Positions 1 through 64,000 of a stretch of DNA of 64,000 bases are shown here, piece by piece. This DNA is from Malacoraja senta (Eukaryota). A program made the translations under genes and the position numbers. The notes below the pieces were generated by a model, which saw nothing but the letters and a program-made list of their open reading frames with translations, searched no databases and had not been told where the DNA came from. The DNA is taken from positions 7,752,001 to 7,816,000 of the forward strand of contig CM075991.1 in assembly GCA_038087875.1 (NCBI GenBank), given 5' to 3'. Every line of letters starts with the position of its first letter. The first letter of the stretch is position 1.

Positions 1-287
1 GGTATACACATGTTGACCAACTCACTGGGAGAATTCCTTCCCAACATTGCTGTGAGATATTCCAACCTCACCGTGAGGCGTCGTGTCAGCTTTTGGTTTA
101 ACACCTCATTAGCGAAGTTTTCATCAGCGAGACCGCCTTCCAACTAAGCAGATTGGGCTTTTTGTTTGATCTTCCTGCCTTCTGATTCATATGTAGCCGA
201 TGCAAGCTGTTACTGTGTAACAGGCACTGCGCTACATTCATCACAAGTCCGGAATTTTCGTGCCGAACTGGTCTTGGGAACGAAATA

Positions 288-413
288 TGTAGGAAGGAAC
301 TGGCTTAATCCGAAGTCAAGACACAGAAAGCTGGAGTAACTCAGCGGGTCAGGCAGCTTCTCTGGAGAGAAGGAATGGGTGAGGTTTCGGGTCGAGACCC
401 TTCTTCAGACTGA
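288..413 (-). mobile_element. Short non-autonomous Penelope-derived repeat (pLTR with hammerhead-like core)
   Basis: Minus strand reads CTGAAGAagggtctcgacccGAAACctc...ttactccagc; homologous to the 3' end of the Penelope ORF copies at 5237-5850 and 54259-56022. Confidence 0.75.
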
Positions 414-893
414 GAGCCAGAGGACTAAACAGCACTAAGCGCGGTGCTAATCCCACCATGCATGTTATTTGTCGTGGACCCACTTTAATAACACCGCCTC
501 GTTCAATTTGGAACCGAGCCCGTAGTAAACCACACCTCAAATGACAAACACTTCATTAATCTAGGCGTCTTGTGCTGATTTGTACCACATAACATTTACA
601 ATCTTTCCAACACAAAATATATTCAGTTATTTTTAACCACACATTCTCTGCTTATTTCCCCTTATTTATGAATGTCAACACTATCTCTTGTAAACCAGCG
701 TCTGCGGTTCATTATGTCTTCGCTTCTGTCTTTGCCTCTGACCAGGTGAAAGATCGCAAGCATCCCTTCTCCTTGCGCGTTGCGAGGTTAAGCAACAAGT
801 TTACTGAGTAACGCCAGCGGTGCATAAGCAGAGCACGCAGAGACACACAAACTTTGGTAAGCATGGTCCGAGCTCTAACGGTTAATGCTGGTG

Positions 894-925
<32 letters not shown>

Positions 926-926
926 C
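894..926. repeat. Compound (TG)n(AG)n microsatellite
   Basis: Directly visible. Confidence 0.9.
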
Positions 927-1199
927 GGCCCCGTGTTGCTTTGCAATGCTGTCGATTCTTAAATAAGCCCTGTAACCTGTTCCATCTTTCGCAGTGGGTG
1001 CAAAGAGGCAACTGTCGTTTCATTCTGACCCTTCAGACAGATACACCCTGATTGCTTGCAGGGCAAAAAATAGCATATTTCAACACTTTCCCCACATTTT
1101 CTTCTCCCAGGTGATTTATTGCAAGTCCTCACTTTGATCCTGATCAGCACTGATGCCTCTGGCTGCATTTTCCTCCCTCTCCCTCTCCTTATTTACAGC

Positions 1200-1560
1200 A
1201 GTTTCAATGCTGCAAAACAGCAGCTCACGTCTCAACCTAGCCTGCCCGGGAGAGGCAGCGAAGATCCCGCCCCTCCGCTCCCATTGGCCGCCGGCAGCCC
1301 GTGGCGCCCAGCTCACGGCGCCGATTGGCGGAGCTCGCTGTCCGTCACCGCCTCCCAGCAGGTTAGGCTGCGCGCAGCAGGTTGCAAAAGGAGTCCTGGA
1401 TTTCGCCGGCCGAGACGGAGTGCCTCTGTGGTGTCAGGTGCGGGCTGCCAGCGCGGCGCGAAAGGACCCGCTGCCGCACGGCCGCGCACCCCACCGACCC
1501 CAACACGCCCCGATATCGATAGAGTTAAAGAAGACGCAGTGTTTGCGAAGGTTTTCTTTC
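1200..1560 (+). promoter_or_regulatory. CpG island / probable promoter and 5' UTR of a host gene
   Basis: Non-repeat GC/CpG-rich stretch with GC box CCCGCCCC (1266-1273) and two inverted CCAAT boxes (ATTGG 1283-1287, 1324-1328); followed by ATGs and a splice donor. Confidence 0.7.
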
Positions 1561-1614
1561 CCTCTCGCCCAGGGACCATCAAGAGAAGGGGACCATGGAG
1601 AGCTGCTCCTGAGA

Positions 1615-1669
1615 ATGTGCTGCTGGTTGCTGTCATTGACTCTCTGCGCCATAAGTCGAGGGGAGAAAG
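1615..1669 (+). CDS. Probable first coding exon (signal peptide) of a secreted or membrane protein; phase-1 intron follows
   Basis: ATG 1615 gives MCCWLLSLTLCAISRGEK+G, hydrophobic core then S-R-G; ends at AAG|GTAAGG donor (GT 1670-1671); directly downstream of the CpG island. Confidence 0.55.
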
Positions 1670-2315
1670 GTAAGGGGGCAATGCAATGGATATATTGTCA
1701 TTTGGTGGAAGGCGGGGAGGAAATGCATTGTACTGCCACAGTCTGCACCTTGTATGGTTTTGGTCTGTTAAGTTCAGTCAATGGTAAGAAGTGGCAATCT
1801 GATCCTGTCACTTGTAAAGGCAGTTCCACTCACGCCCTCTGCTATCACCTTGCTTCCCCTTACTCCTGCCTCGCTCGTTTCATCCAGGACCAAGTTTTCA
1901 AAAAAATACTGCATAATTTCAGAATAGAGAGAAAATAATAGTTTTTGTTTTGCATATGTGTTGCTAAAATTAAAAAAATACACTCGTATGGAAATAGAAG
2001 GGGGTCAGTGAATAGAGGTGAACAATATCTGTTTTGTTTCCACTCCAATCTGTGTCTTTGACTGCATCGATTTTTCAATTACTGACACACAACGACCGAG
2101 AACTGTTGCAAACTGCTCCCTTCCTCCTCTTTCATCTCCCGCTCGCCAATGGCCAGTTGGTACAGCACATCGCGCTACTATACACTCCCTGAGACCCACC
2201 TCGCCGCTCGAAAGTTGAGAAAGTTCTACCAATTACGTCTTAAGTGGAACTGCCTCGGGTTTATCTATTGGAATAAATCGTGGGGGGGTGGTGACCCCCA
2301 ATTGAATTTACCAAT

Positions 2316-2650
2316 AGAGTCATAGTGTGATACAGCGTGGAAACAGGCCCTTTGGCTAAACTTACCCACACTGGCCAACATGTCCCAGCTACACTCGTCC
2401 CACCTGCCCGCGTTTGGTCCATATCCCTGCAAACCTGGCCTATCCATGTACCTGTCTAACTTTTTCTTAAACGGTGGGATAGTCCCCAGCCTCCACCACC
2501 TCCTCTGGCAGCTTGTTCCATACACCCACCACCCTTTGTGTGAAAAAATTACCCCTCCGATTCCCATTAAATCGTTTCCCCTTCACCTTAAACCTATGTC
2601 CTCTGGTCGTCGATTCAGCTACTCTGGGCAAGGGAGTCTGTATACTCTCT
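2316..2650 (-). mobile_element. CR1/HER1-type LINE 3' fragment
   Basis: Minus-strand peptide TRGHRFKVKGKRFNGNRRGNFFTQRVVGVWNKLPEEVVEA is the CR1 ORF2 C-terminus; tail shared with HE1 SINEs. Confidence 0.85.
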
Positions 2651-4129
2651 CCGGAGTCTGTGTATCTGTTCTTTATTTGGTTAGCCTTTTTTTTTGTATT
2701 GATGTTGCAATATTTGTTTGTATGGGCATTATATTTGTCCCAACATGAAACCACTTGGCATCCTGGCAATACATAACGGCATTTAGTTCTCATTTCCAAC
2801 CTGCCAAGTGGTATTGGAGTCACAGAATGGGCGAGACTTAGAACAGTCCATATTGACAGCAAGTTCATTTGACCCGCGTGTGAAGTGTAGGACACTATTA
2901 CTGGGAAGCTTCCTAACATGCATTGTCCCAGCTTACCCACCGCACAGGTAGATTAATACATTGTTTAAACCTGTATAACATTGAAAACAAATGCCTCCCA
3001 TGTTTACCTTCTGGATTCCTGTTCACGGAAAACAAGTACGAACAAAAACAGTTCGTAGAAGTTAGCAATGAATTTCCAATCGCCTTTAAATTTTTTTTTA
3101 AAAAAGTTATGCTTAAAATATAGTACTTAACACGTTATTTCCCTCCCATCCAGCACAGCTGGAGACATTCCCTTCATACACCATTTGAAGCTCACTGGTC
3201 AGTTTTTCTTAAGGAGGGTCGGAATTTATTAGCTGATCATAAATCAGGGGGAAACAATCTCTCCATTAACACGACTGTTGTTAGGGGTAGGGGTTAAAAT
3301 GGTTTGCACTCTGGAAACGAAGCTTGCAATCTCTCTGCGCCTGTAATCATGTGCCAATTGCTGGGGGAATATGCTTCAACTATTTCAATGATATTGGGAT
3401 TTTAGTTCTTCAAATCAAATATTATTCACGTGTTTTTTTTTTTTTTTGCCTTAATATTACCCTGCTGTGCTATGGTTTTTGTTGGTGTTGCTGTATTGAA
3501 TCTGTATAAAATAATGCAAATTAAATGTAGCTTGTGTTTTGTAAATATTGTTCAGATTGATTGATTGGTTTTCATCCTGTCGGGGTGTGCCGCCTTCTGG
3601 TGGCGCTCGGAACTGCACTAGCCTTTGCAGCCTGAATTGCTAGTGTATCATTCTGACCTTCTGAAGGGCAGTAGGGATTTCTGTTCAGTTAGGGTTAAGG
3701 TTCAATCAACAGGCCCGTTCTGCATAATTGGAATGTTAATGGAATCAATTGTGCACCTTGCCAGTCAATCTTGTCGACAAAAAAATCACTGCTGTTTATT
3801 GAGGTTAAAAGATATATCAAACTTCACATTTATTGACGTCCTATTCCAGTCCCCCCCCCCCCCCCCCAGTTGTTTCTGTTCATTGCAACTGATGTCTTTC
3901 ATTGAAACAATGGCCGGGAACTGTCACAGAGCATATGCCTCCGTATTCACTATAGATGTTGCCCAGAAGCAGGACATTAGATATTGAGCAGACAACTGCT
4001 AGGATTGGTTTTGCTGATCTGAAGTAAATTCTGTGACTGTGAGATGGGGAGAGAAATTGAAACGGACCTTCTGACAACCCAATGGTATGATCCTTTAATT
4101 CTCCAATATGAGGATAATTAAATCCTCTA

Positions 4130-4597
4130 ATGAACTCTTACTTCCCCCCTTTCTCCCTCACCTTCCACCCCCTTCCCATTGCCTCACACGGACTCTCACC
4201 TATTTCCTCCCCCCCCCCCCAAAAATAACTTTCCTCCCTCTAGATTCACAATTCCCCACTGTTTAGTCCTGTCTCACACCCCTGTTTTTATCTATGGCCT
4301 TTGATCCAACCATCTGCCCATTAATTTCCCTCCTGTGATAAATACAGTTCTATTGTATCGTAAACACCCTCCTCATCTGTGTCCACTTATTACCTGTCAC
4401 GCTTTGTCCGGCCTCTCCCCTCTTCCAGATTTTTCTCTTCTCTTTCCCCCTCTCGCCCCCCCCCCCCCCAATCAGTAGGGTCTCGACCCGAAAGGTCACC
4501 TATCCATGTTCCCCAGAGATGCTGCCTGACCCGCCGAGTTACTCCAGCAATTGATGTCTTTTTGTGTATTAACCAGTATCTGCAGCTCATTCTTTCT
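4130..4597 (+). mobile_element. Penelope-derived 3' region / pLTR remnant
   Basis: Pyrimidine-rich tract, then gggtctcgacccgaaaggtcacc...ttactccagc...tctgcag as in the other copies. Confidence 0.65.
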
Positions 4598-5236
4598 ACT
4601 TTTGGGAGAAACCTTTTTGTATTTGCAGATATGACTGGATAGACAGCAACATTTCCTTGCTTGAACAATGGTCATATTTAACGCTGCATTTTCATAACTG
4701 GAAGGTTTTGGCAAATGAAAGGAGGAGGGAGGGAGTGGAGACTTCATTCATTATAAAAATATATGTTTTTGTATAAGCTTTTATTTTTGCCCCTAAGTTG
4801 TTGGCATTTTTTTTAACACGCCAGGAGCCTGCAGAAATGCAAGTTGAAATTTGCATGCACAGCACAGCTGTGATTGAGCATTTAGCCGGAATTGGATAAC
4901 TGTTAAGTTAAAACAAATTGCTGGCAGCGTTGCACATCACCATTTTAGCATGGATAATGTGAGAGAATGCAGATGCACTGAATTTGCCAGGCTGATCCAC
5001 AATTGCCATAATTGACTACTTTATTGATTTACTGACATATCCTCCCTCGCATCTGCCCTTCCCTCTTAGTCACTTCCATCTTGTCGCTGCCTTCCTCTGC
5101 GCAGGTTTGACAACTGCAATGCAAGAGCCTTGTCGTGTTTCTCTACTGAAAAAACTGGGATGTAGAGGGCGCGACGTGGGATTAATGAGGATTTAATTAA
5201 AGATGGTTCTGCAATGCAAAGCTGTTGTACCGACCC

Positions 5237-5850
5237 GACACAAGGCTGGAGTAACTCAGCGGGACAGGCAGCATCTCTGGAGAGGAATGGGTGATATTTC
5301 GGGTCGAGACCCTTCTTCAGACTAAAAAGTCACGGGAAAGGGAGACGAGAGATATGGATGATGATGTAGAGAGATATAGAACAAATGAATGAAATGTATG
5401 CAAAATTGTAGGAATGATAAGGGAAACAGGCCATTGGTAGCTGTTTGCTAGGTGAGACTTGGGTGGGGGAGGGATAGAGGGAGAGAGAGGGAGAGAGAGA
5501 ATGCAGGGGTTCAAGTTAGAGAAATCAATATTCATACCCCTGGGTTTCAAGCTTCCCAAGTGAAATATGAATACTCTTTCTTCAATTTGTGTTTAGCCTC
5601 ACTCTGACAATGGAGGAGGCCTAGGACAGAAAGGTCAGTGTGGGAATGGGAGGGGGAGTTAAAGTGTTTGGCAACCGAGAGATCGGGTAGGTTGAGGCGG
5701 ACTGAGCGAAGGTGTTCAGCGAAACAATCGCCCAGTCTACGTTTGGTCTCACCGATGTATAAGAGCCCACATCTTGAACAATGGATGAGGTTGGAGGAGG
5801 TGCAAGTGAACCTCTGCCTAACCTGAAAGAACTGTCGGGGTCCCTGGGCA
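5237..5850 (-). mobile_element. Penelope-like element 3' fragment (GIY-YIG endonuclease + pLTR)
   Basis: FQVRQRFTCTSSNLIHCSRCGLLYIGETKRRLGDCFAEHLRSV; followed by pLTR with hammerhead-like core at 5291-5321. Confidence 0.9.
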
Positions 5851-6069
5851 GAGACGAGGGAGGAGGTATGGGGACTTTTATCCTTTTGTTTGGATTTACT
5901 GACAATTGCCGTGAGATGGGATGTTGGTTTATTTTTTTTATTTTTTTCTCTCCCTCGTGCTTCCATTGCCCTGCCCCACAACTACTAATTCCAGCAGCGC
6001 ACACACACACGCACGCACGCACGCACGCGATTGATAAACGCCAAGGAGCAAGGCAGTCCCTCAGGACAT

Positions 6070-6520
6070 TGATTCAGATTCAAACTTTATTGTCATTGTG
6101 CAGTGTACAAATACAGAGACAACAAAATGTGGTTAGCATCTCACCCAGAAGTGCGAACACAGAATAATGGAACAGAAAAAAATATATATATATACGTATA
6201 TACAGTAGCAGTAATGCAATTTTCAGGGGGGGGGGGGGAAAGATCAGTCACTGGGGGAAGGAGTGTCCGGGGGGGGGGGGGGTGACTGGCAATCACCAAG
6301 GTGCAGAGTTAAGTAGGGTAACAGCCGCAGGGAAGTAGCTGTTCCTGAACCTGCTGGTCCGGGAATGGAGAGACCTGTAGCGCCTCCCGGATGGGAGGAG
6401 GGTAAACAGTCTGTGGTTGGGGTGAGAGCAGTCCTTGACGATGCTGCGCGCCCTTCGCAGACGTCGCTTGCTCTGGACAGACTCAATGGAGGGGAGTGAG
6501 GAACCGGTGATGCGTTGGCA
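6070..6520 (-). mobile_element. Rex1/Babar-type LINE 3' fragment
   Basis: Minus frame reads HPNHRLFTLLPSGRRYRSLHSRTSRFRNSYFPAAVTLLN, then AATAAA and a short-repeat tail. Confidence 0.8.
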
Positions 6521-7009
6521 ACCGAGTTGTCAAGGTGGCTGTGCACTTGGTTGAGAGTTCCAGTTTTGATCAATTGGCAGTTGCATCACTCCTTCTTGAA
6601 TATGGAGATCAATGTCGAGAGTGTTCGCAAATGCTGTCGTTATACGCTGACCATTTTTTTCCCAAATATGTTGTTTTTTTCACCTTCCCACGGTGCTGTT
6701 GGGAATGGCTGTCAGAATAGAAAATGTAAGCTTGGCTCTGGAGACCCATTGCTTATCAGTCATCCAGTCCATTACTGAACTGCTGCCTCCCTTGAGGCAC
6801 ACTATTTATCTTACATAATGAAAGTCTATTGTGATGCGTGTCACATTTTAAATGTATATTTGGCACAATATCCCTTATTCCTCTTGTTGGTCCCCTTTGT
6901 CACCATCTACCTACTTTGGTTGTGGCTGCTTCTCCTGGTGCTTGGTCGATCCTTCAAACTACTGAGGGCGGTAATCACCGCAGGAAATCCAACAGTGAAT
7001 TTGATTCAA

Positions 7010-7420
7010 ATAGAGTCTTACACCGCGGAGACAGGCCCTTCGGCCCAACTTGCACATGCTGACCAAAGTGCCCCGTCTACACCCGTCGCACCTGCCTGCA
7101 TTTGGCCCATATCCCTCTCTACCTATCCTATCTTATGTTCCTGTCTAAATGTTTCTAAAACGTTGCGACTGTATCTGCCTCAACTACCTCCTCCAGCAGC
7201 TCGTTCCATACACCCACCATCCTTTGTGTGTGGTTAGTGGGGGGGAAAAAACCCTCTGGTTCCTATTAAATCTTTCCCCCGCTCCACCCTAAACCTACGT
7301 CCTCAGGTTCTCGATTCCCCCTACTCTGGGCGAGAGACTCTCTCTCTGCATTTACCCAATCGATTCCAAACATGATTTTGCACACCTCGATAAGATCAGC
7401 CCTCATCCTCCTGTGTGCTC
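7010..7420 (-). mobile_element. CR1/HER1-type LINE 3' fragment
   Basis: Homologous to 2316-2650. Confidence 0.75.
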
Positions 7421-7465
7421 CCTGGCATAAAGTCCTTGGAAATAATGACGATGATCTATGCCTGT

Positions 7466-7530
7466 ACCAATGAGTATGTTAACTTACCCACGTGACAGAG
7501 TCGCATGGGTAACTTAACATACTCATTGGT
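7466..7530. repeat. 65-bp near-perfect inverted repeat
   Basis: 31-bp arms (7466-7496 / 7500-7530), 3 differences, 3-nt loop AGA. Confidence 0.9.
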
Positions 7531-7923
7531 GAAGTGGGCAGTTGATTGTGTCTTGAATAGGGTCATGTTTACTTGATAATGGAAGGATGGGGGTTATATG
7601 GATGTCGATCAGTGATAGTCTTGGACCAACATTGTGGACAAAAGGGCCTGTTTTTGTGCCGCGCATTGCTCCATGTTCTATATTGATACACTTCAATCCC
7701 ACCTCTGTGGAATCCTGCTTCATTTACACATTTTATTTTCCTAGTTCGGTCTTTTTTTTGGTGCCAGTTTTTGCTTCGATGCCTCCATCTCTTGGCCGCT
7801 TCCAAGCTGTCTCTCCAGCCCGTTTCAATTGGATGGTACAATAAATTTATCTTCTTCTTATCGAGTCCACACACAAGATTAGAAGTTGCTCAGCCAGAGC
7901 TGAACACACTTCGCTGCATCTGC

Positions 7924-8373
7924 ATACATAGAAACATGGAAACATAGAAAATAGGTGCAGGAGTGGGCCATGTGGCCCTTCGAGCCTGCACCGCCATTCA
8001 ATATGATCATGGCTGATCATCCAACTCGGTATCCTGTATCTGCCTTCTCTCCATACCCCCTGATCCCTTTAGCCACAAGGGTCACATCTAACTCCCTCTT
8101 AAATATAGCCAATGAACTGGCCACAACTACCTTCTGTGGCAGAGAATTCCAGAGATTCACCACTCTCTGTGTGAAAAAAAAAATTCTCATCTCGGTCCTA
8201 AAAGACTTCCCCCTTATCCTCAAACTGTGACCCCTTGTTCTGGACTTGCCCAACATCGGGAACAATCTTCCTGCATCTAGCCTGTCCAACCCCTTAAGAA
8301 CTTTGTACGTTTCTATAAGATCCCCCCTCAATCTTCTAAATTCTAGCGAGTACAAGCCGAGTCTATCCAGTCT
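7924..8373 (-). mobile_element. CR1 LINE 3' fragment
   Basis: RLDRLGLYSLEFRRLRGDLIETYK...GEKADTGY plus 3' UTR and TTCTATGT-type tail. Confidence 0.9.
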
Positions 8374-8574
8374 GGCTATCCAATGTGTCTGTCTTGTGTT
8401 TCTTGTGCGTGGTGGTGGAAAGATTGGTGGAAACGGGGGCCGCGACATGAACGCTCTTTCCTTGACCCCAAGAATTTTATGAGAGGCAGGATCTTAATGA
8501 AAGCAGCGCTGGAGGGGAATTGTGGTTGGGTCAGTCGATAGCCAATATGAACAGGAGAGTACAGGATCAGGCCA

Positions 8575-8826
8575 GAGACCAGGTTTCATCGTGACTGCAG
8601 GTGCTGTCTGTACGGAGTTTGCACGTTCTCCCAGTGACCGTCAGGGTATTCTCCCGGTGCTCCGGTTTCCTCCCACACTCCAAATTCGTACAGGTTTGTA
8701 GTTTGATTGGCTTCTGCAAATTGCCCTTGGTGTGTAGGATGGTGCTAGCGTATGAGGCGATCGCAGGTCGGCACGGACTCGGTGGGCCGAAGGGCCTTTT
8801 TCCACATTGTATCTGTAAGGTAAAGT
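8575..8826 (+). mobile_element. HE1-like V-SINE
   Basis: B-box remnant, V-domain ggtgctccggtttcctcccacactcc, LINE-derived tail gggccgaagggcc. Confidence 0.8.
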
Positions 8827-8982
8827 CTATTGTAAATGTGATAATGGGGCACTTTGAGAAGTGGCAAGATCGGGCAAAGTCGATGTGGACATAAATGGGA
8901 ACTTGGGCATGACAAGTTCACTTTTTGCAAATGTAAAAGAGGGGATATGGGGAAAATTCTAAGGTAGTTCTACAGAATAAAT

Positions 8983-9325
8983 GCACAAAGTGCTGGAGTA
9001 ACTCAGTGGGTCAGGCAGCACCTCTGAATAGGAGATGTTTCAGGTTCAGTCTGAAGAAGGACCCTGACTCAAAATGTCACCTATTCACATTCGCTAAAGA
9101 TGCTGCATGACCCGCTGAGTTACTCCAGCACTTTGTCACTTTTTGTGTATTAACCAGCATCTCCAGTTCCTTGTGTCTCATTTCTGCAGAACAGTGGATT
9201 GACAAAGAACTGCAGATGCTGGTTAATACATGAAAGGGCAGAAAGTGCTGGAGTAACCCAGTGGGTCTGGCAGCATCTCTGGAGAACAAGGATGGGTGAC
9301 GATTTGGATCGGGAACCTTCTTCAG
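8983..9325. mobile_element. Cluster of short Penelope-derived repeats in alternating orientation
   Basis: Three pLTR pieces (-,+,-) sharing gctggagtaactcag / ctgagttactccagc. Confidence 0.75.
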
Positions 9326-9397
9326 AGTGAAACCAAATTTTGGCAAAGTAAACATACAAATGCTTCTCTACCATGTTTGACTGAGGGAGAATTTCAC

Positions 9398-10275
9398 AAG
9401 TTATAGGAGCAGAATTAGGCCATTCGGCCTGACGAGTCTACTCCGCCATTTAATCATGGCTGATCTCCGTCTCCTAATCCCATTTTCCCACTTTCTTCCC
9501 ATAACCTTGACACCTGTTCTAATCAAGAATCTGTCTATCTCTGCCTTAAAACATATCCACTGACAACCCTTGTGGCAATGAGTTCCACAGATTAACTACC
9601 CTCTGACTAAAGTTCCTCCTTACTGCCTTTCTAAAAGAGCCCCCTTTAATTCATGACCTCTGGTCCTTGACTCTTCCACCAGTGGAAACCTCCTTTTCCA
9701 CATCCACTCTGTCTTCCATTATTCTGTAAGTTTCAATGAGGTCCCTCCTCAACCTTCTAAACTCCAGCGAGTACAGGCCCAGTGCTGTCAAACGCTCATC
9801 ATATGCTAATGGGCCTGTCCCACTGTACGAGCTAATTCAAGAGTTCTCCCGCGTTTCCCCTGATTCGAACTTGGAGAATTACGGTAATAGCCGTTTTTCA
9901 ACATGTTGAAAAAATCTTCACGAGTCTTCCCGAGCTTACCGCGTTTCCCGAGTACCTGCTGTTACCGTTACGAGCCGTTAAGAGACGTCCCGAGCTCCGA
10001 CGTACCCGCTACGTACATTCTACGTACTTACCACGAGTTTGATCTTTTTTTAAACTCGGGAGAGCTCTTGAATTAGCTCGTACAGTGGGACAGCCCCTTA
10101 ACCCTCTCTCATGCCTGGAATCTTGCTTGTAAACCTCCTCTGGACCCTCTCCAGACCCAGCACATCCGTCCTCAGATACGGGTCCCCAATTTGCTCCCAG
10201 TGCTGCAAGTGCAGCCTGACCAGCGCCTTGTAGAACCTCAGCATTGCATCCCTGTTTTTTTGCATAGCTCCTCTG
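9398..10275 (-). mobile_element. Older CR1 fragment interrupted by a MITE
   Basis: LERVQRRFT motif and CR1 3' UTR; sequence resumes on both sides of 9810-10098. Confidence 0.75.
9810..10098. mobile_element. Harbinger-like MITE (NGGGCCTGTCCCACT TIR family)
   Basis: About 42-bp TIRs; TAA target duplication at 9807-9809 and 10099-10101. Confidence 0.85.
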
Positions 10276-10936
10276 TTAACTCCGTCCGTTTTTTGTCTTT
10301 TCACTGATGTCCCTGACCCCGCTGAGCCCACTCAGCGTTCGTCTCTTCATTCCATAATTTGCCGCATGTTTTATATTGCACCCTGATGCGTGCGAGTGCT
10401 TTCTTCTGTAAAATTGGGAAATATTGTGCTTTTGATACCTCAAGGGCGTGATTATGCTCATCTCTGCCGAGACGAATGTGCTCGTGGTACGGCTCCGACT
10501 GCTGTATGGCTTGCCTGCCGACCATTAGTCAAGCGCTAATCGAGTGTTAAACATTGAAGTGGAGCATTATTAGTTTTATATTTATTTAGTGTGCATTATT
10601 ATATATGGCACTCGTAAATAAATCAGCGGATGTGCTCTTGTCAGCTCATTATTAGCTCTTATTTTCTCCACTCTTTATAGCCTCCTCGCTTCAAGGTGCT
10701 AAATCCTTCTGCCATGCCCGCCGGCATTTATGTGATCAACATTTCCTGACATTTAAAATGGCCAATATTCCGATCTGATTTTTTTAAAAAAGAAATACAT
10801 TTTAACACCTCCCACCGCGTTGGTGTTAGCAGGCTGCTGCAAGTTAATTATTACTAACCTCAGTTAGACACAGGGGCATAACAGGGACTCTTGCCTGCAA
10901 TGCAGTCTTTTCATGGTATAGGGCACAGGATCTCTC

Positions 10937-11072
10937 CAGTCTGAAGAAGTGTCTCGACCCGAAACGTCACCCATTCCGTCTCTCCAGAGATGCTCCCTGT
11001 CCTGCTAAGTTACCCCAACATTTTGTGTCTGTCTTCGGTTTCAACCAGCATCTGCAGTTCCTTCCTACACAT
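10937..11072 (+). mobile_element. Short Penelope-derived repeat with near-intact minimal hammerhead core
   Basis: CTGAAGA (10941-10947), stem II, GAAAC-GTC (10961-10968), then family tail ...cttcctacaca. Confidence 0.8.
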
Positions 11073-11164
11073 CTCTCGTATACAATGCATTATGTTTCAC
11101 ACACAGTGTGGGCCAAAGTTGCGTATGATCCCTTGCATATAATCCATATTCCCTCAATACCATG

Positions 11165-14100
11165 CAGGGGGATGGGTGCAAGAGCAGAGAGGCAGGGGGG
11201 TGTAAAATGAGGGTAGAAGCAATAGGTAGCAAGGTGAAAGGTAAAAGTGGCAGGCAGACAAAACCAGGGCAAAAATCAAAAAGGGCCACTTTTCAACATA
11301 ATTGTATAAGTGGTAAGAGTGTTGTAAAGACAAGCCTGAAGGTTTTGTATCTTAATGCAAGGAGCATTCATAATAAGGTGGATGAGTTGAATGTGCAGAT
11401 AGTTATTAATGAATATGATATAGTTGGGATCACGGAGACATGGCTCCAGGGTGACCAAGGCTGGGAGCTGAACATTCAGGGATATTCAATATTCAGGAGG
11501 GATAGACAGAAAGGAAAAGGAGGCGGGGTAGCGTTGCTGGTTAGAGAGGAGATTAACGCAATAGAAAGGAAGGACATTAGCTTGGAGGATGTGGAATCGA
11601 TATGGGTAGAGCTGCGAAACACTAAGGGGCAGAAAACGCTAGTGGGAGTTGTGTACAGGCCACCTAGCAGTAGTAGTGAAGTTGGGGATGGCATCAAACA
11701 GGAAATTAGAAACGCGTGCAACAAAGGTAAAACCATTATAATGGGTGACTTCAATCTACATATAGATTGGGTGAATCAAATTGGCAGGGGTGCTGAGGAA
11801 GAGGATTTCTTGGAATGTATGCGGGATAGTTATCTAAACCAACATGTAGAGGAACCAACGAGAGAGCAGGCTATTCTAGACTGGGTATTGAGTAATGAGG
11901 AAGGGTTAGTTAGCAGTCTTGTTGTGCGTGGCCCCTTGGGCAAGAGTGACCATAATATGGTTGAGTTCTTCATGAGGATGGAGAGTGACATTGTTAATTC
12001 AGAAACAAAGGTCCTGAACTTAAAGAAAGGTGACTTTGAGGGTATGAGACGTGAATTGGCCAAGATAGACTGGCCAATGATTCTTAAAGGGTTGACGGTG
12101 GATATGCAATGGAAGGCATTTAAAAACTGCATGGATGAACTACAACAAGTGTTCATCCCAGTTTGGCAAAAGAATAAATCAGGGAAGGTAGTGCATCCGT
12201 GGATAACAAGGGAAATCAGGGATAGTAACAAAACAAAAGAGGAAGCCTACAAATTAGCCAGAACAAGCAGCCTACCAGAGGACTGGGAGAAATTCAGAGT
12301 CCAGCAGAGGAGGACAAAAGGCTTAATTAGGAAAGGGAAAATAGATTATGAAAGAAAACTGGCAGGGAACATAAAAACTGACTGCAAAAGTTTTTATAGA
12401 TATGTCAAGAGGAAAAGATTAGTTAAAACAAATGTAGGTCCCTTGCAGTCAGAAACAGGCGAATTGATCATGGGGAACAAGGACATGGCAGACCAATTGA
12501 ATAATTACTTTGGTTCTGTCTTCACTAAGGAAGACATAAATAATCTGCCGGAAATAGCAAGGGACTGGGGGTTAAATGAGATGGAGGAACTGAGTGAAAT
12601 CCAGGTTAGCCGGGAAGTGGTGTTAGGTAAATTGAATGGATTAAAGGCCGATAAATCCCAGGGCCGGATAAGTTGCATCCCAGAGTACTTAAGGAAGTAG
12701 CTCCAGAAATAGTGGATGCATTCGTGATAATTTTTCAAAACTCTTTAGATTCTGGAGTAGTTCCTGAGGACTGGAGGGTACCTAATGTAACCCCACTTTT
12801 TAAAAAGGGAGGGAGAGAGAAAACGAGGAATTACAGACCAGTTAGTCTAACATCGGTGGTGGGGAAAATTCTGGAGTCATTTATTAAAGATGGGATAGCA
12901 GCACATTTGGAAAGTGGTGAGTTCATTGGACAAAGTCAGCATGGATTTATGAAAGGTAAATCATGTCTGACGAATCTTATAGAATTTTTCGAGGATGTAA
13001 CTAGTAGAGTGGATAAGGGAGAACCAGTGGATGTGTTATATCTGGACTTTCAGAAGGCTTTCGACAAGGTCCCACATAAGAGATTAGCATACAAACTTAA
13101 AGCACATGGTATTGGGGGTTCAGTATTGATGTGGATAGAGAACTGGCTGGCAGACAGGAAGCAAAGAGTAGGAGTAAACGGGTCCTTTTCAGAATGGCAG
13201 GCAGTGACTGGTGGGGTACCGCAAGGCTCAGTGCTGGGACCCCAGCTATTTACAATATATATTACTGATCTGGATGAGGGAATTGAATGCAACATCTCCA
13301 AGTTTGCGGATGACACGAAGCTGGGGGGCAGTGTTAGCTGTGAGGAGGATGCTAGGAGGCTGCAAGGTGACTTGGATAGGTTGGGTGAGTGGGCAAAGGC
13401 AAGGCAGATGCAGTATAATGTGGATATTGTGAGGTTATCCACTTTGGTGGCAAAAACAGGAAAGTAGACTATTATCTGAATGGTGGCCGATTAGGAAAAG
13501 GGGAGATGCAATGGGACCTGGGTGTCATGGTACACCAGTCATTGAAAGTAGGAATGCAGGTGCAGCAGGCAGTGAAGAAAGCAAATGGTATGTTAGCATT
13601 CATAGCAAAAGGATTTGAGTATAAGAGCAGGGAGGTTCTACTGCAGTTGTACAGGGTCTTGGTGAGACCACACCTGGAGTATTGCGTACAGTTTTGGTCT
13701 CCTAATCTGAGGAAAGACATTCTTGCCATAGAGGGAGTACAGAGAAGGTTCACCAGACTGATTCCTGGGATGGCAGGACTTTCATATGAGGAAAGACTGG
13801 ATAGACTCGGCTTGTACACGTTGGAATTCAGAAGATTGAGGGGGGATCTTATAGAAACTTACAAAATTCTTATGGGGTTGGACAGGCTAGATGCAGGAAG
13901 ATTATTCCCGATGTTTGGGAAGTCCAGAACTAGGGGTCACAGTTTAAGGATAAGAGGGAAGACTTTTAGGACCGAGATGAGGAAATCATTTTTTACACAG
14001 AGAGTGGTGAATCTGTGGAATTCTCTGCCACAGAAGGTAGTTGAGGTCAGTTCATTGGCTATATTTAAGAGGGAGTTAGATGTGGCCCTTGTGGCTAAAG

Positions 14101-14237
14101 GGATCAGGGGGTATGGAGAGAAGGCAGGGATGGGATACTGAGTTGGATGATCAGCCATGATCATATCAAATGGCAGTGCAGGCTAGAAGGGCCGAATGGC
14201 CTACTCCTGCACCTATTTTCTATGTTTATGTTTCTAT
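11165..14237 (+). mobile_element. 5'-truncated CR1 LINE containing an entire ORF2
   Basis: APE endonuclease (LNARS, GITETWL, GDFN, SDH) and RT (QGSVLGP, FADD); CR1 3' UTR and tail. Confidence 0.95.
11207..14141 (+). pseudogene. CR1 ORF2 (endonuclease-reverse transcriptase) with two frameshifts
   Basis: ORF pieces 11162-12700, 12673-13467, 13506-14141; 1-nt deletions near 12657 and 13426 relative to the sister copies. Confidence 0.9.
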
Positions 14238-14309
14238 CCCAAAGCCGCTGCCAAGACAATGGGTGACGGAGAAAGGGGCTGTGGAGTGTTCGACTACTGC
14301 TTTCATGTA

Positions 14310-14492
14310 CAGACGCTCCCCTATTTCCGATGTTTCGACTTACGATATTTCGACTTTACGATCGGCAAACGCTTGGCAACTGCAGCGAGCCGCACGACAC
14401 TTCCGGTCACATAATTGCATTGTATTAGATGCGTTTTCGACTTGCGATATTTTGGGTTTACGATGGGTTCATCGGAACGTGACCCTATCGTA
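14310..14492. mobile_element. Tigger/pogo (Golem-like) non-autonomous DNA transposon, right end truncated
   Basis: TA-CAGACGCTCC start, repeated TTCGACTTACGAT motifs, end region resembling Tigger3 termini (from memory). Confidence 0.55.
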
Positions 14493-14555
14493 CCTGGATT
14501 GATGATGGCAGCGGATTCATTTTTCTGCCCCCCCCCCCCCCCCCCCCAAATCCCC

Positions 14556-14979
14556 CGCACAATGGTGCAGCGGTAGAGTTGCTGCCTCACAGCACCTGGG
14601 CTCCTTCCTGACTACGGGTGCTATCTGTATGTAGTTTGTACGTGACTGCAAACAGAAGTTAGAGAACACCAACACCAAGAGCAGCACAGTGGCGCAACAG
14701 TAGAGTTTCTGCCTTGCAGTGCCAGTGACCCAGGTTCGATCCTAACCTCGGGTGCTGTCAGTACAGATTTGAACCTTCTCTCTGCGACTGCGTTGTTTTT
14801 TTGCGGGTGCTCCAGCTTCTTCCCACATTCTAAAGATGTACAGGGTTGTAGGTTAATTAACTTCTGTAAATTGGCCCTGGTTTGTAGGACGGGACTAGTG
14901 TATGGGTGATCGATGGTCGGCACGGATTTGCTGGGTCGAATGGCCTGAGTCCATGCTGTATCTCTAAACTAGACTAAAC
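14556..14979 (+). mobile_element. HE1-like V-SINE (partial head 14556-14650, full copy 14681-14979)
   Basis: A box ggcgcaacagtag, B box ggttcgatcc, V domain, ctaaac tail. Confidence 0.85.
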
Positions 14980-15443
14980 CCTTGGTCTGTGTGTCATGCG
15001 TAAGCCTGCTTTTCTTAGGAGTACCTTGGAACATTAAACGTGTTAAAATAATGAATTTGATAAGAAACAGAGTGAAAATCAGTAAATGATTCACTGCAGG
15101 TTTTAAAGCCGTTTTAAAAGGATCATTATTAAATATTGGACGAGACACATGCAAGATGCTATATTTCTATTGGGAAATCAGTTTTCAGTTTGTATGATGT
15201 ATATAAATGTGGGGAGCACTCTGGTGCAGCTAGCTGAGCTGCTGCCTCGCAGCTTCAATCCTGACTTCCAGTGCTGCGTGTGTGGAGTTTGCACGTTCTC
15301 CCCGTGACTGTGTGGGTTTTCTCCTGGCCCCTTCTCTCATCCCAAAGATTTGTGGCTTGATGACTGGTAAGCAAGTGATAGAATCCGGGGGAGAAGGCCG
15401 TGTTTGATGGAATGTGAGATGATTCGGGTAAAAATGACAAAGT

Positions 15444-15910
15444 GAATTCCCGGGATGGCGGGACTGTCATATGCTGAGAGAATGAAGCAGCTGGGCTTGT
15501 ACACTCTGGAGTTTAGAAGGATGAGAGGTGATCTTATTGAAACATATAAGATTGTTAAGGGTTTGGACACGCTGGAGGCAGGAAACATGTTGCCGATGTT
15601 GGGGGAGTCCAGAACCAGGGGCCACAGTTTAAGAATAAGGGGGAAGCCATTTAGAACGGAGACGAGGAAACACTTTTTCTCACCGAGAGTTGTGAGTCTG
15701 TGGAATTCTCTGCCTCGGAGGGCGGTGTAGGCAGGTTCTCTGGATGCTTTCAAGAGAGAGCTGGATAGGGCTCTTAAAGATAGCAGAGTCGGGGGATATG
15801 GGGAGAAGGCAGGAACGGGGTACTGATTGGGGATGATCAGCCATAATCACATTGAATGGCGTTGCTGGCTCGAAGGGCCGAATGGCCTACTCCTGAACCT
15901 ATTGTCTATT
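15444..15910 (+). mobile_element. CR1 3' fragment (TTGTCTA-tail subfamily) lying between SINE pieces
   Basis: MAGLSYAERMKQLGLYTLEFRRMRGDLIETYK; SINE sequence at 15212-15330 and 16040-16232. Confidence 0.85.
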
Positions 15911-16397
15911 GGCACAAAAATTAGTGCTTGGTGATCGGAGTGGACATGGTGGGCTAAAGGGCCAGTGTCCCTTAGACTTTAGAGACTTCAGCCCATCGAG
16001 TCCCCACCGACTAGTGATCACTCTGTCCACCAGCACTACCAGGTATCCTGGTTTCCTCCCACATCTAAAAGGCACGTGGATTTGTCAGTTAATTGGCCTC
16101 TGTAAATTATCCTCTGTGCGTTGGCAGTGGATAAGAAAGTGGGATAACATAAAACTAGTATGAACGGGTGGTTGTTGCTGGCACGGACACGGTGGGATGA
16201 AAGGCCTTTTTCCATAGTGTCTCTCTAAACACAACAAAATGATAAAAAAAAATCCCATTGAACATGAGAGACAAAATGGCAATAGAGTTAAACAAAAATG
16301 TCTCTGTTGGGATCCTATTCCCTACATCAGGGATCAGTTGGCAACACTGCTTTGATTTGGAGGTTATTAAGTTGAATGGTCACAAAAAGGCTTAGAT

Positions 16398-16590
16398 CAG
16401 GAATTCCCAACCTGGGGTAAATTTCTAGATTCTAGATTTGTACATATTTTTTCTCATTGACTGACTGTGTTTGGTTCTGGTATACTGGTATCTGTTCATC
16501 ATTAGTTGTTCATAAATAAGTGAAATAACATTGTTATGTGCTATTAAAGTTGCCGGGGGTAAACGGGACAAAAAAGTTTGGGAAGCCCTG
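16398..16590. mobile_element. hAT/Charlie-like MITE inserted in a CR1 fragment
   Basis: TIRs CAGGAATTCCCAAC / GTTTGGGAAGCCCTG; degenerate 8-bp flanks GCTTAGAT / ACCAAGAC; CR1 continues to about 16921. Confidence 0.6.
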
Positions 16591-17736
16591 ACCAAGACAG
16601 AGTGGATGTGAAGATGTTTCCTCAAATGGGAGATTTGAGGACAAGAGGGCACAGCCTCAGAATAAAAGGACGTACCTTTAGAATGGAGACGAGGAAGAAT
16701 TTCTTTAGCCAGAGGGTGTTGAATTTGTGGAATTTATTTACACCAACAGCAGTGGAGGCCAAGTGATTGGGTATTTATAAAGCAGGGATTGATAGGTTCT
16801 TGATTAGAAAGGGCATCATATGGGGAGAATGGAGAGGGAAATATCAATCAGCCATGATTGAACGGCAGAGCAGACTCAATGGGCCGAATGGCTTAATTTT
16901 GCTCCGATGTCTTATGGTCTTGAAAGGATTTGGTTTTGTGATCTATGACTGCTGTATAACAGTGAGGCAGTACAACATTAGTGAGCAGGGTGTTTATGAA
17001 GGAACTGCAGATGCTGGAAAATCGAAGGTAGACAAAAATGCTGGAGAAACTCAGCAGGTGAGGCAGCATCAGTGTACAGGTCCCAGCTCTTTAGATAAAA
17101 TGAGTCTCTGTGTTCTATTTTTAAAACAAAGAATATATGTTATTTTCTTACACTGTTTAATAATTGTGATCAGAGGAGAAAAAAAAATTTGAGAAAATGT
17201 TTAATTAAATCAGGGTATTTTGTGCTGGATTCAAGTCAGCTGTTTACCTCGGACTGAAAATTATACATTTTTCCTGACTGCTGCTTAAGTCGCTCAACAT
17301 TGAAGGAACAGCGTGGAATAAACATCACAGCTCTGCCTGTTCACTATTAGTTCTGCTTTGATGGTTGTTGTATTTCAACATCTTATCCTGAAAGCTATAT
17401 TTCAAGAGAGCAGGCCATGTACTGGGTGACAGAAGGGTGGTTTTCCATCCCCGTAACCGTAAATCCTTCTCAATTCCACATAAATTCTAGTTTCTGCATA
17501 TCAATCGAGTTTTTGTGCATTCTGATATTTAATCAATGGCTTTTCCTTCTGCCCTGTGCGTTTTATTGTTCTCGAGTTCCGCTCATTGAATGGTGTGACA
17601 TGCACCACCATTAAGTTGGTGTGAGGTGCGATTGGGGACTACCTGTTGCCAGTAAACATGTTGACTACTGTCACCAGTCGGCGCCACCTTTCACCCTTGT
17701 CCAGTAGGGAGTACGAGCACAGATTTTGCTTCCTGA

Positions 17737-18353
17737 AGGGCCTGTCCCACTTGGACGACCTAATCCACGAGTTTAGAAGACCCGAGACGAGTTGAAAAAA
17801 GGTCTGGTTGTTTTGACTCGCCGAAGTAAAAGACCTCCTACGACTATGTCTACGACCTCCTACGACTATGTCTACGACCTCCCACGACTATGTCTACGAC
17901 CTCCCATGACTGTCTACGACCTCCTACGACTATGTCTACGACCTCCTATGACCCCCCTCGACCTCAGTCTTCCACACCTAAGACCAACTACGACTAGCTA
18001 CGAGTGGAAAATTATCACATGATAAAATGATGTCATGTTTGCCTTTTTTTTCTCGGGCCAGTTACCGACCTACGACTACCCACGACCTATTACAACCTAC
18101 CTACGACCTACCTACGATTAAAAAGTATCGATTTTTTTCCATGCCGACCTTTTTTTTACTTGTGGACATTTTTTATCAGGCTGGAAAAAATGCCGCAACC
18201 TACTTGAGACCACGAGTACGCGGAGACCACTCACGAGCATGAGGAAGAGTTACGAAGACCTCCTACGACCTTGTGGCGACCATGCTGCGAGTATGAGTCA
18301 AGGACAAACTCGGCAGAGGTCGCCAATTAGGTCGTGAAAGTGGGACAGTGGCT
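17737..18353. mobile_element. Harbinger-like MITE, long variant with an internal 22-bp minisatellite
   Basis: AGGGCCTGTCCCACTT...AAGTGGGACAGTGGCT; flanks TGA/TAA; about 5 copies of ACGACCTCCTACGACTATGTCT at 17832-17950. Confidence 0.8.
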
Positions 18354-18573
18354 TAACAAAGTGGTTGAGCAACTATTTAAATGTAGAAACAAGGAACTGC
18401 GCATGCTGGTTTAAAAGACACAACATGCTGAAATAAATCAGTGGGTCAGGCAGCATTTCAGGAGAAAATAGATAGGTGATGCTTTGGGTTGGGAGCCTTC
18501 TTCTGGTTGATTGATGGGGGGAGTGGGTACGAAAGCTGGAAGAGAAGAGGGGCAGGCCAAAGGCTGACACATA

Positions 18574-19750
18574 CAGTGCACTCCATAATGTTTGGGACAA
18601 AGACCCATCATTTATTTATTTGCCTCTGTACTCCACAATTTGAGATTTGAAATAGAAAAGAATCACATGTGGTTAAAGCGCACATTGTCAGATTTTTATA
18701 CATTTTGGTTTCACCAGGTAAAAATGACAGCATTGTTTATACAAAGTCCCCCCCATTTCAGGGCACCATAATGTTTGGGACACAGCAATGTCATGTAAAT
18801 GAAAGTGGTCATGTTTAGTATTTTGTTGCATATCCTTAGCATGCAATGACGGCTTGAAGTCTGCGATTCATGGACATCACCAGTTGCTGGGCGTCTTCTC
18901 TGGTGATGCTCTGCCAGGCCTGTATTGCACCCATCTTTAGCTTATGCTTGTTTTGGGGGCTAGTCCCCTTCAGTTTTCTCTTCAGCATTTAAAAGGCATG
19001 CTCAATTGGGGTCAGATCGGGTGATTGACTTGGCCACTCAAGAATTGACCATTTTGTAGCTGAAAAACTCCTTTGTTGCTTTAGCAGTATGTTTGGGATC
19101 ATTGTCTTGCTGTAGAATGAACTGCCGGCCACTGAGTTTTGAGGCATTTGTTTGAACTTGAGCAGATAGGATGTGTCTATACACTTCAGAATTCATTATT
19201 CTACTACCATCAGCAGTTGTATCATCAATGAAGTTAAGTGAGCCAGTACCAGCAGTCATACATGCCCAGGCCATAACACCCCCACCACCGTGTTTCACAG
19301 ATGAGGTGGTATGCTTTGGATCTTGGGCAGTTCCTTCTCTCCTCCACACTTTACTCTTGCCATCACTCTGATACAAGTTAATCTTCGTCTCATCTGTCCA
19401 CAAGACCATTTTCCAGAACTGTGGTTGCTCTTTTAAGTACTTCTTGGCAAACTGTAACCCGGCCATCCTATTTTTGCGGCTAACCAGTGGTTTGCATCTT
19501 GCAGTGTAGCCTCTGTATTTCTGTTCATGAAGTCTTCTGCGGACAGTGGTCATTGACAAATCCACACCTGACTCCTGAAGAGTGTCTCTACATGGTGAAA
19601 CCAAAATGTATCAAAATGGCCTTTAATAAAATCTGACAATGTGCACTTTAACCACATGTGATTTTTTTCTATTACAAATCTCAAATTGTGCAGTACAGAG
19701 GCAAATAAATAAATGATGGGTCTTTGTCCCAAACATTATGGAGGGCACAG
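18574..19750 (-). mobile_element. Tc1-like (IR/DR) DNA transposon, internally deleted
   Basis: TA flanks (18572-73, 19751-52); TIRs over 120 bp starting CAGTGC; inner direct repeat near 18762-18783. Confidence 0.95.
18815..19589 (-). pseudogene. Tc1 DD34E-type transposase pseudogene lacking the N-terminus
   Basis: WTDETK, QQDNDPKH, SPDLTPIE, YATKY* motifs; frameshift near 19060. Confidence 0.9.
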
Positions 19751-19789
19751 TAATAGGCGGATATTTAGACTTTAGGTTAAAGTCTAAAG

Positions 19790-20032
19790 GTGGATATATG
19801 TGAGGAGGGGACTTCTCAGATGTCCAGAATGGAAAGTGACATATTGGGAGCAGATGCGTGGAGATGGAGAAATTGAGAGTAGGGGGGGATGACGGGCTTT
19901 GCGAGAGGTGGATTTGTCGTAGACATCAGGTGCCAGTCTGACCCTAGTGGTGGAGATGGAGAGATGAGGAAAAAGTAAAAGAGAGGTGTCAAAGAAAATC
20001 CATGCAAATTTGAGGGCAGGATAGAAGCTATT
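19790..20032 (-). pseudogene. Old Penelope RT fragment, continuing at 24661-24670 and 25658-25770
   Basis: SFYPALKFAWIFFDTSL...PYSQFL joins LFLRYLDDFIRAELLDCINF once the insertions are removed. Confidence 0.7.
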
Positions 20033-20132
20033 ACATAGATACATAGATACATAGAAAATAGGTGCAGGAGTAGGCCATTCGGCCCTTCGAGCCTGCACCG
20101 CCATTCAATACGATCATGGCTGATCATCCAAC

Positions 20133-23070
20133 TCAGTATCCCGTACCTGCCTTCTCTCCATACCCCCTGACCCCTTTAGCCACAAGGGCCACATCTAATT
20201 CCCTCTTAAATATAGCCAATGAACTGGCCTCAACTACCCTCTGTGGCAGAGAGTTCCAGAGATTCACCACTCTCTGTGTGAAAAAGTTTTTCCTCATCTC
20301 GGTCTTAAAGGATTTCCCCCTTATCCTTAAGCTGTGACCCCTTGTCCTGGACTTCCCCAACATCGGGAACAATCTTCCTGCATCTAGCCTGTCCAACCCC
20401 ATAAGAATTTTGTACGTTTCTATAAGATCCCCTATCAATCTCCTAAATTCTAGCGAGTATAAGCCAAGTCTATCCAGTCTTTCTTCATATGAAAGTCCTG
20501 ACATCCCAGGAATCAGTCTGGTGAACCTTCTCTGCACTCCCTCTATGGCTATAATGTCCTTCCTCAGATTTGGAGACCAAAACTGTACGCAATACTCCAG
20601 GTGTGGTCTCACCAAGACCCTGTACAACTGCAGTAGAACCTCCCTGCTCCTATACTCAAATCCTCTTGCTATGAAGGCCAACATACCATTCACTTTCTTC
20701 ACTGCCTGCTGCACCTGCATGCCTACTTTCAATGACTGGTGTACCATGACACGCAGGTCTCGCTGCATCTCCCCATTTCCTCATCGGCCACCATTTAGAT
20801 AATAGTCTGCCTTCCCGTTTTTGCTACCAAAGTGGATAACCTCACATTTATCCACATTATACTGCATCTGCCAAACATTTGCCCACTCACCCAACCTATC
20901 CAAGTCACCTTGCAGTCTCCTAGCATCCTCCTCACAGCTAACACTGCTCCCCAGCTTAGTGTCATCCGCAAACTTGGAGATGTTGCTTTCAATTCCCTCG
21001 TCCAGATCATTAATATAAATTGTAAATAGCTGGGGTCCCAGCACTGAGCCTTGCGGTACCCCACTAGTCACTGGCTGCCATTGTGAAAAGGACCCGTTTA
21101 CTCCTACTCTTTGCTTCCTGTTTGCCAGCCAGTTCTCTATCCACATCAATACTGAACCCCCAATACCGTGTGATTTAAGTTTGTATCCTAATCTCTTATG
21201 TGGTACCTTGTCGAAAGCCTTCTGAAAGTCCAGATACAACACATCCACTGGTTCTCCCCTATCCACTCTACTAGTTACATCCTCGAAAAATTCTATAAGA
21301 TTCGTCAGACACGATTTACCTTTCGTAAATCCATGCTGACTTTGTCCAATGATTTCACCACTTTCCAAATGTGCTGCTATCCCATCTTTAATAACTGACT
21401 CTAGCAGTTTCCCCAATACCGATGTTAGACTAACTGGTCTGTAATTCCCCGTTTTCTCTCTCCCTCCCTTCTTAAAAAGTGGGGTTACGTTTGCTACCCT
21501 CCAATCCTCAGGAACTACTCCAGAATCTAAAGAGTTTTGAAAAATTATCACTAATGCATCCACTATTTCTGGAGCTACTTCCTTAAGTACTCTGGGATGC
21601 AGCCTATCTGGCCCTGGTGATTTATCGGCCTTTAATCCATTCAATTTACCCAACACCACTTCCCGACTAACCTGGATTTCACTCGGTTCCTCCATCTCCT
21701 TTGACCCGCGGCCCCCTGCTATTTCCGGCAGATTATTTATGTCTTCCTTAGTGAAGACGGAACCAAAGTAGTTATTCAATTGGTCTGCCATATCCTTGTT
21801 CCCCATGATCAATTCACCTGTTTCTGACTGCAAGGGACCTACATTTGATTTAACTAATCTCTTTCTCTTCACATATCTATAAAAACTTTTGCAGTCAGTT
21901 TTTATGTTCCCTGCCAGTTTCCTTTCATAATCTATTTTCCCTTTCCTAATTAAGCCCTTTGTCCTCCTCTGCTGGTCTCTGAATTTCTCCCAGTCCTCTG
22001 GTATGCTGCTTTTTCTGGCTAATTTGTATGCATCATCTTTTGCTTTGATACTATCCCTGATTTCCCTTGTTATCCACGGATGCACTACCTTCCTTGATTT
22101 ATTCTTTTGCCAAACTGGGATGAACAATTTTTGTAGTTCATCCATGCAGTCTTTAAATGCCTTCCATTGCATATCCACCGTCAACCCTTTTAGAACTAAT
22201 TGCCAGTCAATCTTGGCCAATTCACGTCTCATACCCTCAAAGTTACCTTTCTTTAAGTTCAGAACCGTTGTTTCTGAATTAACAATGTCACTCTCCATCC
22301 TAATGAAGAACTCAACCATATTATGATCACTCTTGCCCAAGGGGGCACGCACAACAAGCCTGCTAACTAACCCTTCCTCATTACTCAATACCCAGTCTAG
22401 AATAGCCTGCTCTCTCGTTGGTTCCTCTACATGTTGGTTTAGATAACTATCCCTCATACATTCCAAGAAATCCTCTTCCTCAGCACCCCTGCCAATTTGA
22501 TTCACCCAATCTATATGTAGATTGAAGTCACCCATTATAACTGTTTTGCCTTTGTTGCACGCATTTCTAATTTCCTGTTTGATGCCATCCCCAACTTCAC
22601 TACTACTGCTAGGTGGCCTGTACACAACACCCACCAGCGTTTTCTGCCCCTTAGTGTTTCGCAGCTCTACCCATACCGATTCCACATCCTCCAAGCTAAT
22701 GTCCTTCCTTTCCACTGCGTTAATCTCCTCTCTAACCAGCAACGCTACCCCACCTCCTTTTCCTTTCTCTCTATCCCTCCTGAATATTGAATATCCCTGG
22801 ATGTTCAGCTCCCAGCCTTGGTCACCTTGGAGCCATGTCTCCGTGATCCCAACTATATCATAATCATTAATTGCTATCTGCACGTTCAACTCATCCACCT
22901 TATTACGAATGCTCCTTGCATTGAGACACAAAGCCTTCAGGCTTGTTTTTACAACGCTCTTACCCCTTATACAATTATGTTGAAAAGTGGCTCTTTTTGA
23001 TTTTTGCCCTGGATTTGTCTGCCTGCCACTTTTACCTTTTCACCTTGCTACCTATTGCTTCCGCCCGCAT
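20133..23070 (-). pseudogene. CR1 ORF2 (EN-RT) with one +1 frameshift and one nonsense codon
   Basis: Extra base near 23036 versus the 11207 copy; TTA>TGA at 20781-20783 versus the 27763 copy, downstream part in the same frame. Confidence 0.9.
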
Positions 23071-23249
23071 TTTACACCCCTCTGTTTCTCTGCTCACCCA
23101 TTTAAGAACCCCACCACCTCTTATTCTCTGTTTATTATTGTTTTCTTCTTTCCCCCCTACATGTTGGGTCTGAGTGCTTTCCTTCTCTGCCTCCTGCCTC
23201 ACACACTGTCTAATAGCATTCTCTATTTGAGTCCCTCCCCCCAACCATT

Positions 23250-24275
23250 CTAGTTTAAAGTCTCCCCAGTAGCCTTTGCAGATCTCCCCACCAGGATATC
23301 GGTCCCCCTCAGGTTCAAGTGCAACCCATCCTTTTTGTACAGGTCGAACCTTCCACAAAAGAGGTCCCAATGATCCAGAAATTTGAATCCCTGCCTTCTG
23401 CACCAGTCCTTCAGCCACGCATTTATCCTCCACCTCGCTCCATTCCTACTCTCACTGTCGCGTGGTACAGGCAGTAATCCCGAGATTGTTACCTTTGCTG
23501 TCCTTCTCTTTAACTCCCCTCCTAACTCCCTAAATTCTCCTTTCAGGACCTCTTCTCTTTTTTTACTTATGTCATTGGTACCTATATGTATCACGACCTC
23601 GGGCTCCTCTCCCTGCCCTTTCAGGATGTCTTGGACACGTTGAGACACATCACAGACCCTGGCACCAGGGAGGCAAACTACCATCCGGGTCTCCTGACTG
23701 CGTCCACAGAATCGCCTGTCTGACCCCCTAACTATAGAGTCCCCTATTAATATTGCCCTCCTCTTCTTTTCCTTACCCTTCTGAGCAACAGGACCGGTCT
23801 CTATACCGGAGGCCCGGCCGCTGTCGCTACCCCCAGGTAGGCTGTCCACCCCAACAGTGCTCAAACAGGAGTACTTATTGTCAAGGTGTACAGCCACCGG
23901 GGTACTCTCTAGTCCCTGCCTGTGCCCCTTGCCTCTCCCAACCGTGATCCACTTGCCTGCCTCCTGTGGTGTTGGAGTGACCACCTCCCTGTAACTCCTC
24001 TCAATGACTTCCTCGCTCTCCCTGACCAGACGGAGGTCATCGAGCTGCTGCTCCAGGTTCCTAATACGGTCCATTAGGAGCCCCATCTCGATACACCTGG
24101 CGCAGATGTGGATGTCTGGGGGGCTATCAGACTCCATGACTTCCCACATCTGACATCCAGAACAGTAAACTGCCCTGGCCCTCATACTCCCCTTACCCTG
24201 GATATAATACATCTGACATCCAGAACAGTAAACTGCCCTGGCCCTCATACTCCCCTTACCCTGGATACAATACAA
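23250..24275 (-). CDS. CR1 ORF1p: zinc finger + coiled coil + SGNH esterase-like domain
   Basis: CxxC...CxxC, LEQQLDDLR heptads, GDSIVR, CLPGA, HIGTND, DGLHLN; uninterrupted frame; real start probably at MRARAVYC. Confidence 0.9.
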   Translation of the reverse strand: MYCIQGKGSMRARAVYCSGCQMYYIQGKGSMRARAVYCSGCQMWEVMESDSPPDIHICARCIEMGLLMDRIRNLEQQLDDLRLVRESEEVIERSYREVVTPTPQEAGKWITVGRGKGHRQGLESTPVAVHLDNKYSCLSTVGVDSLPGGSDSGRASGIETGPVAQKGKEKKRRAILIGDSIVRGSDRRFCGRSQETRMVVCLPGARVCDVSQRVQDILKGQGEEPEVVIHIGTNDISKKREEVLKGEFRELGGELKRRTAKVTISGLLPVPRDSESRNGARWRINAWLKDWCRRQGFKFLDHWDLFCGRFDLYKKDGLHLNLRGTDILVGRSAKATGETLN

Positions 24276-24408
24276 AACAAGCTGCTACAATACAGTACAA
24301 TCAGCAGGGATCTGACTCCCAATCAGCTGCTCCCTCTTGTCTGCGTCCACCAATCAGCGGCTTCCTCAAACCCACTTGTTTTTGAAGTGGAACGTTGCTG
24401 ATTTGGGT

Positions 24409-24660
24409 TCCTTTTTAAGTCCTACCGCTCGGTTGTAGCTCCTCCCTCAGCGACCTCTCCAACGGCTTTCGGACCTCTGTTAGGAACAAGCCCCCGCGCT
24501 CCTTTTTAAGTCCTACCGCTCGGTTGTAGCTCCTCCCTCAGCGACCTCTCCAACGGCTTTCGGACCTCTGTTAGGAACAAGCCCCCGCGCTCCTTTTTAA
24601 GTCCTACCGCTCGGTTGTAGCTCCTCCCTCAGCGACCTCTCCAACGGCTTTCGGACCTCT
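24409..24660 (-). repeat. 91-bp perfect tandem repeat (about 2.8 units) at the CR1 5' end
   Basis: Units start at 24409, 24500, 24591. Confidence 0.95.
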
Positions 24661-24670
24661 ATTGGTAAAG

Positions 24671-25657
24671 AGTCAAGAGTGTTTTCTTGTCATATATCTT
24701 GTCATAGATAGAACAATGAAATTCTTACTTGCAACAGAATATGTATACATAGTACACTGAAAACAATATAATAAACGAGAGAGAAAAAAAAGTTCAGTGT
24801 ATGTATATACACATACTCACATATATAAAGATCACACGCACACATGGTCAAGAGAGCCCAGCAGCGACTACACCCTCTCCGAAGACTACGTAAAGCAGGT
24901 CTCCCCACTACACATCTACGAACTTTTTATAGGGGGACAATCGAGAGCACATTAACCTACGGCATCACTTCCTGGTTCGGGAGCTGCAAGGCGTACGAAC
25001 GGCACCAACTAGACAGGATTGTGAAGACCGCCAGCAGGATTATTGGTGCTCCACTCCCTTTCCTGCTGGACATATACAGGAAGAGATGTATCAGCAGAGC
25101 CATCTCCATCATCAAAGACCCCTACCACCCATCCAATCACATATTCTCCATCCTGCCATCTGGGAAGAGGTACCGGAGCATTAGGTGCAAAACCAGCAGG
25201 ATGCTCCTCAGCTTCTTCCCGCAGGTTATAAGACTGATAAACGGACTTTGCCCCCCCTGCCAAAGTATCGTGCACCAACCACCAACCTGGACACACTGCA
25301 GCAGAGCCACTGTCGTGCCGCTGCCGATCGGAACGCCTGTTGATGTTTAGTAGAGTAGAGTGTTAATTTGTTCATGATATATGTATTTTTACTTCTATTT
25401 ATTTTTTACTGCACACACTGAAATGGACACTGGTTGAGGAACGTTTTTTTTGTTTCCTCTGGGTATGCGAATACTCAGGAAATGACAATAAAGATATACA
25501 ATACAATACAATACAATACAATATGTACCCACAAAACCCCCCCAATGATAGTGCAATAATAGTCTATGTAGTTCAGTACTAATTTGAGGTTGTAGTGTTT
25601 AATAGCCGAATGGCTGCAGGGAAGAAACTGTTCCTGAACCTGGACATTACAACCTGG
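24671..25657 (-). mobile_element. Rex/Babar-type 3' fragment split by a younger insertion
   Basis: ACTCTTG-type tail at 24671-24680; SRFRNSFFPAAIRLLN at 25590-25650. Confidence 0.7.
24843..25522 (+). mobile_element. Rex1/Babar LINE 3' end with open C-terminal ORF
   Basis: KRAQQRLHPLRRLRK...FYRGTIESTLTYGITSWFG...LPSGKRYRS; AATAAA and (ATACA)n tail. Confidence 0.9.
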
Positions 25658-26376
25658 AAGTTAATGCAATCTAAGAGTTCTGCCCTGATGAAGTCGTCAA
25701 GGTAGCGGAGAAAGAGTTGGGAGGCGGTGTCAGAGTACGCTTGGCCAATGTGTTTGGAAATGGCTGCTGGGTTCTGAAATAGGACCTTCTCTCCTTGTTG
25801 ACTTGGTTTGAATTCATGTTGATGAACATCCATTCCAGAACCCACAGAACTGGGGGGGAAAGGAAGCCATCCTCGCCCCATTTACGAAGGAAATTAACTC
25901 CATGATCTTCAAGGCATAAATAGTTCCTTGTGTGGTGTGTGTGTGTGTGTGTGTTACTGTATACAAGTCAATGTACTTTGAGTTGATTCAGTGTGAAGTA
26001 TTTTACATGTTCCTGAGTGATGCTGCTAATACAAGGATACAAAAGACTTTTATTATCACGTATGTTCCTCTCTTGAGCATGGTACCACTTTGACCCGCAT
26101 ATCTCGAGGAAGGTCAAGTGAACCAACCTTTCATGAATGCCATTTAATTGCACAATGAGAGGAGATTAGCAATTAGTGATCAAATTCCATCACATTGTGT
26201 GTCACATAATTCTGCTGAGCCAACTCACTACCGTTGAACAATTTAGACTGTAGTTTGAAAAGATATTCAACGTAATGAGAGGGAATGCCAATTTACTCTG
26301 CCATTCTAATTACACGGTGAAGTGTGGCATGTTTGTGATGATGGACCATCAGGACTCCAGCAATGGGAGATTCCTT

Positions 26377-26666
26377 GTTTTAGTTTTAGAGATACAGCGC
26401 GGAAACAGGCCCTTCGGCCCAGCGAGTCCACGCCGACCAGCGATCCCCGCACATTAACACTATCCTACACCCACTAGGGACAATTTACACATAGACCAAG
26501 CCACCTGTACGTCTTTGGACTGTGGGAGGAAAGTGAAGATCTCGGAGAAAACCCATGCGGTCACGGGGAGAACGTACAAGCAGGCTGCACCCGTAGTCGG
26601 GATCGAACCGGGGTCTCTGAAGCTGCAAGCGCTATAATGCAGCAACTCTACCGCTGCGCCACCGTG
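26377..26666 (-). mobile_element. HE1-like V-SINE
   Basis: A/B boxes and V domain on minus strand. Confidence 0.85.
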
Positions 26667-27244
26667 TCTCCTGCCTGGTATTATTGCAGACTAATTGGAT
26701 AGAGATTGATTGCTGGTATTGGTCTGTTCAGATTGTATCACATCACCAACAGGATGGCAAAAATCTTATAGTTACCGTATAGCTATGCCCTCTGGTGCTG
26801 GATATTTCCACCCTGGGGGGAATAAGGTTTTGTCTGTTTATCCTATCAACGCCTCTCATAACATCATATCGCAACCTCTGACATTCCAGAGAATTGGGTT
26901 GACCTGAAACGTCACCTGTCCAAGTTCTCCAGAGATGCAGCCTGACCCACCGAGTTACTGCAGCACTTTCTGTCTTTTTTTTGTAAACCAGCATCTGCAG
27001 TTCCTTTCTCCATGACTATATTCAGTTGTGTTGATGTGAGACATGACATCTTATCAACACATGTTTTTTTTACTTGTACATTTAGTGTGCACTGAATATT
27101 TGAGGCAGAGACAGAATACCTTTTAAAATGCAGCCCTCGGCTTCATATCTTGCTCCTCGTGGTACAAAGCCATGTTAGGGCAGGTCTTGCCCTCCTGAGT
27201 GCATAGTCGTTTACACCCCGAGTCATGTTATTCTTCTAGCATGG

Positions 27245-27533
27245 CTTAGTTTAGAGATACAGTGCGGAAACAGGACTTTCGGCCCACCGAGTCAACGCCA
27301 ACCGACACTCACCCAATACACTATCCAACACACTCGGGACAATTTATAATTCTTACCCAACCCAATTAACCTACAAACCTGTCGGTCTTCAGAGTGTTGG
27401 AGGAAACTGGAGGACTTAGAGAAAACCCACGTGGTCACAGGGGGAAAGTACAAACTCCATACAGACAGCACCTGTAGTCAGGATCGAACCTGTGTCTCTG
27501 GCGCGACTATACTGCTGCGTTACTGTGCTGCCC
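27245..27533 (-). mobile_element. HE1-like V-SINE
   Basis: Same family motifs. Confidence 0.8.
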
Positions 27534-27742
27534 CTGCACTCTCTGGCCTCCTAAATACCTTTTGCATGCATGCTGTTTTGTGATATTATGTACGCAGTTA
27601 TTAAACTTCCCCACTGCATGGGCTAAAAATGTTTTGTGTTGGGTGATTACTTAAAACTCTGGTCAAAAGTAATTTTGCCTGAACTTGTCTTCCTGCTGTT
27701 AGCGTGCCATTTCTAGGCTTAGTGTTCTCAAATAATTGCTTT

Positions 27743-29390
27743 AAATCCAGGTTAGTCGGGAAGTGGTGTTGGGTAAATTGAATGGATTAAAGGCCGATAA
27801 ATCACCAGGGCCAGATAGGCTGCATCCCAGAGTACTTAAGGAAGTAGCTCCAGAAATAGTGGATGCATTAGTGATAATTTTTCAAAACTCTTTAGATTCT
27901 GGAGTAGTTCCTGAGGATTGGAGGGTAGCAAACGTAACCCCACTTTTTAAGAAGGGAGGGAGAGAGAAAACGGGGAATTACAGACCAGTTAGTCTAACAT
28001 CGGTAGTGGGGAAACTGCTAGAGTCAGTTATTAAAGATGGGATAGCAGCACATTTGGAAAGTGGTGAAATCATTGGACAAAGTCAGCATGGATTTACGAA
28101 AGGTAAATCGTGTCTGACGAATCTTATAGAATTTTTCGAGGATGTAACTAGTAGAGTGGATAGGGGAGAACCAGTGGATGTGTTGTATCTGGACTTTCAG
28201 AAGGCTTTCGACAAGGTACCACATAAGAGATTAGGATACAAACTTAAATCACACGGTATTGGGGGTTCAGTATTGATGTGGATAGAGAACTGGCTGGCAA
28301 ACAGGAAGCAAAGAGTAGGAGTAAACGGGTCCTTTTCACAATGGCAGGCAGTGACTAGTGGGGTACCACAAGGCTCAGTGCTGGGACCCCAGCTATTTAC
28401 AATTTATATTAATGATCTGGACGAGGGAATTGAAAGCAACATCTCCAAGTTTGCGGATGACACTAAGCTGGGGGGCAGTGTTAGCTGTGAGGAGGATGCT
28501 AGGAGACTGCAAGGTGACTTGGATAGGCTGGGTGAGTGGGCAAATGTTTGGCAGATGCAGTATAATGTGGATAAATGTGAGGTTATCCACTTTGGTAGCA
28601 AAAACGGGAAGGCAGACTATTATCTAAATGGTGGCCGATTAGGAAATGGGGAGATGCAGCGAGACCTGGGTGTCATGGTACACCAGTCATTGAAAGTAGG
28701 CATGCAGGTGCAGCAGGCAGTGAAGAAAGCGAATGGTATGTTGGCCTTCATAGCAAGAGGATTTGAGTATAGGAGCAGTGAGGTTCTACTGCAGTTGTAC
28801 AGGGTCTTGGTGAGACCACACCTGGAGTATTGCGTACAGTTTTGGTCTCCAAATCTGAGGAAGGACATTATAGCCATAGAGGGAGTGCAGAGAAGGTTCA
28901 CCAGACTGATTCCTGGGATGTCAGGACTCTCATATGAAGAAAGACTGGATAGACTTGGCTTATACTCGCTAGAATTTAGGAGATTGAGAGGGGATCTTAT
29001 AGAAACGTACAAGATTCTTATGGGGTTGGACAGGCTAGATGCAGGAAGATTGTTCCCGATGTTGGGGAAGTCCAGGACAAGGGGTCACAGCTTAAGGATA
29101 AGGGGAAAATCCTTTAAGACCAAGATGAGGAAAAACTTTTTCACACAGAGAGTGGTGAATCTCTGGAACTCTCTGCCACAGAGGGTAGTTGAGGCCAGTT
29201 CATTGGCTATATTTAAGAGGGAATTAGATGTGGCCCTTGTGGCTAAAGGGATCAGGGGGTATGGAGAGAAGGCAGGTACGGGATACTGAGTTGGATGATC
29301 AGCCATGATCGTATTGAATGGCGGTGCAGGCTCGAAGGGCCGAATGGCCTACTCCTGCACCTAATTTCTATGTATCTATGTATCTATGTA
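27743..29390 (+). mobile_element. 5'-truncated young CR1 with an uninterrupted RT frame
   Basis: 508-codon open frame 27763-29289, nearly identical to the 3' part of 20033-24660; (TATGTATC)n tail. Confidence 0.95.
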
Positions 29391-29989
29391 AATGTAAGTC
29401 CCCATTTTCTGATTCCTTGAATCAAAACATTATCGCCAAGGTGTCACATCATAAAAGTATCCACAAGGTGATCATATTGGTATTATTGAAGGGTAAGACT
29501 CTCTAAAAAATATTTAAACACAATTTATACAAGTATAAATACTTGATGTAGTTTGTGATCAATATAAATGTTCATGAGTTGCATAGACAAGTACAGTTTT
29601 CAAAGCTATTAATGAGACGCTATGCCTGACTTAAGATCTTTGACTGACATAGGAACTGACAGAGGCCTGCTATATTGACTGCTCGTTCACCAGAGAAGGA
29701 TTTTTATTGATCTTTCTTTCTCTGATCAAGTATTTGCGCTTCGGACACATTTGCACAATGCAGAATTGCTTTGCAATAATCGCTTGGCTTGAAGGCAGCT
29801 ATTTCCACTTCACTGACACGAACACGATTAGTAAATGAAAATCGCAACATCTGAGTTTGCAGCTGCTCCAGTTAGTGGATCCTCTGTGGTTTTATTGTCT
29901 TGATTTTGAATGTTGGCAAGTCTACTTTTGTCAGTAGAGGATACGAGGTGCTGGAGTAACTCAATGGGTCAGGCAGCAACTCTGCCTAT

Positions 29990-30479
29990 GTTATAGAGCC
30001 ATACAGTGTGAAAACAGGCCCTTCAGCCCAACTTGCCCATACCAGCCAACATGTCCCAGCTATGCTGGTCCCACCTGCCCACGTTTGGCCCATATCCCTC
30101 CAAGCCTGTGCTATCCATGTACCTGTCTAACTGTTTCATAAACATTGGAATAGCCTCTGCCTCAACTACCTCCTGAAAAAAAGACCTGTCCATGTTCTCC
30201 AAAGATGCTATCTGACCCACTGAGTTATTCCAGCACTTGGGGGGGATGTGGAATTCAGACTTGTGAGTCTGTGGAATTCTCTGCCTCAGAGGCCGGTGGA
30301 GGCCGGTTCCCTGGATACTTTCAAGAGAGAGCTTGATAGGGCTCTTAAAGATAGCGGAGTCAGGGGATATGGGGAGAAGGCAGGGACGGGGTACTGATTG
30401 TGGATGATCAGCCGTGATCACATTGAATGGCTCGAAGGGCCGAATGGCCGACTCCTGCACCTATTGTCTATTGTCTATT
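29990..30479. mobile_element. Mosaic of CR1/HER1 3' ends and a pLTR fragment
   Basis: HER1-type tail (-) 29990-30175, pLTR piece 30180-30237, CR1 tail (+) 30261-30479. Confidence 0.7.
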
Positions 30480-31075
30480 TCACTGCAGGCTTCCATGAAC
30501 TTGCGCTGCTGTCGGTATAAGTGAATCTCAAGGTTGTGATATGCTGCGACTTCAGGAAACCTCCTGAGATGGAGATTTTTTTGGTCGTGCAACATTGTAT
30601 TCTGGCTAAATTGCATGCATCCTAATCTGGTTGCGTGGCGTCAATGACAAAGGCAAATGCAGCTCCCTGGGTTCAATGTCATTAATTAAAGGTTGCATTT
30701 CCTCCCCCCCCCAGTGGTTTACATGTGAATATTTGACTCATTGTGCCTTTACTTGCTCTTTGAAATAGCTGTCCAATTAGTCCTAAGCACTGCTCTTATC
30801 CCCCTACCACCCTCCACAACCCTACACATTTTCCCTTTCAAGTATTTAGCCAACGGCTTTTGCAAATTGTTACTGAGTCTATTTAAAGGCAGGCAAGTTA
30901 GTGACCCACTATGTAAAACTTCTCCTTTTGAACCCGTCATTCACATGCTAATTAACTTGGAATTTTTGTCCTCTGGTGCTTCAGTCATTAAAAGCAGATT
31001 TTCCGTCTATAATCTATCAGGAACCAGTCAGATTTTTGAACACTTTACCCATTCCCTTCATCTTCCACACTTTAA

Positions 31076-31366
31076 CGGGCCTGTCCCATTTGGCAATTTA
31101 AACAAAACATTTTAGGCAACTGTCGGCGACCTACGTCATCCTGGCGACAACCTACGACTGCACCTACATCAGGTGAAGTCGAGCTACGCTCATTGGCGTC
31201 AAATCCACTGTCGGCGCAGATTTTTCAACATGTTGAACATTTAGAGGCGACCAGAAAGACGCCACGACTTTTTGCGCGACTGAGGAGACTACCCCCAGCG
31301 ACCACATGTGGCGACAAACTAGTCGCCTATAGTTGCCTTAAAAATCACCTAAGTGGGACAGGCCCA
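31076..31366. mobile_element. Harbinger-like MITE
   Basis: CGGGCCTGTCCCATTT...AAGTGGGACAGGCCCA; TAA/TTA flanks. Confidence 0.8.
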
Positions 31367-31988
31367 TTAGGGAGGGTCTTCGAGGGACTTGGTATCCCTT
31401 GATATCTCTGGCATTGGGATGGACAGGTTATCCTGGAGGGAAGCAAGGTCTAAGCATGGCAGCAAAGACTTCCTGGAACAGAGTAGTGGAGTGGACCAAC
31501 AGGCATGACCAGATCTCCAAAGAACCTGGATAGGTTGACGTTCTTTGGGCTGGGACTTGTTTGGGCTTCGGACTGATTGTGGTGGGGGGGGGGGGAGGGG
31601 GAGGAAACCAACTTGCATCTGTTCCCAAAAAAGACACAAAGTGCAGGAGTAACTCAGCGGGACAGACAATATCTCTGGAGAACATGGATAGGTGATGTTT
31701 CAGGCTTGGGACCCTTCTTCAGACTGATTGCATCCCAAAGACATGCAGGTTTGTATGTTAGCTGGCCATTATACATTGCCCCTACTGTGTAGGGAGTGGA
31801 AGAGAAAGTGGGATAACATAGAAATAGCGTGAACAAAATTGATATTGATGGTCGGCATGGACACGTTGGGACGAAGGGCCATGATCTTTCAATCAGTCAA
31901 TAAATCCATCTCATTGAAACACAAATTCTTGGAGACTGGACAAGAATTGTTGCAGGGATGTTTCTCCGTGGTTGGCGTGTCCAAAAGC

Positions 31989-32189
31989 AAATCCAGCGGC
32001 GGCCAGAACAAGGTACGACTCTTTGGGCGACTACTCACGACCATGCAGGCTCCTCAGTCGCCCAAAGAGTCGTAGCGTCTTTCTGGTCGCTGCTGGATTT
32101 TCAACATGTTGAAATATTTCGGCGACCTGCAACGACCTATGACGGGTGCCGGCAGTCGCCGAAAAAGTCGCGTAAGTGGGACAGGCCCA
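31989..32189. mobile_element. Harbinger-like MITE, left TIR missing
   Basis: Right TIR AGTGGGACAGGCCCA-TAA; perfect 19-bp internal inverted repeat 32015-32033 / 32057-32075. Confidence 0.7.
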
Positions 32190-33094
32190 TAAGTCCTCTC
32201 CTATGCCTCATGGTCTAAGCAAGGGCCAGGTTTTTTTGTTTTTTTTGTTTTTTTTGGCCAATTTTCACCGCTGTACTATAAAGGTACTGCAGTGCAAGAG
32301 CTGCTGTCGTTCAAATGAGTAGATGAAGCTGCAGGGAAGAGGAATCGGTAGTTCTGAAGATCAAGATCAAATGGAATACCACTCTAGCCCGACTGACTGG
32401 AGCATTGTGAACTAAAACTTCAAATACATTAACGCAAAGCGATTCTCCTGTGTTAAACCACAAATGGGTGACTAATTAAAACTACCTCTTCTTGAGAATT
32501 CAAGCTGTATAATCACCTTTTTATTGCCGTGTCCCCGAAACAAATAAACTGAGATAATGCCGAGGTGTTTGCTCATTAATTGCAACGGTTAATCATTCCA
32601 ATTACATTGATCGTGGTTTAATTTAATGATAAACTTTCCCCAGCCGCAGACTCCCCCGAGTCGGTGCAACCACTTGACTGATGCTTATCAATTGCTGCTG
32701 ATGCTAATAACAGGAGAAGCTATCGCAGGCTCTCCAACTCCCTGCTACAGCGTTCTGTCAATGTGGCAGCTCTAATCTCCGCACTTCTCCTCGGGTGAAG
32801 AGATTCTGAAGAAGGATCCTTGCCAGAAAAGTCACGTATCCCTGCTCTCCAGAGACACTGCCTAACCCGCTGAGTTACCCCAGCATTTTGTGTCCTTATC
32901 CGTCCCCCTCTGCCATGAATATATTCAGTGACCAAGTCTCCACAGCCATAGAAAATACAGAAACGCTAATGGCAGTACACATACAATAATCTTCTCCGTC
33001 ATTTAACAAGTGGGTGCTCCTTTCTGTATGTGGGGGGGAAAATGCTGTGACACTGTATCCTTAGTTCAGGTTTAGCTCAATTTTAGATAACCTC

Positions 33095-33885
33095 ACCCCC
33101 CCACCCCCCTTGTGCCCCACTTGCGCCTATTTTTCCCCTCTTCCCTCACCATCCGCCTATATTCCAACCTCTGGCTTCACAATTCACCACTCTTCAATCC
33201 TTTTGTCTCACGCCTTTTGTCTTTTCACCTCTGGCCTTCATCCTGCCGGCTGCCTATCAAACTCCCCCAGCTCCACCCCCTGCTTGTGTCCACATATCGG
33301 AAGAAGGGTCCTGACATCAAACGTCACTCATCTATGCACTCCAGAGATGCTGCCTCGCCTGCTGAGTCACTCCACCACTCTATCCTTTTATGGATTAACC
33401 AGCAGCATCTGCGGTTCCTTGTTGCTACATTTTTTCACGTATTACCAGATCGACTTTGTCCTTCCGCCTCCCCTCTTCCAGCTTTCTTTCCTCCAAATGA
33501 GCCCCCTACAATCGGTCTGGTTCCGACCCAAAAACGTCGCCTATCCATGTCCTTTGTCATTGTTGCTGGCTCTAATATATTGCGAACATTTTCATACTTC
33601 TAGTTTTCCTCCCGCCTGACCCTCAGTCTGAAGATGGACTTCGACCCGAAACGCTACCTCTTCTCCAGAGTGACTCGTGCAGGAAGGAACTGCAGATGCT
33701 GGGTTAAAACTGAAGGTAGACACAAAATGCTGGAGTAACTCAACGGGACAGGCAGCATCTCTGGAGGAAAGGAATAGGTGACCTTTTGGGTCGAGACCCT
33801 TCTTCAGACCTTACTGAGTTACTCCACCATGTTCTCTGGATTATGCTGCCTGACCCGCTGAGTTACCCCAGCACATTGTGTCTTC
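33095..33885. mobile_element. Cluster of Penelope-derived 3' fragments
   Basis: Several degenerate CTGAAGA..GAAAC cores and pLTR tails in both orientations. Confidence 0.7.
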
Positions 33886-34702
33886 AGCTCTTGCCCGGTT
33901 GTGGAACCCCTCTGACATTACATTGCCAGGCCTATCGCTCTGATATTTTGCAGACATCTGCTATTTATAGTTGCACTGATTTTACAATTTGATCGCATCA
34001 TGTTTATCAGCAAGTTCTTCTAATTATGTGACGACTTTAATGAGAATAAACTGTTAATTACACCTTTGCAAGTTGTTTTTAGACTGAACGGTGCAGCTTG
34101 CAAACAGGCCCTTCGGCCCACCGAGTCCATGCCGACCATCGCTCACACCTGTTCAAACTAGTTCTGTTTCTCATCCCCCTCGCTAGATGATGGGGGGGGC
34201 AATTTGCAAATCGGCTCATCTATGGGTTGTGGGAGGAAACCGGAGCATCTGGACTCAAAGCTGGAGTAATGCAATGGGTCAGACAGCAGCATCTCTGGAG
34301 AAAAAGAATAGGTGACATTTCGGGTCGAGACCCTTCTTCAGACTCGATATTTTTAAGAATTGGAAGCTACAAGATGACAGTGGAGATGTGGCATCACTTA
34401 ACTCAGAAGAAATGTACTCTGTTACACTCTTTTAGTTTAGAGAAAAGGGCCCTTCGGCCCACCGAGTCCGCGCTGACCAGTGATCACCCCGTAGGGCCTG
34501 TTGCCGTGTTATCTAGCACTACACTTTCCTACACACGCTAGGGCCTATTTACAATTTTACCAAAGCCTATTTACCGACAAACCTGCATGTCTTGGAGTGT
34601 GGGAGGAATCCTGAGTACCCGGAGAAAACCCACGAGGCCACAGGGGGAATGTACAAACTCAGTACAGACAGCAGGATCAAACCCAGATTTCTGGCGCTGT
34701 AA

Positions 34703-35059
34703 AGCCCCTGTCCCACTGTACGAGGTAATTCACGAGTTCTCCTGAGTTTTCCACTGATTCTAAGTCTGAGAATGTCCATAGCGGGTCCGTAGGAGTCCGT
34801 GGATGTCTCGTAGCGGCTCGTAATGCTAACGGTAGGTACTCGGGACATCTGGTAAACTTGTGACATTTTTTCATCCCTGTAAAAAATGTCCATGAGTAAA
34901 AAAATACTCGTGATGAAAAAAATGGTTACTTTTTACTCGTACGAGCCGCTACGAGACATCCACGAACTCCTACGGCCCCGCTACGGACATTCTCCGAGTT
35001 CGAATCGGGGGAAAACTCAGGAGAACTCGTGAATTACCTCGTACAGTGGGACAGGGACT
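34703..35059. mobile_element. Harbinger-like MITE inserted in an HE1 SINE (34430-35082, minus strand)
   Basis: Long TIRs; host reads ctggcgctgTAA...TAAggcagcaac; sister of 56394-56752. Confidence 0.85.
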
Positions 35060-35460
35060 AAATAAGGCAGCAACTCCACCGTGAGTTTGCTTGACTAAGT
35101 TTTATTTGAAACTGTTTGCATGTGTGTATTTTGACTTGTACATAGTATTGTCTTACTGGATTGTATGCAATACAAAACATTTCACTGTATCGAGGTGCAT
35201 GGGATGATACAATAGTTACCGCTGACCCTGTGTCTGCTCTCAGAACAACTCCACCTATCCCATTCCCACGTTTATTTCACGGTAAACTCCTCTCCCTCGC
35301 ATGCCAATCAATTCCACCCAGTTCTCCTGTCTCTTCACTGCGTTCGGGATAGTTTATGGTCGTCAAATAACCCGCCAACACACTGACCTTTTGGAAGTAT
35401 TCCTGTGGGACGTTTTCCCAGGTAGGCAGTCCACCTGAATTATGGGATTTTGAAAGCGTA

Positions 35461-35806
35461 AGGGCCTGTCCCACTTGGGTGTCATTTGCGCGTCATTTAC
35501 GCGACAGGCCGGTAGTGACTGATGCGCGAAAATCGTCTAGCAGTACGACAGTCGCGCGCCAAGTGCTCTTGAAGGCCCTGCTTCTTTTGGGAGCCATTTG
35601 CGATGTCATTCGTACTTAGCCGATCTCCGTGGCAAGGATTTTCCCAGTGACATTTTTTTAAAACTACGCGCGCTTTATACCCGGGTAGTCACGTGGTGCA
35701 GCGCTCAAATGGCGCGCCAACGGCGTACGGGCGGTGCATGGTTCCGGACGTTGACGCACAGTGACGCATAATAAATTAGCATAGACGCCCAAGTGGGACA
35801 GGCCCT
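35461..35806. mobile_element. Harbinger-like MITE with a distinct CpG-rich interior
   Basis: AGGGCCTGTCCCACTTGGG...CCCAAGTGGGACAGGCCCT; GTA duplication 35458-60 / 35807-09. Confidence 0.85.
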
Positions 35807-35882
35807 GTAGACAAGATAGATGGTCAGGAGTAGAAACAAGGAACTGCAGATGCTGGTTTACCAAAAGGAAAAGTCAGACAAC

Positions 35883-36185
35883 ACGGGCGGCATGGGAAAG
35901 TTGCTGCCTTACAGCGCCAGAGACCCGGGTTCAATCCTGACTACGGGTGCTGTCTGTATGGAGTTTGTACGTTCTCCCCGTGACCCTTGTGGGTTTTCCC
36001 TGGGTGTTCCGGTTTCCTCCCACACTCCAACGACATGCAGGTTTGTGGGTTAATGGGCTTCGGTAAAATTGTAAATTGTCCCTAGTGTGTAGGATGGTGT
36101 GAGTTAGTACGGGGATCGCTGGTCGTCGTGGACTCGTTGGGCAGAGGGGCCTGTTTCCGCGCTGTATCTCTAAACAAAACTAAAA
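35883..36185 (+). mobile_element. HE1-like V-SINE
   Basis: B box ggttcaatcc, V domain, ctaaa tail. Confidence 0.85.
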
Positions 36186-36279
36186 GCTAATCGAAACATC
36201 CATGTAATGAAATAAGGCAGTGGCGTGTTACTGATGCCCCCTGCATTGAAAGGTAAATTCACATTGCCTCTGTGGATGG

Positions 36280-36818
36280 ATACATAGATACATAGAAACA
36301 TAGAAAATAGGTGCAGGAATAGGCCATTCGGCCCTTCGAGCCTGCACCGCCATTCAATATGATCATGGCTGATCATCCAACTCAGTATCCTGTACCTGCC
36401 TTCTCTCCATACCCCCTGATCCCTTTAGCCACAAGGGCCACATCTAACTCCCTCTTAAATATAGCCAATGAACTGGCCTCAACTACCCTCTGTGGCAGAG
36501 AGTTCCAGAGATTCACCACTCTCTGTGTGAAAAAGTTTTTCCTCATCTCGGTCTTGAAGGATTTCCCCCTTATCCTTAAGCTGTGACCCCTTGTCCTGGA
36601 CTTCCCCAACATCGGGAACAATCTTCCTGCATCTAGCCTGTCCAACCCCATAAGAATTTTGTACGTTTCTATAAGATCCCCTCTCAATCTCCTAAATTCT
36701 AGCGAGTATAAGCCAAGTCTATCCAGTCTTTCTTCATATGAAAGTCCTGACATCCCAGGAATCAGTCTGGTGAACCTTCTTTGCACTCCCTCTATGGCTA
36801 TAATGTCCTTCCTCAGAT
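36280..36818 (-). mobile_element. Young CR1 3' fragment
   Basis: QRRFTRLIPGMSGLSYEERL...GTGY; same subfamily as 27743-29390. Confidence 0.9.
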
Positions 36819-38477
36819 GGTACAGATACGCAAACTCTATACTGAAGCTGTATAATCAGCAGCTTCATGTGTGCATGGTTATCATGTTGGCAGCAGCACC
36901 ATCAGGGGATTGAAGCCATTAGTCCTGAAATTATCTTGTTTTTATTTCCAGCGTAAGATGCCAGCAGGTTTTTAAATTTTGAAATCTGCATTCAGAGGTT
37001 ACATGTGCCAGCATTGTTCGGAGTTTAACCTCCCCTTTTTATTTGCTGTGTGCAATGGCAGATGATACGGACGTAGATACGCTATCTCTCTGCCCTCCAA
37101 GTCACCAGCCAGTAGTGGCAATGGAGTTAATTAATCCTGTCTAGGGATTTAGTGCCGCAATTTTCTTGTGCTATTATGAAATTACCCTAATCTTGCACCA
37201 CCTTGTGTTCATCTCACAGATTAGTTATTCAGACATTTTAATTGCTTGAATTCCACCGTTTTTGATGCCTCCAATTTGAAGCACATTCTTGTGGAATCAC
37301 ATTTAGTATCTTTTTTTTTTTGCACCATATTACGACTTGGAATTAAACCGTCCCCCGTACAATTTGCAGCTCTTTGTCCCACCAGCTGCTTTCAGTCTGA
37401 CAATAATTATCTAAGTACTGAAGATTAATTTATATCACTGACCTTCTTGCGGCACCTCGCCTTTTATGCTGACTTTTTCTGCGTTCCTGCAGGAATTTAA
37501 AATAAACGCGAACACGCCAAAGTCCAGGGAGAGGAATAGAGCAAATTTATTTTGTAACACAGAAAAGTACTGATGTCCTGCCAATATTGCTTCCAGCATC
37601 TTGTTCTGCCCAGATTTAGCCAGACATGTAAATTGGTGAGTGTTAGTGCAGGACTACGCTCAACATTATTCCCTTGTACTGTGCTGTAAATGTTCTGTAA
37701 TACACTGTAAATCCACGTGTAAGTGGCTCGATTATAATCGTGTGTAGTCTTTCTCCTGACCGGATAGCGCGCAATAAAAAGAAAAGCTTTTCACTGTACC
37801 TCGGTCCACATGACAATAAACTAAACTGAACCGACTGATGAACTCCGAACTGTGCTGAAATTCACAATGATGCAAGTTCTGATCTTGTCCCACTCCGAGG
37901 TGACCTCAGCTGAGAAGATGTGACCGCTATGGTGTTGAATGAAGACACGGTTCTTTAGATGATGTTAATCTACTCCATTTTAGAACGGAATCCTTTTTAT
38001 TTCATAGTGGCTATCAGAAAAATAACAGCACAGAACTAACAGTGCTAACCTATTATCGAGAGATACCTGTTGAAATTCTGTTCCCTCCCTGCATCTGTTA
38101 TTCCTTTTCTCAACGCCTGCAGAATGAGTTTGGTAGCTGTTAGTCATTTACAGTTTTATCCCGGCTCTAGGTGTGAAAACATTTCTGCAACATTTCCCTT
38201 TGATACAGAGTTGTTGCCCTGTCTGTGTCTGGTTGCAGCTCTTACCTGGTTTGTGTTTTTCAAAAGGATGTTGTTATAAAGGGAAGTGCCTCAAAGTGCA
38301 GTATATTTGTGAATTGGTTTGCTGATGTCGTATTTTCTCTGCAACCTCTTGCTTCTAAGCAGTAGTTCCATATTGGACAATGATCTTTGAAGTGGTCCAT
38401 GAGGGAATCGGAACCAGCTGGGTAGGTGCCATGAGATGTCAGTCAACTCGGTCAGTGCCATGGATTTGACAGAGTGA

Positions 38478-38901
38478 AGGGGCTGTCCCACTTTCACGAC
38501 TTAATTCAAAACCCCTGCCGAGTTTAAATGACCTAAAAAAAAAATCATGATCGTGGTAATCTACGAACTTCTACGACCTTCCACGACTATGTTCACGAAC
38601 TCCTACGAGTATGTCTACGAATTCCCACGACTATTTCGATGCCCTCCTTACGTGTAAAAAAGTTGCAATTTCTTTCATCCCGACCATTTTCTTACTCGTG
38701 GACATTTTTAATCAGGCTGGAAAAAACGCCCCGACTTACCCGATGCCACGAGTACCTACGACTGGCATAACGGGCCGCTACGATATATCCACGGACTCCT
38801 ATGAACTCCTACGGACTCGTTACGAACATTCTGCGAGTTTGAATCGAGGGGAAAACTTGGGAGAATTCATGAATTACCTCGGGGAAAGTGGGACAGGCCC
38901 T
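38478..38901. mobile_element. Harbinger-like MITE
   Basis: AGGGGCTGTCCCACTTTC...GAAAGTGGGACAGGCCCT; no clear TSD. Confidence 0.75.
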
Positions 38902-39015
38902 TCCCATGTCTCTTTTCGCTTCTGATTCCACCCTGCCATCCAGTCCCGTCCCCTCTAAGTGCCACCGTTTTGTTTCTCAAGGCGACCATCGCAAGTGGTT
39001 AGAGGATGTTTAATC

Positions 39016-39393
39016 GTACAAAATTCTTATGGGGTTGGACAGGCTAGATGCAGGAAGATTGTTCCCGATGTTGGGGAAGTCCAGGACAAGGGGTCACAGC
39101 TTAAGGATAAGGGGGAAATCCTGATGAGGAAAAACTTTTTCACACAGAGAGTGGTGAATCTATGGAACTCTCTGCCACAGAGGGTAGTTGAGGCCAGTTC
39201 ATTGGCTATATTTAAGACGGAGTTAGATGTGGCCCTTGTGGCTAAAGGGATCAGGGGGTATGGAGAGAAGGCAGGTACGGGATACTGAGTTGGATGATCA
39301 GCCATGATCATATTGAATGGTGGTGCAGGCTCGAAGGGCCGAATGGCCTACTCCTGCACCTATTTTCTATGTATCTATGTATCTATGTTTATG
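39016..39393 (+). mobile_element. Young CR1 3' fragment
   Basis: MRKNFFTQRVVNLWNSLP...GTGY, 3' UTR and tail; small internal deletion near 39121. Confidence 0.9.
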
Positions 39394-39593
39394 TACTCCA
39401 TTCGAGAACAGAGCCCTTTATATTTTAGAATGGCTATCATAAAAATATCAGCATAGAATTAACCAGTGCTAACCTATTATCAAGAGGTACCTGTTGAAAT
39501 TCTATGTGGTGGGGAGAGACTTTCACCTCCGGCCCCAAATTCCAAAACTCTGCCGCGAGCAACATTATATTTGACTACTTCCATTGGATACAC

Positions 39594-39856
39594 TGACGAT
39601 AGACACAAAATGCTGGAGTAACTCAGCGGGACAGGCAGCATCTCTGGAGAGATGGAATGGGTGATGTTTTGGGTTGAGACCCTTTTGGGTCGAGACCCTT
39701 CTTCAGACCCGAAACGTCACCCATTCCTACACTCCAGAGATGCTGCATGTCCCGCTGAGTTACTCCAGCATTTTGTGTCTATCGTCAGTGTATCCAATGG
39801 AAGTAGTTAAATATATTGTGTCTACTGTTTAACCCAACATCTGCAGTTCCTTCCTA
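39594..39856. mobile_element. Fold-back Penelope-derived insertion carrying an inverted copy of its flank
   Basis: Inverted repeat 39562-39819; TCCATTGG(A/T)TACAC duplicated at 39580-39593 and 39857-39870. Confidence 0.8.
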
Positions 39857-39902
39857 TCCATTGGTTACACGTTTGCCTCTTGTCCTCCCCCATTTATAGT
39901 TA

Positions 39903-40116
39903 AGAAGGAACTGCAGATGCTGGAAAATCGAAGGTAGACAGAAATGCTGGAGAAACTCAGCGGGTGCAGCAGCATCTATGGAGCGAAGGAAATAGGCAAC
40001 ATGAAGGGTTGGTATGACTGTATGGCATTTATTTGGCAGTCATACCAACCAAATCATACCTTTGCTCCATAGATACTGCTGCACCCGCAGAGTTTCTCCT
40101 GCATTTTTGTCTACCA
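39903..40116. mobile_element. Fold-back Penelope-derived insertion
   Basis: Inverted pLTR halves; perfect 14-bp TSD CCCATTTATAGTTA (39889-39902, 40117-40130). Confidence 0.85.
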
Positions 40117-41291
40117 CCCATTTATAGTTAGGCAGGTTTGAGGGGTGCAGAGGTTAAATTTCAGACGCTGCGAGTTCATAAATGAACAAGTGATAGGAGC
40201 AGAATTAGGCCATTCGGCCCATCATAGTTGCCTCCAGCCCCTCTAGCCTGGCACAGCGGACATGGTGGGGGTGCTGGCTGAGGAATTAATTCATCACAAT
40301 GTTTCAGGGCAAATCTGTCAGTCAGTCTCTGGTTCATTAGTCATAGGTGCAGAAGTAGGCAGTTCGGCCCATCGAGTCTACATGGCTGATTGGCTGGTCT
40401 ATCTTTCCCTCACAACACCCCTCCCCTCGTAACCCTTGACTGCATCTCTAAACTAAATTAAGCATAGATTGGAGTGAGACAATGTTCCTTCCCACAACAT
40501 CCTCCATTTGTAGAGATGCCTAACGGTTTGGGCAAAGCAGCAGGTTTTGAGGGAAAAAACCCCATGTATAAAGGAGAAGAGAGAAGTGGAGAGGTTTTAC
40601 GGAGTGCATTGCAGAGTTTGTGTCTGCCTATGGAGCAGCATTTAAAATTGGGGATGACCACGAAGCTGGAATTATGCCAGCGCATGTAATTGGGATGGTG
40701 TTAGACTAGACGAGAACATGGAGAAGGACTTTAAATGTAAATGTTCACTGATTTGGAAATGAGGTCTCCAAAATGGAAGCATTATTTGATGCAAGTGAAT
40801 GGACATTCGAGAGAAAATGCAAGCTGCAGACTGGTAAATGGCTTTGAGTTTGTAGAGAATAGAAGAAGTAGACAAACCCGCCCGTAATCCTCTTGAATAG
40901 GGCAGTCTAGAGCTGAAGGGGAACACTGTATAAGCCGACCCCTTCCTTTTCGCTCTGAACCAAGCTTTTGTGAACTTATTTACAGTGGAGAGTTGAGAAT
41001 GACTTTGAAGGAAATGCGATCTGATTACGTTCCTTTCTGTTTTTCTTCAATGGTTTTGGATGTTGACCAGCTTGCACTGATAGTCATTCCAAATTCATCA
41101 GACTAATAGCAAAATCAATTTCTCTTGCCTGGCATCTTGATTACTGAGTGGGTTTCTCAACTAATTCATTCACCTATAATCAGTAAAATATCCTATAGGA
41201 TTTTACTGATACCTGTGTAAAAGCAGGAGAGGTGATGAGCTGTGTAGGAAGGAACTGCAGATGCTGGTTGAAACCGAAGATGGGCACAAAA

Positions 41292-42080
41292 ATCAGAATC
41301 ATACTTTATTAGCCAAGTATGTTTTGCAACATACGAGGAATTTCATTTGCCATACAGTCATACCAATAAAAAGCAACAAAACACACAAAATACATTTTAA
41401 CATAAACATCCACCACAGTGACTCCTCCACATTCCTCACTGTGGTGGAAGGTGAAAGAAGTTCAATCTCTCCCTTCTTTGTCCTCCTGCGGTCGGGGGGA
41501 CTCTAACCTTCCATTGACGGGACGATCTTACTCCCGTAGCTGGCGGCGGGCCTCCTCGTCGGGGCGATCAAGCTCCTGCATCGGTGGGGAATCTCAGCTC
41601 ACTCGCGCCGGGCGATCTACTCCGGTGTGCGGCTTTTGGAGCTTCCCAACGTTGGTCTCAACCCGAGACTGCGAGCTCTTGGATGTTAAAGGCCGCTGTT
41701 AGAGCGTCGATCCTAGGCAAGGAATCGACTCCGATGGTAAATCCATGCCCCGCGGTTGGGCTCAAAGTCAGTCCCAAGCAAAGCCACCAGCTCCACGATG
41801 TTGAGCCGCAGAGCGACCGGAGATACCATCCGGAAAACTCCGGATCGTATCTCCGGCAAGGCAAGAGATTGAAAACAAGTTTCCCCCGCCCCCCACCCCC
41901 CCCCCCCCCACATAAAACAAACCAGTGAACAGTAACACAAATTTTTAAAGCACATTAAAAATAACAATAAAAAAGACGGAAGGACAGACAGACTGTAGGC
42001 GAGGCTGCCATCGAAGCATAACAATAAAAAAGACGGAAGGACAGACAGACTGTAGGCGAGGCTGCCATCGAAGCGCCACC
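41292..42080 (-). mobile_element. About 0.8-kb GC-rich non-coding retroposon (unclassified)
   Basis: Same architecture as 52426-53205 and 62127-62926; 57-bp perfect tandem duplication 41961-42074; 3' hairpin, AATAAA, short tail. Confidence 0.7.
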
Positions 42081-43317
42081 CGGTGGTAAAAGCTGAAGTG
42101 CATTGCAGAGGTTGGGTCTGTCTCTGGAGGAGCATTGGGGATGACCACGAAGCGGGAAATATCTCAGCGGGTCAGACTGCATCTCTGGAGATAAGGAATA
42201 GGTGAGCCCCTTCTTCAGAGGTGATGCGGTAATGTGTTTATCGATGTGCAAAGAAATTTATGTGACTCCAATTCAGAGTCCATTAATCCCAGTTCTGCAT
42301 AACGCTGCTGTTTGCTGCTGTGGTAAACACTAATTGGAGAATTTGTGTCGGGGGTGCAATTTATCTTTCCTTTCTAACGTTTGGAAATCAAGTGAATTCT
42401 GCTGAGTGAAATGTTATTCCCTCCTTTTGAGACTTATTACTCAATTTAAAAAAGCTAATGTGGACAATTTTAGCCTTGAGATCCTTATCCTCCTCCTCAC
42501 CAGTACTATCTCAGTGGGGTGTCAACCTGACACTTTAACACAGACAGCACCCATGGTCAGGATTGAACCGGTGTCTCTGGCGCTGTCAGGCAGTAGCTCT
42601 ACCGTTGCGCTGCCGTGCCGAACATGATGCCATTAAACTGACTTCATCTGCCTGTACACGATCTGTATCTCCCTTGCACTACCAAGTGCCAATCTAAAAA
42701 TCCCTTAAATGCCATTATCGTATCTGCCTCCACCACTTGCTTTGTGACGGGGCTGGATTTTGTGATCGATAACTGCACTCTCAGATAGAAGTGACATCCT
42801 GGGGGAATTGCAGGTCAGGATTTGAGTCATCCACGTGCTGTGCTGAGGGCGTTCCTTGTCTCGCTCATTGCTTGAACCAGGGAGAACGTGGATGTTCCAA
42901 GCCTGGCGATCCTCGGCCGGAGTTGACAAAGTTGCCCAGGACGATATGGGTCTCGACCCAAAATGTCGCCCTTTCCTTCTCTCCAGAGATGCTGCCTGTC
43001 CCGCTGAGTTACTCCAGCTTTTTGCGTCTGTCTTCGATATTCTTGAGGACTGGGCTGTAAGATCTCAGAGCAGCTGTGAGACTTGGAAATTTTTCAGCTT
43101 TTATGGAGCCTGAATCAATTGAAACGCTCCTGTGATTGCATGATTGATGCTTGTTCTTCACTGTCTGAAATGTAATTTCCTTCATCTTTCCTGGATTGTA
43201 CAAAGGTGATCTTTTGGCTTTGTTGTCCCGTACTAATTCACTGCCGCTGAGTTAAATGCCCATCTTGAGTGACACAAATGAGTTCTTGAACAAATCCCTT
43301 TTTAAAAAACCGATAGA

Positions 43318-43577
43318 CTTGCTGCCTTGCAGAGCCAGAGACCAGGGTTCGATCCTGACTACAGGTGCTGCTTGTACCTTCTCCCCGTGACTGATGGGAT
43401 TATCCCTGGGTGCTCCGATCCCCTCCCACACTCCAAAGACGTGCAGGATTGTAGGTTAATTGGCTTCGGTAAAGATTGGAAATTGTCCCTAGTGAATGTC
43501 GGTGTACGGGGATCGCTGGTCGACACGGACTCGGTGGGCGGAAGGCCCTGTTTCCGCACTGCATCCCGAAACTAAAC
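43318..43577 (+). mobile_element. HE1-like V-SINE
   Basis: B box and V domain. Confidence 0.8.
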
Positions 43578-43651
43578 ACTTCACCAGAGTCTGAAAGTGC
43601 ATCACAGGAGAGTCATCAAATCAAATTTGACACTGCTCAATGTACGGATGA

Positions 43652-44153
43652 TAGACAATAGACAATAGGTGCAGGAGTAGGCCATTCGTCCCTTCGAGCC
43701 AGCACCGCCATTCAATGTGATCATGGCTGATCTGCCCCAATCAGTACCCCGTTCCTGCCTTCTCCCCATATCCCCTGACTCCGCTATTTTTAAGAGCCCT
43801 ATCTAGCTCTCTCTTCAAAGCATCCAGAGAACCTGCCTCCACCGCCCTCTGAGGCGGAGAATTCCACAGACTCACAACTCTCTGTGAGAAAAGGTGTTTC
43901 CTCGTCTCCGTTCTAAATGGCTTACTCCTTATTCTTAAACTGTGGCCCCTGGTTCTGGACTCCCCCAACATCGGGAACATGTTTCCTGCCTCTAGCGTGT
44001 CAAACCCTTAACAATCTTATATGTTCCAATGAGATTCCCTCTCATCCTTCTAAACTCCAGAGTGTACAAGCCCAGCTGCTCCATTCTCTCAGCATATGAC
44101 AGTCCCGCCATCCCAGGAATTAACCTTGTCAACCTACGCTGCACTCCCTCAAT
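43652..44153 (-). mobile_element. CR1 3' fragment (TTGTCTA tail)
   Basis: MFPMLGESRTRGHSLRIRSKPF...GTGY. Confidence 0.9.
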
Positions 44154-44694
44154 AGCTAGTGATCAAAGCTTAAAGGAAGAATCGTAGAAGAAAGAGCTGA
44201 ATGGAGGGCCTTAAGGAGGGACTACGGTGTGGGAGGAAGGAGCAGCAGTGGGGGGGGGGGGGAGGACGAGCGAGGGTGAGGGGGTTTGAGGTGCAGTGGA
44301 GAGAGGGTAAAGGAGGAGCAGGATGAGGGCAGATGGAAGAACACGAGTGATGAAGAGTGATTTGGGTAGAGTGGTCCGGAGTTCAGGACCTAGGTTGCTA
44401 AAGGAGGCAAAGTCTCCAGAATTGGAGCGGGATTAGCGTATTTAAAAAAGAATGCAGAGATGGGGGAATGGACACATGGAGGAATTTTGGACATGTGGAT
44501 TATTGAAATATTGCCGAAAGAAGATTATTCCCCTTCGGGATAAAGGTTCCCCAGTTTGCTGATGACAACACATTTTGTGCTGAAGTTCCTGTCTCAGTTG
44601 TGACCGATGCAGCCAGAATTGTCTTCCATTGTGAATCTCAAGCTGAGAGTCCATGTTCTAAAGATGTTAAAGCAAAGAAATTGAGACATCGATT

Positions 44695-45437
44695 AACACA
44701 CAACCACCCCACAAACACACCACCACACACACCCACACGCACCCACACGCACCCCACACACACCCCCACACGCACCCCACACGCACCCCACGCACCCCCA
44801 CGCACCCCACACGCACCCCCCACGCACACACACGCACCCCACACGCAGCCCCACACGCACCCCCAGCCCCACCCGCGCCCCACCACCCCCACCCCACACC
44901 CCCCGTCCCCACCCCCCGCCCCACACCCCCTTCCAACACCCCCCCGTCCCACACCCCCCGCCCCCCCCCCCCCCCCGCCCACACCCCCCCCGCCCCCACA
45001 CGCCCCCCCCGCCCCACACGCCCCCCCGCCCCACACGCACCCCCGCCCCACACCCCCCGCCCCACACGCACCCCCGCCCCACACGCACCCCCCCCGCCCA
45101 CACGCACCCCCGCCCCACACGCACCCCCGCCCCACACGCACCCCCGCCCCACACGCACCCCCGCCCCACACGCACCCCCGCCCACACACGCACCCCCGCC
45201 CCCCGCACCCCCCCGCCCCCACCCCCCCCCGCCCCACACGCACCCCCGCCCCCACCACACCCCCGCCCCCACGCACCCCCGCCCCCCACGCACACACCCC
45301 CCACACGCACACCCCCCCCACGCACACCCCACACACACCCCACACACACCCCACACACACCCCACACACACCCACACACACCCACACACACCCCACACAC
45401 ACCCCACAACACACCCCACATCACACCCCACAACACA

Positions 45438-45473
<36 letters not shown>

Positions 45474-45477
45474 ACAC
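44695..45477. repeat. Low-complexity C/A-rich tract (degenerate CACACGCACCCCCGCC / (CA)n)
   Basis: Almost no T; grades into a pure (CA)n run at the right end. Confidence 0.9.
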
Positions 45478-46334
45478 TGCTGGAGTAACCCAGCCGGTCA
45501 GGCAGCATTCCTGGAGAACATGTTTAGGTGGCGTTTCGGCTCGAGACTCTTCTTCAAGTGGGTCTTGACCTGAAACGTTTCCTATCCATGTATTCCAGGG
45601 ATGTAGCCTGACCTGCAGAGGTACTCCTGCACTTTGTGTCCTTTCCAAAGATGTAGGTTGCTTGTTGCATCCCTTTAGAGCTGATTGCATTTCAATCAAC
45701 ACTCCACCAGTCGTGGCAGAACATTGATCATTTATTTTGAAAACAGGAGTGAACTATTGTCCGGCTCAGGATGTAGTATCCTCATCAATTTGAAGAGTGT
45801 GTAAATTTAAACCGTTTTCAATTTTCTCCTTGTACGATACTCTTTTATCTCCAAGTTTACATCTTTAGCGTTTGTCTTCCCATCTGCCAAACAAATCTCC
45901 CCCAGATCTGTATCCACCTATCACTTGCGAATGGGGGGGGGGGGGGGGGGGAAATGGCTACCTCAAGCTAAGTTGATCAATTGTTGGAAAGGTTTGAGGA
46001 AGTGTTTAAAAGCAGGTACGCTGGCATAATAGGGTACAATGTGCCCACATTGACACAGATGGAAGGCAAAGGCACCAGCCCTCTGTATTTATGCAAAGAT
46101 TGAGAACTATTCAGCACGGATCAAGGTGAAGGTAGTGTTGAGAGACTTTAAAAAATGTGATGCATCAGCATAAAAAAACAATATTCCTGATGGAGATGGG
46201 ACAGAAGAATGTGACAAGGTGACAAATCATTTTGTGCTACACAACGCGAAAGATATCTTGATGAGCAGAAACGGTAATCTGAAGGTATCAGTAATAGTTC
46301 AAGCTGCAAAAAAAGCCAGAGGTGGAATAGTTGA

Positions 46335-46670
46335 ACTAAATGCAGAGCCTCTTGCTCAGAGTAGAGGAATCAAACCCAGAGAACGTGAGGTTTAGGGTGA
46401 GGGGGGAGAGAGTTAATAGGAACCTGAGGGGTAACTTTTTCACATAAAGGGTGGTAGGTGCCTGGTGTCCGTGCTGCTGGAGGAGGTAGATGAGGCAGGT
46501 GCTATCACAACGTTTAAGAAACATTCAGACGGATACAAGGATAGAACAGGTTTAGAGGGATATATGGGCCAAACGCAGGCAGGTGGGACCAGTGTAGATG
46601 GGACATATTGGCCGGTGTGGGCAAGTTTGGCCGGAGGGGCTGTGCCACTCTGTAAGACTCTATAACTCTA
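46335..46670 (+). mobile_element. CR1/HER1 3' fragment
   Basis: Reverse-complement homolog of 2316-2650. Confidence 0.7.
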
Positions 46671-47524
46671 AGTGGAATCTGACTATGAGTTTATTGTTTC
46701 ATTAAAAAGCTTATTGTTGTGTTGCAATTTTGGTACCTTGTATCACCTTGTACAGGTTAGGATTGGATTGAATTGAATACTTTATTGACACGTGACAAGT
46801 CGCAGTGAAATTCTTTGCTTGCGTACCTTGTCAAGGTATGCGAATAGTCGCCCATAAAGGGCACTTACAAAGTTACAAAACGCCCCCACGCCAGTTCCCC
46901 ATCTGTTCTTCCCCCACCCCTCCCTCGTGGTGGTCCCCTTACGCCGGGTCCTCCTTTGTTCCTTCCGTCGGCAGCGGCGTCCTCACTCCACGTGTCCGTC
47001 GGTCGACGCCATCACCGACCACCGCACCGACCTCTCCGCTAACACTGCCGGGTACTCTCTGGGCGCCTCCGTGGGGTTCCGTGAACCGCGGACTGGTAGG
47101 TTAATCCACAATACTTGGACACATTAGACATTAACATATTAGTCGTTAAAGGATGCAAAATGCTGGAATAATTCAGCAGGTGTGGCAGCATCTCTGGAGG
47201 ACATGGATAGGTGATGTTTCGGGTTGAGACCCTTCTGCCGATTTGGTCTTGGTCTTATCCAGTCTCGACCTCTTCTTGAACAAGACTGAGTTCCCTGTCG
47301 GGTTTATTGTTGATTACTTTGCTTCTATTCCCAAGGGTGGGAGGACAATAGACAATAGGTGCAGGAGTAGGCCATTCGGACCTTCGAGCCAACACCGCCA
47401 TTCAATGTGATCATCCACAATCAGTACCCTGTTCCTGCCTTCTCCCCATATCCCCTGACTCCGCTATCTTTAAGAGCCCTATCTAGCTTTCTCTTGAAAG
47501 TATTGTTTCAAGGAGAGAGAAACG

Positions 47525-47815
47525 TTAGTGTTTAGTTCAGAGATACAATGGGCCACAGAGTTCGTGCCGACCAGCGATACCCGTACATTAACACAATCCT
47601 ACACACACACACTAGGGACAATTTACAATTTTTCTCAAAGCCACTTAACCTACTAACCTGTACGTCTTTGGAGTGTGGGAGGAAACCGGAGCACCTGGAG
47701 AAAACTCTCGCAGGTCACGGGGAGAACGTACAAACTCCGTACAGACAGCGCCCACAGTCGGGATCGAACCCGGGTCTCTGGTGCTGAAAGGCATCAACTC
47801 TACCACTGCTTCACC
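47525..47815 (-). mobile_element. HE1-like V-SINE, preceded by a CR1 tail at 47344-47500
   Basis: Family motifs. Confidence 0.8.
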
Positions 47816-47888
47816 CTATGTCTTATCGAAGAAAATTGCACGTTTGACATACCCTGAATCTGGCTCTCATATGGGTCCAGTTGCCCTC

Positions 47889-48264
47889 TGAACTACGACT
47901 CCGATCAAGACCGTACACAAAGAATATCGTAGCACAGTGGCGAGTTTCTCAAACAAGTCAGTTTATTCAAGGCCCTTACCAACATAGACCAGGAAACACT
48001 CTGAGAGGACCCAAAGTGTTCAAATGATTCACAGCACTGAGTCTTTTTATACGCTGGGACTCAATTGCTACAAGCAGATTTTACATTTTTGACATTATTC
48101 ATCAGTGGTCAACCTTCAACATTCTTTTCTCTCTTAATTAGAAAACCATTCTCCCATTTATCTTGTAAATGGGTGACTTTTCTTATCTCATGATCAGTTT
48201 TATTGCCCACAGACTGGTTTACAACCTGGCATTTATCTTTTCTCTATGCCTTGTAATCTAAACA
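47889..48264 (-). mobile_element. Candidate solo LTR
   Basis: TG...CA ends with CCTC on both sides; minus-strand TATAAAAA (48044-48051) then AATAAA (47962-47967). Confidence 0.45.
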
Positions 48265-48352
48265 CCTCTTAAATCTATTTATTGTCTCTTCTAACATGAC
48301 CTTTAAGTTACATTCACTGTGTTGGCTTCTGTTCCCCATTGCTCTTCCTGTG

Positions 48353-48798
48353 TGATGAGCGTTTGACGTCTCTGGGTCTGTACTCGCTGGAGTTTAGAAG
48401 GATGAGGGGGACCTCATTAAAACTTACCGAATAGTGAAAGGCTTGAATTGAGTGGATGTGGAGAGGATGTTTCCACTAGTGGGAGAGTCTAGGACCAGAG
48501 GGCACAACTTCAGAATAAAAGGACGTACCTTTTAGAAAGGAGATGAGGGATGAGGAGAAATGTATTTAGTCAGAGGGCGGTGAATCTGTGGAATTCATTG
48601 CCACAGACGCCTGTGGAGGTCAAGTCATTGGGTATTTTGAAGATGAAGATTGACACGTTCTTGATTAGAAAGGATGTCAAATGTTATGGGGAGAAGGCGG
48701 GGGAATGGGATTGAGAGAGAAAGATCAACCATGATTGAATGGTGGAGTAGACTTGATGGGCCAAATGGCCTAATTCTGGTCCTATGACTTCTGAACTT
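48353..48798 (+). mobile_element. Older CR1 3' fragment
   Basis: LGLYSLEFRRMRG and TRGHN motifs, frameshifted. Confidence 0.8.
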
Positions 48799-48892
48799 GT
48801 GTAAGCTCTCGGTTTAAACATATTTTCTAAAGTTCCAGAATTTCCTATATCATGTCTCAAACGAAACCATTGGATCCTCTATCTTTGAGTAC

Positions 48893-49131
48893 GCAGAAGG
48901 TAGACACAAAATGCTGGAGTATCTCAGTAACAGGCAGTTTAGTTTCTCTGGAGAGAAGGAATGGGTGAGGTTTTTGAGTCGGAACCGTTCTTCAGGCAGT
49001 GTGAAGAAGGGTCCTGACCAGAAACGCCACCCATTCCTTCTCTCCAGAGAAGCTGCCTGTCCCGCTGAGTTACTCCCAGCATTTTGCGTCAACCTTCGGT
49101 GTAAACCAGCATCTGCAGTTCCTTCCTGCAC
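48893..49131. mobile_element. Fold-back Penelope-derived repeat
   Basis: Inverted pLTR halves meeting at degenerate hammerhead cores. Confidence 0.75.
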
Positions 49132-49660
49132 ATCGTCAGCAGTGTTGGGTTCACCTTCCCTTGAGATGTGCAGTGTTGGAGCTACTAAAAGCTGCACACA
49201 ATTATAATTGAACACCAGCGGAGAAAATGGCATGCATTGGCAGGATATAAAAGGGGAAGGCAAAATGTTATAAATATGCAAAATTACAGCAGCTGTTGAT
49301 GTCGGGTTTGGATAAATTGAATTATTTGCATATATTGTCGTGATGTTTTGGCATTTGGGATATTGCCAGAAACATTACCCTTTTTTTTAAGCAGACATAA
49401 TGCTTAATGTATCTTTTATATTTTTGCTGCATTGGATTGCATTACGTTATAATAGCTCGCCATCTGCTTTTAAGTAGGATTTTTGCTTAAAATGCATTTC
49501 TAGTTAATTCAATGCAGTGTAATGAGCAACTTCAGTGGAGATGAAAAATATTACCTGCTTTCTTCCTATATAAACAGCACGGCCCACTCAACACCCTGGA
49601 GAATAAATCTGATGGATAGATTTTTTTAAACCTCATTTTATCTATCACAATGGCAAAGCA

Positions 49661-49961
49661 TGCAGCACGGCACATCGACGCAGCTGGTAGAGCTGCTGCC
49701 TCGCATCCCCGGAGACCCGGGTTCGATCCTGACTACGGATGCAATCTGTGTGGAATTCTCCCTGTGACCACGTGGGTTTCCTCCGGGTGCTCCGGTTTCC
49801 TCCCATGTCCCTAAGTCATGCAGGTTCGTAGGTTCATAGCCTTCTGCAAAATCGCCCCCAGTATGCAGGACGCAAAAGTGGGATATCATTGAGCTTGTGT
49901 GCAAGTGACCAATGGTTGGCGTGGACTTGGTGGGCCGAAGGGCCTGTTTCTAAACTAAACT
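49661..49961 (+). mobile_element. HE1-like V-SINE
   Basis: A/B boxes, V domain, ctaaactaaac tail. Confidence 0.8.
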
Positions 49962-50467
49962 CTATATTGATTTCAGAAGGTGGGAACAGGATTAGGCCAT
50001 TCAGCCCCTCTAGTCTGCCCTGTCATTAGATATGATCACAGCTGATCTATCCTGACTTCACCTCCTTTGTGTTAGTTCTCCATGACCCTCAGTTCCCTGT
50101 CCTTTCAAAAATGTATCTACTTCTTTAAATACCCTCAATAATTCATCCTCTACAACCCCCTGAGGAGGCGAACGCCAGCGATTTACAATCCTCTAGGACT
50201 TGCTGTATACCTCATTTTGTAATGACTGCTCCTTAATTTTCTCTCATCTAATTGTGCTCCCATCTGAAATGTTCCTACCAGTGGAAGCATCTCAACCTCC
50301 ACCCAGTATTTATCAGTTTAGTTTATTGTCACGTGTACTGAGGTACAGTGAAAAGCTTTTGTGTGCTAACTAATCAGCGGAAAAACAATCCATGATTACA
50401 ATCGAGCCATTTAGAGGATAAGGGAATAACATTTAGTGCAAGGTAATGCCAGTAAAGCCTGATCAAA

Positions 50468-51041
50468 GGTACACAAAAATGCGGGAGAGAACTCAGCGGG
50501 TGCAGCAGCATCTATGGAGCGAAGGAAACAGGCAACGTTTCGGGCCGAAACCCTTCTTCAGACTGATAGGGGGTGGGGAGAAGAAAGGAAAAAAGGCGGA
50601 GGAGGAGCCCGAGGGCCGGGGGAGGGGAGGAGACAACCAGAGGGCTGATGAAGGGGAGGGGACAGCAAGGGCTAGCAGAATTGGGAGAATTCAATGTTCA
50701 AGCCCCCAGGATGCAGACTGCCAAGCGGAATATGAGGTGCATTTCCTCAATTTCCGGTGTTGCTCGCTGTGGCCATGGAGGAGACCCAGGATAGAGAGGT
50801 CAGATACGGAATGGGAGGGGGAGTTGAAGTGCTGAGCCACCGGGAGGTCAGGTTGGTTATTGCAGACCGACCGGAGGTGTTCGGCGAAACGATCGCCAAG
50901 CCTCCGCTTGGTCTCACCGATGTAGATCAGCTGGCACCTAGAGCAGCGGATGCAATAGATGAGGTTGGAGGAGATGCAGGTGAACCTCTGTCGCACCTGG
51001 AACGACTGCTTAGGTCCTTGAATGGAGTGGAGGGGGGAGGT
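50468..51041 (-). mobile_element. Penelope-like element 3' fragment (GIY-YIG + pLTR) inside a Rex/Babar tail (50315-51167)
   Basis: NLIYCIRCSRCQLIYIGETKRRLGDRFAEH; TSD CTGATCAAA 50459-50467 / 51042-51050; intact hammerhead core 50534-50561. Confidence 0.9.
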
Positions 51042-52425
51042 CTGATCAAAGATAGCCCGAGAGTCACCAATGAGGTAGATAGTAGTTCAGGGTCATGGTA
51101 CGATGGTTCAGTTGCCTGATAACAGCTGGGAAGAAACTGTCCCTGAATCTGGAGGTGTGCGTTTCAAGATCACATTCGGTATAATCTTCTAAATCCCAAA
51201 GAACTTAGCTATTCTATTCCAAAGAATCAGGCATTAAGTTGGTTAATCCTTTTTGAACTGTCTCCAATGTCTGTGCTTCCTTTATTAAATAAGGGATAAA
51301 ATAGTGCAGGGTGATCCAGGTGCAGTCTCATCTGGGGACAAGGGACACTTAGGGACAATTTACAATTTCTACCAAAGCCAATGAACCTACAATCCTGCAC
51401 GTCTTTGGAGCGTGGGAGGAAACCAGAGCACCCGGAGAAAACCCACGCGGTCGCAGGGAGAACGTACCGGTCGCCCCTGTGGTCTGGATCGAACGTGGGT
51501 CTCTGGTGCTGTAAAGCAGCAACTCTACCATTGTGCTGCCCAGAGAAGCAGAGATTCTATCTTTCACTGTGTTTGATGTCTGGAATGTAGAGCCTGAAGG
51601 GGTAATGGAGGCAGGTACGCTCTCAACATTTTAAACTTATCTGGATGAGCGAGTGAATTGCCAAGCCACGGTAAACCACTGGTCAAGTGCTGTTTTATCC
51701 TAAAAAAAAACCTACTGCTGGAAAATTCTGCGCTACTTTTCTCCAGTATGTTATTTTGGAGATATGAGTGCTTTGTAGCCAGATGCACCTTGTCACCCCT
51801 TGACATCACTTCAGATAACTTCTTAAACAGTTAGACACCCAAGTGCTGGAGTAACTCAGCGAGTCACATAGCTTCTACATAGAACATCTTACAGGTGACT
51901 TTTGGGGGCCGGGACTCTTCAGATTGATTGCGAAGGGGAGAAGAAAGCTAGAAAAGGGGGTAGCTGGAAGAGAACATCTATCCTGATCTTGGGTACTGTC
52001 TGTGTGGACTTTAATGTGTGGATACAGTGAACTGCGTGGACCATTCTCCCTGAGTCTGCACTCATTTCACCAGGTTCTCCAGGTTCCTCCCACATCACAA
52101 AGACTGTTGTCCACATTTAAACAGTGTTTAAACAGAAACTCTTTTATTTCTGAGGAAGATGAGCGATGCTATGATCCTCCTGTATGTTTGAATTTGATGG
52201 AAGGGAAAGATCTTTTTAAAGCTGAGCACTAAAGCAGTAAAGCTTAAGGACATTTATAGCGTTGCCTGTTTAGCATCTAGAATGTAGAAGTGTACAGCAC
52301 AAGAACTGGCTCCCTTGGTCCACATTGTCCGTGCCAATCATGATGTCAAGACCTACCATCCAGTGATTTGGCCTCCACTGCCCTCTGTGGCAGGGAATTC
52401 CACAAATTCACAACTCTGGGGAAAA

Positions 52426-53205
52426 GTGGCGGCGCTGCCCTGCAGCTGCGGCTCGCCTGCAGTCCGTTTGTCTTTTCTCTTTTTGTTTTCATTTGTCCTG
52501 TTGTTTTAGTTTATTTCAGTTTATTTTAGTTGTGTATGTGTGGGAGGGTGGGAGAAACTTGTTTTTAGTCTCTTCCTTTGGGGGGGATGCGACCTTTTCT
52601 TGTCGTATCCCCCGTCTCTATCTCCGTCTGCGCTGAGGCCTAATGGCGGAGCTGGCGGCCTCCAACTGGGACCGACCTCGAGGCTCCGGAGGCAGAGCCA
52701 GGACTTATCAACGCGAGGCTGGCCGACTTCGGGGCTGTGGTGACGTTGCGGCGGCGGTGACCCGACTTCGGAGCCTCGGAGGCTCGGCCGCGGGCCCAGT
52801 GGACGACAACGTCGGGAGCTCGCAGGTCCCAGGTTGGTGACCGGAGGGTGGCAGCTTCGGCAGCTTCATCCGCCCCGGGCCGCGGAGTTTGAACCGGCCC
52901 GTTCGCGGAGCTCGGATTCGGCAGCGGGACTTACTTACCATCACCAGGCGGGGTCACAACATCGGAAGCCTGGATCGCCTCAACGCAGAGGGAGAACAAG
53001 GAGGGAAGAGACATGGACTTTAAGACTTTTGCCTTCCATCACGGTGAGGAGGTGCCTGGTAGACTCACTGTGGTGGATGTTAAATCTGTGTTTATTGTGT
53101 GTTTTGTGATTTTATTCTATGTTATGACTGCAAGGCACGAAATTTCATTCAGACTAAAAAGTCTGAATGACAATAAAGGATACTTTACTTTACTTACTTA
53201 CTTAC
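52426..53205 (+). mobile_element. About 0.8-kb GC-rich non-coding retroposon inserted in a CR1 fragment
   Basis: TSD-like CTCTGGG(T)GAAAA 52414-52425 / 53207-53219; 3' hairpin, AATAAA, (TACT)n tail. Confidence 0.8.
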
Positions 53206-54260
53206 TCTCTGGGTGAAAATGTTTTTTCTCACTTCGGTCTTAAATGGCCTCCCTTTATTCTTAGACTGTGGCCCCCTGGTTCTGGACTCGCCCAACATTG
53301 GGAACATTTTTCCTGCATCTAGCTTGTCCAGTCCTTTTATAATTTTATATCTGTAAGATTCCCCCTCATCCTTCTAAACTCCAGTGAATACAAGCCTAGT
53401 CTTTTCAATCTTTCCTCATATGACAGTCCCGCCATCCCAGGGATCAATCTCGTGAACCTACGCTGCACTGCCTCAATCACAAGGATGTCCTTCCTCAAAT
53501 TAGGATGGTGAAAAGCTTGCCCCGCACAGCTCTTGAACTTTTCCCCTCTCGCCTTAAAGCTACGCCCTTTTTTTTCGCCATCTGGGGAATCTGGTTCTGA
53601 CTGCATGTCTCATAATTTTCTATAATTTCGAGATACAGCGCGGAAACTGGCCCTTCGGCCCACCGAGTCCAAGCCGGCCAGCGATCCCCGCACACTAACG
53701 CTATGCTACAAATACCAGGGACAATTTTACATTTCCACCAAGCCAATTAACCTACAAACCTGTTCGTCTTTGGAGTGTGGGGGAAAACCGAAGATCTCGG
53801 AGAAAGCCCACACAGGTCACTATGCTTAGCGAGACGTGACGAAATTGGTCCATTGAATCGTTGGCCTGCAGGAGAAATCTATCCCAGTGACTGAAGAAAT
53901 AACAATCGATAAAAAATCTGAAAAAAATATTATTTTTCATCGTGGCCAACTGTACGTAAGCCATTTACAGTATATTAATAAGTTTGTGTGTGTGTGGCAA
54001 TGCACACAAATAACAGGACGATGGTACTAGGATGAGTATTTGCTTCAGGGCACTTTATTATTTCACAGCGTTATTGGGACTCTCTGTGTCTGTTGCTTAA
54101 ATGGTGATCAGAACAGACTCTTGGGTGAAGACTCTTCTCTTTGAACTTTTTTTTGTTCATTATGTTATCTAGGAGTACTGTGTTTCACAGACCCCTGTTC
54201 CGCTGCTGCAAGTAAGAATTTCATTATGTGATTTTCGGCACATGTAGCAATTAAACACAA

Positions 54261-55810
54261 ATCCACAAACCTGACTGTCCCGGTAGACCCATTGTCTCTG
54301 CCTGTTCGTGCCCCACCGAACTCATCTCCACCTACCTCGACTCCATACTATCCCCCTTGGTTAAATCCCTCCCCACCTATGTTCAAGACACCTCAGACAC
54401 TCTCCGTCATCTCCGCGCATTCCACTCTCTAGGCCCTCACCCCCTCATCTTCACCATGGACGTCCAGTCACTGTACACCTCCATCCCCCACCAGGATGGT
54501 CTCAAAGCCCTCCGTTTTTTCCTCGACCGAAGAAGCAATCTATACCCGGCCACTGACACCCTCCTCCGCCTAGCGGAGCTGGTACTTACACTTAATAACT
54601 TTTCATTTGACTCCTCCCATTTCCTCCAAATACAAGGCGTAGCTATGGGCACACGCATGGGCCCCAGCTACGCCTGCCTCTTTGTCGGGTACGTAGAACA
54701 ATCCCTGTTCAATGCGTACCAGGGCCCCATCCCCGACCTCTACCTCCGCTACATCGATGATTGTTTTGGTGCCACATCCTGCACCCACACACAACTGACT
54801 GACTTCATCCGCTTCACCACCAACTTCCATCCGGCACTCAAATACACCTGGACCATTTCCGACACTTCCCTACCATTCCTTGACCTCACTATCTCCATCG
54901 CAGGTGATAGACTCCTTACCGACATCCACTACAAACCTACCGACTCCCATGGCTATCTGGACTACACTTCTTCCCACCCTGCTTCCTGTAAGGACTCCAT
55001 CCCCCACTCCCAATTCCTCCGTCTACGCCGCATCTGCTCCCAGGATGAGGCGTTCCACACCAGGGCATCTGAAATGTCCTCATTCTTCAGGGAACGGGGG
55101 TTCCCCTCCTCCACCATAGATGAGGCTCGCACCAGGGTCTCTGCCATACCCCGCAACACTGCTCTCTCTCCCCATCCCCCCACTCACAACAAAGGCAGAG
55201 TCCCCCTAGTCCTCACCTTTCACCCCACCAGCCGTCACATACAACAAGTGATCCTCCGTCAGTTTCGCCACCTCCAACGTGACCCCACCACTCGCCACAT
55301 CTTCCCATCTCCCCCTATGTCTGCCTTCCGCAAAGACCGCTCCCTCCGTAACTCCCTTGTCAATTCTTCCCTTCCCTCCCATACCACCCCCTCCCCTGGT
55401 ACTTTCCCTTGCAACCGCAAGAGATGCAACACTTGTCCCTTCACTTCCCCCCTCCACTCCATTCCAGGACCCAAGCAGTCGTTCCAGGTGCGACAGAGGT
55501 TCACCTGCATCTCCTCCAACCTCATCTATTGCATTCGCTGCTCTAGATGCCAGCTGATCTACATCGGTGAGACCAAGCGGAGGCTTGGCGATCGTTTCGC
55601 CGAACACCTCCGGTCGGTCCGCAATAACCAACCTGAACTCCCGGTGGCTCAGCACTTCAACTCCCCTCCCATTCCGTATCTGACCTCTCTGTCCTGGGTC
55701 TCCTCCATGGCCACAGCGAGCAACACCGTAAATTGGAGGAAATGCACCTCATATTCCGCTTGGGCAGTCTACATCCTGGTGGCCTGAACGTTGAATTCTC
55801 CCAATTCTGC
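54261..55810 (+). pseudogene. Penelope RT/GIY-YIG ORF, N-truncated, frameshift near 55665
   Basis: IHKPDCPGRPIVS, DVQSLYTSIP, GVAMG, RYIDD, LPFLD, CNTC, IYCIRC...YIGET. Confidence 0.9.
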
Positions 55811-55929
55811 TGGCCCTGGCTGTCCCCTCCCCTTCATCAGCCATCTGGTTGTCTCCTCCCCTCCCCCAGCCCTCGGGCTCCTCCTCCTCCTTTTCCTTTT
55901 TTCCTTTCTTCTCCCCACCCCCTATCAGT

Positions 55930-55957
55930 CTGAAGAAGGGTTTCGGCCCGAAACGTT
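55930..55957 (+). ncRNA. Minimal (dimer-type) hammerhead ribozyme core in Penelope pLTR
   Basis: CTGAAGA-a-GGGT TTCG GCCC-GAAAC-GTT; palindromic AACGTT stem III; stem I very short. Confidence 0.65.
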
Positions 55958-56393
55958 ACCTATTTCCTTCGCTCCATAGATGCTGCTGCACCCACTGAGT
56001 TTCTCCAGCATTTTTGTGTACCTAGCAATTAAACACTCAACTCTCTTCTCTCTTGACCAGTTTACATTGGTTACAGAATCCCTACCTGTCGCCTCACCGC
56101 CTCTCACCTTCCCAAAGGCAGGTGATGTCGTGGCAAAGCTTGCATTCTTTTGGCAGTCCACAAATACATCTGTGGCAAGGAAAGAAAGCCACACAATTTA
56201 TCATTACACTAAATTCCAAGTTGTACTTCAGCTCATTTTTCATCATCATTTTCCTTACAGTGGAGGCACAATGTGTATGGAGACATATTCTACCCTCTCT
56301 CTGGAGTCAATAAAGCCCTCAAGGAGAAATGACTAAAATTGGATTACTTTGCTTTGGTGTTCAGGAATATAATTGATAGAAACATTTTATTAA

Positions 56394-56752
56394 AGGGCCT
56401 GTCCCACTGTATGAGGTAATTCAAGAGTTCTCCCGAGTTTTCCCCCGATTCGAACTCGGAGAATGTCCGTAGCGGGTCCGTAGGAGTTCGTGGATGTCTC
56501 GTGGAGGCTCGTACGAGTAACGGTAGGTACTTGGGAAATCCGGTAAACTCGTGACGTTTTTTCAACACTGCGAAAAATGTCCACGAGTAAAAAAAATACT
56601 CGTGATGAAAAAAATTGTTACTTTTTACTCGTACGAGCCGCTACGAGACATCCACGAACTCCTAGGGACCCGCTACAGACATTCTCCGAGTTCGAATCAG
56701 GGGAAAACTCGGGGAGAACTCTTGAATTACCTCGTACAGTGAGACAGGCCCT
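56394..56752. mobile_element. Harbinger-like MITE with about 127-bp TIRs
   Basis: Arms 56394-56520 / 56626-56752; flanked by TTAA on both sides. Confidence 0.85.
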
Positions 56753-56846
56753 TTAAGATGAATTTGGAACATCATTTTGACATGTGATCCAGTTATAGTC
56801 GCACAGCGTGGAAACAGGCCCTTTGGCCCAACGTGGATAGAATGGA

Positions 56847-56948
56847 GTGTTAAAGAAGGAACTGCAGATGCTGGAAAATCGAAGGTACACAAAAATGCTG
56901 GAGAAACTCAGCAGGTGCAGCAGCATCTATGGAGCGAAGGAAATAGGT
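56847..56948 (-). mobile_element. Penelope pLTR-only insertion
   Basis: 17-bp duplication AACGTGGATAGAATGGA 56830-56846 / 56949-56965. Confidence 0.8.
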
Positions 56949-56951
56949 AAC

Positions 56952-57732
56952 GTGGATAGAATGGATGTGGAGAGGATGTTTCCACCAGTGGCAGAGTCTA
57001 GAGGTCATAGCCTCAGAATTAAAGGGCGTTCCTCTAGGAAGCAGATGAGAAGGAATTTCTTTAGTCAAAGGCTGGTGAATTCTTTGCCACAGAAGGCTGT
57101 GGAGGCCAAGTCAATGGATATTTATAAAGCAGAGATAGATAGATTCTTGATTAATACAGGCATCAGAGATTATGGGGAGATGGCAGGAGAATGGGGTTAG
57201 GAGGGAGAGATAGATCAGCCATGATTGAAAGACGTGTAGACATGAGGGCAGAATGGCCTAATTCTGCTCCTTTTACATATGATCTTATGAACTTGCCTGA
57301 ACCAGCCAACATGTCCCAGCTACACTAGTCCCACCTGCCTGCATTTGGTCCATATCCCTCCAAACCTGTCCTATCCATGTACCTGTTTAATTGTTTCTTT
57401 AACATTGCTTCAACTACCTCCTCTGGCAGCTCGTTCCATCCACCCACCACCATTTGTGTGAAAAAGTTATCCCTATTAATTAAAAGATTCCTATTAAATC
57501 TTTTCCCCTTCACCATAACCCTATGCCCTCTGGTCCTCGATTCCCTCCTCTGGGCAAGATAATCTGTTCCTCTATCCGATTTATTCCTCATGATATTATA
57601 CACTTCTATAAGATCACTCCTCATCCTCCTGCGCTCCAAGGGATAGAGTCCCAGCCTTCTCAAACTCTCCCAATAGCTCAGACGCTCGAGTCCTGGCAAC
57701 ATCCTCATAAATCTCTGTACCCTTTGCAGCTT
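56952..57732. mobile_element. Two CR1-type 3' fragments tail to tail (+ 56952-57292; - 57296-57732)
   Basis: RGHSLRIKGR...FFSQR and LGLYPLERRRMRSDLIEVY motifs. Confidence 0.8.
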
Positions 57733-58119
57733 CCAGTTATTTTATGCTTACAAATGGGTATAAATATATTAGTGGCTACAGAATATAGTTACAGATAAAG
57801 AAGATATGTTGAGGGATGCTGGAAGTACAGGGAAAACAAAACGTCTCGGAGACAGAATGGGATGAGGAATGGAACTAATTACAAATATTTTTTTTGGGAG
57901 CTAATAGATTGAATGGATGGTGTTGTCCTGCACTGGAAATTCTATTACTCTAATCTACTGGTTTGGAAAAGTGCCAAGATCTTGTCTTTGAAATGTTCTC
58001 TGTTTAAAGTGCCATATTAAATCAATGTATAAGCATGGGTGCAAACAGTTAAATAGCCCTTTGTAGTTGCTTTGGAGTGTCGCAGAGCATTAGCCACAAC
58101 TTCCAATCACTTGATTATA

Positions 58120-58575
58120 ATTGTAGACGCAATGTAGACCATCACACAAACCAACCTCCCTTCCGTTGACTCCATTTATACATTGCGCTGTCTCGGTAAG
58201 GCCAGCAGCATAATAAAGGATGCATCAAACCCTGGCCACTCCTCTTCTCCCCTCTCCCATCGAGCTAAAAGTGTAGAAGTGTGAAAACGCACACCTTCAG
58301 TTTCAGGGATAGTTTCTTCCCAGCTGTTTATCGGGCAACTGAACCATCCTACCACAACTGGAGAGCAGTCCTGAACTACTATGTACCTCGTTGGAGACCC
58401 TCGGACTATCTTTGATCAGACTTTACTGGCACTAAATATTATTCCTTCATCATGTCTCTATACAGTGTAAATGGCCCGATTGTGATCATGTGTTGTCTTT
58501 CCGCTGCCTGGTTAGCACGCAACAAAAGCTTTTCACTGTACCTCGTTACAGGTGTCAATAATCTCAATTAAATGA
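58120..58575 (+). mobile_element. Degenerate Rex1/Babar 3' fragment
   Basis: GKASSIIKDASNPGH..., FRDSFFPAV motifs; family 3' UTR. Confidence 0.7.
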
Positions 58576-59473
58576 ATTAATTTGTAAATTTTTGGAGAAT
58601 GCAAGATGCTGCTTACACTATTTTACTTCCTAAATCCAGGGAGATCCCAAACTTTCCTTCAAACCTCCCATTGGCGAGTCACTTTTTCTCCAGTGATTTC
58701 GAGCTTTGATTGCATCCACTGCATCCTGCTTCTTCATTGCTCATACTAATTGCCGTACGTGGAAAATAATTTTGTGATATAATTCCTAAAATTAACTGTG
58801 CTCCCTGCAGTTTAATTTGCATCGATATAATTTTCTAAACTCTACGAGATTCAATAATGTTTCGACAGACAGTTAAAATGAATTAAATTAATTGGGATGA
58901 TGGATTATTGGAAGGTCATGGGCCTTGTTGATTATGGGCAGATTCAATTGCTTCAACTGCACTCATCATTTCCAAGGAGTTATACTACATTGAAATCAGC
59001 CCTTCAGCCTAACCTGTCCATGCTGCTCAAGATACCTATCTAAGCTAGTTCAATTTGCCTGCTTCCATCTGAACTTTTTCTATCCATGCACCTGTCCAAA
59101 TGTCTGTAAGTGTTGCAATTGGGGGCAATTGAGGAGTTTCTACCATCTCCTCCAGCGGTTTGCTCCATATATCCACCATACTATTTGTTTTGAAAAATTT
59201 CCCCCACAGATCCATGTTGAAACTTTTCCCTCTCTATCTGCCCTCCAGCTTTAGACTCCGTACCCTTGTGAAAAGGCTCAGACTGTCTTTGTATCTGTGC
59301 TCCTCATATTTTTTATAAAACACTCTAACACCACACCTCGGCCTCTTTCACTCCATAGAAAACACTCCCAGCCTTTCAAATGTCCCCTCGACTCAAGCCC
59401 TCTAGTCCAGGCAACATTCCTATGTATGTATACATGCACCATCTCAAACTTGATCACATCCTTCCAATAACAA

Positions 59474-59766
59474 TAAGAATAAGGAGTAAGCCATTTAGAA
59501 TGGAGACGAGGAAACACTTTTTCCCACAGAGAGTGGGGAGTCTGTGGAATTCTCTGCCTCAGAGGGCGGTGGAGGCAGGTTCTCTGGATGCTTTCAAGAT
59601 AGAGCTAGATAGGGCTCTTAAAAATAGCAGAGTCAGGGGATATGGGGAGAAGGCAGGAATGGGGTACTGATTGGGGATGATCAGCCATGATCACATTGAA
59701 TGGCGGTGCTGGCTCAAAGGGCCAAATGGCCTACTCCTGCACCTTTTGTCTATTGTCTATTGTCTA
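59474..59766 (+). mobile_element. CR1 3' fragment (TTGTCTA tail)
   Basis: IRSKPFRMETRKHFF...GMGY. Confidence 0.85.
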
Positions 59767-61318
59767 ACATCATCATCGTCATCGTTGAAAACATCAACGG
59801 GCACGGTGCCTTATAATGCAATGTACGACAGTAATCGCAACTTTTACTGAAGTGTGGATGGCTGTTGGCTCGCTAGGAGCTCATCCACCCTTTGACAGGT
59901 CTTGTTTTTGTTTGTGGCATATCAAGTACTCCAGCAGGTACAACATCGATGCAATGAAGGGTTTCGACTCCATGGCCCTCTGGAACCGAGCTCCAGACCC
60001 CATCGTTCTTTGTGTAGGAAGGAACTGCAGATGCTGGTCGATACTGAAGATGGTCACAAAATGCTGGAGTCACCCTATGTCCAGTAGGCTTCCTTCCAGT
60101 TGATCCAATCCTTTTTCCAGCGGGTCAGGCAGCATCTCTGGAGAAAAGGAATGGATGACGAACAGAGAACGTACAAACTCCGTACAGACAGCACCGGGAG
60201 TTGGTGTTGAACTCGGGTCTCTGGCGCTGTGAGGCAGCAACTCTACCGCTGCGCCACCAGGCCATTTTTGAACATGTGGCAGCTTTACAGTAGGCTTAGG
60301 AAATAAGCACTGGCCAGCAACGTCCGTTTCCTATGAATGACTAGAATAATCTCATACTGGTGGTTCCCAAGAGTGCTTCTGCACTGTCCTAGAGATTATT
60401 GGACGTCAAGTAGCCTGCTCACAAATATTCAACAGGGCTTTGCAATGTCAATTACAAATCAATTCAGTTTTCCATTTGAGACACTTCAAGCATAAGGAAT
60501 TCAATTTAATACATGTCCAATTGAGTATTCCATAAATCCTCCACAGCTATAGCTGATCAGGGATTTTCTGACTGGCCTTCAGCCAAGCTGAGTTTGGCTA
60601 TGTTTAGGGGAATATCACGCGTATTCCCAAAAACTGTAAATATGTGCAGTAGAATCAAAGAGCAAAGATCATGAAGGAACTCAGGTGGAGGTGTGGTGTT
60701 GGAGAATCAGAGGTATACGACACAGAAATAGGTCCTTCAGCTCGCCACGTAAATGTCAACCATTGGCATAAGGTCATAAGGAATGGGAGTAGAATTAGGC
60801 CATTCGGCCCATCAAGTCTACTCTGCCATTCATTCCATCATGGCTGATTTATCTCTCCCTCCTAACCCCATTCTCCTGACTTCTCCCCATTAACTCTGAC
60901 ACCTGTACTAATCAAGGCACTATCTCTGCCCCGTAAAAATATCCACTGACTCGGCCGCCACCACCTTCTGTGGCAAAGAATCCCACTGATCCCTGGGATC
61001 ATTCTCGTAAATCTCCTCTGGACCCTCACCAGAGCCAGCACAACCCTTCCTCAGACATGGTGCTCGCAATGTTCCAAATGAGGCCTTTGTCGACTGTGAT
61101 TGAAGAAGGAACCTCCCTTCTGGCAGAGAAGACAGGAGGAACTTTGCTTTGGTCCATGCTGATGTAGCTGGATGTGGGGAAATGCATTCCACAGCATCTC
61201 AACTCCTTCCAGTTGCCACTCTTGTTTCTTGAATGTGCAGGCTTTGTGCTGATCAATTACCAGGCTTCATTATTCAGCTTCCGTGGCTTCATTAAACTTT
61301 AATTTAGTTTAAACTCCA

Positions 61319-61850
61319 TTGGGCAAACAGCTGAAGTTCCCACAGCACATCACAGCAACATCACTCCGGCCAGACATGATCGTCACCTCCGAAGTGACAA
61401 AACAGCTGATCATTCTGGCGCTGACAGTGCCCTGGGAAGAGCGTGTTGAAGAGGCTAACGAGAGGGAAGGCGCAAAGTACCAGGAACTGGTGGAGATGTG
61501 CCAGGACAGCGGCTGGAAGACATACAATGAGCCCGTAGAGGTGGGCTGTAGAGGCCTTGCAGGATGCTCACTCTGCAAAGTCCTCAACCAGTTGGGCATT
61601 GCGGGCTGGCAAAGAAGAGGGCCATTCAATCCGCAAGCGAAGCCGCGGAGAAAGCCGCTAGGTGGCTTTGGATTAAGACGGCTGATCCGTGGGCGGTTGC
61701 TGCTGGGACGCAAGTCGGGGCCTGATCAACCCCGGCTGGGTCGCCTGGGCGAGGGTGTCTGATGTTGTGAGACCCGAAACACCCGATGACCCCAGATCAC
61801 AGCACTGAGGATGCGTCCCAGCGGCATCTAGAAGATGTATCTTTCACACT
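61319..61850 (+). mobile_element. HERO-type (restriction-like endonuclease) non-LTR retrotransposon 3' end
   Basis: LRPDMIV...LTVPWEE...KYQEL...PVEVGCRG; after a frameshift near 61606 reads AEKAARWLWIK...*, stop at 61723-61725. Confidence 0.85.
61698..61826 (+). ncRNA. Candidate non-circularly permuted hammerhead ribozyme
   Basis: GGGTG-TC^ (61753-59), GACCC-GAAAC-ACCC (61771-84), ACAGCA-CTGAGGA (61799-811), plus 11-bp, 8-bp and 5-bp helices. Confidence 0.55.
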
Positions 61851-62126
61851 AAAGACACCAAACAGTAGCTTTAGCCTGTAAGCGTTGACCTTTCCAAGAA
61901 ATTTGAGGCTGCCATCTGTATGCTCACCTTGCTACAAGTTGGCAGCGAGGATACACAAGCCCAGCAATGTACTGTGTTTCTACTCTATTGCAGATTCTCC
62001 CGATATGAATGCATATTAGTTGGCAAGTGATGTTACAGAATGTGTAGAAGCTGGGAGGTCATGTTACAGTCATACAAGACATTGTCGACACCACGTTTAC
62101 AGTATGTTGTTCAGTTTGGGTACCCT

Positions 62127-62926
62127 GGAAGTGGCGGTGCTGGTGGAAGTGGCGGCGCTGTTAATCGGCTGCGGCTCGCCTGCAGTCCGTCTGTTTTTAC
62201 TTTTTCTGTTGTTTTTTTTTGTCCTGTTTTGTTAAGTTTTAGTTTGTTGGGTTGTGTTAGGGGGGGGAGAAACATGTCCTCTGTCTCCTCCTTCAGGGGA
62301 ATGCGACTTTTTCGTGTTGTATCCCCCTTCCCTGCCTCCGTCTGCGGTGAGGCCTAATGGCGGAGCTGGCCGCCTCCATCCTGCGACCGACCCCGAGGCT
62401 ACGGAGGCAGAGCCAGCCAGGACTTACCAACGGGAGGCTGGCCGTCTTCGGGGCTGAGGCAGCGGTGGCCCGACTTGCTGGTGCGGCGTTCTGGCTTTCG
62501 GTGGCGGCCTGGAGCTGATGCAGCGGGGTCCGGAGCGGAGACTGTGGGGCCTGGAGCTGGGGCGGTGGCCCGGAGCGGAGACTTCGGGACCCGGGGCTGA
62601 TGCTGTGGCGGGCCGTCTCGGAGCGGAGACGGCGTTCCGGCTTTCGGCGGCGGCGACATCACCACGGAGGTCCGCTGGACTGGAGGGCGGCATCTTCGGC
62701 CTGGATCGATCGCCTCAGCGCAGAGGGAGAACAAGGAGGGAAGAGACGGAGACTAAGACTTTGCCTCCATCACAGTGAGGGTGTGCTTGGTGAACTCACT
62801 GTGGTGGATGTTTAATTTGTGTTTATTGTATGTTTTGTTATTATTGGTTCTGTGTATGACTGCAGGCATCACAATTTCGTTCAGACCGAAAGGTCTGAAT
62901 GACAATAAAGGAAACTTGACTTGACT
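62127..62926 (+). mobile_element. About 0.8-kb GC-rich non-coding retroposon inserted in a CR1 fragment
   Basis: Homologous to 52426-53205 at both ends; 3' hairpin with GAAA loop, AATAAA, (ACTTG)n tail. Confidence 0.8.
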
Positions 62927-62942
62927 GTTGTAGGAAAGATGT

Positions 62943-63164
62943 TTAGGAAGGAACTGCAGATGCTGGTGTACAGTGGAGTTAGACACAAAATGCTGGAGAA
63001 ACTCACCGGGACAGGCAGCATCTCTGGAGAAAAGAATGGGTGACATTTCGCGTCAAGCCACTTCACCCGTCTGAAGACTGGTCTCGACCCAAACCGTCAC
63101 CGATTCCTTTTCTCCAGAGATGCTGCCTGACCCGCTGAGTTACTCCAGCATTTTTGTGTCTATC
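62943..63164. mobile_element. Fold-back Penelope-derived insertion
   Basis: Inverted pLTR halves; 13-bp TSD GTAGGAAAGATGT 62930-62942 / 63165-63177. Confidence 0.85.
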
Positions 63165-63619
63165 GTAGGAAAGATGTGGTTAAGCTGGAAAGAGTGCAGA
63201 AAAGATTTACGAGGATGTTGCCAGGACTCGAGGGCATGAGCTGCAGAGAGAGGTTGAGCAGGCTAGGACTTTGTTCCTTGGAGTTCAGGATGTTGAGGGA
63301 TAATCTTATAGAGGTGTATAAGATCGTGGGTGGAATAGATAGGCCAAATGCACAGTCTTTTACCCATCGTGGTGGAATCAAGGACCCGGGGACATAGGTT
63401 TAAGGTTGTGGGGGGGGAGATTTAATAGAAACCTGAAAGGCAAGTTTTTTTACACGGCAAGTTTTTTTGAATGTTGTTTTGTGTTGTTATATTTTTCCTT
63501 GCATATTTATGTTTAATTCTCTTGGCCTGGCAAGTGTTGACAGAGTTGTTCAGACTGGGATGCTCTCCAAGTACCAAAGCCCTGAATGGCCAGGCAGTCT
63601 GTTATGAAAGTGTAGTTGA

Positions 63620-63918
63620 TTAGTTTAGTGTTACAGCGCGGAAACAGGCCCTTCGGCCCACCGGGTCCGTGCCGACCAGCGATCCCCGCACATTAACACC
63701 ATCCTACACCCACCAGGGACAATTTTTTACCTTTACCAAGCCAACTAACCTACAAACCTGGAGTGTGGGCGGAAACCGAAGATCTCGGAGAAAACCCACG
63801 CAGGTCACGGGGCGAACGTACAAACTCCGTACAGACGGCACCCGTAGTGGGGATCGAACTCGGGTCTCCGGCGTTTCATTCGCTGTAAGGCAGCAACGCT
63901 ACCGCTGTGCCACAGTGA
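63620..63918 (-). mobile_element. HE1-like V-SINE
   Basis: A/B boxes, V domain, tail; further partial copies at 51345-51541, 53628-53820, 60163-60258. Confidence 0.85.
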
Positions 63919-64000
63919 CAACCAAATGTTGGCCAGGATCCTGGGAGTGGAGTTGGGAACAGTTCCTCACGTCAGTGTATTAAGTTTAGACTTTTGACGT

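Follow-up and report, generated by a model that had tools for sequence, protein, structure and literature searches.

A hammerhead-type module with rewired strands in a HERO-like LINE family, and a copy layout that suggests an RNA circle

Hammerhead ribozymes of types I–III share the cyclic order NUH–CUGANGA–GAAA. The order site–GAAA–CUGANGA is that of type SGC of Eckert et al. (2023), which came from metatranscriptomes and for which cleavage was demonstrated (PMC10085705). CUGANGA and its adjoining stem strands are treated there as one indivisible block, known hammerheads having no more than 1–2 nt between CUGANGA and its stems, and core insertions of 1–2 nt only are described in PMC3088659. 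Among mobile elements, non-autonomous retrozymes are modelled in the literature as passing through a cycle of cutting, circularization and copying (PMC7761336, PMC7229834), a Penelope-like element offers a precedent for internal priming (PMC11167929), and the HERO clade of LINEs is mostly without a fixed target site (PMC4640811).

The DNA analysed here is a stretch of 64,000 nucleotides, referred to as the window, for which an earlier note had proposed a hammerhead core at the 3' end of a LINE. The element concerned occupies one interval:

61320..61849, + strand: 5'-truncated, frameshifted RLE-type non-LTR retrotransposon copy (endonuclease end plus 3' module), with boundaries taken from 29 other copies

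This 530-bp copy is a dead, HERO-like LINE that ends in a hammerhead-type 3' module, its reading frame being shifted near 61607. The repeat is dispersed: a 31-base motif from the window copy gave 199 exact matches. Longer copies carry one ORF with reverse transcriptase (RT), CCHC zinc knuckle and PD..D/E endonuclease (RVT_1 in relatives; motifs by alignment), the C-terminal 267 residues of which are 61% identical to a Tetraodon polyprotein and at most 82% identical to other bony-fish proteins; RT, CCHC, PD..D and the 61% identity are the basis on which the relatedness of 61320–61849 was judged. Q7T1J8, which we take to be a HERO-clade protein, is close to the family ORF. The 3' flanks differ among the 29 copies, indicating no fixed target site, a feature expected of the HERO clade, and the family's ORF layout fits that clade as far as a comparison with the description in PMC4640811 goes. 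Across the endonuclease region, identity to several bony-fish proteins is 77–82% (P0001 against P0003–P0014 and P0123), high for a host that is probably a cartilaginous fish, to judge from a skate protein of 91% identity, and this resemblance suggests horizontal transfer. One copy (L035, reverse strand) is flanked by a 174-bp direct repeat, 96.6% alike, at 4456–4629 and 6009–6182, which would be an unusually long target duplication, if it is one. Elsewhere in the window, at 54255–55787, lies a 510-residue ORF resembling a Penelope-type RT with a GIY-YIG-like end (assigned by eye).

The 3' module of the window copy is made up of the following parts.

61702..61712, + strand: helix A, 5' strand; pairs with 61812–61822
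61713..61737, + strand: hairpin B (61713–61720 with 61730–61737); the family stop codon, 61723–61725, lies in its loop
61738..61742, + strand: stem II strand, beginning at G10.1; pairs with 61771–61775; 93.2% paired, double changes in 5 of 5 pairs
61744..61749, + strand: pseudoknot helix that links stems I and II at their far ends; pairs with 61791–61796; 86.9% paired, double changes in 5 of 6 pairs
61753..61758, + strand: stem III 5' strand, ending at U16.1; pairs with 61779–61784
61759, + strand: N17; by analogy, the cut is predicted 3' of this base
61760..61765, + strand: stem I 5' strand; pairs with 61799–61804; 93.5% paired, double changes in 6 of 6 pairs
61771..61784, + strand: block G, comprising a stem II strand, G12-A13-A14, A15.1 and the stem III 3' strand
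61791..61796, + strand: pseudoknot helix 3' strand; 61796 is A or G, each in about half of copies
61799..61811, + strand: stem I 3' strand plus CUGANGA (61805–61811)
61812..61822, + strand: helix A 3' strand, immediately following A9, at the place where known hammerheads begin stem II
61824..61838, + strand: terminal hairpin D, lying about 11 nt short of the 3' end of the element; candidate start signal for reverse transcription

The strands that the earlier note had read from the letters are all present: stem III, C17 at 61759, GAAA at 61776–61779 and CUGAGGA at 61805–61811, together with the complementarities 61738–61742/61771–61775, 61702–61712/61812–61822, 61713–61720/61730–61737 and 61745–61749/61791–61795. 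Stem I (61760–61765/61799–61804) has five of its six pairs in the window copy, again as described. The exception is G at 61802, which is T in 27 of 29 genomic copies (L020 left out), so stem I is perfect in the family. No unpaired bases separate helix A, hairpin B and stem II in the window, an arrangement in which stem II may stack on the core and helix A on hairpin B. The module region folds with z = −3.79, 1 of 200 shuffles folding as well, and an Rfam scan of the window module and eight related loci returned no hammerhead match. Hairpin B encloses the ORF stop in the family frame, as had been noted, but the window copy is frameshifted and the placement is not conserved among relatives; a link between stop codon and hairpin was therefore rejected. 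Copies run past hairpin D, ending about 90 nt 3' of the predicted site.

Relatives were fetched by protein alone, so they were not chosen by motif; the best 80 of 279 metagenome stretches gave 79 loci. A parser that demanded CUGANGA, GAA and stems I and III, and that searched the order site–GAAA–CUGANGA only, found the core in 49 of the 79 loci and in the window (n = 50), all in that order. Invariance of CUGANGA and GAA in the alignment follows from this selection. A15.1 and U16.1 are each present in 50/50 modules, and N17, which the parser left unconstrained, is C in 18, A in 15, U in 17 and G in none. Hammerhead cleavage sites obey the NUH rule, with which this pattern agrees. Since the stop codon precedes the core in 48 of 50 modules, conservation of the core is not due to coding, and coding constraint was rejected as the cause.

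Forty-two of these sequences, with protein identities of 31–81%, were aligned by sequence alone, leaving out five near-duplicates, two truncated modules and one module with longer spacing. Stems I to III, together with the I–II pseudoknot, are 91.6% paired in this alignment, with double changes in 21 of 23 pairs, a pairing score that 0 of 500 shuffles reached; slid controls were 36–45% paired. On the protein tree the minimum number of independent Watson–Crick switches is 30 for stem II, 38 for the pseudoknot, 33 for stem III and 52 for stem I. The pair G10.1–C11.1 occurs in 31 of 41 sequences and is G–U in five. Among 28 sequences picked for similar spacing, pairing in helices A and B amounts to 83.6%, and each of their 16 pairs shows double changes; helix A beats its own shuffles at p ≤ 0.05 in 28 of 43 sequences, and hairpin B is missing or replaced in some relatives (L180, L213, L218). 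Covariation shows the structure of the module, which is read here from sequence comparison. The central claim of the earlier note, that an RLE LINE ends 3' in a hammerhead core whose order is non-circular, is borne out: the core is conserved, and in the aligned 3' ends the stems covary and the catalytic letters are kept while the stems around them vary.

A covariance model matched 62 of the 79 loci at E < 0.01, all on the coding strand; 21 of these lie outside the training set, some of them near-duplicates. The core is damaged in 7 of the 62 (five G12 changes at CpG, one deletion, one double change). Most of the 17 loci that the model did not match end early: 11 contigs stop within 150 nt of the ORF end, one ORF is truncated, one locus breaks off just past the site and one has an internal deletion. 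In two others the 3' DNA is short, at 302 and 495 nt, and these loci resemble L196, in which the module sits 720 nt downstream. This leaves L171 as the one unmatched locus that lacks a module despite ample 3' DNA. The distance from ORF end to site is about 180–720 nt in L188, L194, L196, L207, L200 and L210, which keep the same module. As a control, the loose parser was run on 479 other windows and passed 13; of these, four have NUH and A15.1 and may be second modules. Eighty viral stretches chosen for the same core words (80 of 100 examined) scored at most 17.8 bits, against 62 for the window copy, with a 4-bp stem I in only three of the 80; no protein relative was found in the viral contigs, and we regard these low-scoring matches as chance look-alikes. 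A model match at window 40227–40296 was also set aside, being weak (E 0.21) and without core words.

These strands are not connected as in hammerheads of types I, II or III. The order site–GAAA–CUGANGA departs from their cyclic order and has the blocks S, G and C in the succession of type SGC; the core letters of a hammerhead are present and stems I–III covary. The chain is also broken between A9 and G10.1, the G10.1 strand (61738) having moved upstream. The gap after A9 is bridged by helix A, and hairpin B sits between helix A and stem II, giving a four-way junction. A textbook direct stem II, formed by the strand after CUGANGA and the strand before GAAA, was tried and rejected: it is 46.7% paired, a value equalled or exceeded by 37 of 500 shuffles, and reaches 4 bp in 1 of 50 modules, against 48 of 50 for the rewired stem II. 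The pseudoknot, which the earlier note had listed as a possible addition, does exist but is not optional, since it covaries and occupies the place of the helix through which stems I and II interact; from its connectivity, it probably provides the stem I–II tertiary contact. Block C, uninterrupted in type SGC, is interrupted in the module. To judge from the alignments, then, the module behaves as an SGC hammerhead yet lacks one defining feature of that type. It is very probably a self-cleaving hammerhead.

The SGC order itself is already published. The novelty lies in the CUGANGA block being broken internally, in the four-way junction and in the presence of the module in a eukaryotic retrotransposon that is autonomous. 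Weinberg (2015) is reportedly cited for hammerhead variants with additional helices and could be a precedent. Within the open literature, which was the scope of the search, we found no link between HERO-type LINEs and a hammerhead and no hammerhead opened after A9; nor is there such a report in the excerpts of PMC10162972, PMC13725137, PMC13580325, PMC7650587, PMC2684134 or a 2026 bioRxiv ribozyme screen that includes zebrafish.

We then turned to how copies lie in the genome, taking the 5' region of the element as anchor. This region gave 119 matches, of which 100 loci were examined and 97 kept after removal of three duplicates. In 77 of the 97 the copy begins inside a copy of the 3' module lying directly upstream, head-to-tail, with a uniform junction. 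The upstream modules vary in length and reach at most 286 nt past the site. The 5' end reaches the site in 31 copies, of which 27 continue past it and four stop within −4 to +1 (1.9 expected, p = 0.13). A pile-up of 5' ends at one unit length was apparent at first and is not significant (21 against 15.3 expected, p = 0.10). A hard 5' stop at the site was likewise rejected, as three non-family letters precede it in only 1 of 199 exact matches. Looking in the other direction, 1 of 216 exact matches ending at the site continues with three non-family letters, which is a 1-nt deletion, and copies made from the 5' cleavage product were found nowhere among these matches. The family hexamer follows 77 of 79 occurrences of the site, and the other two differ by one substitution (overlapping loci kept). 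The earlier note had remarked that the window copy keeps sequence on both sides of the site; this proves to be the rule for the whole family and, with the head-to-tail copies, is the main clue to the mechanism.

One full-length coding copy (L221) has a whole module at each end with a period of 3739. At distant loci carrying the 5' motif by a strict pattern, the module precedes it in 9 of 9, in metagenome assemblies that can collapse repeats. The head-to-tail joint also occurs in contigs of runs X1, guessed to be RNA, X2, probably DNA, and X19. A contig of X1 begins at the first base after the site, and the metagenome contigs L158 and L161 stop precisely at the site. As the ends of an RNA cannot be read from those of a contig, none of these observations was counted as support. 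No long tandem arrays were seen among the fetched loci. In addition, L156:85-7266 holds two related elements, 68% alike, head-to-tail and each with its own module, which may be a real heterologous tandem or an assembly chimera, and L224, L225 and L226 hold rearranged short units clustered within a few kb, some in opposite orientation.

Most matches to the 5' region appear to belong to a 535-nt non-autonomous deletion derivative that consists of the 5' region and the 3' module and has its own tail variant:

L037-L040, L071-L140, L327-L353: loci of the 535-nt derivative

None of the 28 scored dispersed ORF-end copies has the short element's tail type, and the short units carry short-type tails upstream. 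Separately, the 5' region shows four tandem short hairpins with purine-rich loops and a UGAC-like linker before each, conserved between distant elements:

L086:1477-1570, L141:3361-3454, L154, L155, L156, L159, L160, L163, L169: loci with the 5' hairpin array
L180, L195, L144, L152, L182: further loci with the array

Double changes occur in 12 of its 19 predicted pairs (13 sequences), and an Rfam search gave no match; the array could bind protein, act as an internal promoter or signal cap-independent translation.

The two ends of a copy proved to be related. At 37 two-module loci there are 11 cases of a minority letter shared between the ends, where shuffles give 2.4 (p = 0.0003), in a test that left out position 61796, and the shared letters lie on both sides of the site; hence both ends come from one event. 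Core changes are present at both ends of three loci: C3 in L127, A13 in L136 and G12 (CpG) in L085. Some templates with damaged cores were therefore copied, which under a cycle of cutting would need gene conversion or cleavage in trans. Position 61796, which is A or G about half and half in long and short elements alike and G in distant relatives, faces C at the end of the pseudoknot helix. In 8 of 30 loci the letter at one end is not that at the other, where the background at non-CpG positions is 146/3023; RNA editing, template switching or a mutation hot spot are possible causes.

The layout of the copies suggests an RNA circle as the element's template, made possible by the cut. Our best reading, which we hold with slightly more belief than doubt, is that the cut monomer is rejoined and reverse-transcribed for more than one round, in the manner of a retrozyme but autonomously. 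A genomic copy with a module at each end would be transcribed through and its RNA cut at both sites. The two ends of the unit-length RNA would then be joined to each other, most simply giving a circle, through a host ligase or through the ribozyme itself. Priming of reverse transcription by the element's protein would be internal, at hairpin D some 90 nt 3' of the site, and copying would run round for up to more than one unit, rebuilding the module at both ends of the insertion. If both modules are cut and priming lies 90 nt from the monomer's 5' end, only 90 nt of cDNA can result unless the ends are rejoined, whereas a circular template yields insertions such as those observed, which have their 3' end fixed, their sites intact, a length above one unit and two ends that match. 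The 535-nt derivative would use the same cycle, making the pair an autonomous retrozyme with its own non-autonomous passenger. A role in RT recognition, which the earlier note had offered as an option for the module, more likely falls to the separate hairpin 3' of the ribozyme.

Several observations count against this reading. A single circle predicts identical ends, from which the discordance at 61796 in 8 of the 30 loci, L109 among them, departs. We also count against it that 5' ends show no significant excess at the site or at unit length, that helix A beats its shuffles in 28 of 43 sequences, that hairpin B has gaps among relatives and that PMC10085705 sets a limit of 1–2 nt. The discordance, the damaged cores and the combinations of 61722 and 61796 fit template jumping, multimeric templates, gene conversion or an edited site, and some of this evidence fits template jumping better than a circle.

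Template jumping, which we consider unlikely though deserving of weight, would keep an active ribozyme and exact ends and dispense with covalent closure. The RT would prime 90 nt from the monomer's 5' end and cross the cut to the same or another RNA, the 3' end of the same RNA being held by stems I and III. Read-through at the site, shared letters (from jumps within an RNA) and discordant 61796 (from jumps to another) would then be covered together. Positions 61722 and 61796 flank the site, and each of their four combinations is represented among dispersed copies, as jumping would allow; the head-to-tail elements of L156, only 68% alike, would find a place, unless that locus is an assembly chimera. 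Against jumping, no letters are gained or lost at the site in the 79 occurrences described above, the two ends of L109 differ at 61796 yet share two private letters, one of them 2 nt away, and the short element's tail type is absent from all 28 scored ORF-end copies.

Rather less probable is that uncut, multimeric read-through transcripts of tandem loci are the templates and that the ribozyme cuts only a fraction of the RNA, either giving it a defined 5' end for translation, like the 5' ribozymes of R2 and RTE elements, or removing the priming hairpin from the mRNA and so limiting transposition. Ribozymes at the 5' end that process LINE RNA and aid translation have been described (PMC7761336), and published SGC ribozymes are slow, at 0.007–0.19 per min (PMC10085705). 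Separate repeats within one RNA could differ at 61796, and damaged cores at both ends would need no cleavage. Multimers of this kind sit poorly with the fetched loci, which lack long arrays and whose upstream modules end within 286 nt of the site. Moreover, in the absence of a monomer step the upstream part could only shorten with each round, and private letters would not be copied to both ends.

We think it improbable to a marked degree that the fold is non-catalytic, a protein-binding or RT-recognition structure descended from a hammerhead or mimicking one. Genomic copies do bear no clear mark at the site, and a break after A9 lies outside known hammerhead variation, but the conserved letters are exactly the catalytic set, the surrounding stems vary freely across 31–81% protein identity and N17 is never G. 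Self-targeting, in which new 5'-truncated copies insert at the 5' end of older ones and the ribozyme is unrelated, would give the same layout and accommodate the heterologous L156, and is nevertheless disfavoured to the point of being barely credible, given that the two ends share private letters (p = 0.0003) and tail type and that short units have short-type upstream tails while all 28 scored dispersed ORF-end copies have the other type.

To return to copying from a rejoined monomer, its broadest form would be that a whole clade of autonomous animal LINEs passes through a covalently closed RNA circle of about 3.7 kb, made by the newly wired hammerhead, translated, and reverse-transcribed in rolling-circle fashion by internal priming. 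This wider proposal we put forward tentatively, at a little short of even belief. If circles are involved, a LINE clade would not follow the standard rule that a linear RNA is primed at its 3' end, and a protein-coding, viroid-like retrotransposon cycle would exist in vertebrate genomes with a natural helper–passenger pair. Circular templates being stable, such a cycle would be relevant to retrotransposon biology and to tools for RNA-templated gene insertion.

Other consequences concern the fold itself. The hammerhead fold would extend past the six block orders proposed in 2023, its 'indivisible' core segment being split and held by a four-way junction. This wiring escapes Rfam scans, and it places a non-circularly permuted, predicted ribozyme of less than 130 nt in animal genomes. 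A retrozyme-like passenger and its helper are identified together in one genome. Bouneau et al. (2003) are said to have reported a tandem-structured Tetraodon non-LTR element, presumably Zebulon, with protein Q7T1J8. A tandem layout is thus not new for a pufferfish LINE; its link to a ribozyme appears to be, and offers a testable account of that layout.

Among known ribozymes, the closest are the type-SGC RNAs, HRIMA-1 and its variants (PMC10085705). They have the same order and the same core letters as the module, with two crossing stems, a short linker that joins the stem I strand to the stem II strand and a helix that ties stems I and II together. Whereas their block C was assumed to be uninterruptible, that of the module is opened after A9, with helices A and B spanning the gap; whereas they come from metatranscriptomes and not from the genomes of known organisms, the module belongs to an autonomous animal retrotransposon; and whereas they are proven to cleave, cleavage by the module is a prediction. 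The HDV-like and twister ribozymes of R2, RTE and other LINEs resemble the module as self-cleaving RNAs of autonomous LINEs, but they are of another class, lie at the 5' end and mark the start of a full-length copy, where copies of the present family run through the site (PMC7761336).

Among mobile elements, HERO-clade LINEs share with the family a single ORF with RT, CCHC and PD..D endonuclease and the lack of a strict target site (PMC4640811). Penelope-like elements share partial tandem copies, pseudo-LTRs, a hammerhead in the repeat and a proposed internal start of reverse transcription, but combine a telomerase-like RT and GIY-YIG endonuclease with minimal type I hammerheads, whereas the family has a LINE RT, a restriction-like endonuclease and a full, rewired SGC core (PMC11167929, PMC7761336). 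Retrozymes, like the family, form tandem or partial tandem units bounded by hammerheads, and the cycle proposed for them gives cDNA of more than one unit; they are non-coding, with type I or III hammerheads and helpers that are only proposed (PMC7761336, PMC7229834). The family's 3739-nt unit, by contrast, encodes its own RT and endonuclease, so that the main element is neither non-coding nor non-autonomous, and only its 535-nt passenger, a deletion derivative, fits the retrozyme in that respect.
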